Shown here: piece by piece, positions 1 to 64,000 of the stretch
How positions within the stretch are numbered: position 1 is the stretch's first letter
Layout: each line of letters starts with the position of its first letter
From: a virus
Taxonomy: Duplodnaviria > Caudoviricetes
Virus record (IMG/VR): IMGVR_UViG_3300032116_000009
Length of the DNA stretch: 64,000 bases
Direction: 5' to 3' (one strand)
Translations under genes and position numbers: made by a program
The notes under the pieces: model-generated
What the model was told of the DNA's origin: nothing
Database searches by the model: none
The model's input: the letters and a program-made list of their open reading frames with translations, nothing else

Positions 1-221
1 GTAGCAATATCTAAAATTGCCTCACGAATACTTTCATTTCTTGTTTCAAGTGCTTCATCCCATTCTCTATGCCCCGAAAAACAGGCATAATTTTCAGGGG
101 CAACATTATCAGCAAGAACACGAAGAGAAGCAGCAAAACCCTCTCTAATTGTTCCTCCGTGAGAAAATACTTCATCGGCAGCATCTATGATTGCTTGTGT
201 TTGTGTAGAAAGTTTAGTCAT
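1..221 (-). CDS. Hypothetical phage protein, 3' end runs off the window
   Basis: Read manually: ATG at 221, MTKLSTQTQAIIDAADEVFSHGG...; open to base 1; start overlaps the stop of the upstream ORF. Confidence 0.65.
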   Translation of the reverse strand, partial: MTKLSTQTQAIIDAADEVFSHGGTIREGFAASLRVLADNVAPENYACFSGHREWDEALETRNESIREAILDIA

Positions 222-412
222 ACATTCTCATCTCCCATATCAATAGAACAATTACTGTAACCTTCATCATATCCATAGTCATAACCTTCATCATACATTG
301 CTCGGGCAAAGTTCAAAAGTTGTAGAGTATCTGCCTTCCAACAAATATCATTCCACTTTTCAAAAGTTAGATAATTTTCAGCAAGTTGTAGGATTTGTTC
401 TTCAGTCATCAT
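218..412 (-). CDS. Hypothetical protein with YDEGYDYGYDEGY low-complexity motif
   Basis: ORF track 218..472; ATG at 412 chosen because it follows the stop of the upstream gene. Confidence 0.65.
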   Translation of the reverse strand: MMTEEQILQLAENYLTFEKWNDICWKADTLQLLNFARAMYDEGYDYGYDEGYSNCSIDMGDENV

Positions 413-413
413 C

Positions 414-635
414 TCAGTCCTTCTTGAAGAGTTTGTAGATGGCATCAGCAATAGCAAGTGCTTGTTCTTCATTCATACAAATGTGTTGTACTCGTTTATC
501 ACCTTTCTCAACATCATATACCCAATAAGAAATGGTGCAACCATCACATCCCACATCAAGGTGAGTGTCTTCTACTGTATACCAAAAATCTTCGTATTGT
601 TGAATACGAACTTGGTTGGTGATTTCAATAGTCAT
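414..635 (-). CDS. Hypothetical protein
   Basis: ORF track 414..710; start moved to MTIEIT at 635, downstream of GGA-type RBS and the promoter at 651-717. Confidence 0.7.
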   Translation of the reverse strand: MTIEITNQVRIQQYEDFWYTVEDTHLDVGCDGCTISYWVYDVEKGDKRVQHICMNEEQALAIADAIYKLFKKD

Positions 636-650
636 TGGAGTTCCTTTGTG

Positions 651-717
651 TATGAGAGTATTATAAGGCATCACAGGGGGCTTTGGAGTGTCCCTGTGCC
701 AGTTCTTCAAGTGTCCT
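651..717 (-). promoter_or_regulatory. Repeated promoter cassette copy 1 (upstream dyad box + TATAAT -10)
   Basis: Minus strand GGACACTTGAAGAACTGGCA, then 31 nt, then TATAAT (665-660); two blocks identical to 1060-1126. Confidence 0.75.
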
Positions 718-1046
718 CAAAACTTCTCTTCAATTTCTTGTTTTGTTGCTACTTCCACATTAGGATAACTCACATCCTCATAACCATACAATTCAAAATC
801 CCTAATCAGGTCTGTAACAAGATTATCACACAGATAATCAGCAAAAATGTTCGGGTCAAGTTTCCCTTTATTTGTAAGCATATCGTGATCCTTATGCTTT
901 TCAGGGTCAAACCTAATATAAAAAGTTACTTTATAACCTTGTAGATTTTCCAGAGCATCCTTTGTCTTCTGTTGTTCCTTATGTTTCTGAATTTGAAGTT
1001 CAAGTTCTTTGAGTTGTTCTACATTCAGTTGAGAGAGGTCAATCAT
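717..1046 (-). CDS. Hypothetical protein
   Basis: 109-aa ORF directly downstream of promoter cassette copy 2. Confidence 0.75.
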   Translation of the reverse strand: MIDLSQLNVEQLKELELQIQKHKEQQKTKDALENLQGYKVTFYIRFDPEKHKDHDMLTNKGKLDPNIFADYLCDNLVTDLIRDFELYGYEDVSYPNVEVATKQEIEEKF

Positions 1047-1059
1047 CGGTTTGGTTGCT

Positions 1060-1126
1060 TATGAGAGTATTATAGACCAATAGGAGACCTTGTGGGGTCT
1101 CCCTGTGCCAGTTCTTCAAGTGTCCT
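1060..1126 (-). promoter_or_regulatory. Repeated promoter cassette copy 2
   Basis: 27-bp block 1100-1126 identical to 691-717 and 15-bp block 1060-1074 identical to 651-665, same 25-nt gap. Confidence 0.75.
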
Positions 1127-1703
1127 TCTCATCAACCCACACAAAGCCCAAACAAGTTTTCATAAAGAAACGAACAATCATATTCGGTTTATCAGGCATA
1201 TAATACTTCAAATATCTACGGTTTCCATTCGTATAATAACCTTCGTGGGTTTTCCCCTGTTTGATTACAAAAGAGGATTCCACAGAACTACCAGTCACAA
1301 CAAAATTGGAGTAATCAAACTTGGAGTAACCAAGAGTAAGTTTTTGTGGAAAGCTTCCGTGTTCCTTCGCATACTCAAAGTCCTGAATAATCCTATCAAA
1401 CTTTTCGTTATATCTTTTTCCAGCAAAATATTGGGAACAATCAAACTTTTCTTTTGTTGCCTTTATGAGAGCATCAATCTTCTCATCCAGTTCTTGTTGG
1501 ATTTCTTCAATACTCTTGCGTGGTGTTGGTAATTTAAGTTCAGGTGGAACATAAGGAATTGTAAAGTATTCCTTTGCGACTTCATATTTTGGATTATCTT
1601 TATCCATAGAAGCAACCAATTCCATAGTATCAAAGATATTCTTCACATCTTTAATTGTTTTGATTGTATCTACATTAAGATTATGATTTAGTCTTTCAGT
1701 CAT
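1116..1703 (-). CDS. Hypothetical protein
   Basis: 195-aa ORF, start overlaps upstream stop (ATGA). Confidence 0.75.
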   Translation of the reverse strand: MTERLNHNLNVDTIKTIKDVKNIFDTMELVASMDKDNPKYEVAKEYFTIPYVPPELKLPTPRKSIEEIQQELDEKIDALIKATKEKFDCSQYFAGKRYNEKFDRIIQDFEYAKEHGSFPQKLTLGYSKFDYSNFVVTGSSVESSFVIKQGKTHEGYYTNGNRRYLKYYMPDKPNMIVRFFMKTCLGFVWVDEKDT

Positions 1704-1876
1704 TTTGCCTCCATAGCAGCAATCACAGCATCACGGGCACTTTTACCTTTTGCTCTATTCATAGGAAATCCACTATTAATAAACACCCAATCACTCTCAC
1801 CATTCATTTTAAGAGAATGTGGTTTGAACTGATTGAGTAGAAACTCAAGGATTTCTGTATCTGTTGGTTCAATCAT
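1700..1876 (-). CDS. Hypothetical protein (58 aa, below ORF-track cutoff)
   Basis: Read manually: MIEPTDTEILEFLLNQF...AAMEAK; fills the gap with ATGA overlaps at both ends. Confidence 0.65.
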   Translation of the reverse strand: MIEPTDTEILEFLLNQFKPHSLKMNGESDWVFINSGFPMNRAKGKSARDAVIAAMEAK

Positions 1877-2043
1877 CGTATCCCATTATCAAAGAGTTCT
1901 TTTAGTTCCCGATAAAGTGGTCGCAGTTCGTCATACCCAGACCCAATATCCAATAGTTCCTTATTAGCTTTTAGCATAGAATGGAGTTGTCGTGCTTGGT
2001 CTTCTGTGAGTGTGAGTTTGTAGTTTTTGGTAATTTCAATCAT
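1873..2043 (-). CDS. Hypothetical protein
   Basis: ORF track 1873..2079; start MIEITK after GGAG. Confidence 0.65.
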   Translation of the reverse strand: MIEITKNYKLTLTEDQARQLHSMLKANKELLDIGSGYDELRPLYRELKELFDNGIR

Positions 2044-2209
2044 TTTGAGGTCTCCAATTTGATGTGTGTGCCCAACCATCGGTTCTTACATTATACCAGT
2101 AATCATATCCCCATACACCAAAATCATTACGATAATACTGAACTAACCCAAATCCATTAGCATCTTCTTTTGTTGGTCTTCTGTTCGTAATTGGTTTAGT
2201 TTCAATCAT
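2036..2209 (-). CDS. Hypothetical protein
   Basis: ORF track 2036..2224; start MIETK after GAGG. Confidence 0.6.
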   Translation of the reverse strand: MIETKPITNRRPTKEDANGFGLVQYYRNDFGVWGYDYWYNVRTDGWAHTSNWRPQND

Positions 2210-2210
2210 T

Positions 2211-2414
2211 TCAATCCTCAACATAATGATACACAGGTTCGTTGTATTTTCTCAGTAGTCGTATTGCTTCTTGTGCTTCTTGAAGTGTTTGGAATGTAGC
2301 ATCTGAGTGAAGAATATATTTTTTTTCAGCAAGATGATAATACTGAATGAAAAAATAAGGTTTCAAAGTTTTTAAATTGAGGTCTTCTACAATTCGGTAA
2401 TCATAAACTTTCAT
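2211..2414 (-). CDS. Hypothetical protein (YRI...T.QEAQ family)
   Basis: ORF track 2211..2432; start MKVYDY after GGAGG. Confidence 0.65.
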   Translation of the reverse strand: MKVYDYRIVEDLNLKTLKPYFFIQYYHLAEKKYILHSDATFQTLQEAQEAIRLLRKYNEPVYHYVED

Positions 2415-2632
2415 TATTTCCGTGCCTCCCAATACTTACCTTCATTACCACATCTACCATAAGGCAATCTCATCATATCACAAAAACGACCACCTTTGAC
2501 TTTTCCAGTCACCAGATTGCCACTCACTACTGGATTGAGGCACATATCAAATCGGTCTCCACCACCAGTAAGATGCTCAAACCAATCTTTCTTGTAGTGC
2601 TTACAATCCTTACAGAGTTTTAGGTCGGTCAT
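2414..2632 (-). CDS. Cys-rich hypothetical protein, probable metal binding
   Basis: CKDC near N-terminus plus three further Cys. Confidence 0.65.
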   Translation of the reverse strand: MTDLKLCKDCKHYKKDWFEHLTGGGDRFDMCLNPVVSGNLVTGKVKGGRFCDMMRLPYGRCGNEGKYWEARK

Positions 2633-2732
2633 TATTGTGATACTCTCCAAAGAAAAATGGAGACAGGAACCATAAAAACTGCTAGTTGAGCCACATCAAT
2701 CCAAGTTTTTGGGTCAGACACACATTCAGTCA

Positions 2733-2951
2733 TTAGTTTTCTCCACAATCACAATCAAAGGACAAATATTCTATCACAGGTTCTCTCAAATAGTTGCAAA
2801 GGTGCCACTGTGCTTCTTCAAATGTAGAATAATCACCATCCCTATATTCATCTACAAATAGATTATACCAAAACAATCCATATCTTTTGTGTTGTGGATA
2901 ATATCTGGTTGAGTGTCCGTCTGTTACTTTTTTGATACGATAGTTTTTCAT
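2733..2951 (-). CDS. Hypothetical protein (YRI...TFEEAQ family)
   Basis: 72-aa ORF, similar layout to 2211..2414. Confidence 0.65.
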   Translation of the reverse strand: MKNYRIKKVTDGHSTRYYPQHKRYGLFWYNLFVDEYRDGDYSTFEEAQWHLCNYLREPVIEYLSFDCDCGEN

Positions 2952-3139
2952 AAATCGTAAGGATGTTGAGGATCTCTAGTCCATAGTTTAGTATATACTA
3001 ACCATTTCTCTTGTTTGTTATCCAATTCAGCAGTCCAGTGGATACCATTCTCATCAATAGCATCCAGGTAATGAATACCTTTGCGGTCATCAATCACACG
3101 AGTGACCGTTACAAACTTTACTTTCTCAACCATAATCAA
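2948..3139 (-). CDS. Hypothetical protein
   Basis: 63-aa ORF in same-strand chain. Confidence 0.6.
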   Translation of the reverse strand: MIMVEKVKFVTVTRVIDDRKGIHYLDAIDENGIHWTAELDNKQEKWLVYTKLWTRDPQHPYDL

Positions 3140-3254
3140 TTACCGTTAATAATGTTCCAAAATTGTTTAGAATTAGCACCAGGCAGATGTGGTAGTTTCT
3201 TCTCCCAGTATCCTGTGATGTGATAATACCACGATTTTAGCACATATGGAAGTT

Positions 3255-3605
3255 TCACACACCGTCTCCAGTTTCATTCCATCCATCTGGATGATTATCC
3301 ATGCGTGTAACTATCTCTTCAATCTCCTCCCAGTGTTTCTCTACTTCTTTTACACGATGCATAAAACTATCTTCACCATGATCACCAGAATACAGATAAT
3401 CAATATGCCTCATGATCTCTGCTACCTTACGCATCTGACGAAGTTGCTTCCTCAAATACTTGATAGTTTCTGGTGAAAAATTGGGAGCATACTCATATTC
3501 ATCCAGTTTTTTGTTGTTGTTTTGGATTTCTACTTCCAACTCATCAGCAAACTGTGCTACCTTGTAGTAATCGTAACCACAATCATTAAAGTGTCCGCCG
3601 CTCAT
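3255..3605 (-). CDS. Hypothetical protein
   Basis: ORF track 3255..3629; start MSGGHF after GGAGG, ATGA overlap. Confidence 0.7.
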   Translation of the reverse strand: MSGGHFNDCGYDYYKVAQFADELEVEIQNNNKKLDEYEYAPNFSPETIKYLRKQLRQMRKVAEIMRHIDYLYSGDHGEDSFMHRVKEVEKHWEEIEEIVTRMDNHPDGWNETGDGV

Positions 3606-3949
3606 TGTTGTGCCTCCAGTTGTTTCCAAGCAAGTTCTTCACGTTCACGTAGATTCTCAATAGAACCTTTAGCAACCTCAGGCCACTCTTCCTTAGAGTT
3701 CTGCCACCAATCTTTGTAGTCCTCAGGCATTACAGATGAAAGTTCATCATCATAGCGTTGAAGACGAGCAAGTTCAGATTTGATTTGTTGTAGATGTTCT
3801 ATGCGTTCTTTACACAGGTCATACTCTTCACAATACCAATCAAGTTGTGGTTCTTCTTGATTAGTTTCTTCACGAATATCCCATTCAAGACACTGAAGAT
3901 GTCCTTCTTGGTCTTGAATGAAATGATTAATTGTGTCAATCAGAGACAT
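3602..3949 (-). CDS. Hypothetical coiled-coil protein
   Basis: ORF track 3602..3967; start MSLID after GAGGAG. Confidence 0.7.
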   Translation of the reverse strand: MSLIDTINHFIQDQEGHLQCLEWDIREETNQEEPQLDWYCEEYDLCKERIEHLQQIKSELARLQRYDDELSSVMPEDYKDWWQNSKEEWPEVAKGSIENLREREELAWKQLEAQQ

Positions 3950-4121
3950 GATTCTCCTCAAATTCAAACCATTCGTAGATAGAGTTCATTGCACCCTCAA
4001 CCACTAGATCAACCACTGCATCTTCGTGTGGATTCTCTACATGTTTGTGGGCACGATTGTATCCATACCTGACACCTTCTTCAAGGGCCATACTAAGGAC
4101 TTTACGAAAGTTAGGTTTCAT
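3936..4121 (-). CDS. Hypothetical protein
   Basis: 61-aa ORF with ATGA overlap. Confidence 0.65.
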   Translation of the reverse strand: MKPNFRKVLSMALEEGVRYGYNRAHKHVENPHEDAVVDLVVEGAMNSIYEWFEFEENHVSD

Positions 4122-4675
4122 TTTTGTTTACCATGTAGAGGGCAGTCGCCATTTACCCATTTACGATCTTCAGGCATCTCTTCGTTATCCATTACAGGAC
4201 ACTTACATCCCTTCATCACAGCAGAATTGCTACCAGGAACAAGACCTTTCCATTCCTGATGAGTAATGGCTGCCATTTCTTCATCAGTATATTGAGAATT
4301 CTCAGGTTGTTCGAGACGAGAAAGTTTAGCTTTCAGATCATAAATTTCATCTTCCAACTTACGAAACTCTTTTGCATAATCTTCTGCAAGTTTCATATCA
4401 AACTCTTCAGCAACCTTACGCATTTCTTCTTCACCACGCATATCATTAAATGCAAGTGAACAAGCTCCTTTCATAATACCTTGTTCACAGTGCCCCATTG
4501 TTCGGGCAATATTTCCAAAGAAACGGAACAGTTGAATGGTATTGATGTCATGACAAGGAATCTCAAAGGTATAATGTTCCTCTGGAAGAGTTTCATCATC
4601 ATAGATTCCAGACCCACCATAACTAGGAGTCCATTCAGTATCAAAGTGAACTTTCAGTGTTGCTTTGTAAGTCAT
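4118..4675 (-). CDS. Hypothetical protein with C-terminal Cys/His cluster
   Basis: C-terminus PGSNSAVMKGCKCPVMDN...CPLHG. Confidence 0.75.
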   Translation of the reverse strand: MTYKATLKVHFDTEWTPSYGGSGIYDDETLPEEHYTFEIPCHDINTIQLFRFFGNIARTMGHCEQGIMKGACSLAFNDMRGEEEMRKVAEEFDMKLAEDYAKEFRKLEDEIYDLKAKLSRLEQPENSQYTDEEMAAITHQEWKGLVPGSNSAVMKGCKCPVMDNEEMPEDRKWVNGDCPLHGKQK

Positions 4676-4697
4676 TGATCTAGATTTGTATATTCAT

Positions 4698-4754
4698 ACT
4701 ATAAAGATTCTGGTTGTAAAAGTCAAGGGTCGATGGACAGTTCCTCAAGTGTCC
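4698..4754 (-). promoter_or_regulatory. Sigma70-type promoter with upstream dyad box
   Basis: TTGACT (4726-4721), 17 nt, TATAGT (4703-4698); near-palindrome GGACAGTT-N4-AAGTGTCC at 4735-4754. Confidence 0.75.
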
Positions 4755-5083
4755 TCTTCATTAGATTCTTCTAACATTTTTTTCAAATCATCCATAAAAT
4801 CTTCAGTCAACGGAATCAATTTCTCTTCTCCACGATCAATACGATCACACATTTCCATCAAGTATTCTAAAAACTCTTTGGGATAAGTTTCATCCATATT
4901 GATACTACACCAGAACCATTGATAACATTCTTCATAAGGGTCATCAGTTGAAAGTAGGGCATAGTCTTTATAATTTCCACTAATGAGGTCTCTCCACATC
5001 TTGAAGTTGTTCCACATCTCCCTCCAACCAGTCTGGAAGCAGTGACCGAAATAATACTCAATCCAGTTCAGTTTCGTTTTCAT
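4745..5083 (-). CDS. Hypothetical protein
   Basis: 112-aa ORF. Confidence 0.7.
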   Translation of the reverse strand: MKTKLNWIEYYFGHCFQTGWREMWNNFKMWRDLISGNYKDYALLSTDDPYEECYQWFWCSINMDETYPKEFLEYLMEMCDRIDRGEEKLIPLTEDFMDDLKKMLEESNEEDT

Positions 5084-5330
5084 CTAGTTCCTCTAAGTAA
5101 TCCCACTTCCAAGTGCGTTCAATAATACCAATATCAAAACCAAACTTATATGCCCAGAACATAATACTCAAAGTAGAACCAGTTCCAGAACTAATCTTGA
5201 TGTAAGGCCATCCAGGATAATCATTCCAACTTACAGATGCTTGAAGCAAACTCCAACCTTTTGCATTTAGAACCTGAACATACCATTCGTGTCCAAAGTC
5301 TTCACGGTGTTTAAAATTAATTAAATTCAT
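5058..5330 (-). CDS. Hypothetical protein
   Basis: 90-aa ORF. Confidence 0.7.
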   Translation of the reverse strand: MNLINFKHREDFGHEWYVQVLNAKGWSLLQASVSWNDYPGWPYIKISSGTGSTLSIMFWAYKFGFDIGIIERTWKWDYLEELDENETELD

Positions 5331-5332
5331 TT

Positions 5333-5713
5333 TTAGTTACATCCAAAAATTGTACCACCTACGGCAGCGCCTACAGGGATCGCCCACCAACGTCCATCAC
5401 CTCTAGATAGTGCAGCACCCACACCACCCCCTAGAAGTGCGCCTAGGGTCGCCTGAGTAGGATTACAGTAACCGCGGCGATAATAATTGTTCCCATAATT
5501 ATCAACTCTACGTGGCTGATAATTGACGGGTCCATTTCCGCAAGGGACTTGGTATGACTGAGTAGAAACATTTCCTTGTACATAATTACCATATCTATCA
5601 TAGTAACCAGGAGTGTAAACTTCACGATACTTTGTACAAGTTTGATAATCGTTTACTTGTTGTGAATACACTTGCGTTGGAGTAAGTAGTAGTAAGAAAA
5701 GTAGGTATTTCAT
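5333..5713 (-). CDS. Secreted/membrane protein with glycine-zipper 2TM-like C-terminus
   Basis: Signal-peptide-like MKYLLFLLLLTP; C-terminal GALLGGGVGAAL...AIPVGAAVGG. Confidence 0.7.
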   Translation of the reverse strand: MKYLLFLLLLTPTQVYSQQVNDYQTCTKYREVYTPGYYDRYGNYVQGNVSTQSYQVPCGNGPVNYQPRRVDNYGNNYYRRGYCNPTQATLGALLGGGVGAALSRGDGRWWAIPVGAAVGGTIFGCN

Positions 5714-6111
5714 TTGTATTTCCCTGTGACATTTTCGAAATCTTGTATGATTCCATACTTAAAGTGTAATCTCATTCTTGGCCAGTCTTCCCACTCACCT
5801 TTCCAATTTTCTGGATACACTTCAATATATTTGGTAATATAACACAGAATTACTTTACCACGACTGCCAGTGCGAACCCATTCAAAGTTCATCCATTTAC
5901 GTTTTGGATCATACTTTGGATGATCTTCTTCAAAGATTTCCATCGTATAACAACCACTATAACTTGGATACCACAACTTTCCCGAGGGATCTAACCAGTA
6001 ATCGGTCATTGTGCCACCATAACCATCTTCAATATCCTTGGTTTGACATACTACATTCGTAAATTCTTTACCAAGATCGTATGATGATCTGAAATAGTCA
6101 AACATCCCCAT
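5710..6111 (-). CDS. Conserved phage hypothetical protein
   Basis: MGMFDY...QTKD N-terminus of a type seen in many phages. Confidence 0.7.
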   Translation of the reverse strand: MGMFDYFRSSYDLGKEFTNVVCQTKDIEDGYGGTMTDYWLDPSGKLWYPSYSGCYTMEIFEEDHPKYDPKRKWMNFEWVRTGSRGKVILCYITKYIEVYPENWKGEWEDWPRMRLHFKYGIIQDFENVTGKYK

Positions 6112-6116
6112 GTTAC

Positions 6117-7748
6117 TTATCCAGCTACATTATTTAAGAAAAATTCAGTATTGATATACTTCCATGCAATATCTCTGTCAGAGGATTCAAACCTATCCGT
6201 ACCAAAAGTACTATAAGACTTGCAGAGCCCGTTAGGCAAGTACCTTAACATCTCGTTAGGATGTCCACAGAAACCTCGTTTTTCAAACGGAACTGTGTTA
6301 AAGCAAGTTTCAAATAGTTTAACTAAAGATGATTTACCAAGAAGTAAAGAAACTGGAGAATTTAAAGCAAAAGTTACTATATCTTTACGAGTAAAGGGAG
6401 TCCTACACTCAATACCATGACTTGATCCAATAAGATCTGTTGACATTAATGTTGCATTAGGCATCTGATGAAAGAAATCTACATAAGAACAAGCTTTGAT
6501 AGAAGAATCTCTTTCTGAAAATCCATGATTTTTAAAAAAGTCTTTCACATAATTAAAATCCTCTTCAATTTCTTTCTCAAATGAGAGAATAAAATTATTT
6601 CTGATCGGTAGTGTATATTGGGATTTATTTGAACTTTCGTAATATTTGTATCCCAAAAACAATTCATCCGCACCTTCTCCTCCATAAAGTATTGATCCAG
6701 GTTCGACCATACTAAACATGATATTTGCAGAAGCGAAATCATGGGATGGAATCGGAGAACAACATAACTTTAAACATTCCAAGTAAGATTCATAATACTC
6801 ATCAATATCAATGTTTCTCTGTAGTTGTAAAGACGAAAGATTCTTGAATAGTCTATTTGATGATAAAGCTACAGGATCCTTTTGGTTAAATGTCAGAGTA
6901 ATTGCACGTTCAACATTCACTCCAGCCTGTTCTAAAAAATGAGTAACAATAGAAGAATCGACACCACCAGAAACTACTGAATACACCTTTACATGTGGAA
7001 GGACAGACTTTTGCATCTTTTGCAAAGTTTTTAACAATAACTCATTTACCTGTAATGTGTAATCATGCTGACTTTTATTCTTGAGTTCAAATATTAGATC
7101 GGTGTTTAAATAATCTCTTCCAGACCAAACTCTTTCTACAGTTAAATGTTTATTGTAAGTTAATTTATGGCCTGGCGGTACTTGATAAATTCCTTCAATT
7201 GAAGTGGAATTTGAGATGTAATGTCTTGTTAAAAAGTAATCTTTTAAAGCAACTTTATTAACTCTAATTGGAACTCCATATTTTTCCAACACATCCTTAA
7301 TAAAAGATGGAGTTGAGGATATGATAAACAGTCTAGGAGAATCGTAGTAAAAACACCTCTTTTCACCAATCACATCTCTATAAACATCAACGTTGAAATA
7401 CGATCCATGTTTTTCCACATTCGCAACAGAAAACATTCCGTCGCAGTTGAGTAGAATTTTTTCTAACTCTTCTTTTTTAATGTAATCTGTGTCATTGGAG
7501 TATTTTGTCTCATCATAAATCTCACCGTTATACAACGTAACTTTGTAATTTATTGGTAGATTTGCAATTGACTTTTCATGTTTAGGTTCAGTTTGTATCG
7601 CAAGAACTGACTGATACATATAAACCTGTTCACTCAAATAGTGAGTCGCAGAAGATGGGCCACGAAGACCTAGATCATCTTCTGCAATACGAATCAACTC
7701 ATAGTCAATTTTATCTCTTTTACATAATACCAGACCAAAACCACACAT
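6117..7748 (-). CDS. asnB: Asparagine synthase (glutamine-hydrolysing) family amidotransferase
   Basis: N-terminal MCG (catalytic Cys), NGEIY, SGGVDSS PP-loop, GEGADELFLGY, ECRTPF. Confidence 0.85.
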   Translation of the reverse strand: MCGFGLVLCKRDKIDYELIRIAEDDLGLRGPSSATHYLSEQVYMYQSVLAIQTEPKHEKSIANLPINYKVTLYNGEIYDETKYSNDTDYIKKEELEKILLNCDGMFSVANVEKHGSYFNVDVYRDVIGEKRCFYYDSPRLFIISSTPSFIKDVLEKYGVPIRVNKVALKDYFLTRHYISNSTSIEGIYQVPPGHKLTYNKHLTVERVWSGRDYLNTDLIFELKNKSQHDYTLQVNELLLKTLQKMQKSVLPHVKVYSVVSGGVDSSIVTHFLEQAGVNVERAITLTFNQKDPVALSSNRLFKNLSSLQLQRNIDIDEYYESYLECLKLCCSPIPSHDFASANIMFSMVEPGSILYGGEGADELFLGYKYYESSNKSQYTLPIRNNFILSFEKEIEEDFNYVKDFFKNHGFSERDSSIKACSYVDFFHQMPNATLMSTDLIGSSHGIECRTPFTRKDIVTFALNSPVSLLLGKSSLVKLFETCFNTVPFEKRGFCGHPNEMLRYLPNGLCKSYSTFGTDRFESSDRDIAWKYINTEFFLNNVAG

Positions 7749-7749
7749 G

Positions 7750-8028
7750 TTACCACTTAGATGCTGGACATTTTACATTTGCAAATTTTATCTTATGTTC
7801 CATAAAACATCCACATTTGTAACATCTTTTTTGATCTTTGTTGTAATCTGGACATTCATTACAAATTTCAATTCTTTTTTCTTGTAATTCTTTAGACGCT
7901 AAAAATCCATTTCCAGACGCAGCACCTTGACCCACATCTTTAGCAAACTCTTGAAAAGATTTTATTTGTTCCCAAAAGTCTGGATATTGATTTTCATCAA
8001 TTAATTCTGGTAATTTTTTTTCGTCCAT
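7750..8028 (-). CDS. Small Cys-rich protein (DUF6171-like)
   Basis: CNEC...CYKCGC...CP..KW pattern. Confidence 0.65.
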   Translation of the reverse strand: MDEKKLPELIDENQYPDFWEQIKSFQEFAKDVGQGAASGNGFLASKELQEKRIEICNECPDYNKDQKRCYKCGCFMEHKIKFANVKCPASKW

Positions 8029-8038
8029 AAATCCAATA

Positions 8039-8068
8039 ATTATACAAAATAAAAGGGGCTATTGTCAA
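8039..8068 (-). promoter_or_regulatory. Sigma70-type promoter
   Basis: TTGACA (8068-8063), 18 nt, TATAAT (8044-8039). Confidence 0.7.
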
Positions 8069-8084
8069 TGTTGACTAGCCCCTT
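8046..8084 (-). terminator. Intrinsic terminator hairpin overlapping the -35 box
   Basis: Inverted repeat AAGGGGCTA (8053-8061) / TAGCCCCTT (8076-8084), T-rich run 3' on the minus strand. Confidence 0.6.
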
Positions 8085-8114
8085 CAATTGCGGTTATAAT
8101 AACTCTGTGCAGTT

Positions 8115-8294
8115 TCAAAGATTATTAGTCTTTACTACTTCAAAAGCTTCTAGAGCTCCTTGAAGTTTAATGAACTGTTCTTTTTTAAGATTGAACGTTC
8201 TTTCTGTTTCAATCAGTTCTTCTCTGAGATCTTCGATTTGTTTGGTGATCTCAGCAATCATTTCGTCAATATTTTGTGATTTTTCTTCGGTCAT
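8115..8294 (-). CDS. Small coiled-coil protein
   Basis: ORF track 8115..8348; start MTEEKS; heptad pattern. Confidence 0.65.
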   Translation of the reverse strand: MTEEKSQNIDEMIAEITKQIEDLREELIETERTFNLKKEQFIKLQGALEAFEVVKTNNL

Positions 8295-8326
8295 GTTTAA
8301 ATGGTAAAATAACTCAGACACTTTAT

Positions 8327-8905
8327 TTAGTCTTTTTTGGGAGGACACCCTAAGTAGGGTCTACCGTCATAAATGTTTTTTGCATGTGGCCCTTCTGCAT
8401 CGACATAATGTAAGAAAGATTGTAAATACCATCTTTGAGTGAATGGTTCTCTCCAGTGATATAAATCACATCCTCTATAAAGACATAAATCTCCTGGTTT
8501 TAGTAATATCTCTGCAGCATTACTTTTATCTTCATTTTCACTAAAGTAAATTGGAGATATTTCTTCTCCATTGGGAATTGCTAGTGATAGTGTAGCGGAT
8601 ATTTCACATGATGGCCTATCTCTATGAATTATAAGTTCATCATCTTTACCATAAAATCTTGTGTAACTATAGGTTGGTAACAAAATTTTATTTGTTACTT
8701 TAGAAAGATGTTCTTTAGAATTTTCTAATATGGTATCTATCAGAGGGTCACCATAAAATGAACAACTACCTGGAGCTTGATCATCACCATAGGTGACATT
8801 GAATCCAGATTTAATTCTTGTATAAAAATATTGTTCTATAAATTTTAAAAAATCATGATTAAGAAAATTTTCTATAATATAATAACCATTTTTACTAAAA
8901 CTCAT
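8327..8905 (-). CDS. 2OG-Fe(II) oxygenase-like protein
   Basis: HRD (HxD) motif, PGD..LY.G, distal HWR; clearly similar to N-terminal half of 57223..58440. Confidence 0.75.
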   Translation of the reverse strand: MSFSKNGYYIIENFLNHDFLKFIEQYFYTRIKSGFNVTYGDDQAPGSCSFYGDPLIDTILENSKEHLSKVTNKILLPTYSYTRFYGKDDELIIHRDRPSCEISATLSLAIPNGEEISPIYFSENEDKSNAAEILLKPGDLCLYRGCDLYHWREPFTQRWYLQSFLHYVDAEGPHAKNIYDGRPYLGCPPKKD

Positions 8906-8911
8906 TGAAAA

Positions 8912-9583
8912 TTACCTCAATTTGGGACCATGAACCCAACCCACTAGAGTATGTCGAGTTCCTTTAGTTACTGGAGTTACTTCGTGTAAAACATTGGAAG
9001 GAAAGAATACTATTTTACCTATCTTTTTTTCAATCTTTATTGGTTCAGAAGAAATACCAGAATATAATAATAAATCACCTCCCTCATATGTTGAAGGATC
9101 GGATAGTTGAACTACGAAACTCAATTTTCGATCTTCTGGTATATTCCAAAACATTGGATCTACATGTTTGGAATAATGTCCAGTTTCTTCTCCTCTATAT
9201 TCTGTAAATTGTAAAGATTCTATTTTTGTTAAATCAAAATCAAAATATGTCTTGTTGTGATTAATGACATAATCAGTCAATCTTCTATAGATCCAATCTG
9301 TATTGCAGTTCATTGGCATCCAACATATTGAAGATGTTCTTATTTTCTTAATAACAATTTCTTTTTCGTCGGATCCAACAGTTCCATATTGTTTTTTTAG
9401 TTTTTTTGAAATAAAGATAATTGCCCTTATTTCTTCAGGACCAAAGATATTATCTTCTGTTGAATAACTTACAGTCTCTTTAGGATTTAAATACCAATAT
9501 CCACTAGTTGATCCGTTAGATAATACTTGGAATTGATAGATATCATCTAAAGAATTTTTATATGAAAAAAAGTCAGAGATCAT
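8912..9583 (-). CDS. 2OG-Fe(II) oxygenase (PKHD/prolyl-hydroxylase type)
   Basis: HVD, RKLS, YEGGDL, FPS..LHEVTPVTKGTR..LVGW; start moved to ATG 9583 overlapping upstream stop. Confidence 0.88.
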   Translation of the reverse strand: MISDFFSYKNSLDDIYQFQVLSNGSTSGYWYLNPKETVSYSTEDNIFGPEEIRAIIFISKKLKKQYGTVGSDEKEIVIKKIRTSSICWMPMNCNTDWIYRRLTDYVINHNKTYFDFDLTKIESLQFTEYRGEETGHYSKHVDPMFWNIPEDRKLSFVVQLSDPSTYEGGDLLLYSGISSEPIKIEKKIGKIVFFPSNVLHEVTPVTKGTRHTLVGWVHGPKLR

Positions 9584-10130
9584 AATTAATTTTAGATAGC
9601 TCGTGTACTGTCGAACAAGATTCAATTTCTTTAAAAATGTTCATTTCTGATAGTGATAATTCAATATCATGTTGATTTATAAGATCACACAATTCTTTTA
9701 TTTCTTCTGCACGGAATGAATAATAATCGTTTATTATCTTATAAACAAATGTTTTTTCTGGACTTTGATCGGCTTGTAAATTTTTAATATTTAAATCAAA
9801 AATAGTAGTTTTATTAACAGGACACCTTATATTTTTATAAGTAACACCTATTTCCTTTTTTAATTCAAAATGATCGGAAATAATTTGTTTAAAATGATTT
9901 TTATTCAGAGTTAAATTTTCTGGAGATGAACTATAGTCTTCCAATAATTCTGAAGTTATTTTAATCCATCCTAAACCTGGATTCCCACTCCAACTTAAGT
10001 CCTTTAATTCTTCTTCAGAAAAATTGGTTAGGCCAGCTATATTTTTCCAGTATTCTGGGAGTGGTTCTAATTTACTTATTATTTGTTTCGTATTAGTATC
10101 TACTAAAACATAAAAATCATTCTTCGTCAT
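9573..10130 (-). CDS. Hypothetical, possibly tail-fibre assembly associated (DUF4376-like C-terminus)
   Basis: 185-aa ORF in fibre-accessory context; family call tentative. Confidence 0.55.
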   Translation of the reverse strand: MTKNDFYVLVDTNTKQIISKLEPLPEYWKNIAGLTNFSEEELKDLSWSGNPGLGWIKITSELLEDYSSSPENLTLNKNHFKQIISDHFELKKEIGVTYKNIRCPVNKTTIFDLNIKNLQADQSPEKTFVYKIINDYYSFRAEEIKELCDLINQHDIELSLSEMNIFKEIESCSTVHELSKINYDL

Positions 10131-10569
10131 TTACTTCACTTTCTTCTTTTACTTCATCATTTTCATTTACTGGTTCAATTGATTTTATATTTTTCATTTT
10201 CGTTTCCTCTATTTTAAGTCTATCTTCTTCCTTTAGTTGCCAAGCAGCAGCTCCCACCCAAAAAGCACCATTTGGAGTATCGGTGTCCCATCCTCTCCAA
10301 GTGGCAAAATCTTGTCTGGGTCTCATCGCAACTTCTAATCCAGTTGCAGCTGCCAATTGGTTAATTATCTCTACAGCTTCTACAGGTTGGAGTATATACC
10401 AAAGATGAGAATAGTCACCTCTCATACTTATTTCTAAGATTCCACCAGTGGTTGTTCCTACTGAAAATGATCTCGCTCTATTTCTATTTGACTCTAAATT
10501 TGCGAGTTCGTTTTCTTCATAAAGTTGATGGATTTTCTGTCTTGTTTTTGATGTTTTCTTAGGTGCCAT
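10117..10569 (-). CDS. Hypothetical protein
   Basis: 150-aa ORF behind late-type promoter motif. Confidence 0.75.
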   Translation of the reverse strand: MAPKKTSKTRQKIHQLYEENELANLESNRNRARSFSVGTTTGGILEISMRGDYSHLWYILQPVEAVEIINQLAAATGLEVAMRPRQDFATWRGWDTDTPNGAFWVGAAAWQLKEEDRLKIEETKMKNIKSIEPVNENDEVKEESEVNDEE

Positions 10570-10592
10570 AATTAATTTTCAGTAAGTACTTC

Positions 10593-10600
10593 TATTTATT
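10593..10600 (-). promoter_or_regulatory. T4-type late promoter motif
   Basis: AATAAATA, 24 nt upstream of ATG 10569. Confidence 0.5.
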
Positions 10601-11714
10601 GGGAACCCCAAGTGATTGTTATGTATCCACCAGCAGCAACAGAAACTGGATAATTAGTTAGAGGGGTAACTGCAATATCACTTGCAGTAGTTGGATTTGC
10701 TGGACTTCCATCATTACCGGGATTAGAATCTCCTGGATTTCCAAAATCACCATCAAATCCTGCATTACCTGGATTTGAAGCACCTCCTCCACCTCCTCCA
10801 CCGCCAGCAGATTTGATCTGTGGAGCATTTGTTGGTGGGGTTACTGATCCACCTGAACCACCATCGCCGCCACGTTGACCGTCGGCCGCGAAGCCGCCTC
10901 CTCCACCTCCTCCACCAGTCGCAGAACCTGTACCCGTTCTTCCGGGTCCACTGCCTCCAGGATTTCCTGTTCTGGATGAAACTACGGGAAATATGTCTCC
11001 TGCTCCCAATCCACCAGGACCACCGAAACTAGTATTTCCACTAGCCGAAGTAAATGTTCCAGCATTAATACTTCCAGCTCCGCCGCCGCCACCACCAGAA
11101 CCACCGGCTCCACCAGTACCAGCCCCACCATTAGTTCCTGGAGTACCATTATTTCCGGATCCACCAGAACCTCCAGCTCCCCCTGGAAAGGATATTCCAA
11201 AAACAGTACTAGCTCTTCCTGGGTTACCACTAGGACCAAAACCACCAGAACCACCAGAACCTGCAGAAGTAGTAGTGCCTGGATTTCCATTTGTACCGCC
11301 ACCACCAGAAGAACCTGCAGTGGCAGTTGCTGAGGGTCTAGGGGAAGTACCGTAACTTAGTGAAGCTCGTTTTGCTCCTCCAGCACCTCCACCTCCTCCA
11401 GGAAAAGTACCGGGATTTCCTGAGGCACCATCTTGGGTTCTAAAATCTCCTGCGGTTGAACATGCACCACCACCACCTCCGCCACCACCGCAGCGGCCTG
11501 CGTTTCCATCATTACCTACACCAGCATTTCCTCCAGATCCAGCAATTCCTTCACCACCTGGATTTCCAACACCACCTTCACCTTCAACAGAAACTTTTGA
11601 AATTTTCGCAGGTGTTGTCCAGGTAGTTTCAAAATTTGAAGTGTCAGGAGCAATGAAAGTTACACTTCCACCACCTTCCATTGTTGCTCTGAAAATGTCT
11701 CTGGTTATAGGCAT
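10596..11714 (-). CDS. Glycine-rich virion/fibre-associated protein
   Basis: Several G5-G8 runs and Gly-X-Y stretches (GNP-GGE-GIA-GSG-GNA-GVG); second gene downstream of the long fibre gene. Confidence 0.8.
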   Translation of the reverse strand: MPITRDIFRATMEGGGSVTFIAPDTSNFETTWTTPAKISKVSVEGEGGVGNPGGEGIAGSGGNAGVGNDGNAGRCGGGGGGGGACSTAGDFRTQDGASGNPGTFPGGGGGAGGAKRASLSYGTSPRPSATATAGSSGGGGTNGNPGTTTSAGSGGSGGFGPSGNPGRASTVFGISFPGGAGGSGGSGNNGTPGTNGGAGTGGAGGSGGGGGGAGSINAGTFTSASGNTSFGGPGGLGAGDIFPVVSSRTGNPGGSGPGRTGTGSATGGGGGGGGFAADGQRGGDGGSGGSVTPPTNAPQIKSAGGGGGGGGASNPGNAGFDGDFGNPGDSNPGNDGSPANPTTASDIAVTPLTNYPVSVAAGGYITITWGSQ

Positions 11715-11718
11715 CTTT

Positions 11719-12312
11719 TTAATCCAAATAAAACCAACCTGTTATTATATATTTGGATTTATTGCCATGAACAACATTTCCTCGATGTGTATGAGTATAT
11801 GCTGCTGGCCATATAATCATACAATTTTCTTTTGGTTCAATTCTTAGTTTTTGATATAAGAATTCCGTTTCCCCAGCACCATCTATGTCATTTAGATATA
11901 ACGAATAAACCAAACATCTGTCAGCGCCAAGATCGCTTCCCTGTTCACAATGCCAAACATGATAACCTGCACCTGGAACTGTTTTTTGAATTTTTATAGC
12001 AGTACATTTAAGACTTATGCCTTTTAAAATGTCAAATTGGTCAGTGTAACTTTCATAACATTTTTGCAAACCTTCAAAAAAAATATCGACAACTGGGACA
12101 CCATTAAAGGGTTTTAATAAGTGATTTTTTAGGTTTAAAAAAGAATAGACATCTTCTTTTTTTGTTTTTGTCACTCCTTCATTATCTTGACGATTTCCAC
12201 AATGTCCTGCAGTTATTAACTTTTCAAATTCATTAATTACATGATTGCAAAATCCATCGGGATATACTTCTGAGTACATCCCTATAAAATCTAAGTATTT
12301 AATATCCATCAT
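11719..12312 (-). CDS. 2OG-Fe(II) oxygenase
   Basis: WHCE, YLND..GAGETEF, WPAAYTHTHRG, KYIITGW. Confidence 0.88.
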   Translation of the reverse strand: MMDIKYLDFIGMYSEVYPDGFCNHVINEFEKLITAGHCGNRQDNEGVTKTKKEDVYSFLNLKNHLLKPFNGVPVVDIFFEGLQKCYESYTDQFDILKGISLKCTAIKIQKTVPGAGYHVWHCEQGSDLGADRCLVYSLYLNDIDGAGETEFLYQKLRIEPKENCMIIWPAAYTHTHRGNVVHGNKSKYIITGWFYLD

Positions 12313-12321
12313 TTAGATCAA

Positions 12322-15300
12322 TTATGCATAATTATATAGTGCTAAGGCACCATACCAGTTTGCACCTCCATTAGTAGTGAAGAACGTATAAACATCCGAA
12401 CGATTTGCTGATGTGGTTCTTGTTGGAACGGTTGAGTTTGGCCACTTAACACTGGCAGGCCATACAATTGATCTACCTGAAGTACCATCATTTGTTAATA
12501 ATAATGTGAAACTCGTTGCAGAAGCGTTATTAACTCCTAAAGAGAAAGTGAAAGTACAGTTAGCATTTAATGTTGCAGCGAAGAAATTACCATCGGCAAG
12601 ATTTAGTGTTGTAGCACTACCAGTATTTCCAACATTTACGAGTCTTTCTGCATAGTTCTTTAAAATGACCTTATCAACAAGAGCGTTTGTTGTAGCAGTT
12701 ATTCCATTAGAAGATAATACTGCAGTTGAACTAAAGTTTACTGTTCCATCATTGTTTATGATGAAACTAGCAGAATCTGAACTGTTTCTAAACTCATGTC
12801 CATTTGCAGATCCATATAAAGTTTTTCCGTCTGTTGTGAAATAGAATCTATTATCACCATCTTGACTGGTATGCCATACATCATTTGTTCTTCTTAAGAA
12901 TGTTGATTCATCTAAACCATCCAGTAAATCTGCGTTCAGATTAGTTACTTTTGTAGTTGAAGCAACAACTATTGGTGGAGCTCCAGTTGCAACTGTTGAT
13001 TCGTACCTTTGTGCAGTAACAATACCAGTATAGTTTGCTCTATCTCCACTTAATGCTGTAATAACACCTACTGGAGATGATACCAGATCATTAGAAACTA
13101 AACTAGAAGATGCTCTTACACTTGTGAATGTTGCTGCGGTTCCAGTTAGAGATGTGATAACACCACTATTGACTGAAATAGATAGTGGATTTCCACCTAA
13201 ACCACCGCCAATATAATTTGCGGTAATCGCAGTTACAAGTCCTGAATTTATATAAGCAGTTGGAGCTCCAATCCAGTCAGTAGAATTTAAGTTCGTGATG
13301 GTAGCTAAACCAATTGAAGATCTGGTATAAGTTAAACTTGTTCCGGAAAGTGTTGTGGTTACTCCAACATTAACGAAAGCATTTGGTGTTGCAAATGATG
13401 AAGTTGCACGAAGACCACTAAGGAATCCATTTGTACCATTAACATTTGTGAATGTACATGCAAGACCAGTTAGAGATGTAATAACACCCACATATCCGAA
13501 GAAACTGGTTGCAGAAGAAACATTCGTATATAAGTTAGTTACAATACCTGATGTTATGAAAGCATTGTTTCTTACAGTTATTGTATCAATACCGATCTGA
13601 TTTCCTCTTAATTCAAATACAGTTAGAATTCCTGCACTACATACAAGATTTCCTATTTCAACCGTTCCAGCAAAAGTAGATACTCCAGCAAAAACGGAAT
13701 TTAGAGAATTCTCTAGTCTTACTCTTGCAGTTGTAAATGTTGCAGCAGTTCCAGTAACTTCTATGTTTTGGAATTGTGCAATAGATGTAGCATCTGGATG
13801 TCTGATTGTATAAGTTGATGATCCAGTTCCTGCATAGTTAATTTGATTTGTAACAGTAATGTCTTCATAGGTAACAGCTGTGAATGCCTGATTGGATGCA
13901 AACGTAACCGCACCACCCACATAAAGATTCTTAACCTTCAAAGTACCATTAACTTCTGCAGCATCAGTAAAGTTGTATACTCCTTCACTTGATCCTACAC
14001 CAATTTGATCAAATTTTAAGAAGTTTCTATCTTTTTGTTGAGAAATTAATCCCCAACGACGCCAATCTCCATCAGCATAAACATGTCCAATGTATCCAGA
14101 TGGAGTTGGAGTTGCTAGGAGTGAAATATCACCAGGTTTCTTAGGATCTGTAGGAGTTGCAAGTCCAACAGTTATGAGTTTTGGTTGTGATGCGATACCC
14201 TTTACAAATAGATCTCTTGTCTCAAGTCCATCTTCTGAAGCACAAGTAACTTTTTGTCCAAAGTTTACAGGACCATAGAACTGTGATGTTTGGTTATTGT
14301 TTTCACCACCTTCAATAGTAATTCTTTCTTTTACAACTAAATCATCAAAAACTCCACTGAGTTTATTATTAACGTCAGTGTCGGTCTCATCTTCTCCAAA
14401 AAATGTAACAATAGGAGCCTCAATAACAGTTTCTTCTCCTGTTGCACCATTAATTTTAGTTGCACCAGAATAGAACTCTCCTCTATCGTTCATTCCAGTG
14501 TAAACGACAGTACCACCATCTTGTTCTCTTGCTTGTGAGATTAGAACCTCATCCTCACTCAACACACGATTCTGTTTTACAGGTAAACCTGTTGAATAGT
14601 TACCTGGACCATATCCAAGATATTCAAAAGTATGGCCAGATGCACGAAGAATAGAGTGTCTGCGAATTTCCATAGGCAAGACACGGATCTTTCTAACAGA
14701 AGATCCAGAAAGTGCAGATGAAACTGAAGTAGAGAATTGTCCTCTAGATACGGTGATTGAATTTCCTACTGGATCTGAAGTAATTCTTAAAATTTCGGAG
14801 TTGATTAAAATATAATCACCCTTTTTGAATCCATTTGCAGATGTTAGAGATAATGTCGTCGTAGTATTACTAATATTTCCACTTAGAGTTGTAGTAATTC
14901 CTGCATAAATGTATGATCCTCTTCCACCTAAATTCTCCTCACCAGCTCCTAAAGCCCTTGCATTAGCAGAAATTCCATATTTGTGTACGGTCATTCCACT
15001 TGAAGAAGTAGTATGAGAAATTGTGGAAATTCCTGCACTAAAATTAAATGTATTAATGCCAACAGATTCATTTACAAAGAATTTTTCACTGAAGAATGTA
15101 CTTCCTGTTCCAACCAGTTTGAAAGTATTTCCTGGAATGAGTCCATGAGCACTTAAACATGTTACTGTCGCTATACCAGTTTCTTTAGTGTATGATATAG
15201 TGGTTATACCGACCCCATTGGAAACTAATGTGGCTATTGGATATCTGGAGTCTGTTCTTTGTCTGTATGCTGCAGCACTTGAATCTGTTCCTAATCCAGT

Positions 15301-18300
15301 ATTTAAAATTTGAACAGATCTGGAATTTGGTACAGATAAAATTCTAAAAATTCCATTATATGCAGGATTAACAAATCCAGACAGTTCTAAGGTATCACCG
15401 ACGTTATCAAATATTTCTGTTACTTGTACTACGGCAGATGTTGTTGGGGAACCAGCAGGAGAAGCTGATATGGTCATGGTATTTCCAACACCATAAGCAC
15501 AACCACCATTTACTAATGAAATACTAGTAATAGTATTACCTACTGAGATGTTTGCTTTTACGGATGCACCTTCGCCATTTATACTACCATTAACTAAGTC
15601 AGCAGAGTATATTGTACTAGTAACACCAGCACTATTATTATATCCTGCCCCAGGATTAATCAATGATAAAGATTTAATCTGGTTTAAACCATGTTCAACA
15701 TTTGTATATAATGTAATTGTAGTATTACCAACTCCACTTACAGTTGCACCGGTAATTGCATATCCTATTCTATTATTTTCAAGGAAAATGTTTAGAGCTT
15801 CTTTGGTAATTGAGAGTCTCTTATCATTAGTACTAATTTTTCCTAGTGGATCGAGATCTGCAAAACTTGTAGATGGTAGTGGATCTGAATTGAAATTATC
15901 TCTATCTTGTTGTGGATATAAATTTCTTACGTCTTGATTGAACCTTTTCTCACTTAAACCAAATCCAACAGAGGTTTCTGGTCTAATACTTCCACAAATC
16001 GCTGTTAAGTTATAAATTCCATCCTGGCCATCAGAACCTGGAATATGTTTTTTAATTTCTGTACTTCTATAGATGAAAATACTTTCTTTGTATTTTTCTC
16101 TTTGTACTGTAGGTAGAGCTTCAATTTGTTGTTGTGTGGTTCTTTGGTTTGTCTGATTTAAGAACGTTCCTGGACTACTTGTTAATCCAATATAATTAAA
16201 TTCTCTTGGACCTAGAACTTCATTGACTATAAAACTACCATTGTATGGTATTTCATTAGAACCAGTTGTATTATTACTACTTACAACATTGGTTATTTTT
16301 ACTAGGTCCCCAGCAACTAAGTTATGTGGTAACTCTGTTTTGATTGTTGCGGTTCCTGATAGGTATGATGCATCTAGTATTATCTTTGGATTTTTTAGTT
16401 GTGTGGGATCTTCTACGTTTGAACTTACAAACGAAGCACTTCCAATACCAGCTGATTTTGTTTCCTGAAGAATAAATCCATCTGTTGGTGGTCTAGCATT
16501 AAGATATTCTTTTGGAATTACGTAACGTAATCTATAAATTCTTTCATCAATACCTCTATTGTCTACTCTTCTTAAGATGTAACATGCACCTGTAACTTCT
16601 CCAAGAACACTAGTTCCGATTCCTACAATTGCATCGTAAATTTTATTAGTTGAAGTTGTTGGGGAACTTTGTACATACCACTGTCTTTCAGTTGTATCAT
16701 ATTGAATTGGGTGTCCTGCATCTCCTGGATTTTTATCAGAAACAGTACTTAGAATAGTTATTACTCCCCCTCCATTTGAAATTCCAGTAATATTATTTCC
16801 AGAGTTGGCATCATTTAATGTAGATGAGAGTTTAATTTGATTAGATGCTACACCATTAGTTAATGCATAATAAATTTTATTATTTTGTACGTTTGATGGG
16901 AGTTCTCCTGTATCACTATAAATTCTTACTTTTTCTCCATTAAATAACTGGTGATTTGAGGTAAGAGTAATAATATTTGATGAAATACTATTAATACCTG
17001 CTGATCTACCAACGGTATAGATCTTTTCAGCCGATGTACTAATTCCAGAAGGAACTTGCATCAATACTGGAGAAGAGAATGTACTCTGAGCTATACCAAT
17101 AATTGTAGAGAAGTATAACTCTTCTCCTCTTTTTCCACCTACCTTATAACTGTCAATTTGGCTTGGTGGTGGAATATCTGCAGATTTGTAATTTGCAATG
17201 TATAATCTACTTGTTGTTGCAGCAGAGACAATTTTTAGTGCGTCAAGAGGTAACCAAGTAACTGCTGAAGTTCTTGGAGCAGGTTCTCTTGGTGGAATAA
17301 CGTGTGTGATGTATCCTACATCATCTCTGTCAAAAGATTCTCCTCTAAATCCAGAAGACTCTAGGGAAATTGCACCAAAGTTTGAGTTTGAGTTTGTAAT
17401 GGACTGGTCTCCACCAGACTCGGAAACGAAATGTTTTGCATAACCAATAGCAAAAATAGATACGCACTGAATAATGGCATTGTTAGATGCCTTCATGTGT
17501 ACGTTTTCGTAACTAGGCTTATAAATTGCTCTGGAATTTATGTGTAGTGGTTTTTCATTATCAGCTACAGTGGAATTGTCATTATAAATTCCAGTTTCTG
17601 GATCATAAAGTATAAATGCATTATCATCTTTTTGTAGAGAAATTCCAGTAAATTGTGCAGTCAACATGGATTTAAATCCAGTTGCTTTTGATCCATCTGC
17701 ATGAAGACCGTTCATACCATAAACGGATCTCAACGTACATGAGAAGATATATGGAGAAGCCGAAGATGTACTATCAGACTCTACAATTACTGATGAGTTT
17801 ACAAATGTAGCAACATCTGGTAGTGGATCTGTTGGTTGTGATGGAGAAACATAGGTAAATTCAGTATCACTTAATACATCAGCTACGAAGAAAGATCCAT
17901 TATATGACTCTAAGTTCGTAGTAATACCCGCAATTAGCACTGGGGTATCTTTAAACAATCCATGAGACTCTGAAGTTTTAACCGAAATAGTCTTGGTAGC
18001 GACTACACCATCTCCTGCTTTTATGCTTGTAATACCAATAGCATCGGATCTAAGATCTCCAACGATTCTATATTCATCAATAGAAGGTTCAAAATCAGTT
18101 CCAGTAGCTACTGGGAAGTTGGGTAAACCTCTACCAGATGTATCACCAAAGGCATAAGTAATTTTATAATAATACATTTCAAGGTCAGTTAGACCCGTAG
18201 TATTTGAGTCAAGGATTACTTTATTAACACCATCAGCATATTCAAAACAAGTTAACTTATGGTGAGAGAAATTTGGATTTACTTTTGCTGTTGTGGAATC

Positions 18301-18903
18301 CCTATAAGCGACTCTTGAAGGATCAGCATCGAATATGGTAAAAGCAGTGAAGTAACAAGTACCAGTTACTCGGAAAATAGCGGAGTTTGCAATATTATCG
18401 TTATATGGATCTGGTACATATAATGGACGAATTTTAGTTTTACGGAGGTCTAATCCAACGATTGATGTTCCTCTTGGTAAAATAGTACCGCCTTCTACCG
18501 AGTTATATTTGTATAAATCATTATCTTCATCAAAGATATCAAAGTTTGAATTTTCATCAAATTCCGTTAAGGTAGCACCAGAAGTAGTCCACGCACCGTT
18601 TACTAATTTTTTAAATACAGCTGATCCACTTACATTTTGAATAGAATGTCCAGGTCTATTATCAATATAGTGAGTTCCTGGATAAACTAAGATAGTCGTA
18701 GTGTCAATTTTATCGTTATTTCTTCCTTCTCTGTATGAAAATCTTGCCGCTTCAATTAATGCTCTTTGAATTGTTCTGAAGGGTCTGGTTAACGAGTTAC
18801 CTCTATTTTCAAAACTATCTGTAGCATCGAAGTCTGCTGGGTTTACATAAAGAATATTACCTTCAGCATTTTTGAGGAAATTCTCTAATCTACTTAGGGG
18901 CAT
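12322..18903 (-). CDS. Long tail fibre / virion structural protein (2193 aa)
   Basis: Cyanomyovirus-type N-terminus MPLSRLENFL...PFRTIQRAL; Ser/Thr/Gly-rich beta repeats; NLNADLLDG motif; fibre-tip-like C-terminal domain. Confidence 0.85.
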   Translation of the reverse strand: MPLSRLENFLKNAEGNILYVNPADFDATDSFENRGNSLTRPFRTIQRALIEAARFSYREGRNNDKIDTTTILVYPGTHYIDNRPGHSIQNVSGSAVFKKLVNGAWTTSGATLTEFDENSNFDIFDEDNDLYKYNSVEGGTILPRGTSIVGLDLRKTKIRPLYVPDPYNDNIANSAIFRVTGTCYFTAFTIFDADPSRVAYRDSTTAKVNPNFSHHKLTCFEYADGVNKVILDSNTTGLTDLEMYYYKITYAFGDTSGRGLPNFPVATGTDFEPSIDEYRIVGDLRSDAIGITSIKAGDGVVATKTISVKTSESHGLFKDTPVLIAGITTNLESYNGSFFVADVLSDTEFTYVSPSQPTDPLPDVATFVNSSVIVESDSTSSASPYIFSCTLRSVYGMNGLHADGSKATGFKSMLTAQFTGISLQKDDNAFILYDPETGIYNDNSTVADNEKPLHINSRAIYKPSYENVHMKASNNAIIQCVSIFAIGYAKHFVSESGGDQSITNSNSNFGAISLESSGFRGESFDRDDVGYITHVIPPREPAPRTSAVTWLPLDALKIVSAATTSRLYIANYKSADIPPPSQIDSYKVGGKRGEELYFSTIIGIAQSTFSSPVLMQVPSGISTSAEKIYTVGRSAGINSISSNIITLTSNHQLFNGEKVRIYSDTGELPSNVQNNKIYYALTNGVASNQIKLSSTLNDANSGNNITGISNGGGVITILSTVSDKNPGDAGHPIQYDTTERQWYVQSSPTTSTNKIYDAIVGIGTSVLGEVTGACYILRRVDNRGIDERIYRLRYVIPKEYLNARPPTDGFILQETKSAGIGSASFVSSNVEDPTQLKNPKIILDASYLSGTATIKTELPHNLVAGDLVKITNVVSSNNTTGSNEIPYNGSFIVNEVLGPREFNYIGLTSSPGTFLNQTNQRTTQQQIEALPTVQREKYKESIFIYRSTEIKKHIPGSDGQDGIYNLTAICGSIRPETSVGFGLSEKRFNQDVRNLYPQQDRDNFNSDPLPSTSFADLDPLGKISTNDKRLSITKEALNIFLENNRIGYAITGATVSGVGNTTITLYTNVEHGLNQIKSLSLINPGAGYNNSAGVTSTIYSADLVNGSINGEGASVKANISVGNTITSISLVNGGCAYGVGNTMTISASPAGSPTTSAVVQVTEIFDNVGDTLELSGFVNPAYNGIFRILSVPNSRSVQILNTGLGTDSSAAAYRQRTDSRYPIATLVSNGVGITTISYTKETGIATVTCLSAHGLIPGNTFKLVGTGSTFFSEKFFVNESVGINTFNFSAGISTISHTTSSSGMTVHKYGISANARALGAGEENLGGRGSYIYAGITTTLSGNISNTTTTLSLTSANGFKKGDYILINSEILRITSDPVGNSITVSRGQFSTSVSSALSGSSVRKIRVLPMEIRRHSILRASGHTFEYLGYGPGNYSTGLPVKQNRVLSEDEVLISQAREQDGGTVVYTGMNDRGEFYSGATKINGATGEETVIEAPIVTFFGEDETDTDVNNKLSGVFDDLVVKERITIEGGENNNQTSQFYGPVNFGQKVTCASEDGLETRDLFVKGIASQPKLITVGLATPTDPKKPGDISLLATPTPSGYIGHVYADGDWRRWGLISQQKDRNFLKFDQIGVGSSEGVYNFTDAAEVNGTLKVKNLYVGGAVTFASNQAFTAVTYEDITVTNQINYAGTGSSTYTIRHPDATSIAQFQNIEVTGTAATFTTARVRLENSLNSVFAGVSTFAGTVEIGNLVCSAGILTVFELRGNQIGIDTITVRNNAFITSGIVTNLYTNVSSATSFFGYVGVITSLTGLACTFTNVNGTNGFLSGLRATSSFATPNAFVNVGVTTTLSGTSLTYTRSSIGLATITNLNSTDWIGAPTAYINSGLVTAITANYIGGGLGGNPLSISVNSGVITSLTGTAATFTSVRASSSLVSNDLVSSPVGVITALSGDRANYTGIVTAQRYESTVATGAPPIVVASTTKVTNLNADLLDGLDESTFLRRTNDVWHTSQDGDNRFYFTTDGKTLYGSANGHEFRNSSDSASFIINNDGTVNFSSTAVLSSNGITATTNALVDKVILKNYAERLVNVGNTGSATTLNLADGNFFAATLNANCTFTFSLGVNNASATSFTLLLTNDGTSGRSIVWPASVKWPNSTVPTRTTSANRSDVYTFFTTNGGANWYGALALYNYA

Positions 18904-18938
18904 TGCGTTATCCTACAGTGACAAATCTATTCTTTTTA

Positions 18939-18945
18939 TATTTAG
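18939..18945 (-). promoter_or_regulatory. T4-type late promoter motif
   Basis: CTAAATA, 35 nt upstream of fibre ATG. Confidence 0.6.
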
Positions 18946-18949
18946 ACAC

Positions 18950-18980
18950 TAAAAAACCTCCCCAAAAAGAGGAGGTTTTG
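18950..18980 (-). terminator. Intrinsic terminator
   Basis: AAAACCTCC (18953-18961) / GGAGGTTTT (18971-18979), followed by T run on the minus strand. Confidence 0.75.
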
Positions 18981-19029
18981 AAGTCACACGGAAGGGATTT
19001 GTCACGGTGTTAGTATCACCAAGTATATA

Positions 19030-19641
19030 TTACCACTTTACTTCTTTCCAGGCAAGTTTATCGTTCAACTCTTTATTAAAGATCATTACATATCTGTGTT
19101 TTTGGCTTCGATTTTTCCATTCACCCTCTTGTCCTTTTACTTTTCCACGAGAGTGTTTAGTTCCGTCTGAATAATAGAAATCTTTTTTTCTATCCGTGAG
19201 ACCGTAATACTTAAAGTTGCAAGCGCGATAGATTGTACCAACATGGTGACTGTTATCAGCGTAAGAGATGATCGCTTTAACTTCAGTATCTTTCCGAAGT
19301 TGTCTAATCGCTCGTGACACAAACCAAGAAGTGATGTTATATTCGCATGACTGCGTACTAGGTTCGATGCAAAGTCTGGAGAGTTCAAAGATTCCTTGTT
19401 GTTCATTACGATCTAATCCAAATGCTCCTACTGCTATTTCTGGAACTGGGAGACCAGTAAAAACGCAAGCACCAAGGCACCCGCCAAGTCTAAGAGGGCA
19501 TTCCCAGTCTGGATGCTTGAAAAGTCCATAGTTATACCCAGATTTGAAATCTTTGGATTCATCTTTTAAGTAATGATGAGTATAAAGAAGATCTTTAATT
19601 TCATCTTTACTAACTCTATCTATATAAAAATCCGATTTCAT
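19030..19641 (-). CDS. Mom-like (GNAT-fold) DNA modification family protein
   Basis: ELSRLC, SWFVSRAIRQL, AIISYAD, H.GTIYRACNF.Y.G motifs. Confidence 0.7.
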   Translation of the reverse strand: MKSDFYIDRVSKDEIKDLLYTHHYLKDESKDFKSGYNYGLFKHPDWECPLRLGGCLGACVFTGLPVPEIAVGAFGLDRNEQQGIFELSRLCIEPSTQSCEYNITSWFVSRAIRQLRKDTEVKAIISYADNSHHVGTIYRACNFKYYGLTDRKKDFYYSDGTKHSRGKVKGQEGEWKNRSQKHRYVMIFNKELNDKLAWKEVKW

Positions 19642-19665
19642 CTAAGTATTTTTACTTATTTTGTT

Positions 19666-19836
19666 TTAGTTTCCTGATAAATTATTCTTTTGGTAGTCTA
19701 ATTTAATCCAATTTAAAAGAGAGTTTGTTTCTGTAATTTTAGAATCATCAAACTGAGATTCTAACCTCAGTTTCATTAGGTAGTTTTCCAATGCGGCGAT
19801 AGTGATTTCCCTATCTTTTTGTGATAGTAAAGACAT
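19666..19836 (-). CDS. Hypothetical protein (56 aa)
   Basis: Read manually: MSLLSQKDREITIAALE...LNWIKL. Confidence 0.6.
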   Translation of the reverse strand: MSLLSQKDREITIAALENYLMKLRLESQFDDSKITETNSLLNWIKLDYQKNNLSGN

Positions 19837-19856
19837 TTAAGTTTTTATTAACTCAA

Positions 19857-19930
19857 AGCCCCCGACAAGACTTGAACTTGCGACCTGAGCTTTACAAAAG
19901 CCCTGCTCTATCCAACTGAGCTACGAAGGC
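19857..19930 (-). tRNA. trnT: tRNA-Thr(UGU), no encoded CCA
   Basis: Folded by hand: acceptor GCCTTCG/CGGGGGC, D arm GCTC/GAGC, anticodon loop TT-TGT-AA, T loop TTCAAGT. Confidence 0.95.
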
Positions 19931-19951
19931 GTAAAAATCGGATTTCTCCGA

Positions 19952-20431
19952 TTATTTCCTATCAAATAGGAAATGTCCGTGATATGAACCCCAAACTTGA
20001 GAATCTGTTTCGGGATCATATCCTTTATCAATTACTGTATAGTAATCTTTTCCGAGATAAGCTTCAGTAACTAGATATGTGTTTTTACCATTTTTTTCAA
20101 TGAAACACTCTTTACAAGTGTTTTGTCCATGAAACTCATCCTTTTCTTCATTATATTCAAATTCTACATCACATCCACTCAAATAAGGTTGATCTTCTGT
20201 ATCTCTATATGATTTTAAGATGATTTTTCCGTCTTTTTGAGTTACTTCAATAATTGATTGTCTATATGGATGTTGATCAATGATATACTTTTGAGTTACT
20301 CTAAATTTATTTGCAGAAATTTTAGTATGATTTACTTCAATAAGTGCAAACTCTCTGGGCATGTGGAAAGCTTGTTTTTGATTGTTAAAGTAACCTTCAA
20401 AATATGAAATGAACTTAGCTTTAATAGTCAT
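19952..20431 (-). CDS. cpeT: CpeT/CpcT-family phycobilin lyase
   Basis: FEGYFNNQKQA, PYRQ, GCD, C-terminal D.G.D....QVWGS..G.F.F. Confidence 0.85.
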   Translation of the reverse strand: MTIKAKFISYFEGYFNNQKQAFHMPREFALIEVNHTKISANKFRVTQKYIIDQHPYRQSIIEVTQKDGKIILKSYRDTEDQPYLSGCDVEFEYNEEKDEFHGQNTCKECFIEKNGKNTYLVTEAYLGKDYYTVIDKGYDPETDSQVWGSYHGHFLFDRK

Positions 20432-20462
20432 GATCAGAAATATTTTGATTTATTTATTAAAG

Positions 20463-20546
20463 TAGGAACGGAGAGACTTGAACTCTCACGGGATTGCTCC
20501 CAACGGATTTTAAGTCCGGTGCGTCTACCACTTCCGCCACGCTCCC
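20463..20546 (-). tRNA. trnL: tRNA-Leu(UAA), no encoded CCA
   Basis: Acceptor GGGAGCG/CGTTCCT, anticodon loop CT-TAA-AA, long variable arm, T loop TTCAAGT; no intron. Confidence 0.95.
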
Positions 20547-20556
20547 AAGAAAAGTT

Positions 20557-20769
20557 CTACTCTTGTTTGTAGATAGGAGGATTATACTTCAGAAACTCGT
20601 GAAATGTCAACTTCATTTCTTTGGTGGTCATTCCACAGTGTTTAGCAGCGGCAGGAATAGTCATTCGTGCATGAAATAAAGCTTCATTGGCTTCTTGTAC
20701 ATTTTTTGGAGTTGTTTTTACTGGAACTTCCTTCAAGGATTCATAATTGATTTTGTACATATGCATCAT
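20557..20769 (-). CDS. Hypothetical protein, possible small HTH
   Basis: MTIPAAAKHCGMT.KEMK pattern. Confidence 0.65.
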   Translation of the reverse strand: MMHMYKINYESLKEVPVKTTPKNVQEANEALFHARMTIPAAAKHCGMTTKEMKLTFHEFLKYNPPIYKQE

Positions 20770-20793
20770 AGTTCAGATTTGGTCAGTTGTCAA
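20765..20793 (-). promoter_or_regulatory. Sigma70-type promoter
   Basis: TTGACA (20793-20788), 17 nt, TATGAT (20770-20765). Confidence 0.7.
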
Positions 20794-21519
20794 GAGCCTC
20801 ATTTCACTTTCCCCATAGAGAGTTCCATGTGCATTACAAGACTTGCAGTAATCATTCAACTTTCTATCTTTGGAACAGTTTAGTCTGAATGGTCCGAATT
20901 TTTCCAACCATGCATACTCTAATGTGTCCTCCTGGATATTGGCAAGGTATAAAATTTCTTGCCAGTTATTGTCACAAGGTAAAATTCCACCATTGGTATC
21001 TACTACCATTTTATATGATGGAAGATAACATGATTTAGTTATCCCTTCACCATAACTTCTATTATTGAAGTATTCATTTTCTCCTTGATTTGTGTAATCC
21101 AAAATATCACAATCAATATTCGGCAAATCCATAGTTTCATATAGACTTACCCTTGCACGAATTTTACCCAAATGATTTACAACATCTTTTAGTTTATATC
21201 CATTAGTTACAAGAATAATTTTGTTGTTTAGTTTTTGGAATTTATCAAGGATATCATTAATCTGTGGGTGCATAGTGGGCTCACCAAGACCACATAACGT
21301 AATTTGATTATCATAGTCTGATAACCATTCAATAAATCTATCTACGATATCCAATGAAACAAATTTCTCCCTTGTATCTTCTTTTTTGAATCCCCATGAA
21401 TGTGGACAAAAAGAACAAGATCGATTACATGTAGTGGTTATATTTAGTTCTATGCTTTTAAGTGTAGAATTAATTAAATCTTTTCCACTTGTTCCATCAA
21501 AGGTTTGAAATCTCTTCAT
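20773..21519 (-). CDS. Radical SAM protein with SPASM/twitch-like C-terminus
   Basis: CNRSCSFC, GLGEPTMHP, TNG, C-terminal C..PS....G.ILPC...C..C. Confidence 0.88.
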   Translation of the reverse strand: MKRFQTFDGTSGKDLINSTLKSIELNITTTCNRSCSFCPHSWGFKKEDTREKFVSLDIVDRFIEWLSDYDNQITLCGLGEPTMHPQINDILDKFQKLNNKIILVTNGYKLKDVVNHLGKIRARVSLYETMDLPNIDCDILDYTNQGENEYFNNRSYGEGITKSCYLPSYKMVVDTNGGILPCDNNWQEILYLANIQEDTLEYAWLEKFGPFRLNCSKDRKLNDYCKSCNAHGTLYGESEMRLLTTDQI

Positions 21520-22399
21520 AATATCTAAAAGAACTGTAATCTAAAAGGGACATTCTATGTAGACCATTGATAGTTTTATATTTTACAAAATCTAAAAACT
21601 TTTCTTTGTTCTTCAACAAAACAAAATTAGAGTGCGATGGAACACAATCATATTTACGTTGGATATACGTTCTACAGTCTAACATCCTTTTTACATGTTG
21701 AGGAATTAGTTCAAAAAGTTCTATTCCAATACTAGGAATGATAGTATTACATACACCAGAAGGTCTTACTTTTTGGATCTCATAAATCGTTTTTTCATTA
21801 GAAAAACAATATCCAAATCTAAGTCCAGGTAAAGCAAGACTTTTACTCAAGGTTTTACATACGATCACATTATCAAGAGTTATTGCGGAAGAAATTAGAG
21901 AACAATCAATTTCCACACAAAACTCTGCGTAGGCTTCATCAATGATTACTAATTCAAATTGAGAAAATAGCTCTCGTATCTTGTCTGGATGTGTATATTC
22001 CCCTGTCATTCCATTAGGATTCGCAATATACAATACGTCAGCAGAGGTATCAATTCCCTCCACATAATTGATATTGTAAATCTCACAGAATCCTGTAGCC
22101 ATCATCCATGTGGGAGTAATAATAGAGAACTTTCTGTCTCTATAGAGTTGAAAGATTCTTGGTATCAACTCTCCCAATCCAAGTCCTATTGCAATTTGTC
22201 TGGAAGAAATTTCATAATATTCTGAAAGAATGTCATAAACCACCCCTTCATCTGCATATTGATTGCAGACTGGACCCTTATTGCGAAAAAGACCTGCAAT
22301 TTGATTTTGCAAAATTGAGTCAAAACAAACATTATTCGACAAATCTAATTTGTTATTTGACTCTTTTTTCAGTGTCCAGTCTACTCTCTCAAACATCAT
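21497..22399 (-). CDS. PLP-dependent aminotransferase class I/II (HisC/CobD-like)
   Basis: ANPNGMTG, IDEAYAEF, KTLSKSLALPGLRFGY, PSHSNFVL. Confidence 0.88.
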   Translation of the reverse strand: MMFERVDWTLKKESNNKLDLSNNVCFDSILQNQIAGLFRNKGPVCNQYADEGVVYDILSEYYEISSRQIAIGLGLGELIPRIFQLYRDRKFSIITPTWMMATGFCEIYNINYVEGIDTSADVLYIANPNGMTGEYTHPDKIRELFSQFELVIIDEAYAEFCVEIDCSLISSAITLDNVIVCKTLSKSLALPGLRFGYCFSNEKTIYEIQKVRPSGVCNTIIPSIGIELFELIPQHVKRMLDCRTYIQRKYDCVPSHSNFVLLKNKEKFLDFVKYKTINGLHRMSLLDYSSFRYYEEISNL

Positions 22400-22547
22400 T
22401 TAAAATCGGAATTACTTCTACATTTATACAACAGTTTTCTTTTACATGATTTTCCCACCTGATAGCATCTTCAATATTAAAGAAAATCACACTCTGATTA
22501 CTGTAACCTTTTTTCTTTGGTTTTTTATAATCGACCTTATACTTCAT
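22389..22547 (-). CDS. Hypothetical protein (52 aa)
   Basis: Read manually: MKYKVDYKKPKKKGYS...IRWE. Confidence 0.55.
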   Translation of the reverse strand: MKYKVDYKKPKKKGYSNQSVIFFNIEDAIRWENHVKENCCINVEVIPILNDV

Positions 22548-22713
22548 CTGCAATCAATTCGCCACGAAGTTCTGCAAGTTTTGCAGTTGCAAGACACTCT
22601 ACAGCAGTCCAGTAAACTTCACCACTAATTGGAAAGTTTTCATCTGTAAAGGCTGCGGCAACATCTTCTTGTAGTTCTTGAAGGGACTTCAAGACATCAC
22701 GATCAATTTGCAT
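22537..22713 (-). CDS. Hypothetical protein (58 aa)
   Basis: Read manually: MQIDRDVLKSLQELQED...SGEVYW; follows the promoter at 22740-22784. Confidence 0.65.
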   Translation of the reverse strand: MQIDRDVLKSLQELQEDVAAAFTDENFPISGEVYWTAVECLATAKLAELRGELIADEV

Positions 22714-22739
22714 TTAGAGTAATTTTGTTGTACTCCAAT

Positions 22740-22784
22740 ATCATACCACAGAAATTTGCGGTTGGGTGGAGGTGTGTGCCAGTT
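22740..22784 (-). promoter_or_regulatory. Promoter with half-site of the repeated box
   Basis: AACTGGCA (22784-22777), 31 nt, TATGAT (22745-22740). Confidence 0.65.
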
Positions 22785-24424
22785 TAAATTGCGGACGCAA
22801 TACCAACTGCAGTGGACCTTCTCGTTGGTTTGTAATTGTCAGGATCATATTTACTAAAATCTTCAACCCTAAGATTGTTTAGATCAGAAGTGGCTTGTTG
22901 TATTTCCGAAACCACAAAGTCATATGCCTGAGAAAGAGAAAATGCAGCACTTTCTTTTTTATCTCTAAGTCTTCTTAAGATGGAGGATTTAGAAATAAGT
23001 TCCGTAATTTTCGGAACATTTCTATTAATAATGGTTGTCAGAGAACTTTCATAGGATGTAATACTACTTGAATATGAAGCACATACTCCAGCAGATGGAA
23101 CAGTACCATTAAAACGAGCAGGTTTACTTGTTATAGTTCCTATACCATTAGAACTTAATGTTCCCACTCCAATAGTTACTCTAGCTCCTATTGACGCATA
23201 TGTAGTTGCTACTGAAATTAATGCACCAGTGCTAGGATTATATGTAAATGTTGAGATACTTGGCCATGATTCGTTTCCTGGATAGTAAAGAGCGAAACTT
23301 GCTCCACAATCTGGTTCACGATCTTCTCTGACTTCATGCCATTGGAATGGTCCAATCGGACTTCCATTGTTTACTAAAACTACCTTATGTCCAAGTCCAG
23401 CTTTGTTCAAATCCATTAAATCAATTGATACTGGATCTATGGGATTTGTCTCTTCATTGAAAACAGAACTGCCTATTTCAGTATTTCTTATTGCTGTAAA
23501 AAGTTGTCCAGTTACAGATGCTGTTGGACTTGTACTTAATAATATTGAAGAAAATTCCGATACAACGCCAACTTTAAATATTCCACTAGTTGTATTTCCA
23601 ACAGCAGAGTCACTTAAAACTAAACTAGGAACAACTACAGAAGTTGTTATAAATCCAGATCCACCAACCCAAATTTCTGAAGTAATTGATCCAGTACTAA
23701 ATCCAACAACGGTTGTGTTTTCTGGTAAAATATACTCAAGTCCTATTGCATCTCCAGTATTAATACCAATCGTGCTTCCTGTTCCAGTAAAAGCCAGAAT
23801 AGTAGATCCAACAGATATTGAACCACTGATAGTTGTATTGATTCCGATTTCTGAAGTAGTATCAAATCCAACAACTGTTGGTAGATTTCCACTTGAAAAT
23901 ATTACTGGATCATCAATGTTATCTACGATTGTGTCTCCGACTAATATACCCGATGTTCCGCCTATGCTTATTACTGCTAAACTTGTTGAACCCAAACTAA
24001 TTGTTCCAGTGAATTCTCCTATTACATTAGATCCATAGTCTTTATTTTGTGGTTTTCTGTAGAACTTTACTCCATAATAATTGGTAGTTTCGGATACGTC
24101 TGAATTCTTTTTAACTTCATATGTTACAGAATTATATTCAGTTATTCCAAATCTAACTTTAGTTTGTTTGACGACTTCCCAACTTAGATCATTTTTGCAT
24201 CCTATAGAGACCCTATTATCATATGCGTTTTTTACAGAATTGATACCAACATTAATTTCATTAATTAATGGCACTAAATCTCTATCAATATTTTCTATTA
24301 TAACATCATATCTATCCAGCTGGGTATCTAGTAAAGTTACTTCACTTCGGATAGCATCCTTTTGATTCTCTAGAATTTCAATTTCCTCTTCTAGTTCTGC
24401 TCTAAAATGGGTTGATAAACTCAT
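22784..24424 (-). CDS. Virion structural protein, baseplate region
   Basis: 546 aa; coiled-coil termini around a Ser/Thr/Gly/Ile-rich beta-repeat core. Confidence 0.7.
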   Translation of the reverse strand: MSLSTHFRAELEEEIEILENQKDAIRSEVTLLDTQLDRYDVIIENIDRDLVPLINEINVGINSVKNAYDNRVSIGCKNDLSWEVVKQTKVRFGITEYNSVTYEVKKNSDVSETTNYYGVKFYRKPQNKDYGSNVIGEFTGTISLGSTSLAVISIGGTSGILVGDTIVDNIDDPVIFSSGNLPTVVGFDTTSEIGINTTISGSISVGSTILAFTGTGSTIGINTGDAIGLEYILPENTTVVGFSTGSITSEIWVGGSGFITTSVVVPSLVLSDSAVGNTTSGIFKVGVVSEFSSILLSTSPTASVTGQLFTAIRNTEIGSSVFNEETNPIDPVSIDLMDLNKAGLGHKVVLVNNGSPIGPFQWHEVREDREPDCGASFALYYPGNESWPSISTFTYNPSTGALISVATTYASIGARVTIGVGTLSSNGIGTITSKPARFNGTVPSAGVCASYSSSITSYESSLTTIINRNVPKITELISKSSILRRLRDKKESAAFSLSQAYDFVVSEIQQATSDLNNLRVEDFSKYDPDNYKPTRRSTAVGIASAI

Positions 24425-24426
24425 AA

Positions 24427-25275
24427 TTAATTATTTTTTTCTGGACAAAAATCTGATTTTTTTTCTTCGTATTCAACTACTAATTTTTCTACATCAATTC
24501 TTTCTGCATAAACAATATAACTGCAGTCAATGTTTCCACCAGAATTATTTATTATATTGATTCTAGAACCCCATTGAATATCTTTTACATAGAGTTCTTG
24601 ATGAAAAGTATGTGGTGTTAAATGTACAGTGATAGTTTCTGGATCTATTAAATTCTTCCAATAATCTGGTAATTCTATAACATTAGAATCTTTTAATTTT
24701 CCTCTATAATATACCCCTATCTCTGGACCTTCGATACAGGTGTGAGTAAGTCTATATCCAGGTTTTGATGGATGGGGTATATCAAATTTTTTAAATGGTG
24801 CTGCAACTGCTTTGAATACACCTAGATCTGCTTTACAAGTTACAAATTTTCCTAATCCGGCCTTAATGCTTGGAGTTACGATTCCTGCACTACAAATTTT
24901 CTTTCCGTGCGTTAGTTGTTTTGCTGCTTTTGTACTTAATCCTAAACTAGCACCTAAAGCTTTTTTTATACTTACTCCTAACTTTATTGTAGCACCTTTT
25001 GCAGTAGTAAATGCAAATCTATTCACGACGCCAGTGACGTTTGTAATTCCAATAATGTCGGAAACACCAACAACTTCTAATGTTTTTGGTGAAGTTATAC
25101 CAGGGCCCATCATGCAGTTTGCTCTTGGAATAACTGCACTAGCAACTAAACCAATATAAACTGGACCATTCAATACGGATGTTCCTGGTAACAACCTTGA
25201 TCCCACATCAAGGAATGAAACATCTAACTCACCTACTACTAGTTTATCACCTATGTGTTTGATAGAGTTTGTCAT
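24427..25275 (-). CDS. Spike/fibre-like protein with C-terminal chaperone-like domain
   Basis: Beta-repeat middle; C-terminal FDIPHP...LTH.CIEGPE..VY.RG....IELPDYW..L motif of tail-fibre intramolecular-chaperone-like domains. Confidence 0.6.
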   Translation of the reverse strand: MTNSIKHIGDKLVVGELDVSFLDVGSRLLPGTSVLNGPVYIGLVASAVIPRANCMMGPGITSPKTLEVVGVSDIIGITNVTGVVNRFAFTTAKGATIKLGVSIKKALGASLGLSTKAAKQLTHGKKICSAGIVTPSIKAGLGKFVTCKADLGVFKAVAAPFKKFDIPHPSKPGYRLTHTCIEGPEIGVYYRGKLKDSNVIELPDYWKNLIDPETITVHLTPHTFHQELYVKDIQWGSRINIINNSGGNIDCSYIVYAERIDVEKLVVEYEEKKSDFCPEKNN

Positions 25276-25281
25276 TTTTTC

Positions 25282-25845
25282 TTATGGAGCGCACTCTAAC
25301 CATTTTTTGAATTTTTCAATCACTTTCATTAATGATCCAAGAAAACTTCCTTGAGTTGCATCTGTAGCTACACTACTAGATTTAACTACTCCAGCTGTAT
25401 CTTCAACAACATTACCAGCCACTGTATGGTTATTTGTTGATACTGAATTTGAATTTGTGGATTTAAAACTTTGAATGGGACTATTTAAAGCAATTTGACT
25501 AGTAGAAGTTACAGTAACTTCACCTTTTCCATCTATTGCTTCTATTCTTATATTTTTTCCACGCAAGACAATTTCCCCAGACATTGCCTCAATAATTATA
25601 TCTCCATTCTTTGCACGAATTATTTTAGCAGGTTCTTTAGGTTGACAATCTTCACCGCACAATTCATATGATGTTTTATTTGTCAGATCAAATTTAGTAC
25701 CATCAGTAGAATATTGAAATCCTTGTGCTTTATCAGTTATTACAGAATAATCTATCGTTCTACCTGCACCATCAGGAACTCCAGATTTTATTTCAAATCC
25801 GGGTCTTTTTTCATAATACTCTTTTGGTTGATCCGTCATACGCAC
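25282..25845 (-). CDS. gp5 C-terminal (beta-helix spike)-like protein
   Basis: Short beta repeats (NGDIIIEA.SGEIVLRGKNIRIEA); overlaps gp5 stop. Confidence 0.55.
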   Translation of the reverse strand: MRMTDQPKEYYEKRPGFEIKSGVPDGAGRTIDYSVITDKAQGFQYSTDGTKFDLTNKTSYELCGEDCQPKEPAKIIRAKNGDIIIEAMSGEIVLRGKNIRIEAIDGKGEVTVTSTSQIALNSPIQSFKSTNSNSVSTNNHTVAGNVVEDTAGVVKSSSVATDATQGSFLGSLMKVIEKFKKWLECAP

Positions 25846-28079
25846 TCTACTACTTCTGTGATTGAACCTATACCAGTTGTAGGTTGATTATTGACAATAT
25901 ATTGTGGAATATATTGTAATACTGGATATACTTCAGCACCAACCCCAGTAGTTGTATTTATGGTCACTGGTGGAACAATTTTGAATTGTTGAGAACAATA
26001 TGAAACTGAGTTTATACCTATTATTGAACCATTAGTAGTTAAAATAGGACTATAAACGCAACTACCGACTAAGATAGTATCACCAGAAGTATATCCAAAT
26101 CCTGGAGATTCTACTACTAAAGAGGTTATAATTCCAACAGGTACGGTAGAAATTCCAGCAGAACTGGTTGTACCAACACCAACAGAACTAGTTGCACCTA
26201 TTCCAGTTCCAGAACCTACACTAGTGGTGTCTACTCCTACATTTACAATTGCCGATTGAAGATCTGTTAAACAATATCCAGATCCAGATTTTACAATGTA
26301 AATTGATTCTATTTGTCCATTTTTGATGGTTGATTTTGCTTCAGCACCAGATCCATAATTACTGTTATCAAGAATCGAAATAGAAGGTGGTCTACTATAT
26401 CCTTTACCAGCTTCTAGAACTTTTACTGTTAAAATAGAACCAGATGTAGGTTCTATAACAGGTATTGCTTTTGCACCTGTTCCATCACCATTTATAATTA
26501 CTTCTGGTGGAATACACTTATAGAATAATGTACCTGGTGGTATGGGTGGAAGATCTTTTTGATTCTTTGGATTTAATGCTTTGTTTCTACAATCTTTGAA
26601 TGGAGTGTCTGCAGATCCAAACGATGACAGTAAACCTATCCAATCATTGACTTCACCACCATAACCACCTAGTAAATCTATATTACCAACTACTTTTGCC
26701 CACTCATCAGTCTCTGGGAACTTTACTCCTTTAAATGGATCCCATGTTCCAGGAGTTTGGCATAGAAGTCCATCACAGTTTAAGAAACTAAGTAGTTGAG
26801 AAATTTCTTGAGCTGCAGTTTTTAAATATCCTGTGATTTCACCTACTCCACCAACTAACCAATCCAAACCAGAAAGAACTGTAGCTAAACTGTCATCGAC
26901 CATTTCCATAAGTTTGGAAATAAGAGAAGCAGTAAGTTCTTCTGCAGCACATCTTGGAATATTTGGAGTTTTTCCGATTAGTCCTGACAGTAATCCAGCA
27001 ATAAAATTTTCTATTGGTCCAAATAATTTTTCAAAGATACAAAAAATTATATCTAAAATTCTTTTAGCTGCTTCGGATAGTCTTAACCACTGAGGAAGTG
27101 GTATTGTTATCGAAAAAGCTCTAAATAAACACCCTGTTAACTTTATTATATTGTCACGCATCCCATTTATGATGAATTTCATAAGAGATGCTATCAATCT
27201 TGCGACTGATTTTATTTGTGAACCTATATCTACAATTTTATTTCTTATTGGGTCTATGAATCCAAAAATAGTCTTTTCTAAACCATTCACAAATCCAATG
27301 AATCCCTGTAAAGCACTAGTAATATTAGCTAATACATTTGTCAAACATCCGTTAGATCCAGACACTTCTCCTGCATCATTAAAAGCCTTTAAAAATGCAA
27401 GATTTCCTACATCCTTGTAAAAAAGTTCGTCAGAAGATGCACCAGGTATTTTTCTAAAACTTCCTGATGAATTTCCTGTATCTGGCGTAAGTGGATTAAA
27501 ATTAGGGGATAAATCTAATCCAGAATCTCCTATTCCAAATTCTGGATTTTGTGAAAATTTTATTGCTGATCCACTTTCAACTGTATTTTTTTCGGCTTCT
27601 TTTATGACTCCAGTTGCAGGAGCTTTTATTCTTGTTGCACTGGCCTTTAAATTACCTTGCATCCCAGTGAAAGGTTTAAAAGGTCCAGGTTCTTTTGCGT
27701 TTTCTACTGCTTTTGATCTATAAAAACAAGATACAACAACTGGTTGTTGACCTTCTTCGCCATCTAAGAAGAATCCTAAAACAGATTCTCCTCCCACTAT
27801 CATATGAGTTTTACCAAAACTACCTTGTCCTGGAGATCCTTCTGAAGCACTGGTTAAAATATGAGCCCAAGGTAGATCTTCATCGGGTAAAATATTTGCA
27901 TCAAAACTGTGATACCCTATTATTCGTACTTTACATCTATATGCCCAACTTGTATCTTTACTTTCATCTACTCTGGACTTTTCGGTACGCCAAACTTTCG
28001 GATCGGCAACTTGGCCGATCCACCAAACGAAACCATCTTTTCCGATAAAGTTAGATTTAAGTAAAGATTCTTCAATCAT
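25836..28079 (-). CDS. gp5: Baseplate hub/spike protein gp5 (OB-fold N-terminus, no recognisable lysozyme domain)
   Basis: FVWWIGQV...RCKVRIIGYH...LPWA...GESVLGFFLDG..QQPVV. Confidence 0.85.
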   Translation of the reverse strand: MIEESLLKSNFIGKDGFVWWIGQVADPKVWRTEKSRVDESKDTSWAYRCKVRIIGYHSFDANILPDEDLPWAHILTSASEGSPGQGSFGKTHMIVGGESVLGFFLDGEEGQQPVVVSCFYRSKAVENAKEPGPFKPFTGMQGNLKASATRIKAPATGVIKEAEKNTVESGSAIKFSQNPEFGIGDSGLDLSPNFNPLTPDTGNSSGSFRKIPGASSDELFYKDVGNLAFLKAFNDAGEVSGSNGCLTNVLANITSALQGFIGFVNGLEKTIFGFIDPIRNKIVDIGSQIKSVARLIASLMKFIINGMRDNIIKLTGCLFRAFSITIPLPQWLRLSEAAKRILDIIFCIFEKLFGPIENFIAGLLSGLIGKTPNIPRCAAEELTASLISKLMEMVDDSLATVLSGLDWLVGGVGEITGYLKTAAQEISQLLSFLNCDGLLCQTPGTWDPFKGVKFPETDEWAKVVGNIDLLGGYGGEVNDWIGLLSSFGSADTPFKDCRNKALNPKNQKDLPPIPPGTLFYKCIPPEVIINGDGTGAKAIPVIEPTSGSILTVKVLEAGKGYSRPPSISILDNSNYGSGAEAKSTIKNGQIESIYIVKSGSGYCLTDLQSAIVNVGVDTTSVGSGTGIGATSSVGVGTTSSAGISTVPVGIITSLVVESPGFGYTSGDTILVGSCVYSPILTTNGSIIGINSVSYCSQQFKIVPPVTINTTTGVGAEVYPVLQYIPQYIVNNQPTTGIGSITEVVECV

Positions 28080-28284
28080 CGTAAATTCTACATTCTAGAG
28101 CATTTGGATTAGAATCACAGAACAACTCTAATGGAGTTGGGTCATGACTATCTTCTGGATGATTCATTTTATAAGCTTCAAGAGCTTCTAATTCTTCTTC
28201 TGTATGTCTGCGTGATTGTGCAGAAATTAGTGGGTCGTCAAGGAGAGCTTTATCCTTGGCAATATGTGCATCTATGTTTTCCAT
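28072..28284 (-). CDS. cp12: Phage-type CP12 Calvin-cycle inhibitor
   Basis: RRH..EEL..L; C-terminal PLELFCDSNPNALECRIYDD. Confidence 0.92.
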   Translation of the reverse strand: MENIDAHIAKDKALLDDPLISAQSRRHTEEELEALEAYKMNHPEDSHDPTPLELFCDSNPNALECRIYDD

Positions 28285-28290
28285 GGTAAT

Positions 28291-29568
28291 TTAATACAAT
28301 CCGTAAGAATCTCTAACTAATTTTAGAGAGGTGACCATGTTGTTGCCTTCAAAATGATGTCTCAATTCTTTAATTAAGTATTTACCACTTTGTTCTTCAT
28401 CGAGACTTGTTTGTTGTGATGATTCAACTTTTGGAAATTGAGCTTTCACAACCCCACCTGCACGAAGATTAACGTTACATGGCACTACCATATTTAGCGA
28501 TTGAGTAAAGAGCAAGTTATATCTGGAAAAAGATTTAGCCATGTCAGCATTGTCTCTTCCAGAACTACCTGCAATATCATTTGGGTCTAAAGTACCTTTA
28601 TCACTTGTTCTAACTAGAATTCGGGAAAAAGATTCTTCAAATCCACTCGGTATCACAAGATCATCTTGAGTACCTAGTTTACTACGAATTTCATTTTTTA
28701 GATAGTATGCATAGATATCTAACTTATTTGTGTACAAATCATAAAAATAAGTTTTATTTGCGTACATTCCAACTCGAAGAGATTTCATTAAATCAATATT
28801 TTTTTCCAAAGCATAATCTAAGATTGTAAAATTATTTTGAATAGAATTTTCTTGAATAACATTATTATAAGTATAAGTTATTACAGAGGAATCTTCAGCT
28901 CCACTTGTGGTTGCAGAAACTAATTTATCGATACTTTTAAAATTAAATCCGTCTTTTGTTTCATAAAAAAGAAATCCAGCAACTCCTTTGGCTAGTTCTC
29001 CACTAGTTCCTGAAGATCCGGTTGAAGGAATTCCCTTTGGACCTAACCAAGTTAAAATATGAAAAGGTTTTTTCTGATTACCAATAAAACTATACGAATT
29101 TGAAGTTCTTTCAATATTAGATGATTCATATTTTTTTGTAGTTAATACTTCATCTAATATAGAAGTTACATGTTCATTTATAGGTAACTTTTCATATTTC
29201 TTTTGACATCTTGAAGTTTCGTTTGTCAGTCCTTCTCTAGAAACTAGATGTAATGTAAACATTTCTTTTTGTCCGTCAGAAGCATAACCACTGACTTTGT
29301 AGACATACATTCCATAATCACCATCTAACGTAAAATTACCAGTCGCAGTAGATATATCAAAAACTACCTTTTCTCCACCACGTATTGGTAAGGTGTTGAA
29401 AATAGAGTTTCCTGTGGCTATTTGCATATTCATCGTCACGCATGGCGAAAGAATATCCTCAAAGTAATCGATAAAAACAACACTATTAGTTAAATCAATT
29501 CTTTTAGTATCATTTAAAGCTATTAACTCAACCGCATTAAATCTTAAACTACCTACTGCTACTGACAT
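28291..29568 (-). CDS. Baseplate hub protein, gp27-like
   Basis: YFEDILSP, GFLFYET.DGFNFKS, C-terminal SGKYLIKELRHHF; adjacent to gp5. Confidence 0.7.
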   Translation of the reverse strand: MSVAVGSLRFNAVELIALNDTKRIDLTNSVVFIDYFEDILSPCVTMNMQIATGNSIFNTLPIRGGEKVVFDISTATGNFTLDGDYGMYVYKVSGYASDGQKEMFTLHLVSREGLTNETSRCQKKYEKLPINEHVTSILDEVLTTKKYESSNIERTSNSYSFIGNQKKPFHILTWLGPKGIPSTGSSGTSGELAKGVAGFLFYETKDGFNFKSIDKLVSATTSGAEDSSVITYTYNNVIQENSIQNNFTILDYALEKNIDLMKSLRVGMYANKTYFYDLYTNKLDIYAYYLKNEIRSKLGTQDDLVIPSGFEESFSRILVRTSDKGTLDPNDIAGSSGRDNADMAKSFSRYNLLFTQSLNMVVPCNVNLRAGGVVKAQFPKVESSQQTSLDEEQSGKYLIKELRHHFEGNNMVTSLKLVRDSYGLY

Positions 29569-29571
29569 AAT

Positions 29572-31437
29572 TTATGTGGCTGATAGAGATGTTAGAAGTA
29601 TGTTCTTATATAAACTATTTAACACTTGACCTTCACTTGGCCCAGACACTACTACTGTTTGAGAACCTCCATTTGGCGTAGAAATAACGACAGGTTTTTG
29701 ATTACCATTTCCAGAAAGTATAGGAATCAAAGTTACTGATGATTGTGGCATATTATAAGATGGATATTGTTGGATTTGTTGAGGTATTACAACCAATTGT
29801 GTAGATGTTGGTTGTATCATCGAGTCCTGTACTTTAGAAATATTATTTTCATCATATTTCATTTGAGTTAGTTTTTCTTGCGGAAAAACATTTGTTTGCG
29901 CTTGGATTAAATTATTAGATGAAGATTGAGTGGATGGTTTGATAAACCTCTGACTCATTACTTGTGATTGCCTTTGGATAGTAGTTTGGTCTGTCGAGGT
30001 TTTATTCATCATATTTGGATTGGGGACAAGATCTTGCATCTCTCCAGATTCTTTTCCTTTTGGTTTTATTTCCCCTTTTGTTTGTGCAAGACCGGGTTTG
30101 GAATTTGGAGCTAAATGGCCAATCCAAGTTCTTGTTCCCTGAATATATCCACCAAGTCCTCCCCTTCCATAACCACCAAAATCTTTTCCAGTTGGACCTA
30201 TATTACTCAAAGGAACAGGTACTTTGGTTCCTTTTCTTACAAATACATCAATTGATTTTCCACTACCGCTATGAGTATGCGATCTTCTTGCGGCATCAAC
30301 ATAATTTCTCAATTCCGAATCACTATATTGTTTTGATGGTAACAAATCAATTCCTGGATTTAAATATACTGGAGATCCTTGTTTTAATAATGCTTTTACC
30401 ACTGTTGTAGTATCATTCACGACTTCAGAAACAGTTTCTCCCTGGAAATGTCCATGAACCCAACCAGTAGAATTTCTTACGTTTCCCGTTTCTCCAAATT
30501 CCGCATTACCAGATCCGTACTGAACTGGTCCACCAGTAGATTCATCCGTTGGAGGCGGCAATTCTTCCGGATCTAACTCTTCATCATATCCTGTTGGAGT
30601 ATCAGTGACCTCTGATAATTGTAAATTATAAGAAACTCTTTCAAATTGAAATACTACCCTTTCAAACTTATCTAAAACTTCTGGTAAAGATAATTTAGCA
30701 GCGGCTGCAGCTGCTTCTTTTTGTTTTGCCTCTTGTATTTTAAGTTTTGATTCTATTTTTTGTTTTGCATTTTTTTCTGTAGCTTCATAAGCTCTATCTG
30801 CAAAATATCCACCAGCAAAAGCCCCTAATCCACCTACAGCAGCACCTAAAACAAATCCCAATCCAGGAATAGGAACTAAACCTTGTCCAATCATTCCAGA
30901 TGTTATAGCACCCGCTAAAGCTCCACCAGCGGCTGCACCAGCAATTCCTCCAGCTGCAGATCCAGCAGCACCTGCAGCAGCTTTTCCAGTCGATTCTCCT
31001 TGAGAAATCCCCTGAGCAAAATCAAGTCCAGCCAAAAGTGGTGTCAAAACACCTAATGCTCTAACGCCTGGTATTTTTATTTTTGTACCAGATTGTAATG
31101 GTCTTCCTGCTTTACTATTTGGTTTTGGTAATTTTGATTTACCATCTTTTTTTCCGAAGAAATCTCCAACAAAAGATGCAGCATCTAAAGCCCCACTTGC
31201 AAGACCACTCAATAAGTTACCGGCACTTCCAAAACTTACAGCTACATTTGCTCCTAAAGCTTTCTTAAGTTTTCTTTGATTAAATTTTATTGCCTTTAAA
31301 TTATTCGTTTCCAGTTGCATGAAACGAACAAAATCTTGATAGGTAGTTTGAGACCTCTTCATTTGTGAAGTGGATCTATTTGTACTTACAATATTGTTTG
31401 CTGCATTCAGCAGCATTGAAGAGATTCCTTTAGCCAT
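29572..31437 (-). CDS. Tape-measure/hub-like protein with putative circularly permuted M23 peptidase domain
   Basis: Gly/Ala zipper region; STGWVHGHFQ precedes H..S.D.F...GT.V and WIGHL. Confidence 0.65.
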   Translation of the reverse strand: MAKGISSMLLNAANNIVSTNRSTSQMKRSQTTYQDFVRFMQLETNNLKAIKFNQRKLKKALGANVAVSFGSAGNLLSGLASGALDAASFVGDFFGKKDGKSKLPKPNSKAGRPLQSGTKIKIPGVRALGVLTPLLAGLDFAQGISQGESTGKAAAGAAGSAAGGIAGAAAGGALAGAITSGMIGQGLVPIPGLGFVLGAAVGGLGAFAGGYFADRAYEATEKNAKQKIESKLKIQEAKQKEAAAAAAKLSLPEVLDKFERVVFQFERVSYNLQLSEVTDTPTGYDEELDPEELPPPTDESTGGPVQYGSGNAEFGETGNVRNSTGWVHGHFQGETVSEVVNDTTTVVKALLKQGSPVYLNPGIDLLPSKQYSDSELRNYVDAARRSHTHSGSGKSIDVFVRKGTKVPVPLSNIGPTGKDFGGYGRGGLGGYIQGTRTWIGHLAPNSKPGLAQTKGEIKPKGKESGEMQDLVPNPNMMNKTSTDQTTIQRQSQVMSQRFIKPSTQSSSNNLIQAQTNVFPQEKLTQMKYDENNISKVQDSMIQPTSTQLVVIPQQIQQYPSYNMPQSSVTLIPILSGNGNQKPVVISTPNGGSQTVVVSGPSEGQVLNSLYKNILLTSLSAT

Positions 31438-33200
31438 TATCCGTCAACGATGTTGTAAACCATTTTAGAATATAATGTAAGGAAATTATCAGGATTTGTG
31501 GTGGGTAACATTGGAACAGTTTCTCCTCTAATGCCTGTTATAGGTGCTTGAGGTGGTTTTGCGGTTCCTTGTTGATTTCCACCTCCACCTTGCAAAGGAA
31601 GAATATTTACTTGTGGTTGCGATTGTGTTACAGGAACTTGTGCAACCTGTTGTGCAGATTGTTGTTGCATTTGTTGTTGTGCTGGAGCGGCAACAACTGC
31701 CGGTTTATTTCGTTGTTGAGTTGATGCGACTGGTTTATTACCACCTGATCTAATATTTCTCAATTCGGAAATAGTAGTTGCATATGTTTTGCCAGCAAGA
31801 TTTCTTCCAGAATATTGATCTTGATATGTTAAATCTGCTGTTCCGCCTAGTTTTGCAGCATTAATTTTTCCCTGAGGCAATCCTCTCCATGTTGGAGCAA
31901 GTTTTTGTAAAAATTGTTCTTCTGATATTTTACCGGATAAAAACTCATTTATTCCATGACTTGATCTTAATTCGTTTAGTGTTATTGCATCTTGAACTTC
32001 TGGTGTAAATTTTGTATTTGCATTGAATCCAGCTCTTTGCGCTCTTTCCAATAGATATTGGGGCATTTGTTGATATCTACCAATTGCTCCTCGTGCGTTT
32101 TTAGCCAACCACCCAATCGTTTGCTCTGTAGCCTTACCGGGAGTTTTTCCTGCACTTGTATTAAAACTATCATATCCTTCCGGACCTTGTTCGACTGAAG
32201 CAATAAGATCTAATACCCCCTTTTCTCCAGTCGTAGTAACACCAGGTGATCCAGAAACACCAGGTGCTCCAGGTGCTCCTGTAGCTCCTCGAGCTCCATC
32301 TTTCGCTTGTGTAGATGTGGATTTTCCTCCTCCAGGTTGTTGTTTTGATGGTCTCGTTGATAATGACTTTAGAACAGCAGAAAATCTATCTAATATTGCA
32401 TTAAACTTGTCTAGTAATGGTCCAGATAATCCTTCACCAGTTTCTCCCATTAACTGAGGTTGAACTCCACCGCCAACGTCTTGAAGAGCATTGGTCACCA
32501 TTGCTCCAGTGCCTGCACCAGCAAGAGCAGCACCACCCAACATTAATCCAGGGCGTCTTCTCATAGACCTTAATATTCCAGTGTTTCCCGCTCTTTTTAA
32601 TGGTGGGCCTGGAACTTTAACATCCAAATCTATTCCACCACCTCCTGCATTAGCTGTAGGTAGATTGGAAAGTTGATCGACTATTCTTATAATTGTTTGA
32701 CGAATGCTTTTAGCGACTTTGAAAGTTTCATCGAATACTTTCCTGAGTTCTACTAAACTTTCATTTAGACTTTTTATATTATTTGGATTTGCAAAAAATC
32801 TTATATATCCAATTGCTTTATCATATAAACTCAAGAAATTGGATAAAATTTTATTCGGAGCGTTTGCATCAATAGAATCTGTTTTAGAAATAAATCTATT
32901 TTGTAAATCTCCTACAGTTTTTTGAACAATCTGATTTACATTTTGAGTTATTGCTTGTACTCTATTCTCAACATTGTTTAAAATATTTGATGATAAAGTA
33001 TTAATGATCGAACCAAGATCTGGAACTTGTGGAGCAACTCCAGCAGTTCCTCTTTGAAATCCTACAATTTTGTTAGCAGCACTAGCAACCACAGAAGATC
33101 CAAGAGGAGAACCACCAGAAATAAAGTTCTGAACTGCTTCTGGTGTAACTCTACGTTCTCTAGCAATAACTCCTGGATTTAGTGGTGATTTAATTGCCAC
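31437..33200 (-). CDS. Tape-measure/hub-like protein with lambda-R/GH104-like lysozyme domain
   Basis: LDLIASVE..Y, AIGRYQ, FTPEVQD, LAPTWRGLP. Confidence 0.75.
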   Translation of the reverse strand: MAIKSPLNPGVIARERRVTPEAVQNFISGGSPLGSSVVASAANKIVGFQRGTAGVAPQVPDLGSIINTLSSNILNNVENRVQAITQNVNQIVQKTVGDLQNRFISKTDSIDANAPNKILSNFLSLYDKAIGYIRFFANPNNIKSLNESLVELRKVFDETFKVAKSIRQTIIRIVDQLSNLPTANAGGGGIDLDVKVPGPPLKRAGNTGILRSMRRRPGLMLGGAALAGAGTGAMVTNALQDVGGGVQPQLMGETGEGLSGPLLDKFNAILDRFSAVLKSLSTRPSKQQPGGGKSTSTQAKDGARGATGAPGAPGVSGSPGVTTTGEKGVLDLIASVEQGPEGYDSFNTSAGKTPGKATEQTIGWLAKNARGAIGRYQQMPQYLLERAQRAGFNANTKFTPEVQDAITLNELRSSHGINEFLSGKISEEQFLQKLAPTWRGLPQGKINAAKLGGTADLTYQDQYSGRNLAGKTYATTISELRNIRSGGNKPVASTQQRNKPAVVAAPAQQQMQQQSAQQVAQVPVTQSQPQVNILPLQGGGGNQQGTAKPPQAPITGIRGETVPMLPTTNPDNFLTLYSKMVYNIVDG

Positions 33201-33381
33201 GATTTGCCGCCTGTTGTGCCTTTAAGTTTTCTTCTTCAATATGTTGTTTCAATAGGGCAAGATAGATATCTCTTTCCCAAGGCATTAAATTTTCAACCTC
33301 AGTCAAAGAGTATTTATGGAACTGCATGAGAGCAAAATTAATACGATAATAGGCTTCCAAATCAATGTGAGCCATTGTCAA
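33190..33381 (-). CDS. gp51: Baseplate hub assembly catalyst
   Basis: YYRINFALMQFHKYSLTEVENLMPWERDIY. Confidence 0.8.
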   Translation of the reverse strand: MTMAHIDLEAYYRINFALMQFHKYSLTEVENLMPWERDIYLALLKQHIEEENLKAQQAANRGN

Positions 33382-34106
33382 CCGAAAAAACTGGTTAAAC
33401 CCTCCAACGTAACCGTATTTTCTACTCCAGTCTTCGGATTTTTTACAGTAAAAGTATGAGATAATTTAGGCATTGTCTCAAAAAACTGTTCAATTTTCTT
33501 AAACTGAGATGAATTCATACTCTCTATAAACTCAACAAGTTCTTTCTTCGTACAATCTGAAGCAGCCCAAGATTCTTCTGCAGTAAAAATAGCTTCAATA
33601 CAAGATGAAATAATATCAAAAGACTTATCAATTGTACTTGCAGATTCTTGTACACTGAAATCAAAGTTATTTTTAATGAATTGATCTAGTGATGGATATT
33701 TCATTTTTACAACAATATCATCATCTAGTTTAATTTCCGAAGTATGTTCAGAGTCTTTTTGTACATTGATTTCATCAACGTACACTTTAACTGGGACTTC
33801 TGTAGTACCATCATCGGAACAAGTTACAACCAGATCTATGGCCTCTCCAACAGATTTTCCACGAACATTTAAGAAAATGTATTCAATATCGAAAGAAGGT
33901 AGATCTTCTATTTTAATTCCTTTTGTTATAATACAATCTTTTAGTACTTGTTTAATAGCAAGTGTGATTTGTTTAATATCTTGACTTTCAAGAGCTAAGA
34001 TAAGAATTTTTTCTTCTTTAACGAGGAATGGTCTATATTTTATAGATTTTCCAGTAGAAGGCAACTCAAGTTCATAAGTTGGTGTAGAAATCTTTGGTAA
34101 TGGCAT
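33378..34106 (-). CDS. gp26: Baseplate hub subunit
   Basis: MPLPKI.TPTYELELPS.GK.IKYRPFLVKEEKIL. Confidence 0.9.
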   Translation of the reverse strand: MPLPKISTPTYELELPSTGKSIKYRPFLVKEEKILILALESQDIKQITLAIKQVLKDCIITKGIKIEDLPSFDIEYIFLNVRGKSVGEAIDLVVTCSDDGTTEVPVKVYVDEINVQKDSEHTSEIKLDDDIVVKMKYPSLDQFIKNNFDFSVQESASTIDKSFDIISSCIEAIFTAEESWAASDCTKKELVEFIESMNSSQFKKIEQFFETMPKLSHTFTVKNPKTGVENTVTLEGLTSFFG

Positions 34107-34131
34107 TGAATATTATAAATTCAGATAAAAT

Positions 34132-34138
34132 TATTTAG
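34132..34138 (-). promoter_or_regulatory. T4-type late promoter motif
   Basis: CTAAATA, 25 nt upstream of gp26 ATG. Confidence 0.6.
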
Positions 34139-34144
34139 TGCGGG

Positions 34145-35086
34145 TTATGTAGTAGATCTTGTATTACCTGTTGGAGTTGGTAAATTATTGGTAGAATTTT
34201 GAATAGATTGTCCGGATTGACTTCCACTACCGTTATTTGTAGCAGACAATATTTGTTGACCACTAGAAGTTACTTTTTGTTCATAGTCAGGTGATCCAGT
34301 TCCATTGTGTTTTAAGACAACATATCGATCATAGTTAAAAGTAACACTTGTCTTTGTTACTGTACTTCCTTCATAAGAAACTGGTAATGCAGTTAAATTC
34401 ACTGGAAAAGCATTTAAAAACTGATACGTTAACATTGATGGGGACTCTAAAAGATTCCCATAGCTATCAAACTGTACATTTCTCTCAAATTTAGTTATTG
34501 ATATTTTTCTTTTATAGGTGTTCGGATACCTCATTCTATAGAAATTTTCATCATCAAAACTTACTTCATCACTTGTACTTCCTCTGGAAGATCCTCTGAT
34601 AGATTTACCGTTTACAGTATGAAGAGGATTTATAAAATTAATCCACTCTTCAAATAAACGAATAACTCCATAATCCGCATCAACATAAAAATCTAAAGTA
34701 AGTTCTGGAAATTGTCTCATTATTGGAAATCTTTCCATAACTCCTTGTCTACTTCCAGATTCTTCTAAAGTGGATAAGGTTGAACCTGGAAGAATAGCAT
34801 TATGACACATGAATTCATATTGAAGTGAACTTAAACTCTTGTCAAAAATCCCACAAGAAACTAACCAAGAATTTAAATTTGAGTCCGACTCAACGGTAGA
34901 TACGTTTTCTCCAAACCAAAGAGTGATCTTAAATTGACTAGTAACTGATAATTCACCAAAAAGATCTTGAACACTAGGAAGAGAACTTCTACTATCTCTA
35001 GTGTTTCTTGGTAGAGTCATCCTAAGATAGATGGGATCAACTCTATATGGATTACCTGGGAAATCAGGCCTAAATGGCTCAGCCAT
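34145..35086 (-). CDS. Tail-tube-fold baseplate protein (gp54/gp19-like)
   Basis: C..A.LPGS, L.FYVD..Y....FE.W...I, Y.F.NAFP..L....VSY motifs. Confidence 0.7.
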   Translation of the reverse strand: MAEPFRPDFPGNPYRVDPIYLRMTLPRNTRDSRSSLPSVQDLFGELSVTSQFKITLWFGENVSTVESDSNLNSWLVSCGIFDKSLSSLQYEFMCHNAILPGSTLSTLEESGSRQGVMERFPIMRQFPELTLDFYVDADYGVIRLFEEWINFINPLHTVNGKSIRGSSRGSTSDEVSFDDENFYRMRYPNTYKRKISITKFERNVQFDSYGNLLESPSMLTYQFLNAFPVNLTALPVSYEGSTVTKTSVTFNYDRYVVLKHNGTGSPDYEQKVTSSGQQILSATNNGSGSQSGQSIQNSTNNLPTPTGNTRSTT

Positions 35087-35087
35087 C

Positions 35088-35095
35088 TATAAATA
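35088..35095 (+). promoter_or_regulatory. T4 late promoter consensus
   Basis: Exact TATAAATA at the divergence point upstream of gp4. Confidence 0.75.
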
Positions 35096-35120
35096 TTTCT
35101 TAAGGATCTATAGTATGTAT

Positions 35121-35558
35121 ATGAGTTATAAAGGAAAATATCGTCCAGAAAATCCAAAAAAGTATAAAGGTGATCCCACAAATATTGTTTATCGTTCTTT
35201 GTGGGAAAGAAAATTCATGCGTTATTGTGACTTAAATGAAAATGTAAATCAATGGCAATCTGAAGAATTCTGGATTCCATATCTTTGCCCTCTTGATGGT
35301 AAAGTTCATAGATATTTTCCAGATTTTTTTGTAAAGTATAAAGATAAGAGTGGAAATACACGAACAGTAGTTATAGAAATAAAACCCAAAAAAGAAGTAG
35401 ACATGCCAGAACAAAATCCAAAAAGAAGGACAAAATCTTGGGCATATAAAGTTCAAACTTGGGTAAAAAACCAAGCAAAATGGAAAGCAGCTAAAGAGTT
35501 CTGTGCAGATCGTAATTATGAGTTCCGAATCATGACTGAGGAGGATTTAGGAATATGA
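35121..35558 (+). CDS. gp4: Head completion nuclease
   Basis: YKGKYRP.NP.KYKGDPTNIVYRSLWE, W.SEE, YFPDF, IEIKP, NQAKW.AA; start could be 35115. Confidence 0.92.
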   Translation: MSYKGKYRPENPKKYKGDPTNIVYRSLWERKFMRYCDLNENVNQWQSEEFWIPYLCPLDGKVHRYFPDFFVKYKDKSGNTRTVVIEIKPKKEVDMPEQNPKRRTKSWAYKVQTWVKNQAKWKAAKEFCADRNYEFRIMTEEDLGI

Positions 35559-36082
35559 GTTTCGATGGCACGTTCGAACCTGGAAAAGGTTTTGGATACG
35601 ATCTCATTAAAAAAACCAAAGGAAAAAATGTAAAAAATGATTGGTATACTGGACAACTAAGACAGTATCTTGGTGAACTGGATCAATTTAATATTAATGA
35701 AATGGATACAGGAGGTATAGAAGTTGGTAAGATGTATTTTTTTATCTACGGAGCATCTACTCCTGGACTTAAATTTTTTGATACTCAACCATTGACGTAT
35801 GTTACTGAAGTAAGTTACAGTAAAAATTATTTCATTGGAATAAATTTGCATTATATTAATAGGCAATATAGGGAAGGAATAGCAAAAAGCCTAATAAATA
35901 ATTCAGATACCGTAAGTGTACCTCGTAATAGCATTCATCGTTACTTTTTTTCTGGAGTTGGAGGGGGATTTTTGAGAGTTCCTGAAAAGGATTGGCCCTC
36001 CGTTTCAATATTACCAACTGAAAAATTTGTTGATACAAGGGGTCAACCATTTCCAAATCACAAAGCTTGGAGTAAACCTTAA
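35555..36082 (+). CDS. gp2: DNA end protector-like protein
   Basis: GKMYFFIY, FD.QPL, GINLHY, W.....LPTE.F. Confidence 0.7.
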   Translation: MSFDGTFEPGKGFGYDLIKKTKGKNVKNDWYTGQLRQYLGELDQFNINEMDTGGIEVGKMYFFIYGASTPGLKFFDTQPLTYVTEVSYSKNYFIGINLHYINRQYREGIAKSLINNSDTVSVPRNSIHRYFFSGVGGGFLRVPEKDWPSVSILPTEKFVDTRGQPFPNHKAWSKP

Positions 36083-37567
36083 GTGACATATCAAAATATT
36101 TCACCAGTACCATACTTTACAAAAAATTCTGTAAATTATAATTTACAGTACAATAAACGTACTGGTGAAGTACAACTCATTCAACAAAATGCTGCCACTG
36201 GGACACCAGCGATTTATACGGATGGTAAATGGAATTCTTCTAGTGTCAATTCTTTATCAATATCTTCACAAGAACAACAAACAATACACGAAAATATTCA
36301 AACTTCTGTAAGAACTTCGTTTAGGGCTTTAGGTGGAACTTCTGCTGGTTTAGTTCTACCTGCTTGGGCCCAACAACAGAATCAAGGACAACCTCCGGGT
36401 CAAAGTACATCAACTCCAAGTCAAAGTGTTTCGAGTAATTCTACAAGTCCGGGAAACATAGGAGCAGCATTTGGAGCACTAATAAACCCAAGTGAAGCTA
36501 TAAGAGAAATAGCAAATCAAGACTATGGAGCTGGAAATGAAGCTAAATTACTTTTCAAAGGATTGAAGTATCCAATTGATATGAATTCCAGGAAACAGGA
36601 TACTCTCTTTATAAGTCAATTTGAGTATGCTGCTCCAGCTGGAGATCAACTTCTAAATGGAGACTTTTCAAGTATTATTCAAAATGGTTTACAGAGAGGT
36701 AGTGATTTTAGACCAGAAAAAGTTATAGGAACTGTAACTTTTCCTATGCCTTCTAGTATCTCCGAAACCAAGGATGTTGGATGGGGTCCAGATCAAATGA
36801 ATAATATTAGTGCTGGAATGATGGCAGATGTCATAAAAAATCCAGGACAATATGCAGCAGCAGGTTTAGTTGGCGCTGGGTTGGGTGCTTTTATTAGTAG
36901 TAAGATGGGCGGCAGTGTTGCTGGTGGAGCAGGATCTGGAGCATCCGCAGGAGGTCAAACACTTGCTTATGGTAAACTCCTTAACGAAGCAAGTGCCACA
37001 GCAGAAGGGAGAGGTTTAATGGGAACCATTGGTGTTCAAAAACTTCTTCAAATGGCTCAATTTGGAACTGAAATAGAAACAATATTGGCTAGAGGTGCAG
37101 GAATTGTTCCAAATAATAATTTAGAGTTGTTATTCAACGGACCCCAATTAAGATCTTTTGGTGTTAGTTATAGACTAACAGCAAGAAGTAGAGATGAAGC
37201 GATGATGATTAGGAGAATACTCAGATTCTTTAAACAAGGAATGTCACCAAAAAAGAGATCTGGTAGAGGTGCAGGAGGAGCATCTTATTTTCTTAAAACT
37301 CCAAATGTATTCAAATTGGAATTTAAAACAACAACTGGAGAAAATAAAGCAATCAGTAGATTTAAGACTTGTGCGTTGGTTTCTATGCAAACAGATTATA
37401 CCCCAGATGGTTTCTGGGTTGCATATGATGAAGGTCAACCAGTTTCTACAAGAATAACCCTACAATTCGCAGAACTTGAACCAATTTATGATGTCGATTA
37501 TCAAGATACAGTCAACTCACAAAGAACAGATCTTTCTCCAGTTGCTAACGACGCAGTAGGTTACTAA
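36083..37567 (+). CDS. gp48: Baseplate tail-tube cap
   Basis: NNNLELLFNGPQLRSF....L.ARS..EA..I..I.RFFK..M.P, P.VF, FKTCAL, L.F.ELEP; GTG start. Confidence 0.85.
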   Translation: MTYQNISPVPYFTKNSVNYNLQYNKRTGEVQLIQQNAATGTPAIYTDGKWNSSSVNSLSISSQEQQTIHENIQTSVRTSFRALGGTSAGLVLPAWAQQQNQGQPPGQSTSTPSQSVSSNSTSPGNIGAAFGALINPSEAIREIANQDYGAGNEAKLLFKGLKYPIDMNSRKQDTLFISQFEYAAPAGDQLLNGDFSSIIQNGLQRGSDFRPEKVIGTVTFPMPSSISETKDVGWGPDQMNNISAGMMADVIKNPGQYAAAGLVGAGLGAFISSKMGGSVAGGAGSGASAGGQTLAYGKLLNEASATAEGRGLMGTIGVQKLLQMAQFGTEIETILARGAGIVPNNNLELLFNGPQLRSFGVSYRLTARSRDEAMMIRRILRFFKQGMSPKKRSGRGAGGASYFLKTPNVFKLEFKTTTGENKAISRFKTCALVSMQTDYTPDGFWVAYDEGQPVSTRITLQFAELEPIYDVDYQDTVNSQRTDLSPVANDAVGY

Positions 37568-37568
37568 T

Positions 37569-39893
37569 ATGGCATACTTTACAGAACTACCAAACGTTGA
37601 ATATGTAAATAGATTTCCAAATACGAAATCTAATGATGAAACAACTTTAGCAAAAAATATATTCAGAAGAGTAAAAGTAAGAGAAGATTTAATATCAGTT
37701 TTTGCTGGATTTGAATATTATACTATTGTTGAAGGAGAGAGACCAGATCAAATAGCAGAAAAACTATATGGAGATGCAGGTCTTGATTGGGTTATCTTAG
37801 TTTCAAATAATATTATCAATTACTACGATCAGTGGCCATTAACTGTAAATGAGTTTAATAACTATTTAATCAGTAAATATGGAACTGAAGATGCATTACA
37901 GGAGATACATCACTATGAAACTATAGAATTAAGAGATTCATTTAATAGAGTTGTACTTCCAAAAGATTTAATTGTAGATGAAACATTTTATAATGCTCCA
38001 GAATATGAAACAATCACAGAAACTCCTCCTGGAATCACATTTCCTCCGATTTATTTAAATCCTGTTGTTGCAATTACTTCATGCATTATAGAAAGTGGTG
38101 GAGTTACAGAAATTGATATTATAGAAGAAGGTTTTGGTTATAAACAAGTACCAAAACTAACCTTCTCAGAGCCCACCATCACAAGTTCAGCGTCAGCATC
38201 TGTTGGAATTCAAAGTTTTAGGGTATCTTCTGTTACATCATTAACTTCTGGATTTGGATATAAATCTGTACCTGTAGTATCCATTTCAACGGCTCCAACT
38301 TCAATCCAAGCAGTAGGAGTTAGTTCTCTAGGTCAAACAGAATTCACTGGAGGTACAGTAGTAAGTGTAGAAATTACTAATTCTGGATGTGGATATGGAT
38401 TAACTCCCCCATCAGTATCCTTCAGTTTACCACAAAACTTTATCTCAAATACCATCTACAGAGAACAATCTCCAGTTTCTGTTGGAAATCAAATAGAAGG
38501 GATGTATGTAAAATCTGATGGATATAAAGTCTATACTGCAAGCACTATAGGATCAAATCTAATTAAAGAATTTACGTTGTCTACAGCTTGGAATATTACA
38601 ACTCTTTCTTTATCTTATGAATTAGATGTTAGTGCAGTATTCGGTTATTGTACTGGAATAGAATTTAGTCCAGATGGAACTAAAATGTTTGTTACTGGTG
38701 GACTTAGTGGTAATTTCTTTGTTGCTGCTTATAATTTATCCACACCATGGTCAATATCCACAGCAACATATGTAAATCAAACTTCATTGACAGCTCCTGG
38801 TGGTGTTAGATTCAAGTCTGATGGTTCTAGGATGTATTCATTAAACATGGACTCCCCAGATTCCATTGAAGAATATACATTATCATCGGCATGGAACGTT
38901 ACAACGAAATCTTTCGTAGCCTCATATAATATAGAAACACCAACAGGAGACAATGAGATTATTGGATTTTCTTTCTTGAATGGTGGAAATAAAATGTATG
39001 CAACTGGACTATCAAACTCCACAGTATATGAATTTAATTTAAATTCCTGGGACTTAACAACCTTAACATTCAGTAGTTTCCTATATGTTGGAGATAGAAT
39101 TCCAAATCCATCCGATGCATTTATAAGTTCAGATGTAGAACACTTATTGGTATCTGGTGGGTCTGGAGATTCTATATTTGAATATTCCATAAAAGTCAGA
39201 GCTAAAGGAACCGCAAACTTAGTTAATGGATCTCTTAATTCCATTACTATTTCCGAAGTTGGATTTGGATACACGACAGCCCCATCGGTAACGATTGGTG
39301 CTCCATATCCAGCAGTAAATGCAACGGCAACGGCTACAGTAGTTGATGGATCTGTATTGTCTGTCAATATTACTAATGCTGGATTCGGTTATACTATCGC
39401 ACCTACGGTCACGATTGCTCAAGCACCAACTTATTCAAGAGCAACAGGAATTGCTTCAGTAGTTGATGGAAAAATATCAGCAATTACAATTACTTCTCCA
39501 GGAGAAAATTATGATAACCCTCCGTCAATAACTTTTGATATATCACCAGAACAGGTTCTCAATGTAGAAGTTGACGAAACTTACACTCAAAATAACAAAA
39601 TTTGGAAATGGAATGGAACCGCATGGCAAGAACAAATCACAAGACCATTCCAATTCTTAGATGGATTGAATATAATTAGTGTAAATGGTAGTGGTATTTC
39701 CAAACCGATAACGAATTTGGAATATGAATTAAGATTAAACGAAGAAAAAACTTTAATTATTGTACCAAAACCATCATATATTTCTACTATTATTGATGAT
39801 CTAAAGAAAATTATGAAGTATAATAAAGATTCTGAAAACGTAGTTTCATCTAAATTAAAGAGAACTTATAATCCTAAATTTACTGGAGTATAA
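37569..39893 (+). CDS. gp53: Baseplate wedge subunit, enlarged by internal insertion
   Basis: MAYF..LPNVEY, LysM-like GERPDQIAEKLYG...DWVIL..N, WPL, IHHYET; C-terminal TNLEYE..LNEEK..I. Confidence 0.85.
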   Translation: MAYFTELPNVEYVNRFPNTKSNDETTLAKNIFRRVKVREDLISVFAGFEYYTIVEGERPDQIAEKLYGDAGLDWVILVSNNIINYYDQWPLTVNEFNNYLISKYGTEDALQEIHHYETIELRDSFNRVVLPKDLIVDETFYNAPEYETITETPPGITFPPIYLNPVVAITSCIIESGGVTEIDIIEEGFGYKQVPKLTFSEPTITSSASASVGIQSFRVSSVTSLTSGFGYKSVPVVSISTAPTSIQAVGVSSLGQTEFTGGTVVSVEITNSGCGYGLTPPSVSFSLPQNFISNTIYREQSPVSVGNQIEGMYVKSDGYKVYTASTIGSNLIKEFTLSTAWNITTLSLSYELDVSAVFGYCTGIEFSPDGTKMFVTGGLSGNFFVAAYNLSTPWSISTATYVNQTSLTAPGGVRFKSDGSRMYSLNMDSPDSIEEYTLSSAWNVTTKSFVASYNIETPTGDNEIIGFSFLNGGNKMYATGLSNSTVYEFNLNSWDLTTLTFSSFLYVGDRIPNPSDAFISSDVEHLLVSGGSGDSIFEYSIKVRAKGTANLVNGSLNSITISEVGFGYTTAPSVTIGAPYPAVNATATATVVDGSVLSVNITNAGFGYTIAPTVTIAQAPTYSRATGIASVVDGKISAITITSPGENYDNPPSITFDISPEQVLNVEVDETYTQNNKIWKWNGTAWQEQITRPFQFLDGLNIISVNGSGISKPITNLEYELRLNEEKTLIIVPKPSYISTIIDDLKKIMKYNKDSENVVSSKLKRTYNPKFTGV

Positions 39894-39931
39894 AAAAACC
39901 CTGGCTTCCAAAAAAGCCAGGGAATTTTTTT
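39892..39931. terminator. Bidirectional intrinsic terminator between convergent gp53 and gp32
   Basis: A7-CCCTGGCT...AGCCAGGG-AA-T7. Confidence 0.85.
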
Positions 39932-39942
39932 CGGACTATTTT

Positions 39943-40872
39943 TCAGCTCTCAGCTAGTTTTTGAAAGTAACTCAGAGCATCATCTGCATCTTCATCATCT
40001 TCCTCATCACGAGACACTGGTTTAGAGATTTCAAAGGAAGGAGTAGACCGCTTAGGAGAAGGTTCTCCACGACGTTCGGCTTCCCACTCTTCTTCTTCTG
40101 CAACTACTTCAGGGTCTTGATTCTTAGGGACACCACGAACCCCCAGAGTGTAGTCTAGGCGCTTCTTCAGTTCTTCATAGGACTTGAAGTTCTTTGCGTC
40201 ACTGAACTCATTGAGATCGTTCAGGTTCTTGTAGATGCGTTCCAGTTTGTCATCATCATCCGAAAGTGCAGAAGGACGATCAAACTCAGACTTATCATAG
40301 TTCCAGTAACCTTCGACCTTACGGATCTTCAGTTTGAAGTTAGCACCAGCCCAGAAGTCGAAAGGATTAATAGCTTCCTCATCTGCAAACTGTGGTTGCA
40401 TCGCTTCGGTAATCTTGTCAAAGATTTTCTTACCGAATTTATAAAGGAATACACGACCTTCGTTCTCAGGGTGTGCAGGATCACTCACCACATAGATGTT
40501 GGCGTAATAAGAGAGTTTGCGTTTTTGTTTCCGAGCAATCTCCTTATCACGATCAGATCCAGAGTTCCACAGAACACGATTGTGTTCAGACACAGGATCT
40601 TTTTGTCCCAGAGTTGTCAGAGAGTTTTCGATGTACCAACCACCAGGACCTTGGAAAGCATGACTCCATACTTGGGCCCAAGGAAGTTCACATCCTTCGG
40701 GTGCGGGGAGGAATCGGATAACTGCATAACCATTTCCGGCTTTGTCTACTTCAGGTTTCCAGAAACGTTCATCAGATCCACCTTCTCCACTATTCAGTTT
40801 TTCAACTTGTTTGATCAGTTTTTCAGTCAGCGAACCAGCGCGGGACTGTTTCTTGAGATCAGCAAAAGACAT
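39943..40872 (-). CDS. gp32: Single-stranded DNA-binding protein
   Basis: DERFWKPEVDKAGNGYAVIRFLPA, GWYIENSLTT, FGKKIFDKI, NYDKSEF, acidic tail ending YFQKLAE. Confidence 0.97.
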   Translation of the reverse strand: MSFADLKKQSRAGSLTEKLIKQVEKLNSGEGGSDERFWKPEVDKAGNGYAVIRFLPAPEGCELPWAQVWSHAFQGPGGWYIENSLTTLGQKDPVSEHNRVLWNSGSDRDKEIARKQKRKLSYYANIYVVSDPAHPENEGRVFLYKFGKKIFDKITEAMQPQFADEEAINPFDFWAGANFKLKIRKVEGYWNYDKSEFDRPSALSDDDDKLERIYKNLNDLNEFSDAKNFKSYEELKKRLDYTLGVRGVPKNQDPEVVAEEEEWEAERRGEPSPKRSTPSFEISKPVSRDEEDDEDADDALSYFQKLAES

Positions 40873-40914
40873 TTGTATTCTCCGTATTGAGTGTATTTGG
40901 CCTTTGGGACGACT

Positions 40915-40943
40915 TTAGTTTACCGCAGTGAACTGGGGATGTC
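40915..40943 (-). promoter_or_regulatory. Sigma70-type promoter of gp32
   Basis: Minus strand TTGACA-TCCCCAGTTCACTGCGG-TAAACT (17-nt spacer); coordinates approximate. Confidence 0.7.
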
Positions 40944-40958
40944 AAGCCCCATCTAGAA

Positions 40959-41531
40959 TTATTTTTTCTTGGTTGGTTTCGTTTGAGGTTCATTACGAAC
41001 GTAAACTTTTTGTTTACCAAACTGTTGTGCAGTAATATTTGGTTTTCCAACCACATCTCTTGCAGTCGAAAGAGAAAGATCATAACTAGTTTTCTTATTG
41101 TAATCTCCTGCAGGCCCAAAATTTCCAGTGTCTTGGACAGAAGTTTTTGCAACGGGTGTAACTCCAGGAGCTCTAGTCATGTGAAGTTTAGTTCCAAATG
41201 GTGTAGATGGTTTGGAACTAGTTTTAGATGCATAAGGAACTGCAACTAATTTTTGTTTGTCATCAAACTTATGTCCACTAGCGGTTAGTGATCCAGGAGT
41301 ATCTGCCTTACTATATGAACTTACATTCACTGGTTTCCATCCATATCTCTTTTGTTCATCACCAGTATGAGCTCTTTGAGTAAATTTTCCTGTTGATTTA
41401 TCAAGTACTCCTGGTTGATAGTTTTTATAAGCAAGAACTTGTTTATTTGGTTTGGGTTTTGGTTTTTGACCAAATCCAAATAGTTCTTGTACTTGATAAG
41501 CTTCTGTGCAGAATTGTTTGAAAGTCTTCAT
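40959..41531 (-). CDS. RlpA-like double-psi beta-barrel protein with T4 internal-protein-type N-terminus
   Basis: N-terminus MKTFKQFCTE; SSY...TASG.KF...PFGTKL...V.DTG.F...YDLS..TA. Confidence 0.7.
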   Translation of the reverse strand: MKTFKQFCTEAYQVQELFGFGQKPKPKPNKQVLAYKNYQPGVLDKSTGKFTQRAHTGDEQKRYGWKPVNVSSYSKADTPGSLTASGHKFDDKQKLVAVPYASKTSSKPSTPFGTKLHMTRAPGVTPVAKTSVQDTGNFGPAGDYNKKTSYDLSLSTARDVVGKPNITAQQFGKQKVYVRNEPQTKPTKKK

Positions 41532-41800
41532 TAGTCTTTAGGCATTTCTTCTGGATTTTCTAGAGCCACCTCGAAAAGAAGTGGATGACATAGTTCATCA
41601 ATCAGATAATTAGACCACCTATACATATCTTCAGATGTGTATGAATAATTATCTTCAGCTTCCATTTGAATATAAGGATCTTGTTGCATAATTAAAGGAA
41701 TATCATCAAATGTAAAAGGAATTCCATTGATGAAATACATGTCTACAATCTCACCATTGTGATAACAATATGCGGAGGTGATTTTGTAGTGGTAGGACAT
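41531..41800 (-). CDS. Conserved cyanophage hypothetical protein
   Basis: 89-aa ORF, MYFINGIPFTFDD. Confidence 0.7.
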   Translation of the reverse strand: MSYHYKITSAYCYHNGEIVDMYFINGIPFTFDDIPLIMQQDPYIQMEAEDNYSYTSEDMYRWSNYLIDELCHPLLFEVALENPEEMPKD

Positions 41801-41801
41801 G

Positions 41802-42134
41802 TTATTCTATTTCTGCAATTTTATCTAGTCTTTCTAGAGTATTTTCCATTTCAGAAAATAACTCATTGACATTATTACCATTAAACCCAAGAAACTCTGC
41901 AGCTTCTTCAATTCTTTGTTTCATTTCTAGTGCTTCTGGGTCATCAGAAAGTGAGAGACGAAAGTATAAATTCTTCTGTTTCTCTAGAAAAGTTCTCATC
42001 AGTTCTACATGTTCCTTCTTTTCTTCCCTATTCATCATGGGAGCTTTAAAGGTTTCTCTAATAATACGTTGTTGAAGTTCTTCCATCTCTTTGATGGATT
42101 CTCTTACAATTTCGGATTGAAAAAATCCACTCAC
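41802..42134 (-). CDS. DUF1825-like cyanobacterial/cyanophage protein
   Basis: FFQSEIV.E..KE...LQ; F.RL.LSDDPEA. Confidence 0.65.
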   Translation of the reverse strand: MSGFFQSEIVRESIKEMEELQQRIIRETFKAPMMNREEKKEHVELMRTFLEKQKNLYFRLSLSDDPEALEMKQRIEEAAEFLGFNGNNVNELFSEMENTLERLDKIAEIE

Positions 42135-42721
42135 AATACAATCTCCTTTAGTGTCTGTGTGTACTTTTCCTTATCAATATTTAGGAAAGACTTGTATTTT
42201 TTTATACGCAAACTGACGGATTCCCACACAGGATCTAGTAGTTTTTTATCAAATTTTTTAGAAAAATTTAGGATTATATCCATTATAACGAAAGTTTCTA
42301 TGGATATTGCGTTTTGTAGATATTTTTTAAGAATATCTGGGTGAGATGAACCTTTAATCTCAAATAATGAATCAAAAGAATCTTTATGTAGAAACACTTC
42401 AGCCTCAGTTTTGAAGAGATAAGAAAGACTTTGTGATCTTTTTAACCAGTTGGTGTAATTTTTTTCACCTGACTCAATAATTTCACCGATCCAGAGTTTA
42501 GAAGGATCATCACATTCTACAAAATTAGCCAAGAAGTATTGACGGATCTCGTCATCAGATTTCTGACGAGACATACGTTCAAAGAAGTAACGATCTTTCC
42601 TTTTGTTAAAGGACTCTGTTGAAGCCCTGGACTTTCCGCAATATTGAAAATAATCGTAGTTTGGTTTAGTGAAATGATTCTTGAATGCCAGGTATGTTTT
42701 ATATACCTCTATTGGCGTCAT
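42131..42721 (-). CDS. gp59: Helicase loader
   Basis: YK.YLA.KNHFT...YDYF.Y.G, F.KRKDRYFFE, FLANF. Confidence 0.9.
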   Translation of the reverse strand: MTPIEVYKTYLAFKNHFTKPNYDYFQYCGKSRASTESFNKRKDRYFFERMSRQKSDDEIRQYFLANFVECDDPSKLWIGEIIESGEKNYTNWLKRSQSLSYLFKTEAEVFLHKDSFDSLFEIKGSSHPDILKKYLQNAISIETFVIMDIILNFSKKFDKKLLDPVWESVSLRIKKYKSFLNIDKEKYTQTLKEIVL

Positions 42722-42984
42722 CAGAATACTAATTTAGCACGACTTGTTTTTTTAAGAAAATTAAGTTGGGTTGCTTCGTTTCTTAATTTTTCTTTTAGTG
42801 GTTTAGAAATTAACTTTGATATCGATTCAAATTCAATTCCATTTTCTTCACAATAGGTTACAATAGCCTCTATGTAATTAATTTTAGATGTCATTACAAG
42901 ATACTCGATATCCTGTGCAAACTTTGACTGACAAAGAAACTTTTCTTTTATTAGTGAGTCTACTTGTTCAGTATTGTTATACAT
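42721..42984 (-). CDS. gp33: Late transcription coactivator
   Basis: F...IE......NYIEAI...CEEN.IE.E...KLISKPLKEKL..EA..LNFL; start moved to MYNN at 42984. Confidence 0.88.
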   Translation of the reverse strand: MYNNTEQVDSLIKEKFLCQSKFAQDIEYLVMTSKINYIEAIVTYCEENGIEFESISKLISKPLKEKLRNEATQLNFLKKTSRAKLVF

Positions 42985-43654
42985 AGGTTTCTGTTTTGTG
43001 AGTGACGAACTCTCGGATGTATTTGGTAAGAAGTTTAATATAGTGATCCTTGTTTCTTTTTTCATAGACAAAACATTCTCCATTGTCAGCGACCATAATT
43101 GTAATCAATTTTTTAACTGGAATACCAGTCATTTCATAATACATGCAAGCATATGCTGTTTCCTGGACAAAATAATTTTCAATCCATTCTTCTGGTTTTA
43201 TTTTCTTTGAAGTCTTGAAGTCAATAACTGCGAGCTCCCCTTCGTACTCTGCGATACAATCAACTCTGCCCGCAAGTCCGAAATAGTCACTATAGAGCGA
43301 CTTTTCCAAAGCATGTATATTATTTATACGATCAAGATAAGGTTTTGCCGCAAGAAATAGAAACTTCGTTACAGGAAGAGGATTGTATTTGTCAATGTCT
43401 TCATTCAACAAATACTTTTCAACAATGTCATGAAATTTTGTTCCTCGATCTGTTGCAACCTTAGTGATCTTATTGGCTTCTTCTTCACCAACTTTCTTAC
43501 GCCAATCAATGAATTTTTGTCTTCCGTAAAAACTAGTTACGGAAGTGATTGAAGGATATAATTTACCAGAAGGGACTCTGTAAAAACGAGTCCCTTCAAT
43601 CATTTCTGCTTGTAAATCAACTTCTTCTTTTAAATAATCTAAATGAACGAACAT
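42977..43654 (-). CDS. PD-(D/E)XK exonuclease (Cas4-like fold)
   Basis: YPSITSV, RGT.FH, AGRVDCIAEY.G.LAVIDFKTS, Q..AYA. Confidence 0.88.
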   Translation of the reverse strand: MFVHLDYLKEEVDLQAEMIEGTRFYRVPSGKLYPSITSVTSFYGRQKFIDWRKKVGEEEANKITKVATDRGTKFHDIVEKYLLNEDIDKYNPLPVTKFLFLAAKPYLDRINNIHALEKSLYSDYFGLAGRVDCIAEYEGELAVIDFKTSKKIKPEEWIENYFVQETAYACMYYEMTGIPVKKLITIMVADNGECFVYEKRNKDHYIKLLTKYIREFVTHKTETYV

Positions 43655-44412
43655 TACATACCTAGAGCCAATTTAGTAACAATGTAGTTTTTGACTAGTC
43701 CAGAACGAACAATATCATCAACTCCAAATTCAACCATTGAGAAATCATATGTCATTGCACGAATAATTTTCATGAAATCAATAATTCCATTTCTTTCATT
43801 GGTTTTAATTAAGTCAGATTGAGTTGCGTCACCACAAAAAACAATCCTACTATTTTCACCAATACGAGTAATTATACTATCTAATTCATGGAAGTTCAAG
43901 TTTTGCATTTCATCTACAAGGACAATTGCATTATCAAGAGTAGTACCACGAATAAAACTTGTAGACCAGAATGAAATTGTTTCTTGAGCTTTCAGATTAC
44001 CATAGAGCATTTCAAAGTCTGCATCTGATGGAAGTTCAAACATGTACTTACACATGTTCTTATAAGGAATTTGATAAAGACTAGACTTATCTTCATGGTC
44101 TCCTGGAAGGAAACCAATTTCACGAGTAGCAACAAGAGATCTTACAATGTAAACTTTTTCATAAGGAGTTCTTTCATCAAGAACGTCTCTAAGAGCAAGG
44201 TACAATCCTACAAATGTTTTACCAGTACCAGCAGCACCATAGGCAAAAACATTCTTTCCTTTTTTATATTCATCAAAGAATAATTTTTGATTGTCAGTTA
44301 GTGGAGAAATGTCCACCATCAAATCCGAATTAATGGGCTTTTTGCGCCTCATTTGTTTGGCACTCATTCCGACTCCAATGTTGCCAGTTGATGATTTTCT
44401 TGATCTTGCCAT
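43654..44412 (-). CDS. phoH: PhoH-family ATPase
   Basis: GAAGTGKT, GFLPG, FIRGTT, VDEMQN, GD..QSDL. Confidence 0.95.
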   Translation of the reverse strand: MARSRKSSTGNIGVGMSAKQMRRKKPINSDLMVDISPLTDNQKLFFDEYKKGKNVFAYGAAGTGKTFVGLYLALRDVLDERTPYEKVYIVRSLVATREIGFLPGDHEDKSSLYQIPYKNMCKYMFELPSDADFEMLYGNLKAQETISFWSTSFIRGTTLDNAIVLVDEMQNLNFHELDSIITRIGENSRIVFCGDATQSDLIKTNERNGIIDFMKIIRAMTYDFSMVEFGVDDIVRSGLVKNYIVTKLALGM

Positions 44413-44655
44413 TTAGAGTTTTTTTACAGTAGAACCAGGTGCTTTTGAGGCTTTGTGGAGAACATCATTCCAGCCTGGATTTCTGGAGATCAGTTTATCT
44501 TTCCACTCACCGACTTCACCGACAGAAGCACATCCTTGAGACCAATCTTTGTCCCAATTAGGATTGTCCTTCCTCCATTGTTCATAGTCTTTCACAGACA
44601 TTACGAGTTCTTGAGTTTCGCCAGTTTCAAGATTGATTACAGGATATGTGGGCAT
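44413..44655 (-). CDS. Conserved cyanophage protein (FmdB-like N-terminus)
   Basis: MPTYPV.N..TGE; late-type motif AATAAATA at 44685-44678. Confidence 0.7.
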   Translation of the reverse strand: MPTYPVINLETGETQELVMSVKDYEQWRKDNPNWDKDWSQGCASVGEVGEWKDKLISRNPGWNDVLHKASKAPGSTVKKL

Positions 44656-44680
44656 AAGATAATAATGACTATGAGTTTAT

Positions 44681-45484
44681 TTATTGGGTTATTTTTCGAG
44701 CAATGTAGTTTTGATTATCTACTTGTTCTACATTCCATTTTACCACAGGATCAACATAAAAGTCATCTCCTTTATATCTTTTGTACTTTTTCATATTAAG
44801 TACAGTATGGTGAGATAATATTGCATAGTCGATATAAGAATCAACATCTCTAGATTTTTTCACCAAAAGACTTTCAAGATCTTCTTTAATTTGTTGATTG
44901 GTGTGATATGCCTCAAAATTTTCTATTCTCTTTTTATTGTCATGTGAAAGAGTAAAAGCTGTTTGATGTGTGTGTCGTATTTTTTTATGTTTTAATCCAC
45001 ATAAGAGAAGTCTATTTACAATTTCATCGTCTTCCCAAGCTACAAACTCTCCCATATTTTCATTATACCCACCAATTTTTTGGTAGTTTTTTCTAGTAAC
45101 ATATAAAGTTCCCCATAGAGGTCTATAACATGGATGTGGTGGATTATACATTCCACTTACAAAACATGTATCATCTACTTCATATTGTTTGAAAAAATTA
45201 TAGTATGGATTCAAAATTGTATCCGAATCTAAGTTTAATATATTATCTCCTTTAGTCAAGCTAAATGCGAGATTTAATGACTGAGTTTTGTTAAAGTATT
45301 TTTGATCTGGAACATAAACTCTTTTTATTTTCTCACTAATCTTCAAGAGATGATCTGAAGACTTATCAGAACTCCAGTCTACGAATACAATTTCATCAAT
45401 TTCATCAAATAAAACCCAAGAATTTATGGATACACTAAGAGGATCTACCCTATTCATGCAAGCAGAAATTACCGACACACTCAT
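44681..45484 (-). CDS. GT2/GT7-like glycosyltransferase
   Basis: VS.I.ACMNR, IV.VDWSS, LNLA, DSD (DxD), GGYNE.M...WEDD. Confidence 0.8.
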   Translation of the reverse strand: MSVSVISACMNRVDPLSVSINSWVLFDEIDEIVFVDWSSDKSSDHLLKISEKIKRVYVPDQKYFNKTQSLNLAFSLTKGDNILNLDSDTILNPYYNFFKQYEVDDTCFVSGMYNPPHPCYRPLWGTLYVTRKNYQKIGGYNENMGEFVAWEDDEIVNRLLLCGLKHKKIRHTHQTAFTLSHDNKKRIENFEAYHTNQQIKEDLESLLVKKSRDVDSYIDYAILSHHTVLNMKKYKRYKGDDFYVDPVVKWNVEQVDNQNYIARKITQ

Positions 45485-45493
45485 TTTTAACTT

Positions 45494-46636
45494 TTAGATA
45501 TTTGTAGGCTCAATTTTCTTTAAAATCTGTTCGACATCATGTAGTTCTTCTTCTACATTTTCTACTTCTTCAGAGTTATCTTGAACTTCTTCTTCATCAT
45601 CACACTGAATCTCTTCCATAAGTCTTTCCAACTCAGAAAAAGTTTCTTCCTCTAAATTTTGAAGTTCATGAAGTTTTTCTTTTTCAAAAGCAACATCAAC
45701 TTCTAATTCGATTTTGTTATTCAGTTCTTCCAACTCTTCTGGTTTATAAAGTTCTTTTTTCTTAGCTAAAAAGACACCAGGGAGAACTTCTTTAGTTTTC
45801 CAGTCAAATAATTTATATCGATAATAGCCTTTCCTATCATCTATATGTCTTTTAACGTTTGGATTATTAATAAAGTTTTTAACTCCAAACTCATGCATGT
45901 TTTTCTCTTTATGTTCTCTAGCCAAATGAGAATATTTTACTAATTGAACAGATGGATCTAACAAACCTAACATACCTTGAGGATGTTCTTTACCAGTAGT
46001 TTCTTGATAGATCTCAAATGCATTCTCATCAAATTTTTCTGAAGACTCTTCATATCCTTCAAAATTTTCTACCCTAACCCTATCTGGATGTGGAATATGG
46101 ATAGCAGAAAGAACTTTTAAATGAATTGGTAACGCTTCCAATCCAAAGGTTCTTAGGCGCATTACTAATTCATCATCTTCAACAGCATAATATTTACCCA
46201 TCTTTTCATTAAATCCATTTACGTTAATAAAGTCTTCTTTTCTAACATAAAGAATTCCCCAAAGAGGATGCACACAAGGATCATCAACTTTATCATTAAT
46301 TCCAGTATAAAAAATACCTTTTCGACCGAAACTATGGATATTAAAAAAATTATAATAAGGATTTAGGATATGATCACAATCTAATTTGAGTATATTTTCT
46401 TGTGTTGCAAATCTAGCTGCAAGATTTAATGGTTGCGATTGATTGAAATATTCTTCATTATTAACTCTAATGACTTTGATTCTAGAACTCAAAGAAGCTA
46501 AATGATGAATAGGTTGATCAGAACTCCAATCAACAATAATAATTTCTTTTACTTCGTCAAATAACAACCAAGAACTCAAAGAAATTTTAAGAGCATTCAA
46601 CCTATTTTTACAGGCACATATAATAGATACAGACAT
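45494..46636 (-). CDS. GT2/GT7-like glycosyltransferase with acidic C-terminal extension
   Basis: Paralogue of 44681..45484: ACKNR, VDWSS, DCD, GFNE.M...EDD. Confidence 0.8.
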   Translation of the reverse strand: MSVSIICACKNRLNALKISLSSWLLFDEVKEIIIVDWSSDQPIHHLASLSSRIKVIRVNNEEYFNQSQPLNLAARFATQENILKLDCDHILNPYYNFFNIHSFGRKGIFYTGINDKVDDPCVHPLWGILYVRKEDFINVNGFNEKMGKYYAVEDDELVMRLRTFGLEALPIHLKVLSAIHIPHPDRVRVENFEGYEESSEKFDENAFEIYQETTGKEHPQGMLGLLDPSVQLVKYSHLAREHKEKNMHEFGVKNFINNPNVKRHIDDRKGYYRYKLFDWKTKEVLPGVFLAKKKELYKPEELEELNNKIELEVDVAFEKEKLHELQNLEEETFSELERLMEEIQCDDEEEVQDNSEEVENVEEELHDVEQILKKIEPTNI

Positions 46637-46637
46637 T

Positions 46638-46820
46638 TTATTGGCTCAACTCCATAATTGAATAATCTAAACTATGAATTTCTTCTGGATTTATTTCCTT
46701 TTTAACCATGTTTCCATCTTCATTATATTCTACAATCCACTTATCTTTATTTGAATTGTCTACAATTGTGCATGTTGTCCAACCATTGTCTTTGGATAGG
46801 GCTTGTGTTTGATAGTACAT
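46638..46820 (-). CDS. Hypothetical protein
   Basis: 60-aa ORF. Confidence 0.6.
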   Translation of the reverse strand: MYYQTQALSKDNGWTTCTIVDNSNKDKWIVEYNEDGNMVKKEINPEEIHSLDYSIMELSQ

Positions 46821-46853
46821 GATTATACCTCCTATAGGGGCAATTTTATATAG

Positions 46854-47486
46854 TTACCATTCCAGTGCTTCAGCCACTGAAGGGAACTGTTCTTTAAAGA
46901 CTTCTTTGCAAGCCAAGGCAATATCCATGTGTTCTTTTTGAGTTCCATTTTCAGAACGCAGATTGATATAATGAATCCAACTACGGCAAGAGCCAGACAT
47001 GTAGATACGTGTAGGTGTAGCCAAGGGAAGAACAAAACGAGCACACTCCTTTGCAACACCATGAGAAAGAAGTTGTTTATAAAGTTGCATTGATTGTGCG
47101 AAGTGTTCTTGAATCTTACTTTGAAGAGTCAGTTTCTCATAGTCTGGAATATCATCAATTGAGTTCTGACGATTCTTGGTATCTTGACGACGAAGATCTG
47201 GAACAGGAATATAGTCACTCAACAAAGAAGAATCTGCATAACGTTGTGAAAATTCTTGATATGTAAACGAACGGTGTCGAAGGATTTGGGCTGCGATACC
47301 ACGATTCGTTTCAATTTCAAGAGTCATAAAAGACTGTTCAAAAACAGACCAATGATTATGCTTAATACAATAAGCAAGCAACTTGGCATAGTTTTCGTTG
47401 TCTTGATTCGCAGGATTACTAACTCGTGCAACATACGCCATTGTTTTTTCTGCATCAGGCGTTACCGAAATAAGTTTTACAGTCAT
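46854..47486 (-). CDS. thyX: Flavin-dependent thymidylate synthase
   Basis: H.SVFEQ, RHRSFTYQEFSQRY, E.AR.VLP, LRSENGTQKEH. Confidence 0.96.
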   Translation of the reverse strand: MTVKLISVTPDAEKTMAYVARVSNPANQDNENYAKLLAYCIKHNHWSVFEQSFMTLEIETNRGIAAQILRHRSFTYQEFSQRYADSSLLSDYIPVPDLRRQDTKNRQNSIDDIPDYEKLTLQSKIQEHFAQSMQLYKQLLSHGVAKECARFVLPLATPTRIYMSGSCRSWIHYINLRSENGTQKEHMDIALACKEVFKEQFPSVAEALEW

Positions 47487-47495
47487 TTCAATTCC

Positions 47496-47663
47496 TCAAT
47501 CTGGGTATCCATCGTCGTCAAAAACCTCATCATAATCACTGATATGATTCAGGTTTTCTTTTGGTTGTTTGTAAGAATCTGGATCCGAATAAACTTCAGA
47601 TTTAAGTGCATCTACAAGTGATTCCAAATTTCTTACGATTAATTTTAGTCTTTCTTTATCCAT
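47496..47663 (-). CDS. Conserved cyanophage hypothetical (55 aa)
   Basis: Read manually: MDKERLKLIVRNLESLVDALKSEVYSD. Confidence 0.7.
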   Translation of the reverse strand: MDKERLKLIVRNLESLVDALKSEVYSDPDSYKQPKENLNHISDYDEVFDDDGYPD

Positions 47664-47694
47664 GGAATAATAGTTCTCTCATCCATTTTACCAT

Positions 47695-47720
47695 AAAAAA
47701 AGGAGGGGATCAACCCTCCT
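47695..47720 (-). terminator. Intrinsic terminator closing the riboswitch operon
   Basis: AGGAGGG/CCCTCCT stem, 6-nt loop, T6 on the minus strand. Confidence 0.8.
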
Positions 47721-47727
47721 CAATAAT

Positions 47728-47817
47728 TTACTTATAAATCCATTGAATATACAAGGATAACATTATCGTAGTTAAAGCAATTGCAGCAGTAGACGATATG
47801 ATGATTTGTGCCATCAT
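47728..47817 (-). CDS. 29-aa hydrophobic microprotein
   Basis: Read manually: MMAQIIISSTAAIALTTIMLSLYIQWIYK; ATGA overlap with upstream ORF. Confidence 0.55.
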   Translation of the reverse strand: MMAQIIISSTAAIALTTIMLSLYIQWIYK

Positions 47818-47912
47818 TTTGCCCCTACTAATTGTGCAAGTTGAGCTTGATAACGACGATCTTGTTTTTGTTTTTGTTCTTTAATGAGTTGTAGGAAGTT
47901 AAGTTTTTTCAC
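47814..47912 (-). CDS. 32-aa basic microprotein
   Basis: Read manually: GTG start, MKKLNFLQLIKEQKQKQDRRYQAQLAQLVGAK; GGAGG upstream. Confidence 0.6.
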   Translation of the reverse strand: MKKLNFLQLIKEQKQKQDRRYQAQLAQLVGAK

Positions 47913-48067
47913 TTCTGCACCTCCATGTTTTTGCATGGACGATACGCTACTCCACGATATGTATTTTGTGGATGAGCAGGAGCGTGTGTTTTGTTATACC
48001 AAGACACATACTCTTTCTTTGCATCTTCAGTGTCGTACTGACACCCTCTATAAACGACTTTAGACAT
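47909..48067 (-). CDS. DUF4278-like small protein
   Basis: Two YRG(C/V).Y motifs; AAGGAG RBS before ATG 48067. Confidence 0.75.
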   Translation of the reverse strand: MSKVVYRGCQYDTEDAKKEYVSWYNKTHAPAHPQNTYRGVAYRPCKNMEVQK

Positions 48068-48098
48068 TAGGGTTCTCCTTAATTTTGAGGCTAAAGAG

Positions 48099-48270
48099 CG
48101 TTCCTTCAGTCGGCTTTTGCGTCTATAAAGCAACCTTTTTTAGTTACTTGTTTAACCTCCCAAACTATATCATTTCTTTGTTGAGCGTCCAATTTTGGAT
48201 GGGTAATTACCCTCCCAATAATAAAATTGGCCTGAAGACAAGTTAAAAGGAATGCTTCCATAGATGAACG
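48099..48270 (-). ncRNA. Glutamine-riboswitch-like element 2, P2 loop contains an ORF
   Basis: CGTTC-A-TCTAT (48270-48260) ... ATAGA-CGCAAA-AG-CCGA-CT-GAAG-GAACG (48126-48099). Confidence 0.7.
48106..48261 (-). CDS. 51-aa protein nested in riboswitch element 2
   Basis: MEAFLLTCLQ...CFIDAKAD; ATG lies in the P2 5' strand and the stop TGA in the P3-J3/1 segment. Confidence 0.65.
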   Translation of the reverse strand: MEAFLLTCLQANFIIGRVITHPKLDAQQRNDIVWEVKQVTKKGCFIDAKAD

Positions 48271-48273
48271 ATC

Positions 48274-48519
48274 CGTTCCGAGTCGGCTTACTTCCGTCCT
48301 ATTCAGTTTTAGCACTTATTGACAACATCCTTTCGGAGTTCTAATAGCAATCGGTCTTCTACTCTTTGAATAACTACATCGTCGTTTTTAACGATGTCCA
48401 TTAGTTCCCACGCTGCGTCACAACTTATACTCACAGGAAATGACTTTGGTTGTGGCGTAGAAACAGAAAGAAGTGGAACCCATGCCAAAAGCAAAAGTGC
48501 CTTAGTCATAGGATGAACG
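48274..48519 (-). ncRNA. Glutamine-riboswitch-like element 1, P2 loop contains an ORF
   Basis: CGTTC-A-TCCTA (48519-48509) ... TAGGA-CGGAAGTA-AG-CCGA-CT-CG-GAACG (48301-48274). Confidence 0.7.
48309..48509 (-). CDS. 66-aa protein with hydrophobic N-terminus, nested in riboswitch element 1
   Basis: MTKALLLLAWVPLL...ISC..AWELM; ATG overlaps the P2 5' strand. Confidence 0.65.
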   Translation of the reverse strand: MTKALLLLAWVPLLSVSTPQPKSFPVSISCDAAWELMDIVKNDDVVIQRVEDRLLLELRKDVVNKC

Positions 48520-48529
48520 TTAGAGGATT

Positions 48530-48559
48530 ATTATACCTCTATTCATACTATCTATGCAA
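48530..48559 (-). promoter_or_regulatory. Sigma70-type promoter of the riboswitch operon
   Basis: TTGCAT (48559-48554), 18 nt, TATAAT (48535-48530); predicted start a few nt before element 1. Confidence 0.7.
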
Positions 48560-48566
48560 GTTATTT

Positions 48567-48582
48567 TGTATTATTTGTTACA
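48567..48582. promoter_or_regulatory. NtcA-type binding site
   Basis: TGTA-TTATTTGT-TACA matches GTA-N8-TAC with preferred flanks. Confidence 0.6.
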
Positions 48583-48583
48583 A

Positions 48584-48901
48584 TTAATCTCTTTGTCTCC
48601 AATCATCTGGTTTATCACCAGAAAAGAAGTCGATTATATCATCTACACTATTGAATCCTGTTCTATGATTTGAAGGATCTGGATCACCTAAATCTAGTTG
48701 ATTCATAAAGTCATCCATATCACCTTCTTGCATATTGGGATTAGCAGCACGTCGTCTTGCTTGTCTTAAAATTGTTGCTGCACTTCTGTTAGACTTAGAT
48801 AATTTTTCTGCCCATATCATATCACTTAGCTCTACAGATTCACCTTTTGCAATTCGTTCACAGATTGCTTCTAGGCGAAGACGGTATTGAGTAGAGAGCA
48901 T
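48584..48901 (-). CDS. Conserved cyanophage hypothetical protein
   Basis: MLSTQYRLRLE.IC..I; late motif CTAAATA at 48928-48922. Confidence 0.75.
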   Translation of the reverse strand: MLSTQYRLRLEAICERIAKGESVELSDMIWAEKLSKSNRSAATILRQARRRAANPNMQEGDMDDFMNQLDLGDPDPSNHRTGFNSVDDIIDFFSGDKPDDWRQRD

Positions 48902-48928
48902 ATACTTCTCCAGATATAGTGTATTTAG

Positions 48929-49255
48929 TTAACGCTCAATATAACTTAGTGTGTGATTTGTTGCATTTAGTTGTGCAATTATTATATCACATCCTATTTT
49001 TGGATTACAATCTCCACATGTATAAACATCACATGCGGCTTTACCATCTTCCGGCCAAGTATGAATACTTATATGACTCTCAGATAATAAACAGAGTACA
49101 GTTACTCCTTGTGGATCAAATTTTTTAAAGATAGTTTGACATACAGTTGCTCCACTTGCAGCTGCTGCATTTTCTAAGAGATCCATAAGAAAATGCTCAT
49201 CGTTCAAGTGAGCGAATGAGCATCCAAACAAGTTAAGAAGATAGTGCTTTCCCAT
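48929..49255 (-). CDS. speD: S-adenosylmethionine decarboxylase proenzyme family
   Basis: H....L.GC, F.PQGVT...LLSESHISIHTWPE...A.DVYTCG. Confidence 0.92.
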   Translation of the reverse strand: MGKHYLLNLFGCSFAHLNDEHFLMDLLENAAAASGATVCQTIFKKFDPQGVTVLCLLSESHISIHTWPEDGKAACDVYTCGDCNPKIGCDIIIAQLNATNHTLSYIER

Positions 49256-49498
49256 TTAAGTAGGATTGTCCTCCTGATCCTTTAGTAAACGACTTACGAT
49301 TTGTTCTCTTCCGTCCATCATGGCTACAGTGTAAATAGAAGATCGCATATACCTTTTAATTTTTTTATACTGTTTTTTCACTTCCTTGATTTGATCAAGG
49401 TTCATTTGAATATTTAAATCACCAGAAATTACTTTTTCTTTTTCTTCTCTGGTGGTTGATAGTTCCACATCTTTGGATTGATCGTTCCGTCCGTCCAT
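49256..49498 (-). CDS. Hypothetical protein (start uncertain)
   Basis: 80-aa ORF overlapping the upstream gene. Confidence 0.5.
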   Translation of the reverse strand: MDGRNDQSKDVELSTTREEKEKVISGDLNIQMNLDQIKEVKKQYKKIKRYMRSSIYTVAMMDGREQIVSRLLKDQEDNPT

Positions 49499-49686
49499 TT
49501 AATACCTCTCACATCTCTGTACTTATCCCAATAATAATTAAAAATATCAACTTGTGATCCAGCTTGAACTACATCATACTGGACATCATCATCTATACCA
49601 TAAGTAACTAGATATGAGTTCCTGGGCAGATCACGATTTTTTGCAAGAACGGGATCACAATTTCCATGAATAATATTCACTGACAT
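49429..49686 (-). CDS. Conserved cyanophage hypothetical protein
   Basis: Start moved to MSVNIIHGNCDP; FN.YWDKY. Confidence 0.7.
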   Translation of the reverse strand: MSVNIIHGNCDPVLAKNRDLPRNSYLVTYGIDDDVQYDVVQAGSQVDIFNYYWDKYRDVRGIKWTDGTINPKMWNYQPPEKKKKK

Positions 49687-49687
49687 A

Positions 49688-50242
49688 TCAAGAACGATTC
49701 CCCCATGTAATATCAGGGTACGCCTCAGATACAAGTTCTTTGGTGATATTATATTTAGTTTGAAGTTTTTTATCTTTTACAAGACATAATACCTCAGCCT
49801 CTCCTGGGTGAAAAGATTCCAACATATTAATAAACATCGTTTCTTTACGAAGTTTATTCATACTATCATTTCCACCTTTCACAAAGTTATAAAATTTACT
49901 CCATTCTTTACGGATATTAGAACTTGGAGATTTATCAGCATTTTCATTTTGTTGAATAGGAACTTCTCCCTCTGGAAGGACTGAGGTTATTGACTCATCA
50001 AAGTTCCAAATCAAAAGAGATTTAATAAAGTTTTCATTATATTGTTGAAGGATATTAATTTTTTTATCCTTAGTTCTTTCGGCAACAACAGCCGAAAAAA
50101 TTTCATGGACGTAAGAAGTTGGAGTCAATTCAATCTTCTCTACGGTTTTAGTAACCTTAGGAGTCGTTGTCTTTTTTGCGACAGGACTTTTAGTAGTTGT
50201 CGAAGACTTTTTACTAGTCGTCGTCTTCTTCGTAGTCGTCAT
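49688..50242 (-). CDS. Conserved T4-like cyanophage protein
   Basis: Lys/Thr-rich leader; LIWNFD.SI.S.LPEG.VP; RKETMFI.MLE..HP.EAE. Confidence 0.75.
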   Translation of the reverse strand: MTTTKKTTTSKKSSTTTKSPVAKKTTTPKVTKTVEKIELTPTSYVHEIFSAVVAERTKDKKINILQQYNENFIKSLLIWNFDESITSVLPEGEVPIQQNENADKSPSSNIRKEWSKFYNFVKGGNDSMNKLRKETMFINMLESFHPGEAEVLCLVKDKKLQTKYNITKELVSEAYPDITWGNRS

Positions 50243-50438
50243 AGCTATTTTCAAATCGTACTGCAATTATTTCGTCTGGAATGATATTCCCATTGTCGTC
50301 AAACATTTCTGGATGAGCGAATACTTGTTGAGGAGTTGAAAAAACAACATGTTCTTTCCATAACCAACCCACTATACCACCAATTATTAAGAACATGAAA
50401 GATACCATACAAAATATGGCAACTAATGGTGCTGTCAT
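50214..50438 (-). CDS. Small single-pass membrane protein
   Basis: Hydrophobic N-terminus, then HPEMFD.NG. Confidence 0.7.
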   Translation of the reverse strand: MTAPLVAIFCMVSFMFLIIGGIVGWLWKEHVVFSTPQQVFAHPEMFDDNGNIIPDEIIAVRFENSYDDYEEDDD

Positions 50439-50442
50439 GGTT

Positions 50443-50634
50443 CTACCTCCGAGAGATTCCTTTCTTTTTTATGTCAAATGAAAATTCAAAATAGACGTGA
50501 ATCTCTCTTCTAAGGAGAGAAACCATCTTACCAAAACTGAACTTAAAGGTTTTTGGTTGATCAGGTTTTTCCCTCCTTTTTCTTAACAATAATTCCACAC
50601 CTCTATTTATGTACAACTCACGAGGCTTAGTCAT
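50443..50634 (-). CDS. Conserved cyanophage hypothetical protein
   Basis: INRGVELLLR.RR. Confidence 0.65.
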   Translation of the reverse strand: MTKPRELYINRGVELLLRKRREKPDQPKTFKFSFGKMVSLLRREIHVYFEFSFDIKKKGISRR

Positions 50635-50636
50635 AA

Positions 50637-50873
50637 TTATAGAACTGAAAGTTCTTTTAGGTACTTGATAGTATCATTACAACCACCTAAAACTTTGTTG
50701 TCCATAACAACTTGTGGAAAGGTACTTCCTTCACCAAATTCTGAATAAAATTCTTCTTTAGTAAAGTGTTTGTCTAAAGTATAAACAACAAATTCTTTAC
50801 CACAAAGTTCTAGAACTTGTTTAATTTTATAACAATAAGGACATTCAGGTTTAGAATATACAGTAAACTTCAT
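50637..50873 (-). CDS. nrdC: Glutaredoxin
   Basis: CPYC, TFPQV, GGC. Confidence 0.92.
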   Translation of the reverse strand: MKFTVYSKPECPYCYKIKQVLELCGKEFVVYTLDKHFTKEEFYSEFGEGSTFPQVVMDNKVLGGCNDTIKYLKELSVL

Positions 50874-50899
50874 TTTTTGTTGTTGATATTTTGTAATAT

Positions 50900-51040
50900 T
50901 TAGAGTTCTATTTCATACTCATTTGTGTAATCATACACTCTATCTGCAATTAAGTCAATCTGTATTTGAATACCTTTTACGTCTTCTTCAATCACATTAA
51001 TTTTTTTAAAGAGGAGATCAATTTTTTCTTCTAAAGTCAT
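50900..51040 (-). CDS. Small coiled-coil protein (46 aa)
   Basis: Read manually: MTLEEKIDLLFKKI...; TGATG overlap. Confidence 0.55.
   Translation of the reverse strand: MTLEEKIDLLFKKINVIEEDVKGIQIQIDLIADRVYDYTNEYEIEL
50930..50958 (-). promoter_or_regulatory. Sigma70-type promoter upstream of glutaredoxin
   Basis: TTGACT (50958-50953), 17 nt, TATGAT (50935-50930). Confidence 0.6.
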
Positions 51041-51249
51041 CACTCCTCCATTGGATGGCCTTTACGCCAAGTAGATGTGTTAGGAGGATCACACTTTGCA
51101 TCCCAAGACCTAACAAGCAATTCTGTAAAGAGTTCCATTTTATCTGGATGGACTGAAGCCGGATTTTGATTGATTGCATTTTTAAGTGCTACCAACTCGT
51201 TCCATTCGGAATCTGTCAGAGAACCTGTTTGAAAATTGGAATGAGTCAT
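51040..51249 (-). CDS. Conserved cyanophage hypothetical protein
   Basis: EW.EL.ALK.AI...PASV.P.KME.F..LLV. Confidence 0.7.
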   Translation of the reverse strand: MTHSNFQTGSLTDSEWNELVALKNAINQNPASVHPDKMELFTELLVRSWDAKCDPPNTSTWRKGHPMEE

Positions 51250-51344
51250 AAACCTCCTCGTTTGTGTTTAAATTCTAACACAACGCCCATCAATATCTAT
51301 GATAGTTAATAATGTTTTTATATTTGATTTACAAGCAGTAACAA

Positions 51345-51578
51345 TTACATTCCAAAAGGGCCCCAACGACCCCTCTTACTATCATCATCTCCGTTCATCC
51401 TTTCTTCCAATTTATCAATTAATTTATCTGCAGAAATGAGATTATCAATATCCATAATCATATCTGCAATATGTTTACCGACGAAAGGTTTTTCTTGGCG
51501 AGCAGCATACGCAAGAGCATTACGCAAAGATTGTTCGGCTTCTTTTAAACTTGTTTCTACAGATTCACTTAGTGCCAT
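51345..51578 (-). CDS. Conserved cyanophage hypothetical protein
   Basis: MALSESV..SL.EA...LRNALAYAARQEKP. Confidence 0.7.
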   Translation of the reverse strand: MALSESVETSLKEAEQSLRNALAYAARQEKPFVGKHIADMIMDIDNLISADKLIDKLEERMNGDDDSKRGRWGPFGM

Positions 51579-51735
51579 TTAGTCTATCCTCACATTTAGT
51601 ATAAAAGGTTCCATTTACATAACAAGACTTACCTGGTTCATAATATTTTATTACAGGTGTTTGTATCCTTGGATATTCTACCACATTTTTTACATGACAG
51701 AAAAGATTGTATCCACAAATAAGAGCTTCAATCAT
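51565..51735 (-). CDS. Hypothetical protein (56 aa)
   Basis: Read manually: MIEALICGYNLFCH...YYEPGKSCY.NG.FY..C. Confidence 0.55.
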   Translation of the reverse strand: MIEALICGYNLFCHVKNVVEYPRIQTPVIKYYEPGKSCYVNGTFYTKCEDRLNGTK

Positions 51736-52595
51736 CAGCACTCATCCATTCCAAGTGATTTAGTAACTTTGCGAAGAGTATAAGAACCATTATTATTATC
51801 TACCCACTCAACTTGATCTCCTTCTTTAAGGTTTGCAGCTTCTAGAAGATCATCTGGAAAATTTACATAATAGTCATCCACACCATCAATTACTGATTGT
51901 TGAACGGGAAGTAACCACTTCTTTACTTTATCTTCCTTGATCAAAACTCGTTCAGTTTCTCCAGGATTGCGAGCATAAACTGTCTTCCCTCCATCTGGAG
52001 ACTCATAAATTTTCCCACTGAAGGGGTTCAACCGACTTGGATCATTTCGGTCATAATCATAGTAATATTTGGAGTATTCTCCATCAAGTTTTGCTCGTTT
52101 ATCGTAGTACTCAGCTTCTCTTAGATTATATTCACGACACTTTTCTTTTTCCTGATCCGATGATGCTTTGTCACACATCTCATTCAGTTCTTCTTCGGTA
52201 TAACGAAGTGCTTCCATATCACTATGTCCCCATGGGGGCATACAGTCATCTTTACTTACACTACTTACCGTCGAACCTTTGTATTCTTCTGGATAATAAT
52301 TCTCTTCCCAGAAAGAAGTCCAAGACTTTTTACATTCTTCAGATGAATCGTCCTTATCACAACTGAAAACTTTATTCAGATGAGTCTCATATTTGTTACT
52401 CTGACTATTACCATTTAGAAGAACAAGTAATTCATTACAACGATTTGCATTAATTGTGAAGTGATTATATTGTTCTTCAACGACACCTTTGATTACATCA
52501 TAGATTTCCTGTGGGGTTGCTTCAGAAGAAGACAAAGAATCATACATCCAATTTTCAAGATTCTCAAGAGAATACTTCTTATAGTCAAAGTCCAT
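51735..52595 (-). CDS. Mosaic protein with C-terminal AbrB/MazE-like domain
   Basis: C-terminal YVNFPDDLLEAANLKEGDQVEW.D..NGSY.L.K. Confidence 0.7.
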   Translation of the reverse strand: MDFDYKKYSLENLENWMYDSLSSSEATPQEIYDVIKGVVEEQYNHFTINANRCNELLVLLNGNSQSNKYETHLNKVFSCDKDDSSEECKKSWTSFWEENYYPEEYKGSTVSSVSKDDCMPPWGHSDMEALRYTEEELNEMCDKASSDQEKEKCREYNLREAEYYDKRAKLDGEYSKYYYDYDRNDPSRLNPFSGKIYESPDGGKTVYARNPGETERVLIKEDKVKKWLLPVQQSVIDGVDDYYVNFPDDLLEAANLKEGDQVEWVDNNNGSYTLRKVTKSLGMDEC

Positions 52596-52764
52596 CGGTC
52601 AAGTCCTTGATTGCTTGTTCCATAATAATCTTAATTTGATCATCTGTCAAGTCATTTAGCCAAGACCATCGTTCATCGTTTTTATCCCACTCAAAAGCAA
52701 AAGAGCCGTCATCATTTTGGATAATATTTAATCCACTGGGATGTATAGGAGTATTTTCAGTCAT
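52585..52764 (-). CDS. Hypothetical protein (59 aa)
   Basis: Read manually: MTEN...NDDGSFAFEWDKND.RW..LN.L. Confidence 0.6.
   Translation of the reverse strand: MTENTPIHPSGLNIIQNDDGSFAFEWDKNDERWSWLNDLTDDQIKIIMEQAIKDLTDGL
52622..52650 (-). promoter_or_regulatory. Sigma70-type promoter
   Basis: TTGACA (52650-52645), 17 nt, TATTAT (52627-52622). Confidence 0.6.
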
Positions 52765-53725
52765 CTCTTTCTAAATCTAAAGTTACACAATGGAAACACC
52801 CACTTAAAGTTCTTGAGTGTCTCATAGGAAGCATGGCACAATCTATACCATATTTTTCTAACTCTTTTCTTGTTGGTTCTTGATGTTCTTCTAAAACAAC
52901 GAGATTAGGATTGACACTAAAAAGATTCATGTTAATCCATGTTGAGGCATGATTATAACCTGGATAGTATCCAATGTCAACAGGTTCTGGGCACCAAATT
53001 ACATCCCAATTTTTAAATGGTGCAGGAAGAACATCTTTACTCTTAATCCTTTCTGGATTAGCCAATAATAATCCCTCTCTTAGAAATGCAATTGTTGTGT
53101 CAATGTGCATATAACTATACACACCTTGAAGTAAATGAACTTGAATGTCTGGACCCAAAACTTGTTGAAGTTTATTCGCACCAGAAATGTTTCCACTATT
53201 AGAAACTAGATATAAAACATGATCATTAGCCCTAATAATATTGGCAGCATCAAAAGCAGGAGAGTGTTCAGTGAGTGCTAAAACATCTTTATTCCCTAGA
53301 CATTCATCATTATACAATTTGTCATCATAGGTACAAGTTAATGGAACTAATCCATCAAAATGATGAGCGATTGAACCAAAATTATACCTCCTAGCCTTTA
53401 GGGGCATTGGAGTTGCAAAATAGTTATTTCCATGGATGAATATACAATCTCTGGGACAGAAATTATAATATCCTGTTGGTTCACTATGAGGTCTTACTAC
53501 ATCTACTCCCTCTTGTCTTAAGAAGTTTGCGAAGATTTCTAGATCTTCATTAGCTTCTTGTATAACTTGATCAGGATATAATCCTGACTTTACATCGGAA
53601 ACATCTTCACGATCTGCATAGTTAATCAATCTCAGACTACGATCCATTTCAGGCACTCTTGCATAATCTGCAATACCCACAATAACCTTTTTTAATCTTC
53701 CCCACTCATTAGTACTATTGTTCAT
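52757..53725 (-). CDS. Amidinotransferase (glycine/inosamine-phosphate amidinotransferase family)
   Basis: NEW..LK.VIVG, CPRD, FDAAN, HIDTT, C-terminal G.FHC.T.D. Confidence 0.88.
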   Translation of the reverse strand: MNNSTNEWGRLKKVIVGIADYARVPEMDRSLRLINYADREDVSDVKSGLYPDQVIQEANEDLEIFANFLRQEGVDVVRPHSEPTGYYNFCPRDCIFIHGNNYFATPMPLKARRYNFGSIAHHFDGLVPLTCTYDDKLYNDECLGNKDVLALTEHSPAFDAANIIRANDHVLYLVSNSGNISGANKLQQVLGPDIQVHLLQGVYSYMHIDTTIAFLREGLLLANPERIKSKDVLPAPFKNWDVIWCPEPVDIGYYPGYNHASTWINMNLFSVNPNLVVLEEHQEPTRKELEKYGIDCAMLPMRHSRTLSGCFHCVTLDLERDD

Positions 53726-54221
53726 TTAATACTCCAGTTACTTGAATTGCATATCTATCTTTCATACTGAAATTATAAAATGCATGGATTTCATCATAGT
53801 TCCAGTAAAAACAATCACCAGCCTTCCAATCACAGTAACAAGTATCTTTCACTTGCAAAATTTGGCCTGGAGAATTATCTTCCAACATAACCATACATCT
53901 AATAACATTTTCAGATCCTATGTTATTAATTTCTAGATATTTACCAAAAAGATCTGTATGAAGAGGTAGATATTGTCCTGGTTTAAAATAATTTACTGCT
54001 GCGCCAACTTTATCTAAAAAATAAAATTGAGGAATGATATATTCCTCAACGCACTTTGGCATTGGATCTGGTTGTTGGTACTTGTATATAGATAATTTTT
54101 CCTCACTGTGACCAGAACTTAAATATTGGTTAACCAACTCTTCATCTTTATGTGTAGACAAAACGTAGTCTAGATTATAAAAATCTTTGATATTCCAATT
54201 AGGTTTTATATGATTTAACAT
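53715..54221 (-). CDS. Cupin/2OG-oxygenase-like protein (Asp/Asn beta-hydroxylase-like)
   Basis: PGQ.LPLHTD, W.AGD, distal HA..N. Confidence 0.65.
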   Translation of the reverse strand: MLNHIKPNWNIKDFYNLDYVLSTHKDEELVNQYLSSGHSEEKLSIYKYQQPDPMPKCVEEYIIPQFYFLDKVGAAVNYFKPGQYLPLHTDLFGKYLEINNIGSENVIRCMVMLEDNSPGQILQVKDTCYCDWKAGDCFYWNYDEIHAFYNFSMKDRYAIQVTGVLNEQ

Positions 54222-54814
54222 TTAAACACAGACATGTCAGGTAAGTGTGGGTAATCTAGATAAGTCCATTTTTTAGGTTGTTTATCACGAACTTCATTAA
54301 ACCTAAAAGAACCCAAGATAGCTGTCTCTGGAGTCATATAATAATGATAACCTACGGTATCAATGTCTTGTTTAGCCCAAGGCTTAGAAACATCTCTACC
54401 ATCGTAAGACATTTTCTTTAGTATATCATAGTCATTTTTGTTTTGCAACAGAATCATTCCACCCCTACCAACACTAAGATGTTTTTTATACTGGAAACTA
54501 AGGCACATGTAGGTGTCAGGAATATAACTATTTTCTTTCCATAGTACAGCAGCGTCAATAATATTTGAATTGCCTAGTTGATAATAATCTTCCCAGTCTT
54601 CATTTCTCCATGTCCAATTCAATTCCAATTTCATTAAAGTCATTGGAATAGAAACATAAGTGTTAGTTGGAATAGTCAAATTATTGCATGAAGTATGTCT
54701 AAGACATAATTCTATTGCATGTGTACATGAGTCTACAGCTACAGCATATGGGGCTGAGAAATATTCTGCGACTTTGTTTTCAAACTCATTTACTTTTTCA
54801 AACATACTTATCAA
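54215..54814 (-). CDS. DegT/DnrJ/EryC1/StrS-family sugar aminotransferase (short form)
   Basis: FE...A.Y...YAVAV.SCT.A, T.VS.P, IDAA, SFQYKKHL..G.GGMI, GY.Y.M. Confidence 0.85.
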   Translation of the reverse strand: MISMFEKVNEFENKVAEYFSAPYAVAVDSCTHAIELCLRHTSCNNLTIPTNTYVSIPMTLMKLELNWTWRNEDWEDYYQLGNSNIIDAAVLWKENSYIPDTYMCLSFQYKKHLSVGRGGMILLQNKNDYDILKKMSYDGRDVSKPWAKQDIDTVGYHYYMTPETAILGSFRFNEVRDKQPKKWTYLDYPHLPDMSVFKC

Positions 54815-55649
54815 TGTCGGGTTCTCTAGGTGTTATAACTCTATCATTTGGTTTTCCATACATGAAAAACTCTTCTAATGTATAATCATCTCTCAGAACG
54901 GTCCACCATTTCTTATAAGCCTTCCTAGCAAGAACTAAATCAGGTCTATCAGATCTTACATAATTTACCGAATAACTACCAATATCTGGATTTACACTTA
55001 TCAAAGGCATTGAATAAGTTCTTCCACTATGTATTAGGAAATAATCTATAGTTACATTAGGTATATCTAGTCCTATCGACCATTTCCAATTTGAAATTTT
55101 ATGAGCAAGATTATACTTTTCATCTACACAAAAAAGTCTTATTAATTTTTCTGCGTAACTTCTTCTTATCAATGCAGCTCCACTATCATGTCCAGACAAT
55201 ATTGGATGTAGATAACATGGAATAATTTTTTCATTTTCAAAACCCAGTTGAATACAATCCCAATCGAAAGGAATGTTATTCATCAAGTATTCCCAATCAA
55301 AATGCCAATAATCAATATAACTTAAATCATAATCATCTTCCATTAAGATAACATATTCTTCAATTGTATTTTCCAACCAACTTTTGAGCATATCAATAGT
55401 GGAAAGAGCAGTAGCTACTTCTATTAAATGTTGTCTCCACCTTTTACATGTTGAAATATCATTCAGTATTACTTTACTTTTCCATTCATCAAAATTTTGA
55501 AGTTGATAACTAGAAGCAGAAAACCTTTTAAAGTTACTAATTTTATATTTTTCGTATTGTTCTTCAGTATATTGTTTTCTATCAGGTCTTTCGTCAAGAT
55601 TTAAATAATAAATCGTTGGCAATCCTTTAAGTTTATCTTTTAAATTCAT
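54798..55649 (-). CDS. GT25-like glycosyltransferase (copy 1)
   Basis: IYYLNLD.R.DR, RFSA, LMEDD, DWDCIQL. Confidence 0.75.
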   Translation of the reverse strand: MNLKDKLKGLPTIYYLNLDERPDRKQYTEEQYEKYKISNFKRFSASSYQLQNFDEWKSKVILNDISTCKRWRQHLIEVATALSTIDMLKSWLENTIEEYVILMEDDYDLSYIDYWHFDWEYLMNNIPFDWDCIQLGFENEKIIPCYLHPILSGHDSGAALIRRSYAEKLIRLFCVDEKYNLAHKISNWKWSIGLDIPNVTIDYFLIHSGRTYSMPLISVNPDIGSYSVNYVRSDRPDLVLARKAYKKWWTVLRDDYTLEEFFMYGKPNDRVITPREPDIDKYV

Positions 55650-55650
55650 A

Positions 55651-56451
55651 CTATAACTTTATTAATAGATCGTTTTTATTGACAGAATCTATAGACATTA
55701 TATCACATATATTGTAGTTTGTACTCTTATTTTTCCACCAATCTAAAACAACTTCATCAGACTTTTTAGCTAGATGGTTTGGTTTATCCAAATAACCATC
55801 ACTTATAAAATGAGAATTCGATATGAAGAGGGGTAGGGAATAAGTAACGCCTATTTGATATGGAACAAAATCACCAGATTGATAATGATACTTTGGCCAT
55901 TTTTCACTTAATCCATAGTTTGTATAAAATTTAAAGAATCCATTGTCATAGTGCAATCTTATCATTTTCTCTGCATAAGATCTTGTTATCATAAAACAAG
56001 TTGCAGCATGATTGTTCTTAGTCCACTTCGATAAGAACATTGGAATATACCTCTCGCCTATGATATGAAATTGAATGCAATCCCAATTACAAGGAAGTTT
56101 GTTAAAGATATCTTTCCAATTAAAGTCCCAGTATTCTACCGTATCAAATGATAGATCATCCTCTATCATCATACAAACTTCAGATGTATTTGAGTTATAC
56201 CAATCCACAATACTCTGTATCCTATTCAATAATACAGAAAGAAATTGCGGTTGAGTTAAAATATCATCCGCAATTATTTTTGACTTCCACTCAGAATAAT
56301 TTTTTGGGTCATAACGTGAGGCAGAAATTCTAGTATAATTTTTAATATTATACTTTCTAAACTGATTTTCAATATACAGCTTTCTTTCTACTCTATGATC
56401 CAAATTCAAGTAATAAATTGGAGGAATATCTTTTAATTTCGATTCAGTCAT
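55651..56451 (-). CDS. GT25-like glycosyltransferase (copy 2)
   Basis: IYYLNLD.R.ER, RISA, IEDD, NWDCIQF. Confidence 0.75.
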   Translation of the reverse strand: MTESKLKDIPPIYYLNLDHRVERKLYIENQFRKYNIKNYTRISASRYDPKNYSEWKSKIIADDILTQPQFLSVLLNRIQSIVDWYNSNTSEVCMMIEDDLSFDTVEYWDFNWKDIFNKLPCNWDCIQFHIIGERYIPMFLSKWTKNNHAATCFMITRSYAEKMIRLHYDNGFFKFYTNYGLSEKWPKYHYQSGDFVPYQIGVTYSLPLFISNSHFISDGYLDKPNHLAKKSDEVVLDWWKNKSTNYNICDIMSIDSVNKNDLLIKL

Positions 56452-57230
56452 TCAACAACCGGTACAGTCATTAGATGATCATATTTTTTACCGTATGTGA
56501 AAAAATCCTTTAGGGTAAAATCATCTCTATTGTTTTTCCACCAATTATAATAAAGATCTCTACAAATGAAATGATGTTTCTTTGGAATCTCATCTAGATT
56601 TGGGTTTTGTGTAATCAAAGGAATCTGATATGTCTTACCAACAAATCCAAAAAACTGATCTAATCCTAGACATCTATAAAAATATTCTGGACCATAGTTA
56701 TGGATAAAGGAATATTTTCCCTTGATCGTGTGGATATCGATTAACTTTTGTGCAAAGTGTCGATTTATTAATACTGGTCCATAAAAACTATGGCTTGTTT
56801 TTGGGTGCAGAAAGAATGAAATATAATTATGAGATTCAAATCCCAATTGAATACAGTCCCAATCATATGGAAGATGAGTCATTAGATATTTCCAATCAAA
56901 ATGCCAGTATTCTATTAGGTTCAGATCATAATCATCTTCAAACAAAATAAGATATTTTTCATTCGTATTCTCTAACCAATGTCTAACCATTTCCAATGTG
57001 GAAAGATTTATACAAACCTTTAAGTAGTCTTGTTCTTTGTATATTTCACTTTTATAAACAAGACTTTCCCACTCTTTAAAATTCTCCGGATAAAAAATAC
57101 CTTCAGAAAATCTAGTTACATTTGAAATTTCCCATTTATCGAATTGGGATTCCATGTATTCTTTTCTTTCTGTTTTACTATCAACATTTAGATAGTATAT
57201 GGTAGGAAGTCCTTTAAGTTTTTCAGACAT
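56448..57230 (-). CDS. GT25-like glycosyltransferase (copy 3)
   Basis: IYYLN.D...ER, LFEDD, DWDCIQL. Confidence 0.75.
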   Translation of the reverse strand: MSEKLKGLPTIYYLNVDSKTERKEYMESQFDKWEISNVTRFSEGIFYPENFKEWESLVYKSEIYKEQDYLKVCINLSTLEMVRHWLENTNEKYLILFEDDYDLNLIEYWHFDWKYLMTHLPYDWDCIQLGFESHNYISFFLHPKTSHSFYGPVLINRHFAQKLIDIHTIKGKYSFIHNYGPEYFYRCLGLDQFFGFVGKTYQIPLITQNPNLDEIPKKHHFICRDLYYNWWKNNRDDFTLKDFFTYGKKYDHLMTVPVVE

Positions 57231-58440
57231 ACCAAGTTATAATAGAATATCTTGTTCCTGAAGTAACAGGCATAACTTCATGCGGATACATAAAGTTTGA
57301 TGGGAAGAGAATGGCGTCTCCCTTTTTAGTCTTAATAACTATCTCTCTATCAAAAAATGCAAATTCACCACCCTCATAATCATCATTCAAACTGAATGAA
57401 CAACTAATTGCTCTTTGTTGTAATTTAAATGAATCTGTATGTTGAATATAAAATTGACCTTCTTTATATCTGAGTAGATCATATCCAGTATCTATATCTA
57501 CATTTGCATCAGGAAATTTTTCTTTATACTTCTGAAGGGCTTGTGAAGCGGAAAGAAAGAAATCTGAATCAAGTTGTTTTCTATATTGTGTATTGTACTG
57601 TAAGGTATTTTCTTCACTAATATTCAATACTGAACAACTTCTAACGTTTGGATTTACTTCACCACCGCCGACACTTGTATCTTTCCATAAGTCACAATCT
57701 TTATATTCAGATATAATTTTATTACAAAGTTCATCTGATACTAAAGAATCTAAAACAACAATAAAATCTTCTAGCTTTGTTTGACTTCTAATACTAGGTT
57801 TAACTATAAGTTCTGGAGTTTTTATAATTTTACTTTCTTCTAAAGTTTTTTCAACTTTATTTCCATGTTGATCACAATTTATCCCTAAATGACTTTTATC
57901 AAAATAACTATTAACTCTATTTCCACGACTGAAAACATAATGCAGGAATACTTGTGTGTACCATTCACCATCATATTCATCTCTCCAGTGAGGTGCATCG
58001 CATCCCATATACAGTAATGCATCTCCAGGAGACAACATAATATTATGTTTATCACTATTGGGAGTTTCAATCCAAATTAACCACGGCCGATCACTACCTA
58101 AGTTAACAGTCAATGATACTTCACATTGATCTTTATCAGTGTGTTTTTTTAAAACACTGCCCTTTCGATAAGTTCTGGCATAAGAATAAGTAGGCAATAC
58201 AGTTTCCCCACAGATTTTACTAATCTCTGGAGTTTTTTCACAAAGAAGTTCTAAGAAAGAAATATAATTGTATACCGAGGACGAGTTTAAAGCCTGATCG
58301 TCACCAAGTACATTATTTTTATCACAGAAAGAATTAAACTCATCTGATAAACTTTTAGATCTTTTAATGTCTATAAAATTTTTGACAACAAGATAATTGT
58401 TTACCTTGATGGAAGGATTTAGATTATTCATAACAAACAA
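57223..58440 (-). CDS. Fusion of two 2OG-Fe(II) oxygenase domains
   Basis: N-half HTD...HWR like 8327..8905; C-half HTD, LNDDYEGGEF, FPSNFMYPHEV.PVTSGTRYSII. Confidence 0.85.
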   Translation of the reverse strand: MFVMNNLNPSIKVNNYLVVKNFIDIKRSKSLSDEFNSFCDKNNVLGDDQALNSSSVYNYISFLELLCEKTPEISKICGETVLPTYSYARTYRKGSVLKKHTDKDQCEVSLTVNLGSDRPWLIWIETPNSDKHNIMLSPGDALLYMGCDAPHWRDEYDGEWYTQVFLHYVFSRGNRVNSYFDKSHLGINCDQHGNKVEKTLEESKIIKTPELIVKPSIRSQTKLEDFIVVLDSLVSDELCNKIISEYKDCDLWKDTSVGGGEVNPNVRSCSVLNISEENTLQYNTQYRKQLDSDFFLSASQALQKYKEKFPDANVDIDTGYDLLRYKEGQFYIQHTDSFKLQQRAISCSFSLNDDYEGGEFAFFDREIVIKTKKGDAILFPSNFMYPHEVMPVTSGTRYSIITWYV

Positions 58441-58447
58441 AAAAATT

Positions 58448-58984
58448 TTAAATTTCTTTTAACAACTCTTCAATATCGTAATAAATTTGATCCTCTTCCG
58501 ATACTTCATTGTCTACAGACTCAAGTTCTTCGTAGTTTATATCACCAACCACCAAATCAGATTCAGAAGCTTCTTCTACACTTTGATTTTCAAAGTCTTC
58601 AGCCATTACATCAATTTCAACTATCTCCTCTTCCTCTTCTTCTTCCAAAATATAATCTAGAGCCATTAGATCATCTAAGTCACCATATCCTTCATACTGA
58701 GAAAAATTGCGAACTTCCATCAATGCTTTTTGTTCTTCCAACCACAATTGATGTTCTTCTTTTTTCTTTTGCCATAACTCTATAGATTGTTCCCAAACAC
58801 CCAACTCTGTAATTTCGATATTCGGATCTTGAGTAACCAACTCTACACTACCATGATCACCATACCACTGAACAGCGTGTACAGCTACACCATTGATTTG
58901 GGGAACCCAACTCATATCAATGTCAGAATAATACTCACCGTCTATGTAAACAGTTCTATCACTTGGAATTATCGTCAGTCTCAT
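58448..58984 (-). CDS. Fibre-module hypothetical protein with acidic tail
   Basis: MRLTII..D..V..DG, HA.QW.G..G..E; poly-Glu C-half. Confidence 0.7.
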   Translation of the reverse strand: MRLTIIPSDRTVYIDGEYYSDIDMSWVPQINGVAVHAVQWYGDHGSVELVTQDPNIEITELGVWEQSIELWQKKKEEHQLWLEEQKALMEVRNFSQYEGYGDLDDLMALDYILEEEEEEEIVEIDVMAEDFENQSVEEASESDLVVGDINYEELESVDNEVSEEDQIYYDIEELLKEI

Positions 58985-59324
58985 TTTCTTCTCCGAAAGG
59001 CAATCCTGTTTGAGTCAATGGAGTTACATTGACAGGAACAAAGTTTTGATTCATTAATCCTTGTATATATATTTCCCTATTCGTTTCGTTAGCCTTAACA
59101 ACTTCATTTCTAAATGACTCTACAGCAGCTCCAGTAGATCTTTGTTGTTGAGAGTTTTCTATTGTAAGCATTGGCATCCATGAAACAGCGCATCCCCAGT
59201 GATCAACATCTTCACCAGTATTTGGATTCATACCTCTAACATGCATATACCAAGCACATTTATTTTCAATGCAATCTTTTTTGATTAAAGGGCAGTATGT
59301 CCCAGGTTCAGTCTTTTTAAACAT
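58959..59324 (-). CDS. Cys-containing fibre-module hypothetical protein
   Basis: CPLIKKDC...CAWY...G.NP.TG...D.WGCA. Confidence 0.7.
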   Translation of the reverse strand: MFKKTEPGTYCPLIKKDCIENKCAWYMHVRGMNPNTGEDVDHWGCAVSWMPMLTIENSQQQRSTGAAVESFRNEVVKANETNREIYIQGLMNQNFVPVNVTPLTQTGLPFGEENETDDNSK

Positions 59325-59362
59325 ATAAGATCAGTCCACGAATACAATAATTATACCAAAAA

Positions 59363-59884
59363 TTAGGATAAAGAACAAATTATAACATCAATATATTGAA
59401 CTCTAAAATCTATACTTGCTGAAAAAGGAGCTGTACCGCTCCATGGGTGTGAGTGAGCCCCACCATTAGGTACGGGGTTAGCTCCACTATTGGGGAAATT
59501 TCTTGTCCAACCTCCACCAGAGGCAACATCACCGCCACCAGGAGTTAATCCTATGGATCCACCATTAGCATGAGTGTGCGAAGGTAGTTGTGCTGTCGTA
59601 AGAGTAGTATCCCCTACAGTTCCAGTAATAGTAACTGTAGTAGTAACAGGTTTTAAACTATTAGGGAAAGCAGATGAAAAAGCAGTAGTACCTCCAGAAC
59701 CACCACCAGTACCAGAAACGACTCTTAAAGCCTTATCGTTTTGGGTCGTTACTTGAGCCCATCCAGTAGGGGCAGATGCTTGGAAAAAAACCGATACGCT
59801 ACTCTGAGGCACTATTCCATATTTGGAATTTAGTGATGTACCGTCACCAAACGTTATTCCAGTTGTTGTTAATACTGCTGCCAT
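59363..59884 (-). CDS. Tail-collar-like short fibre protein (copy 1)
   Basis: FFQASAPTGW, L...QLPSHTH, HSH, YIDVIIC. Confidence 0.75.
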   Translation of the reverse strand: MAAVLTTTGITFGDGTSLNSKYGIVPQSSVSVFFQASAPTGWAQVTTQNDKALRVVSGTGGGSGGTTAFSSAFPNSLKPVTTTVTITGTVGDTTLTTAQLPSHTHANGGSIGLTPGGGDVASGGGWTRNFPNSGANPVPNGGAHSHPWSGTAPFSASIDFRVQYIDVIICSLS

Positions 59885-59925
59885 TATACTATTATCCGAC
59901 TAAGAGATATTTTAAGTTATTTATT

Positions 59926-60474
59926 TTATCCATCAAAACTACACATGATGATGTCAATATATTGAACACCGACACTTAGACCCAAACTACCAATTGGACC
60001 AGATCCTGTAAATGGATGGGTGTGAGTTTGATCTGATCCACCTGAACCTGTTGCTGGTGAATTTCTTGACCAACCAGTTCCAGCTCTAACATCTCCACCA
60101 GTATATGAACCATCTGGGTTTTGAGGGTTAATAGTTAAGGATACTTCACCACCATTGGAGTGGATGTGGGAAGGAATTTGACTTGTAACTAAAGCAGGTC
60201 CAGGTTGAATTCCACTGGTAGGTGCAGTTACTGTTCCAGTTAAAGCTACAGTAGGGGAAAATACCGTAGTAAAATTTGTAGTTCCACCAGAACCTGCACC
60301 CGTACCCGAAACAACTCTTAAAGCTTTATTATCTTGTGTTATTATTTTGGTCCATCCAGTAGGTGCAGCTGCTTGAAAGTATGACCAAACTGTTGAAGTT
60401 GGAAAAAGTTGTCTCCTAGAATTTAATTCATTTCCAGCAGAGAAAAATATTCCATTAGTAGTTAATATAGCCAT
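59926..60474 (-). CDS. Tail-collar-like short fibre protein (copy 2)
   Basis: YFQAAAPTGW, QIPSHIH, HTH, YIDIIMC; late motif AATAAATA at 60512-60505. Confidence 0.75.
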   Translation of the reverse strand: MAILTTNGIFFSAGNELNSRRQLFPTSTVWSYFQAAAPTGWTKIITQDNKALRVVSGTGAGSGGTTNFTTVFSPTVALTGTVTAPTSGIQPGPALVTSQIPSHIHSNGGEVSLTINPQNPDGSYTGGDVRAGTGWSRNSPATGSGGSDQTHTHPFTGSGPIGSLGLSVGVQYIDIIMCSFDG

Positions 60475-60503
60475 ATATCTACCTTAGTTTGACCATAATC
60501 AAA

Positions 60504-60707
60504 TTATTTATTATTGCTTCTTGGTTTGGAACATTCATTGCAATAGTATGAATAACCATCTCGAAAATACTTGACAACTTCAAAGTTTTCTTTTAATGAT
60601 TTTTCAATTCCACACTTATCACAAATCCTTGTCTTTTTTTGTAGACTTTCGGATTCGTTTGAGCTCTTTGAGTTCCATCTTAATATTTTTGTAAGCAGTG
60701 TCAGCAT
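60504..60707 (-). CDS. Small zinc-finger protein
   Basis: CDKC...K....F...CNEC. Confidence 0.55.
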   Translation of the reverse strand: MLTLLTKILRWNSKSSNESESLQKKTRICDKCGIEKSLKENFEVVKYFRDGYSYYCNECSKPRSNNK

Positions 60708-60798
60708 CTAATTTGCCTCCCATTTCCATCGCTATGATGACATCGACTCTTGTACCAAAGTGTGCTAAAGCTTTTTCAAAGTCATCTAGTTCATACAT
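60619..60798 (-). CDS. Conserved cyanophage hypothetical (59 aa)
   Basis: Read manually: MYELDDFEKALAHFG.RVD.I.A.E.GGK....AY. Confidence 0.65.
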   Translation of the reverse strand: MYELDDFEKALAHFGTRVDVIIAMEMGGKLDADTAYKNIKMELKELKRIRKSTKKDKDL

Positions 60799-61060
60799 TG
60801 TTGTCAGTCCATTTTTCAGCAGTCAATATATCTATACGAGCATCAACAGCATCAATAGAGTTTGTAATTTCGTATAGAGTATTTGTAGTCTCAACATTCT
60901 CATCTTCAAGTTTACGAACGTCAAAAATGAGACTAGTGTACCTGTCCTCCAGTTCAGATACTCTACGTTGAAGATCAACTAGAAGATCTGTTAAAGAGTA
61001 TTTTTCTCCTGTAATTTCATCAATAACAAATGTGTGATTTGTAAAACTATAATCATTCAT
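60791..61060 (-). CDS. Coiled-coil hypothetical protein
   Basis: Start moved to MNDY; L..ENVETTN.LYE..N.IDA. Confidence 0.65.
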   Translation of the reverse strand: MNDYSFTNHTFVIDEITGEKYSLTDLLVDLQRRVSELEDRYTSLIFDVRKLEDENVETTNTLYEITNSIDAVDARIDILTAEKWTDNNV

Positions 61061-61112
61061 GATTTTTTTCCAAACAGATTGAAATTTTAGAGAAAACTTA
61101 TCAATATAATAT

Positions 61113-61766
61113 TTAAACATTAATACTATCCCAATCCTTTTGGAAGATATCAAGTCCTTCACGAGTAAGAACACTTTCATACATTTTATCAAAGATTGAT
61201 GAAGGAATAGTTACAATATCAGCTCCCTCACGATAACACAACGCAACTACTTCTGGACTACGAACTGATGCGGCCAAAATTTGCGGAACAGAAGTATCAT
61301 AACAGTTATCATAAATCATACGAATACTCTTAATCAACTCAAGTCCATCAAATCCATTATCAGTCAAGCGTCCTACAAAAGGAGAAACATAAGTTGCACC
61401 AGCCTTTGCAGCAAGAACAGCTTGAGATGCAGAGAAGATGAGAGTTACGTTAACTGTTGCACCAATACTACGAAGTTGTCTACAAGCTTTAAGTCCTTCT
61501 ACAGTACAGGGAACTTTTATTGTAACGTTATCAAGTTGCAAATATGGTTGAGCTTGCTCGACCATACCTTCACATGTATTCGAAACTACTTCTGCAGAGA
61601 TAGATTCAAACTCAGAGAAAGATTCTGAAATACTTTTAATAACTTGATATGGATCTTTACCACTCTTTTTAATTAGAGTTGGATTGGTGGTAACTCCATC
61701 AATCAATCCTGTGACATACTTATCAGAAATTTCTTCAAAATTTGCAGTATCCAAAAATATTTTCAT
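61113..61766 (-). CDS. talC: Transaldolase (TalC/FSA family)
   Basis: MKIFLDTA, GVTTNPTLI, ISAEV, TIKVP, NVTLIFS..QA.LAAKAGA.YVSPFVGR, LAAS.R. Confidence 0.96.
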   Translation of the reverse strand: MKIFLDTANFEEISDKYVTGLIDGVTTNPTLIKKSGKDPYQVIKSISESFSEFESISAEVVSNTCEGMVEQAQPYLQLDNVTIKVPCTVEGLKACRQLRSIGATVNVTLIFSASQAVLAAKAGATYVSPFVGRLTDNGFDGLELIKSIRMIYDNCYDTSVPQILAASVRSPEVVALCYREGADIVTIPSSIFDKMYESVLTREGLDIFQKDWDSINV

Positions 61767-61783
61767 AATAATCTCCAAAAAAT

Positions 61784-62005
61784 TTACAGTATTCCAACTT
61801 CTTTTAGGTATCTTCTATATGCCATAAATCTGCGAAGAGAAGGTTGCCCTGGAATAGGGCCTAAACTTTCACAGATTTCACAATAACATAACCAATCATA
61901 CCACGGAGTTGTTGGATCCAGAGCTGGGTGTGGACTCCTTTGTGTGTAGTTCTTTAAGGAGTTGAAGAAGTTCTGGAGTTTCGTCCCATTCCCAAATTGT
62001 TCCAT
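61784..62005 (-). CDS. Conserved cyanophage hypothetical protein (start uncertain)
   Basis: WL.YCEICESL...PS..RF..Y..YLKEVG. Confidence 0.6.
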   Translation of the reverse strand: MEQFGNGTKLQNFFNSLKNYTQRSPHPALDPTTPWYDWLCYCEICESLGPIPGQPSLRRFMAYRRYLKEVGIL

Positions 62006-62033
62006 CTTTTTGTGTGTAAGTTCTTTTAGTCAT
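61896..62033 (-). CDS. Hypothetical protein (45 aa)
   Basis: Read manually: MTKRTYTQKDGTIWEWDETPE. Confidence 0.55.
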   Translation of the reverse strand: MTKRTYTQKDGTIWEWDETPELLQLLKELHTKESTPSSGSNNSVV

Positions 62034-62176
62034 AGTTTTAGATGTTTAAATAACTCTACAAAATTTGCATGTCCCTTATATAATACACCACCTATAATTA
62101 TTAAGTCAAGCAAAAAAAGAATAACTAGGACAATTACAAGTGGTACTGTATTAGATTGCGGGTGTTGGTTGGTCAT
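62030..62176 (-). CDS. Small membrane protein (48 aa)
   Basis: Read manually: ...VPLVIVLVILFLLDLIIIGGVLYKGH. Confidence 0.55.
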   Translation of the reverse strand: MTNQHPQSNTVPLVIVLVILFLLDLIIIGGVLYKGHANFVELFKHLKL

Positions 62177-62378
62177 TAGTATTTAATTCTATATAAATGT
62201 CCTGACTATCATTCCAATGTCTAATTACTCCCGCAACAATAAAACAATTTGTAATTAGGTATGTGATAAAAATAAAAGTTCTTATCCAAGCAACAAGGTC
62301 AGACTCTTTATCGCACTTAGATGCCTTTTCCCCAAGAGCTTTTGCCCACCATCTCCATATAGTCTTTTTTCTTTTCAA
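62151..62378 (-). CDS. Small membrane protein
   Basis: WRWWAKALGEKA...D..A.IRT + hydrophobic helix. Confidence 0.7.
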   Translation of the reverse strand: MKRKKTIWRWWAKALGEKASKCDKESDLVAWIRTFIFITYLITNCFIVAGVIRHWNDSQDIYIELNTNDQPTPAI

Positions 62379-62596
62379 AGTTTTCCTCCAACAAAACTTT
62401 CATATTTAATTTCTGTTTCAGAAAACCCTTCCTGTTTTTGTTTTAGATACCACCGAGTTGCATTAATACAATTTTCCTTTGTCAGTGAGGTTATAATACT
62501 CTTACCATCTCTATCGTAAGAGTCCCATGTACCCCACTTGCGTTCTTCTACTCGAAACGCATCGTCAATCCACTCAAAATTTTCCATAGTTATCAA
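62375..62596 (-). CDS. Conserved cyanophage hypothetical protein
   Basis: WIDD.F.V.....W.S...G..I.TSL. Confidence 0.7.
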   Translation of the reverse strand: MITMENFEWIDDAFRVEERKWGTWDSYDRDGKSIITSLTKENCINATRWYLKQKQEGFSETEIKYESFVGGKL

Positions 62597-62766
62597 GAAT
62601 TTACAGTCAACTCGTAATCTTTTTTATTAAGTTTATGTCTAGTAAGATACTTATCTAGATGTTCTTTACATTCAAACCAACAGGTTCTTTTGTCTTTACC
62701 CTCCTTTACATCAAGTCTATACGGAAAAGATTCGTAAGGAAATTTTTCATTACTAGAAATGGCCAT
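62593..62766 (-). CDS. Conserved cyanophage hypothetical (57 aa)
   Basis: Read manually: FP.E.FP.RL......CWF.C.EHL.KY..R. Confidence 0.6.
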   Translation of the reverse strand: MAISSNEKFPYESFPYRLDVKEGKDKRTCWFECKEHLDKYLTRHKLNKKDYELTVNS

Positions 62767-63239
62767 TATTCTCCGAGGGTATGAATCACTGGTTTTTCGT
62801 GTGCAAGAATGCGATACAGTTCTGCATCCTGAGCGGCAGAAATTGGAACAAATTCGGTCTCAGGGTTGAAGTCTTCGTCACGAATTGCCTGATTGATGAC
62901 GATTGAACCTTCCTCACCAGAATATGAGCGATGATAGGTCATCTTTGGAATCACAAGAGCACCAGAACTACGATTCAGGTGAACAATATGATATGGATAC
63001 CTCCAAGTTGGATTCACAAGTTCAAAGGTTCTGATTCCAGACAGTACACGATTGTGGTCAATCTGTTGATAGTGAATATAAAATTGTTTTGCACCGACAA
63101 CATCATCAGGTGGAGAAATTGCAGGACCTGTATGAACAACAAGGTCTTGTGCATTTGAGTTTTCTACTGAAATATCATAGAAGACAACCGAATCTGTCTC
63201 ACGGAAAACCCTGTGTTTTTTGAAAGATACTTCGCTCAT
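62766..63239 (-). CDS. RmlC-like cupin protein of cyanobacterial/cyanophage type
   Basis: FRET..V.FYDI, DLVVH.GPA.SPP, QFY.H..Q.D.N.V..G.R.FEL, L.IP...YHRS. Confidence 0.7.
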   Translation of the reverse strand: MSEVSFKKHRVFRETDSVVFYDISVENSNAQDLVVHTGPAISPPDDVVGAKQFYIHYQQIDHNRVLSGIRTFELVNPTWRYPYHIVHLNRSSGALVIPKMTYHRSYSGEEGSIVINQAIRDEDFNPETEFVPISAAQDAELYRILAHEKPVIHTLGE

Positions 63240-63264
63240 GATTGATTATATAATAATGTTTTGT

Positions 63265-64000
63265 TCATAAACTTACATAAGATTTAGACATTTTTTTCCA
63301 TTGCATTTCTGGAGAATTTAGATCATACAAAAAATTAGTTCTTTCAAATGTTCTTATTTTGAGATCTTCTTGTTGAATAAAATTAAAAACTTTTTCACTG
63401 ACTTTTAAATTTGGTATTATTTTTGTTAAATACGAAACATGATCAATAGGTGGAGGATGTAAATCATACTTGTACCTATATCTACCGCAATCATTCTTTT
63501 TTATTTTTACTCCAGGCCAAGTAGTTGAATTATACTGCACTGTTAGGAAATCTGGTTCTATTTCATTTAATAGATCTTTATATAAATCTAACACGTCAGA
63601 TGTATCCAATACTACATCATCTAGAGAATTGTAAGAATGACAATTAGTTGTTTTTTTGATAATAGGCATATGACTCAACATCAAAAAGTCCGAATCAATG
63701 TAATTTAAAAAATTAAAAGTTAATGATATTAATCCAAGATCTCTAATTAGAAATCCTCTATAATCGACATAATTTTTAATATATTGTAAATCATACAATC
63801 CGTCATGAATAGAATTGTATATGTTTCCACAACACTGCCATTTTCTATTAATATATCGGTCTTCACGATTTACTGTAGTCCACATTACTATTATCAAATC
63901 TTTATTGTTAAAATGAAATCTTTGATTCATTTCAGCAACTTGATTTGATATAAATGCGTTTCCGGCTCCAGGAGATCCAAAATTATAATATTTTGGAATG
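63265..64000 (-). CDS. Hypothetical protein, SGNH-like, 5' end outside the window
   Basis: Frame stays open to the window edge: ...YYNFGSPGAGN..I...D.IIVMW....R.D...HP. Confidence 0.6.
   Translation of the reverse strand, partial: IPKYYNFGSPGAGNAFISNQVAEMNQRFHFNNKDLIIVMWTTVNREDRYINRKWQCCGNIYNSIHDGLYDLQYIKNYVDYRGFLIRDLGLISLTFNFLNYIDSDFLMLSHMPIIKKTTNCHSYNSLDDVVLDTSDVLDLYKDLLNEIEPDFLTVQYNSTTWPGVKIKKNDCGRYRYKYDLHPPPIDHVSYLTKIIPNLKVSEKVFNFIQQEDLKIRTFERTNFLYDLNSPEMQWKKMSKSYVSL

Follow-up and report, generated by a model that had tools for sequence, protein, structure and literature searches.

Two small protein genes within the P2 loops of a probable nested glutamine-sensing RNA domain of a freshwater cyanophage

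The prevailing treatment of riboswitch aptamers is that of compact, non-coding modules, an assumption built into search tools and surveys. It is known that in group I and group II introns, i.e., self-splicing mobile elements, ORFs encoding the introns' own homing or maturase proteins are located in peripheral loops, and that translation and RNA folding interfere. In a preprint on a mycobacterial B12 switch, the translation of a short ORF is reportedly coupled to the state of the leader RNA. Glutamine riboswitches act on IF17/DUF4278 genes as ON switches (Klahn 2018, PMC6212724). In the CGUUC/GAACG helix, the ligand occupies the groove, and a glutamine-II aptamer can form from two separate RNAs (PMC6698751), so that the assembly of this helix over a long distance is feasible. 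In addition, 157 glutamine doublets are counted in the literature as tandem riboswitches, in a survey that required the absence of intervening ORFs and thus excluded by design a layout such as the one described below (PMC9481103); no description of genes nested inside glutamine riboswitch stems was found in the literature.

The window under investigation (the whole stretch of DNA, 64,000 nucleotides long) harbors, at 48519..48099 of the minus strand, two glnA-type glutamine aptamer cores located 5' of a DUF4278 (IF17-like) gene (Table 1). The source of this element is a freshwater cyanophage, and the element opens a small nitrogen operon, arranged in the order promoter, sensor, DUF4278/IF17-like gene, two micro-ORFs, and terminator. 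The 421 nt are best explained as one nested glutamine-sensing RNA domain in which both P2 loops are complete small protein genes, a reading whose probability can be set at about 0.7. Each core consists of CGUUC, A, P2, and CG(G/C)AA..., with GAACG as the partner strand. The loops measure 207 nt around ORF1 (66 aa) and 133 nt around ORF2 (51 aa), and the P2 stems have 5-6 bp in the window; that of unit 2 is extendable to ~11 bp with one bulge and can continue through codons 2-5 of ORF2. The earlier note had described two CGTTC-A-P2 units with enclosed ORFs, and a direct reading of the strand confirms them, together with three further details of that description: the ATG of both ORFs lies in the P2 5' strand without an upstream Shine-Dalgarno, as the sequence and the ORF coordinates indicate; ORF2 runs into the aptamer 3' half, which its last six codons (IDAKAD) make up, with the TGA within GAC-TGA-AGG; and unit 1 has CGGAAGTA without GAAG, unit 2 the reverse, a split that recurs in every short-hairpin relative. 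Each stop codon adjoins or sits within the aptamer 3' half. With hundreds of contigs in which homologous ORFs lie between the same aptamer halves, the layout is far beyond chance.

Table 1. Features of the element and of its operon in the window.
Feature	Coordinates	Strand	Description
Putative NtcA-type box TGTA-N8-TACA	48567..48582	-	read from the sequence; just past the stop codon of the preceding gene
Likely promoter	48521..48540	-	perfect TATAAT (48535-48530) in the inverted repeat AGAGG...CCTCT; from sequence
Unit 1	48519..48274	-	CGTTC (48519-48515), A, TCCTAT (48513-48508), 205-nt interior, ATAGGA (48302-48297), CGGAAGTA, AGCCGACT, C, GGAACG
P1 strand a5 CGUUC	48515..48519	-	invariant 38/38; 5' strand of the outer helix (nested) or unit 1 P1 (tandem)
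P2a 5' strand UCCUAU	48508..48513	-	100% paired with 48302-48297; holds A and U of the ORF1 ATG
ORF1 start codon ATG	48509-48507	-	partly in P2a 5' strand
ORF1 start-region hairpin with codons 7-10	48480..48511	-	RNAalifold; conserved
ORF1	48309..48509	-	66 aa, in P2a loop; hydrophobic N-terminus, invariant Cys30 and Cys66
ORF1 internal 8-bp hairpin	48376..48397	-	ACAUCGUU / GACGAUGU; conserved
P2a 3' strand AUAGGA	48297..48302	-	non-coding; starts 7 nt past the ORF1 stop
Core A 3' half	48274..48296	-	CGGAAGUA, AGCCGACU, C, a3 GGAACG (48279-48274)
Linker between units	48273-48271	-	GAT
Inner helix	48266..48278	-	nested model; GAACG, loop GAU (48273-48271), CGUUC
Unit 2	48270..48099	-	CGTTC, A, TCTAT (48264-48260), interior, ATAGA (48126-48122), CGCAAA, AGCCGACT, GAAG, GAACG (48103-48099)
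P2b 5' strand UCUAU	48260..48264	-	overlaps the ORF2 ATG (48261-48259)
ORF2	48106..48261	-	51 aa, predicted two-helix hairpin; invariant Cys8 and Cys44
Core B 3' half	48099..48126	-	AUAGA, CGCAAA, AGCCGACU, GAAG, b3 GAACG (48103-48099)
Expression platform	48075..48098	-	CUCUUUA (48098-48092) complementary to the Shine-Dalgarno UAAGGAG (48081-48075) of the DUF4278 gene
DUF4278/IF17-like gene	47909..48067	-	PF14105 at 21.8 bits (sub-threshold, cut-off 25.3); phrog_5049; YRG repeats
Intrinsic terminator	47700..47721	-	operon end; terminator prediction

The covariance-model search proposed in the earlier note came out negative on the native sequence: neither at the gathering threshold nor at E = 10 was a glutamine riboswitch of Rfam (RF01739, or RF01704 for glutamine-II) matched in the window, as expected of a model unable to bridge the inserts. 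Where the P2 hairpins are short, relatives whose cores are identical reach 33.3-35.1 bits with RF01739, i.e., at or slightly below the gathering score of 35, and 24.6-26.4 bits, with several non-pairs, with RF01704 (cut-off 33). The core A 3' half has the same letters as the matching positions of the RF01739 match of DSL-LC03 (34.2 bits), and those of core B are identical to the unit-2 match of S-PM2 (33.3 bits); short-hairpin versions of exactly this element occur in S-PM2 and S-CREM1, and the latter has been annotated with a glnA riboswitch at the corresponding place (PMC9964418). The assignment of the cores to the glutamine riboswitches is thus supported through these relatives. As to the single features of RF01739, both P1 strands, CGUU(C/G) and (G/C)AACG, are present twice, a covarying P2 helix directly follows CGUUC-A, with a loop size far beyond the family range, and the element lies in the leader of a DUF4278/IF17-like gene. 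The loop-E motif is incomplete in either unit, unit 1 having CGGAAGUA and only C for GAAG, and unit 2 CGCAAA, not CGGAAGUA, and GAAG; together, the pair holds one complete loop-E set, which fits the nested reading. The pseudoknot of RF01704, pairing CGUUC with GGAACG in a 3'-hairpin loop, is absent.

On the evidence of their substitution pattern, ORF1 and ORF2 are real genes. The coding-type conservation on which the earlier note had staked its proposal is present, dN/dS being 0.28 for ORF1 and 0.19 for ORF2 (dS ~1.2); both ORFs show a strong third-position bias, and their indels come in multiples of three. ORF1 has 257 relatives in IMG/VR and 253 matching protein clusters, no Pfam family and no PHROGs match, and its structure model is poor (pLDDT 59). 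ORF2 matches phrog_504, an unnamed family, and has no Pfam match; its AlphaFold2 model reaches a pLDDT of 86, and fold searches with this model returned only generic helical hairpins. A paralogy of the two ORFs was considered and rejected, the profile-profile probability being 0.5% with narrow sets and 7.7% for marine ORF1 against ORF2. The Cys-(36 to 39)-Cys spacing common to ORF1 and ORF2 is at most a hint of paralogy.

The coding sequences also carry conserved RNA structure. The hairpin at the start of ORF1, with 98.4% of cells paired, one pair compensated, and synonymous sites nearly frozen, competes with P2a for the same nucleotides; pairing in the internal hairpin is 100%, 4 sequences having U-A instead of C-G. 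In ORF2, the synonymous sites are frozen over the aptamer overlap, where the entropy of the third codon position is 0.21 bits versus 1.24 in the ORF2 interior. Compared with shuffled versions, the element has the better fold (z = -2.8 and -3.3). One might read the inserts as structured RNA expansions of P2 with incidental, untranslated open frames; the hairpins and frozen synonymous sites of the ORF1 interior, the folding better than that of shuffles, and the lack of a Shine-Dalgarno at ORF1 and ORF2 would agree with this, but dN/dS values of 0.19-0.28, third-position bias, frame-preserving gaps, invariant cysteines, the confident ORF2 model, and the survival of ORF1 as a free-standing gene with its own terminator render it extremely unlikely.

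The pairing of the P2 strands links the genes to the sensor. In a set of 203 unique units with an ORF, compensatory changes maintain the long-range P2 helix, and therefore the P2 stems really close around the nested genes, as judged from this comparison; that they enclose whole genes had been the central claim of the earlier note, which is hereby borne out. In the U2-type units (n = 120 unique), positions 3-6 each have 3-5 standard pair types, and 85.6% of the P2 cells are paired, versus 69.2 +/- 1.4% with shuffled partners and 44-58% with slid ones, these being plain counts over sequences that ignore phylogeny; the covariation that the earlier note proposed to look for across homologues is thus found. 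Positions 4 and 6 of P2a have changed in a compensatory manner in the wider U1 set. In the freshwater alignments, P2 pairing amounts to 95-100%; in the close freshwater set, the P1 and P2 core is invariant, and those sequences alone give no covariation. The non-coding AUAGGA of P2a is invariant, and the spacer nucleotides just upstream of it vary freely; the residues before DAKAD vary in ways that preserve the stem. In folding calculations, P2 closes with a value of 0.85 for native U2-type interiors versus 0.28 for shuffled ones, in 37/37 units, and of 0.52 versus 0.29 for the native and shuffled ORF interiors of the U1 type. RNAalifold, run on an ORF2-unit alignment of closely related sequences, gave -2.5 kcal/mol, with P1 closed and P2 not recovered.

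The specificity of this pairing bears on a different arrangement, in which unit 1's 3' half, the GAU loop, and unit 2's 5' half (about 48302..48258) would form a single compact, circularly permuted aptamer between the genes, leaving the outer halves as orphans. This 47-nt stretch is the most conserved one across phages in BLAST, and AUAGG can form pairs with UCUAU in a register shifted by one nucleotide. However, cognate P2 strands pair at 5.2-5.5 of 6 positions versus 4.0 of 6 for cross-unit ones (2-3 of these cross-unit pairs being common to all units), the outer halves are conserved as well as the centre, and the arrangement is inapplicable to loci with a single nested gene, so that it has hardly any chance of being correct.

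The association of the two gene families with the aptamer is, as far as the surveyed loci indicate, near-obligate. Considering isolates and IMG/VR together, all of the 77 unique loci with an ORF2-type homologue, and 79 of the 83 with an ORF1-type homologue, lie inside an aptamer. In freshwater, ORF2 is nested in 35/35 cases, and ORF1 is flanked by both aptamer halves in 38/42; in the marine sets, nesting is found in 41/41 (ORF1), 34/34, 1/1, and 7/7 cases, counts that include a CGCAC variant missed by the search pattern and read by eye. The same layout occurs in the isolates P-SSM2, P-SSM4, P-SSM3, P-RSM3, and P-SSM5, as well as in S-SSM7, DSL-LC02, DSL-LC03, and S-SRM01. In three free-standing copies of ORF1 (L119, L120, L147), the 3' half has been lost and the 5' half has decayed; free-standing ORF1 carries its own terminator. 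RNA-library contigs from relatives have a short hairpin in place of ORF2.

These last cases might suggest that the gene inserts disabled sensing and that the halves persist as translation-initiation regions, coding sequence, or recombination sites: ORF1 can exist without a sensor, the hairpin in place of ORF2 points to the loop as an insertion/deletion hot spot, and the native sequence fails Rfam. Such a relic is very unlikely, since core letters and P2 pairing are kept, with compensatory changes, across dS >1 and across marine and freshwater clades; moreover, the non-coding P2a 3' strand does not vary, synonymous sites are frozen over the aptamer overlap, amino-acid changes before DAKAD preserve the stem, and the 5' half decays where the 3' half is lost.

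A further question is how the four P1 strands are combined. The earlier note parsed the element as two consecutive aptamers and gave the composite fold only as an alternative; the two cores stand, the two self-contained units probably do not, and the alternative is favored by the variant P1 strands and by the MFE folds. The P1 strands are invariant in 133/139 doublets, and the exceptions are compensated crosswise. In one lineage (L271/L273/L306), a3 is CAACG and b5 is CGUUG, with a5 and b3 standard; in another (L053-L059), a3 is AAACG and b5 is CGUUU. In both, tandem pairing gives mismatches (C.C plus G.G, and C.A plus U.G, respectively), whereas crosswise pairing is perfect, and the assignment rests on these two informative lineages, i.e., on two independent events. 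A pattern search for P1 variants in IMG/VR gave no match, and a metagenome scan gave mostly chance matches, with 6 loci (three distinct sequences) being genuine informative doublets. The MFE fold of the whole 421 nt is nested, with the inner hairpin 48278-48266 present, as is that of the S-CREM1 doublet, where both units have short hairpins; the inter-unit linker is of 3-5 nt in all doublets. Thus, the four strands most likely pair crosswise, on support that is thin, with an outer helix joining 48519-48515 to 48103-48099 and the inner hairpin at 48278-48266; this would also be the reason why the loop-E signature is split, with one half per unit.

The opposing view is that of two independent tandem aptamers (48519-48515 with 48278-48274, and 48270-48266 with 48103-48099), each looping out its own gene and acting pseudo-cooperatively. 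The Rfam model aligns the short-hairpin relatives unit by unit, units folded alone close their own P1 and P2, and the window's four P1 strands are identical, so that this pairing is possible; the count of doublets as tandem riboswitches mentioned above points the same way, and the inner hairpin could represent an alternative conformation that a tandem pair adopts without ligand. Against it stand the mismatches in both variable lineages, the lack of one half of the loop-E signature in each unit, and the nested folds of the whole element, which make it unlikely. On sequence and folding evidence, the element is probably one interlocked double sensor and not two consecutive self-contained aptamers.

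Upstream of the sensor, the spacing between the putative NtcA-type box and the -10 element exceeds the canonical one by about one helical turn; GTA-N8-TAC boxes are also found 5' of the sensor in P-SSM4 and in two further loci (L271/L276). A promoter consensus scan gave only an overlapping, weaker match in the region of the TATAAT-containing repeat, and the transcript is likely to start at about 48523-48520, immediately 5' of the sensor. In two studies, contigs from RNA libraries terminate at 48523 and 48533, a weak hint on the start only, and bridge unit 1 with ORF1 (48234-48523) and unit 2 with ORF2 (48097-48292); these contigs are strandless, their true ends and level are not given, and DNA carry-over is possible. 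A promoter-like match inside ORF2 (48191-48164) was discarded, having no conservation in the alignment. Downstream, the CUCUUUA motif of the expression platform is also present in S-CREM1, DSL-LC03, and S-SRM01, and a wider survey of anti-Shine-Dalgarno/Shine-Dalgarno pairing took in 81 expression platforms.

With both start codons placed in P2, the arrangement of the sequence dictates that the aptamer cannot fold while the ORFs are translated, and vice versa. A scheme can be proposed in which ligand binding and the sign and coupling of the regulation are inferred. A ribosome initiating on, or terminating in, a nested gene would unwind P2 and the adjacent glutamine-binding helix, while the folded, glutamine-bound sensor would hide both nested start codons and, by analogy with the gifB switch, free the Shine-Dalgarno of the DUF4278 gene, so that, on one and the same mRNA, glutamine would favor translation of the IF17-like gene at the expense of the nested genes. 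The two halves are synthesized 3-5 s apart, an interval in which ribosomes could already bind the exposed AUGs, and the sensor may therefore act only on untranslated molecules. The cyanophage doublets listed in the literature as tandem glutamine riboswitches might then be a single interlocked two-site sensor whose P2 arms routinely carry genes, working as a translation-coupled toggle with reciprocal outputs, in which, without glutamine, ribosomes on the nested genes would keep the sensor unfolded; this proposal is tentative, its chances being somewhat below even. If true, it would be without precedent among natural riboswitches in combining genes inside the aptamer with reciprocal outputs per ligand-binding event.

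In the element described here, a ligand-binding fold appears to be kept by selection despite a separation of 130-420 nt between its strands and the translation of the RNA looped out; the element also illustrates how long-insert variants of known RNA families systematically escape notice. Should the mechanism hold, the element would represent a natural case in which ribosomes compete directly with aptamer folding, the nested and the downstream genes giving opposite outputs; the common cyanophage doublet would be redefined as one nested sensor, and two widespread, unstudied small-protein families (T4-GC 429/430 and phrog_504) would be part of the cyanophage reading of host nitrogen status.

Compared with glutamine-I (RF01739, e.g., the Synechocystis gifB leader, PMC6212724), the element shares the CGUUC/GAACG helix, the unpaired A, P2, the CGGAAGUA and GAAG strands, and a DUF4278/IF17-like gene downstream with its Shine-Dalgarno close behind; it differs in its protein-coding P2 loops of 133 and 207 nt, versus ~3-20 nt in phage relatives, in the start codons lying in P2, in a P3 reduced to AGCCGACU, and in the loop-E halves being split between the cores. 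With the 157 tandem doublets (PMC9481103), it has in common two cores, a 3-5-nt linker, and one output gene, whereas crosswise P1 pairing is here favored over two independent switches. Glutamine-II (Downstream-peptide motif, RF01704, PMC6698751) resembles core B in the CGCA-type junction that follows P2, and its CGUUC/GAACG helix, built from distant segments, forms the same glutamine pocket; unlike it, the element has no pseudoknot hairpin with a GGAACG loop, and whole genes lie between its segments. As in group I and group II introns, one helix of a structured and functional RNA accommodates a looped-out protein gene, but here the RNA is a metabolite sensor whose nested genes have no known link to the function of the RNA. 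In riboswitches and attenuators with upstream ORFs, finally, the ORF is located 3' of an intact aptamer, whereas here it lies inside the aptamer.

The window belongs to a T4-like cyanomyovirus (Kyanoviridae) whose top DNA matches are Synechococcus phages of lakes and reservoirs, and the stretch is present in freshwater metagenomes. Every feature of the sensor operon is carried by the minus strand, where the two glnA-type glutamine aptamer cores (units 1 and 2), with P2 stems (P2a and P2b) closing round ORF1 and ORF2, are found as the earlier note had described them.

Layout of the sensor operon (sequences are given 5' to 3')
Feature	Coordinates	Strand	Sequence or remark
-10 box	48535-48530	-	perfect TATAAT; precedes the sensor
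Unit 1		-	CGTTC, A, TCCTAT, (ORF1), ATAGGA, CGGAAGTA, AGCCGACT, C, GGAACG
ORF1	48509..48309	-	66 aa; start within the 5' strand of P2a
Linker, unit 1/unit 2		-	GAT
Unit 2		-	CGTTC, A, TCTAT, (ORF2), ATAGA, CGCAAA, AGCCGACT, GAAG, GAACG
ORF2	48261..48106	-	51 aa; start within the 5' strand of P2b
Downstream of sensor		-	CUCUUUA, then Shine-Dalgarno UAAGGAG; precede the DUF4278-like gene
DUF4278-like gene	48067..47909	-	52 aa
Terminator	47721-47700	-	operon end

Upstream of the operon lies a putative NtcA-type box (TGTA-N8-TACA, 48567-48582, minus strand), whose distance from the -10 box exceeds that of a canonical activating site by about one helical turn; in loci L271/L276 and in P-SSM4, too, GTA-N8-TAC boxes are seen directly 5' of the sensor. 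By eye, the -10 box is enclosed between the arms of an inverted repeat, as its loop (AGAGG/CCTCT, 48521-48540, minus strand); the same holds in L004, L003, L119, L002, L157, L161 and L162, and the arms vary among phages with their complementarity kept (AGGAT/ATCCT, GGTCTA/TAGACC, TAGGAG/CTCCTA, TGTGTTA/TAACACA); the repeat might serve as an operator or form a hairpin, in either DNA or RNA. Ahead of the terminator, candidate further micro-ORFs (47814-47936, minus strand) overlap the DUF4278 gene at its end.

The covariance-model search proposed in the earlier note (RF01739, glutamine-I; RF01704, glutamine-II) gave no glutamine riboswitch match in the native window, even at E = 10. The identity of the cores is settled, at the level of sequence comparison, through relatives with short P2 hairpins (S-CREM1, S-PM2, P-SSM2 and DSL-LC03), since at the homologous place these have identical core letters and match RF01739 with 33.3-35.1 bits (gathering score, 35 bits); in S-CREM1, a glnA riboswitch was annotated there by its authors (PMC9964418). 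Unit 1 of the window equals the DSL-LC03 match at all non-P2 positions, and unit 2 does not differ from the S-PM2 match. Each unit does hold half of the loop-E signature (CGGAAGUA in unit 1 only, GAAG in unit 2 only), a split common to all the phage doublets compared and not peculiar to the ORF-bearing ones.

In close freshwater sets, the P2 stems are almost invariant (95-100% paired vs 24-59% in slid controls) and, for this reason, show little covariation. A wider set of 203 unique ORF-bearing units (120 of the unit-2 type and 83 of the unit-1 type) is decisive, as far as comparative sequence evidence goes, for the long-range formation of P2. In counts that ignore phylogeny, the pairs of P2b in the 120 units are UA 49, CG 42 and UG 28 at position 3; AU 41, CG 24, UA 24 and UG 19 at position 4; UA 60 and AU 34 at position 5; and UA 31, AU 26, GC 23 and GU 13 at position 6, with 85.6% of the cells paired against 69.2 ± 1.4% after shuffling of the partners between sequences (500 shuffles, highest value 73.3%) and 44-58% in slid controls. 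Compensatory pairs likewise occur at positions 4 and 6 of unit 1, and distinct compensated haplotypes are numerous (e.g., UCUAUGGA/UUCAUAGA, UCUCAUGG/UUAUGGGA, UCCUUAUG/UGUAAGGA and UCCAAAUG/UGUUUGGA), so the P2 covariation on which the earlier note had made its idea depend is present. P2 strands pair better with their cognates (5.2 and 5.5 of 6) than across units (3.9 and 4.0). The non-coding AUAGGA 3' of ORF1 is invariant, the adjoining spacer varying freely; in ORF2, the residues ahead of the DAKAD tail (FI, LW, CK, SW) covary with the start-codon strand, and third-position entropy, 1.24 bits in the interior, drops to 0.21 over the six aptamer-overlapping codons. In many unit-2 sequences, codons 1 to 5/6 are complementary to those just 5' of the aptamer 3' half, stretching P2 to 9-18 bp. 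The predicted P2 probability is higher with native than with shuffled interiors, both in unit 2 (0.85 vs 0.28; 37/37 sequences) and in unit 1 (0.52 vs 0.29).

The coding signatures of the nested ORFs are clear: dN/dS is 0.19 for ORF2 (dS ~1.2) and 0.28 for ORF1, the third codon position is the most variable, alignment gaps keep the frame, and each family has two invariant cysteines. Pfam holds no family for either ORF; ORF2 matches phrog_504 and is confidently modelled by AlphaFold2 as a two-helix hairpin (pLDDT 86) for which a fold search gave no informative match, and the predicted model of ORF1 is poor.

Every nested AUG begins 3-7 nt after CGUUCA. In most cases ORF2 stops within GAC-UGA-AGG, 3 nt ahead of the last P1 strand, and the stop of ORF1 lies 7-10 nt before the P2a 3' strand, within it, or in the junction beyond. 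The start of ORF1 is covered by a conserved hairpin (48511-48480, minus strand) that competes with P2a, and two more occur inside ORF1 (48376-48397 and 48328-48337, minus strand); synonymous sites are frozen in all three, one of which has a compensated pair. One ORF1 hairpin, UCC-GAAA-GGA, is identical to the unit 1 P2 hairpin of S-CREM1, and ORF1 also holds mutually pairing, P1-strand-like copies of GUUCC and GGAAC.

In IMG/VR, 69 loci have ORF2 relatives and 257 have ORF1 relatives. ORF2 lies inside unit 2 in 35/35 unique freshwater loci, four of which have a variant CGUUU and a C-terminus that reads through, and ORF1 inside unit 1 in 38/42; of the remaining four, one is truncated at the edge of its contig and three are free-standing (L119, L120 and L147, ~985-1260), with their own promoter and terminator. 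These three copies have a decayed 5' half (CAGTTCA) and neither a 3' half nor a DUF4278 gene, a small natural experiment suggesting that the 5' half is maintained only while its partner exists. Both halves flank all unique marine IMG/VR relatives. Among marine isolates, unit 2 carries a gene in P-SSM2, P-SSM5 and S-SSM7, and P-SSM4, P-SSM3 and P-RSM3 have genes in both units, annotated merely as hypothetical proteins T4-GC 429/430. ORF2 homologues of L053-L059 (~990-1180) have no UGA in the aptamer and run on across the last P1 strand, gaining eight codons (DANxPKERxxNxP); in L075 (1001-1108), an in-frame internal deletion shortens ORF2 to 35 aa, both aptamer halves still flanking it. A different glutamine-aptamer-like element, with CGUUU/AAACG strands, almost no P2 and then a second CGUUUA, is seen in TARA and other marine contigs (L277, L303, L307, L323, L328, L354).

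The P1 strands (a5 and a3 of unit 1, b5 and b3 of unit 2) were compared between doublets. With the AAGUA junction as sole anchor, strands a3 and b5 are standard in all loci save one lineage (AAACG and CGUUU); a metagenome scan for b5 variants disclosed a second, made up of three distinct doublets that precede DUF4278 genes (a3 CAACG, b5 CGUUG), in which a5 is still CGUUC and b3 still GAACG. If one doubtful parse (L006) is set aside, only these two lineages are informative among the 139 unique doublets. Closure of each unit by its own P1 would give C.C and G.G in one and C.A and U.G in the other, while crosswise pairing (a5/b3, b5/a3) is perfect in both. The linker is always 3-5 nt, the size of a hairpin loop, and the minimum free energy fold of the 421-nt element is nested, with an outer helix (1-5 with 417-421), P2a and an inner GAACG-GAU-CGUUC hairpin (z-score -3.3; 0/100 shuffles fold as well); the same nested fold is predicted for the S-CREM1 doublet, whose units both have short hairpins. 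Nesting would also explain why each pair has exactly one CGGAAGUA and one GAAG. The inner hairpin may instead represent a tandem pair in its ligand-free conformer; since this may be so and two events are thin, nested pairing is favoured by roughly 3 to 1. Two consecutive units stand as a sequence order, their self-contained closure probably does not, and the composite aptamer across both genes, previously offered as an alternative, becomes the favoured fold.

It is known that the CGUUC/GAACG helix binds glutamine in its groove and that two separate RNAs can assemble a glutamine-II aptamer (PMC6698751), and that glutamine riboswitches switch on the translation of IF17/DUF4278 genes (PMC6212724). 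A ribosome starting or ending on either nested gene would cover a glutamine-binding helix, so that translation and sensing would be mutually exclusive. The liganded fold would conceal both nested start codons and, via the last P1 strand, free the downstream Shine-Dalgarno; glutamine would then be expected to move translation away from the nested genes and towards the IF17-like one.

RNA-library contigs span unit 1 with ORF1, and unit 2 with ORF2, as sequence presence and not proof of transcription. In related phages, such contigs join 48123 to 48263 via 8-9 other letters, i.e., unit 2 lacks the gene and has a short hairpin, which shows that both forms of unit 2 circulate. The literature searched, on cyanophage glutamine riboswitches, their doublets and aptamer structure, gave no description of genes inside the aptamer, and the doublet survey left out arrangements with intervening ORFs (PMC9481103). 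Judging from this search, cyanophage glutamine riboswitches and their doublets are known, and the genes within the aptamer are apparently new.

Follow-up and report, generated by a model that had tools for sequence, protein, structure and literature searches.

A conserved cyanophage gene cluster with a half-size DegT-type enzyme and a StrB1-like amidinotransferase as a candidate route to a guanidino sugar

The analyzed window, a 64,000-nucleotide stretch of freshwater cyanophage DNA (IMG/VR record IMGVR_UViG_3300032116_000009), carries three overlapping enzyme genes on its minus strand. Their products are a 196-aa DegT-type PLP enzyme (54215 to 54805), a 168-aa Fe(II)/2-oxoglutarate (2OG) oxygenase (53715 to 54221), and a 322-aa StrB1-like amidinotransferase predicted to use L-arginine (52757 to 53725), and all three have kept their catalytic residues. 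Upstream of this trio lie three paralogous genes for GT25-like glycosyltransferases (54798 to 55649, 55651 to 56451, and 56448 to 57230) and the first gene of the conserved block, which codes for a 405-aa, two-domain 2OG-Fe(II) oxygenase (57223 to 58440). Downstream, a conserved, translationally coupled 59-aa ORF read from the sequence (52585 to 52764) is followed by the last gene, for a 286-aa acidic protein (51735 to 52595). All of these genes are on the minus strand, which confirms the arrangement described in an earlier sequence-only reading, namely, overlapping ORFs for a DegT-type enzyme, a hydroxylase, and an amidinotransferase behind three glycosyltransferases.

Overlaps of 8, 7, and 11 nt join genes of the cluster, and from 58440 down to 51735 the genes form a chain in which neighbors overlap or abut, suggesting that the cluster is cotranscribed. 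We delimited the putative operon by the gene overlaps only, because a promoter and terminator scan of the cluster returned as many sites as in shuffled sequence, with no excess over chance. No transmembrane segment was detected in any cluster protein, all of which are predicted to be soluble. Homologues of Gmd, WbuC, Ugd, and twitch radical SAM enzymes were absent from the 64-kb window.

Using the amidinotransferase as a phmmer query against PDB sequences, we obtained as the best match StrB1 of Streptomyces griseus, the L-arginine:scyllo-inosamine-4-phosphate amidinotransferase (1bwd; E = 7.3e-63, 216 bits, residues 5 to 320). HsvA (9e-38), AGAT (3e-32), and SxtG (8e-28) followed, and all four alignments span residues ~4 to 320 of 322. 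StrB1 is placed closest by this score ranking, about 80 to 100 bits above AGAT and HsvA; Pfam gave only a weak ADI match. The Asp/His/Cys motifs reported from the sequence alone were all found: D93, D159, H207, D209, and H312-C313 align with D108, D179, H227, D229, and H331-C332 of StrB1 and are invariant in 60 nonredundant viral homologues. We assign their roles, a catalytic Cys-His-Asp triad and arginine-binding Asp residues, from the StrB1 and AGAT structures. About 10 residues of AGAT, at query positions 135 to 146, are missing from the phage enzyme as they are from StrB1, and the phage enzyme is about 26 residues shorter than StrB1. The amidinotransferase is a genuine and intact member of its family.

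Amidinotransferase homologues form 2291 protein clusters and occur on 190 IMG/VR stretches, indicating that the module is widespread. In the wider family, long relatives are fused to class II aaRS-like, TauD, DAO, HalD, or NRPS A-T didomain partners. Because such partners are of the amino acid or NRPS type, a sugar acceptor is not fixed by family membership alone. We also considered inferring the function from the fusion partners (Rosetta-stone approach) and abandoned it, as the partners are heterogeneous and uninformative for the phage clade.

The DegT-type enzyme, hereafter mini-DegT, starts at the ATG at 54805 and begins with MFEK according to the family alignment (196 aa); the TTG-initiated ORF at 54215 to 54814 would give 199 aa. 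It matches PF01041 (DegT_DnrJ_EryC1) with E = 4e-17 and 62.9 bits against a cut-off of 19.8, without having the canonical two-domain architecture of about 360 to 400 aa. Missing are about 70 internal residues, between the TxT and D-A-A strands, and the whole C-terminal domain, such that the perosamine synthase profile is covered only at ~35 to 91 and ~164 to 253. D25, T28, D84, S103, K108, the GRGG motif, and R137 are invariant in the family. D84, the pyridine-N aspartate, S103, and K108, the PLP Schiff-base lysine (SFQxK-K108), are unchanged across 28 viral sequences and 36 from cellular assemblies (the genome_contigs set), and they line up with the equivalent region in perosamine synthase.

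The AF2 model of mini-DegT is a trimmed fold-type-I domain (pLDDT 95.6), and its best Foldseek matches are GDP-perosamine synthase, ArnB, and AHBA synthase. Profile and Foldseek searches agree on GDP-perosamine synthase (3dr4, 3bn1) and ArnB (1mdz) as the best matches (E about 1e-9, TMq 0.65 to 0.75). These enzymes share with mini-DegT the SFxxxK PLP lysine, the pyridine-N aspartate, and the GxGG loop but are about 370 aa long, and their canonical N-x-R-M motif is H-Y-Y-M in mini-DegT. The PDB matches, the best of which are hexose-nucleotide aminotransferases, also include BtrR, an enzyme with a cyclitol substrate.

The half-size family occurs in phages, bacteria, and one archaeal MAG. Judging from its sequence conservation, mini-DegT is a conserved half-size variant and not a fragment, and the earlier suggestion that the aminotransferase may be degenerate does not hold for a family with an invariant D84/S103/K108 set and a confidently predicted fold. 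A ColD-type dehydratase was considered and rejected, since none of the 65 sequences checked has lost the PLP lysine. The C-terminal domain of canonical DegT enzymes helps to bind, and closes over, small substrates. Mini-DegT lacks this domain, and therefore its substrate may be unusual. Fusions of mini-DegT with N-methyltransferases, an LbH acetyltransferase, and an SDR (sugar) dehydratase were found. The fusions to N-methyl- and acetyltransferases suggest that the amine it produces is usually N-tailored, a slot that the amidinotransferase would fill here. With its 196 aa, mini-DegT would be smaller than any other fold-type-I sugar aminotransferase scaffold known to us.

The 168-aa protein matches PF05118 (Asp_Arg_Hydrox) weakly, below the cut-off (E = 6.8e-4, 19.9 bits versus 22.6). 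H88-x-D90, H146, and R156 are invariant in 25 sequences with identities down to 24%, and R156 may bind the C5 carboxylate of 2OG. A profile search against PDB sequences yielded chance-level matches only, so that the fold comparison alone was informative. The AF2 model (pLDDT 93.9) shows a double-stranded beta-helix, and in VIA-align its top 27 rows are all 2OG oxygenases (Z 13.0 to 9.9, 131 to 153 aligned residues). PiuC (9qn0), a bacterial P4H (4iw3), AspH (5apa), and the sugar-acting EvdO2, AviO1, and HygX have this fold in common with the phage protein (Z 13.0 to 10), as well as the HxD...H triad and the Arg, but their identities to it are only 9 to 16%, and with 168 aa it is among the smallest of its kind. 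Small sugar-isomerase cupins are also among the top Foldseek matches, over only ~100 residues. That assignment was ruled out because 2OG oxygenases cover 135 to 153 residues with higher Z scores and the HxD...H...R motif fits an oxygenase.

The three GT25-like proteins (260, 266, and 283 aa in the order from 57230 downward) all match PHROG 2835, annotated as glucosyltransferase (E = 9e-35, 3e-38, and 5e-41, respectively), and carry an EDD(Y/L) motif, EDDYD in the 260-aa paralogue. The 260- and 283-aa paralogues are 43% identical. PF01755 (Glyco_transf_25) reaches 21 bits against a cut-off of 24 (E = 3.4e-4) for the 283-aa protein and gives nothing for the other two. In the 405-aa protein, the C-terminal half matches PF13640 (E = 8.5e-20), and the N-terminal half weakly matches PF13532 and PHROGs 3531 and 61. 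The 59-aa ORF is 74% identical to the ORF at the same position in a related locus (L016). The C-terminal end of the 286-aa protein is AbrB/MazE-like (PF04014, E = 3.4e-4, below the cut-off).

We counted co-occurring genes within 8 kb of the amidinotransferase gene in 80 viral loci. Mini-DegT is present in 74 of them and the small oxygenase in 68 to 69, and both stay beside the amidinotransferase even where all other genes change. The sequence-only reading had proposed that a lack of co-occurrence of the DegT-type and amidinotransferase genes would speak against it; the association was borne out. The GT25-like family is found in 60 of the 80 loci with about three copies per locus, the two-domain oxygenase in 45 to 51, and homologues of the 286-aa protein downstream of the amidinotransferase in 31 to 43; the 59-aa ORF family follows the amidinotransferase in 24. 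Across loci, the neighbors are glycosyltransferases, radical SAM enzymes, SDRs, Ugd-like and Gmd-like enzymes, and a carbamoyltransferase. About 15 divergent loci have the trio beside a Ugd-like gene, without GT25 genes or the double oxygenase, and in the closest complete phage contig the oxygenase and amidinotransferase genes are separated by a Ugd-like gene and an SDR gene. The two viral loci lacking mini-DegT have WbuC and Gmd directly before the amidinotransferase. In locus L035, 364-aa and 167-aa proteins replace mini-DegT, and neither gave a Pfam or PDB sequence match.

Cellular assemblies provide an independent view of mini-DegT. A gene for a Gmd-like GDP-mannose-4,6-dehydratase (TIGR01472, E = 6.5e-108) directly follows that of mini-DegT in 30 of 41 genome_contigs loci, which are mostly on MAG or single-cell contigs that could include phage DNA but also include a 2.2-Mb contig of a Bdellovibrio isolate. 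A Gmd-type dehydratase makes the substrate of perosamine synthase. These loci often also have a WbuC cupin and a SAM methyltransferase ahead of mini-DegT. On the Bdellovibrio contig, Ugd-like, SDR, and mini-DegT genes are consecutive, and the amidinotransferase gene is about 6 kb away. In 38 of the 41 loci, mini-DegT has no amidinotransferase within 10 kb, showing that the pairing of the two enzymes is characteristic of phages and not obligatory.

A cultured phage carries the same block. ORF305, ORF308, and ORF309 of Synechococcus phage S-SCSM2R are orthologues, with 78% identity for the amidinotransferase and 58% for mini-DegT. The two phages share the double 2OG oxygenase, glycosyltransferases, mini-DegT, oxygenase, and amidinotransferase, whereas only in S-SCSM2R is the block interrupted by an additional radical SAM gene and glycosyltransferase gene and followed by a GT2 gene. 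The S-SCSM2R ORFs have been labeled antibiotic synthesis genes, by annotation only (PMC12801897), and a catalogue of marine auxiliary metabolic genes lists glycine amidinotransferase (GATM) as a step of creatine biosynthesis (PMC11360552). For the S-SCSM2R orthologues, the context points to glycan tailoring rather than to antibiotic synthesis. Our literature search found no paper using the term "guanidino sugar" and none tying StrB1 or DegT to a phage function.

We propose that the keto group of a nucleotide sugar is aminated and then N-amidinated from arginine, a reading to which we assign a probability of roughly 0.55. The sequence-only reading had hesitated between a guanidino sugar and a cyclitol. 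A path from keto sugar to amino sugar to guanidino sugar is the better supported of the two because independent context, i.e., the Gmd-like, Ugd-like, and SDR neighbors and fusions, puts mini-DegT in nucleotide-sugar chemistry. In contrast, the cyclitol option, modeled on streptidine, found no counterpart among the scanned genes. StrB1 is known to act on phosphorylated cyclitols and not on nucleotide sugars. The phage enzyme, however, is set among nucleotide-sugar and glycosyltransferase genes, with no inositol or kinase genes in the scanned cluster and neighbors, and the group that it transfers probably goes to an NDP-amino sugar, not to a phosphorylated cyclitol.

From these data we infer the following steps, their order, the sugar, and the acceptor. 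The trio would form a cytoplasmic sugar-tailoring module acting on a nucleotide-activated sugar. A 4-keto sugar nucleotide would first be supplied, the likeliest candidates being GDP-4-keto-6-deoxymannose from a Gmd-type enzyme or a UDP-4-keto-pentose or -hexose from a Ugd/SDR pair. As the cluster in the window encodes neither, this precursor would have to come from the host or from elsewhere in the phage genome. The half-size PLP enzyme would then transaminate the keto group to an amine, onto which the StrB1-like enzyme would move the amidino group of L-arginine by way of a thiouronium intermediate at Cys313, yielding a permanently cationic guanidino sugar and ornithine. The small oxygenase may add an oxidative step, either hydroxylation of the sugar or formation of a keto group. 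Finally, the three GT25-like transferases and the upstream double 2OG oxygenase would incorporate this sugar in a short glycan, whose soluble acceptor would most plausibly be a structural protein of the phage.

The enzymes might instead tailor a macromolecule directly. A sugar already attached to protein or DNA would be oxidized, aminated, and amidinated, or side chains would be modified (hydroxylysine, or lysine to homoarginine) in a collagen-like manner together with the double 2OG oxygenase and GT25 proteins. The absence from mini-DegT of the domain that closes over small substrates is consistent with this idea, as is the presence in the phage amidinotransferase of the StrB1 deletion relative to AGAT, which reportedly opens the active site, according to the StrB1 structure paper. 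The GT25 family includes the collagen galactosyltransferases, a 587-aa protein encoded at 31437 to 33200 contains a short Gly-X-Y run, and all of the cluster proteins are soluble. We nevertheless regard direct tailoring as unlikely, given the divergent loci in which the trio dispenses with GT25 and the double oxygenase and sits beside a Ugd-like gene, and given that the neighbors and fusion partners of mini-DegT in cellular assemblies act on free nucleotide sugars.

Somewhat less likely still is an auxiliary nitrogen or polyamine gene, with sugar-related neighbors that are unrelated to it, whose product makes a small soluble guanidino metabolite such as guanidinoacetate, homoarginine, or an amidino-polyamine. 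AGAT, AmtA, and HsvA make metabolites of this type, and the published labels creatine biosynthesis and glycine amidinotransferase amount to this reading. JGI labels homologues of the phage enzyme glycine amidinotransferase, the polyamine amidinotransferase HsvA is its second-best PDB match, distant family members are fused to amino acid-type enzymes, and speD is located about 5 kb downstream of the amidinotransferase in S-SCSM2R. However, the gene overlaps its neighbors and keeps mini-DegT and the oxygenase beside it in most loci, and in variant clusters it has Gmd, SDR, or Ugd-like genes directly against it. Both the score margin of StrB1 over AGAT and HsvA and the missing AGAT-specific insertion also argue against this role.

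A streptidine-type aminocyclitol (guanidino-inositol) with an antibiotic function is very improbable: StrB1 is the closest characterized relative, the succession of a DegT-type aminotransferase and an amidinotransferase parallels that of StsC and StrB1 in the streptidine pathway, and the S-SCSM2R homologues were filed under antibiotic synthesis, but Pfam and NCBIfam searches of all cluster genes and conserved neighbor families revealed no inositol-phosphate synthase, inositol dehydrogenase, kinase, or phosphatase and no StrI-, StrN-, or StrO-type companion genes, the variable neighbors are nucleotide-sugar enzymes and glycosyltransferases, and hexose-nucleotide aminotransferases rank above BtrR among the mini-DegT matches.

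Returning to the nucleotide-sugar route, a more specific version can be offered only tentatively. Phages and a few bacteria may synthesize a guanidino sugar in nucleotide-activated form, such as a 4-guanidino-4,6-dideoxyhexose from GDP-4-keto-6-deoxymannose, by means of an unrecognized class of half-size PLP sugar aminotransferases and a StrB1-type amidinotransferase, and install it on virion fiber proteins. We know of no guanidino sugar or permanently cationic glycan from any virus, nor of an example in cellular glycans.

If the proposal is correct, aquatic phages commonly carry an accessory module that produces a novel kind of sugar. The arginine-like, always positive group of this sugar could alter virion attachment to host surfaces or the evasion of host defenses. 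Catalogues of viral auxiliary metabolic genes would then need correction, both for the creatine assignment (PMC11360552) and for the antibiotic synthesis label (PMC12801897). Mini-DegT would be a useful object for enzymology and engineering, and S-SCSM2R, which grows on Synechococcus WH7803, is a cultured carrier of the module that makes the proposal directly testable.

The three genes that the sequence-only reading had described as a DegT aminotransferase, a hydroxylase and an amidinotransferase behind three glycosyltransferases are present on the minus strand and do overlap, by 8, 7 and 11 nt. They belong to an unbroken chain running from 58440 to 51735 on that strand, in which neighboring genes overlap or abut. 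The chain starts with a two-domain 2OG-Fe(II) oxygenase of 405 aa, hereafter the double oxygenase (57223-58440; PF13640, 8.5e-20), and continues with three GT25-like paralogues of 260, 266 and 283 aa (PHROG 2835, E 1e-35 to 1e-41), two of which share 43% identity. Next come a short DegT-type protein (mini-DegT, 54215-54805), a cupin-like protein of 168 aa (53715-54221) and the amidinotransferase of 322 aa (52757-53725), and an acidic protein of 286 aa ends the chain. We also found a conserved ORF of 59 aa (52585-52764, minus strand), below the usual ORF cut-off, that shares 8 nt with the stop-codon end of the amidinotransferase gene and 11 nt with the start of the gene behind it. At the same position, another viral locus (L016) has an ORF with 74% identity, and members of this family lie 3′ of the amidinotransferase in 24 viral loci. 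None of the proteins of the block has a membrane-spanning hydrophobic segment. As site counts from a scan for promoters and terminators did not exceed those of shuffled sequence, we infer co-transcription of the block solely from the gene overlaps. The G+C content of the window is ~35%, and the closest cultured relative of the phage is Synechococcus phage S-SCSM2R.

Co-occurrence across phages had been proposed as a check, and the three genes do travel together: among the best 80 viral loci with an amidinotransferase, mini-DegT is found in 74 and the oxygenase in 68-69. GT25-like genes are present in 60 of the 80, at ~3 copies each, and the loci without mini-DegT are mostly contigs that end upstream. 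The commonest core has the gene order of the window, i.e., double oxygenase, three GT25-like genes, mini-DegT, oxygenase and amidinotransferase; in 28 loci, a radical SAM gene is inserted in it. A gene for a NodU/TobZ-type carbamoyltransferase (PF16861, 3.5e-52), absent from the window, is located 1-2 kb 3′ of the amidinotransferase in 30 of the 80 loci (e.g., L025, 8728-10260, plus strand), suggesting that the glycan may also be carbamoylated in many relatives. About 15 divergent loci (amidinotransferase 64-66% identical) have neither GT25 genes nor the double oxygenase. In most of them, mini-DegT and a distant oxygenase homologue still adjoin the amidinotransferase, and 12 carry a Ugd-like gene on the opposite strand.

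The family alignment places the start of mini-DegT at the ATG at 54805, which gives a protein of 196 aa, and PF01041 matches it well over threshold. When a profile of 28 sequences was aligned with GDP-perosamine synthase, residues 5-53 corresponded to ~35-91 and residues 84-179 to ~164-253; thus, ~70 internal residues and the entire C-terminal domain are absent from mini-DegT. The PLP residues (S103-F-Q-x-K-K108, D84 in I-I-D-A-A, T28 and the G-R-G-G loop) are invariant in the family alignment, as they are in 36 more mini-DegTs of 195-294 aa from bacterial and archaeal assemblies. The AlphaFold2 model is compact and confident (pLDDT 95.6), and its best Foldseek matches are exclusively sugar or related DegT-family aminotransferases, with GDP-perosamine synthase, ArnB, AHBA synthase and BtrR at the top (E ~4e-9, TMq 0.65-0.75). 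These observations show that mini-DegT is a conserved half-size variant and not a decaying gene, contrary to the initial suspicion of degeneracy. A ColD-type dehydratase was ruled out, the lysine being kept.

In longer proteins (P0294-P0307), mini-DegT is joined to SAM methyltransferases, an FkbM methyltransferase, an LbH (hexapeptide) acetyltransferase, an SDR dehydratase or DUF1796. Such methyltransferases, acetyltransferases and dehydratases are classical partners of sugar aminotransferases. The diversity of the fusions argues that the half-size DegT domain is a portable module of sugar pathways, and the partners themselves that its product amine usually undergoes N-tailoring. This slot is taken by the amidinotransferase in the phage module.

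In the 168-aa protein, H88-x-D90, H146 and R156 do not vary, even in sequences with as little as 24% identity. Its model is confident (pLDDT 93.9), and an all-against-all structural comparison placed only 2OG/Fe(II) oxygenases in the top ranks (Z of 13.0 for PiuC, 12.3 for a bacterial P4H, 12.2 for PHDs, and 11.5 for both AspH and PolD), with matches spanning 135-153 of the 168 residues. We read this protein as a minimal Fe/2OG oxygenase. Small sugar-isomerase cupins score lower, with ~100 residues covered, and were rejected.

Pfam and NCBIfam return weak arginine-deiminase matches to the amidinotransferase, at its C-terminal end only. Full-length matches were obtained with phmmer against PDB sequences, to StrB1 (1bwd; E=7.3e-63, 216 bits), HsvA (9e-38), human AGAT (3e-32) and SxtG (8e-28). 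D93, D159, H207, D209, H312 and C313 of the phage enzyme align with D108, D179, H227, D229, H331 and C332 of StrB1, and all six positions are invariant across 60 non-redundant viral homologues. Like StrB1, the phage enzyme lacks ~10 residues of AGAT (query positions 135-146), which we take to be the lid helix. According to its structure paper, the active site of StrB1 is reportedly open to bulkier acceptors without that helix. The family comprises 2291 protein clusters at E≤1e-10, of which the best 120 are 69-99% identical, and 190 IMG/VR stretches, with 763 representatives when clustered at 50% identity. Since the wider family also has members fused to enzymes of amino-acid and NRPS type, the acceptor cannot be read from homology alone. 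A pentein with 24% identity (E ~2e-15) is encoded by Campylobacter phage CP220 (L002; NC_027997, 75914-76975) and in 11 further Campylobacter phage records. In Firehammervirus-type Campylobacter phages, the pentein lies amid two GT-A-like genes and at least five radical SAM genes, a locus distantly analogous to the cyanophage block. S-SCSM2R encodes another “glycine amidinotransferase”, ORF266, which is unrelated to the first and was detected in the virion proteome alongside a prolyl dihydroxylase (PMC12801897).

A mini-DegT profile search of 185,579 species genomes yielded 41 loci, mostly on MAG or single-cell contigs, some of >300 kb, and one on a 2.2-Mb Bdellovibrio isolate contig; some of these “cellular” contigs may represent phage sequences that were binned together with cellular ones. 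An amidinotransferase lies within 10 kb in only 3 of the 41. Directly after mini-DegT, 30 loci have an SDR whose best match by far is GDP-mannose 4,6-dehydratase (Gmd; TIGR01472, 6.5e-108; PF16363, 5e-109), and mini-DegT is preceded by a WbuC-family cupin in 19 and by a SAM methyltransferase in 17. On the Bdellovibrio chromosome, Ugd-like, SDR and mini-DegT genes are consecutive, with an amidinotransferase and three radical SAM genes ~6 kb off. In L007, the closest complete phage contig (248.8 kb; amidinotransferase 79% identical), Ugd-like and SDR epimerase/dehydratase genes lie between the oxygenase and the amidinotransferase, and L035 and L041, the two viral loci that lack mini-DegT and have their upstream sequence in full, carry WbuC and Gmd of the same type immediately 5′ of the amidinotransferase. 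Together with the fusions, these neighbors place the module in nucleotide-sugar chemistry, with a GDP-linked 4-keto-6-deoxyhexose or a uronate-derived 4-keto sugar as the likely entry point. The sequence-only interpretation is thus strengthened as to the sugar, and gives way, with the PLP residues invariant, as to a degenerate aminotransferase. No keto-sugar-forming enzyme is encoded within the 64-kb window. In L035 (5048-6623, plus strand) and L041, where WbuC and Gmd take the place of mini-DegT and the oxygenase, proteins of 167 and 364 aa are encoded just upstream; neither has a Pfam or PDB sequence match, and one or the other may supply the amine as a non-homologous source.

We favor a guanidino-sugar as the core of the scheme, with a probability of about 0.55 on computational evidence. 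A keto sugar nucleotide, supplied by the host or by another part of the phage genome, would be transaminated by mini-DegT, and the amidinotransferase would turn the amine into a guanidine, consuming arginine. The 168-aa oxygenase might add a hydroxyl or generate a keto group, and the GT25-like enzymes would incorporate the product into a short glycan carried by a soluble acceptor, on which the double oxygenase, with its P4H-like C-terminal half, may prepare hydroxylated residues. The fibre-like gene region encodes a 587-aa protein (31437-33200, minus strand) with a short collagen-like run of seven Gly-X-Y triplets at 32235-32297 and a 372-aa protein (10596-11714, minus strand) with glycine-rich runs; both could be targets for the P4H-like oxygenase and GT25 enzymes. 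Direct tailoring of a macromolecule by the module seems unlikely, and production of a small guanidino metabolite somewhat more so. The cyclitol initially offered as the other possible product is improbable.

The enzyme families of the proposed guanidino-sugar module are already known, the closest characterized relatives being StrB1 for the amidinotransferase, GDP-perosamine synthase and ArnB for mini-DegT, and small 2OG hydroxylases for the oxygenase. Literature searches that covered guanidino sugars, amidinotransferases with nucleotide sugars and phages, and StrB1 or DegT with phages returned no paper describing a DegT of half size, the pairing of such a protein with a StrB1-type enzyme or a guanidino sugar from a virus. 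The S-SCSM2R paper labels the orthologues, by annotation only, [quoted passage not shown] (PMC12801897), and a marine AMG catalogue treats glycine amidinotransferase (GATM) solely as a step of creatine biosynthesis, with no analysis of the phage gene family (PMC11360552). We regard the module as a new version of known sugar-tailoring chemistry that is widespread, with a cultured phage available for tests.
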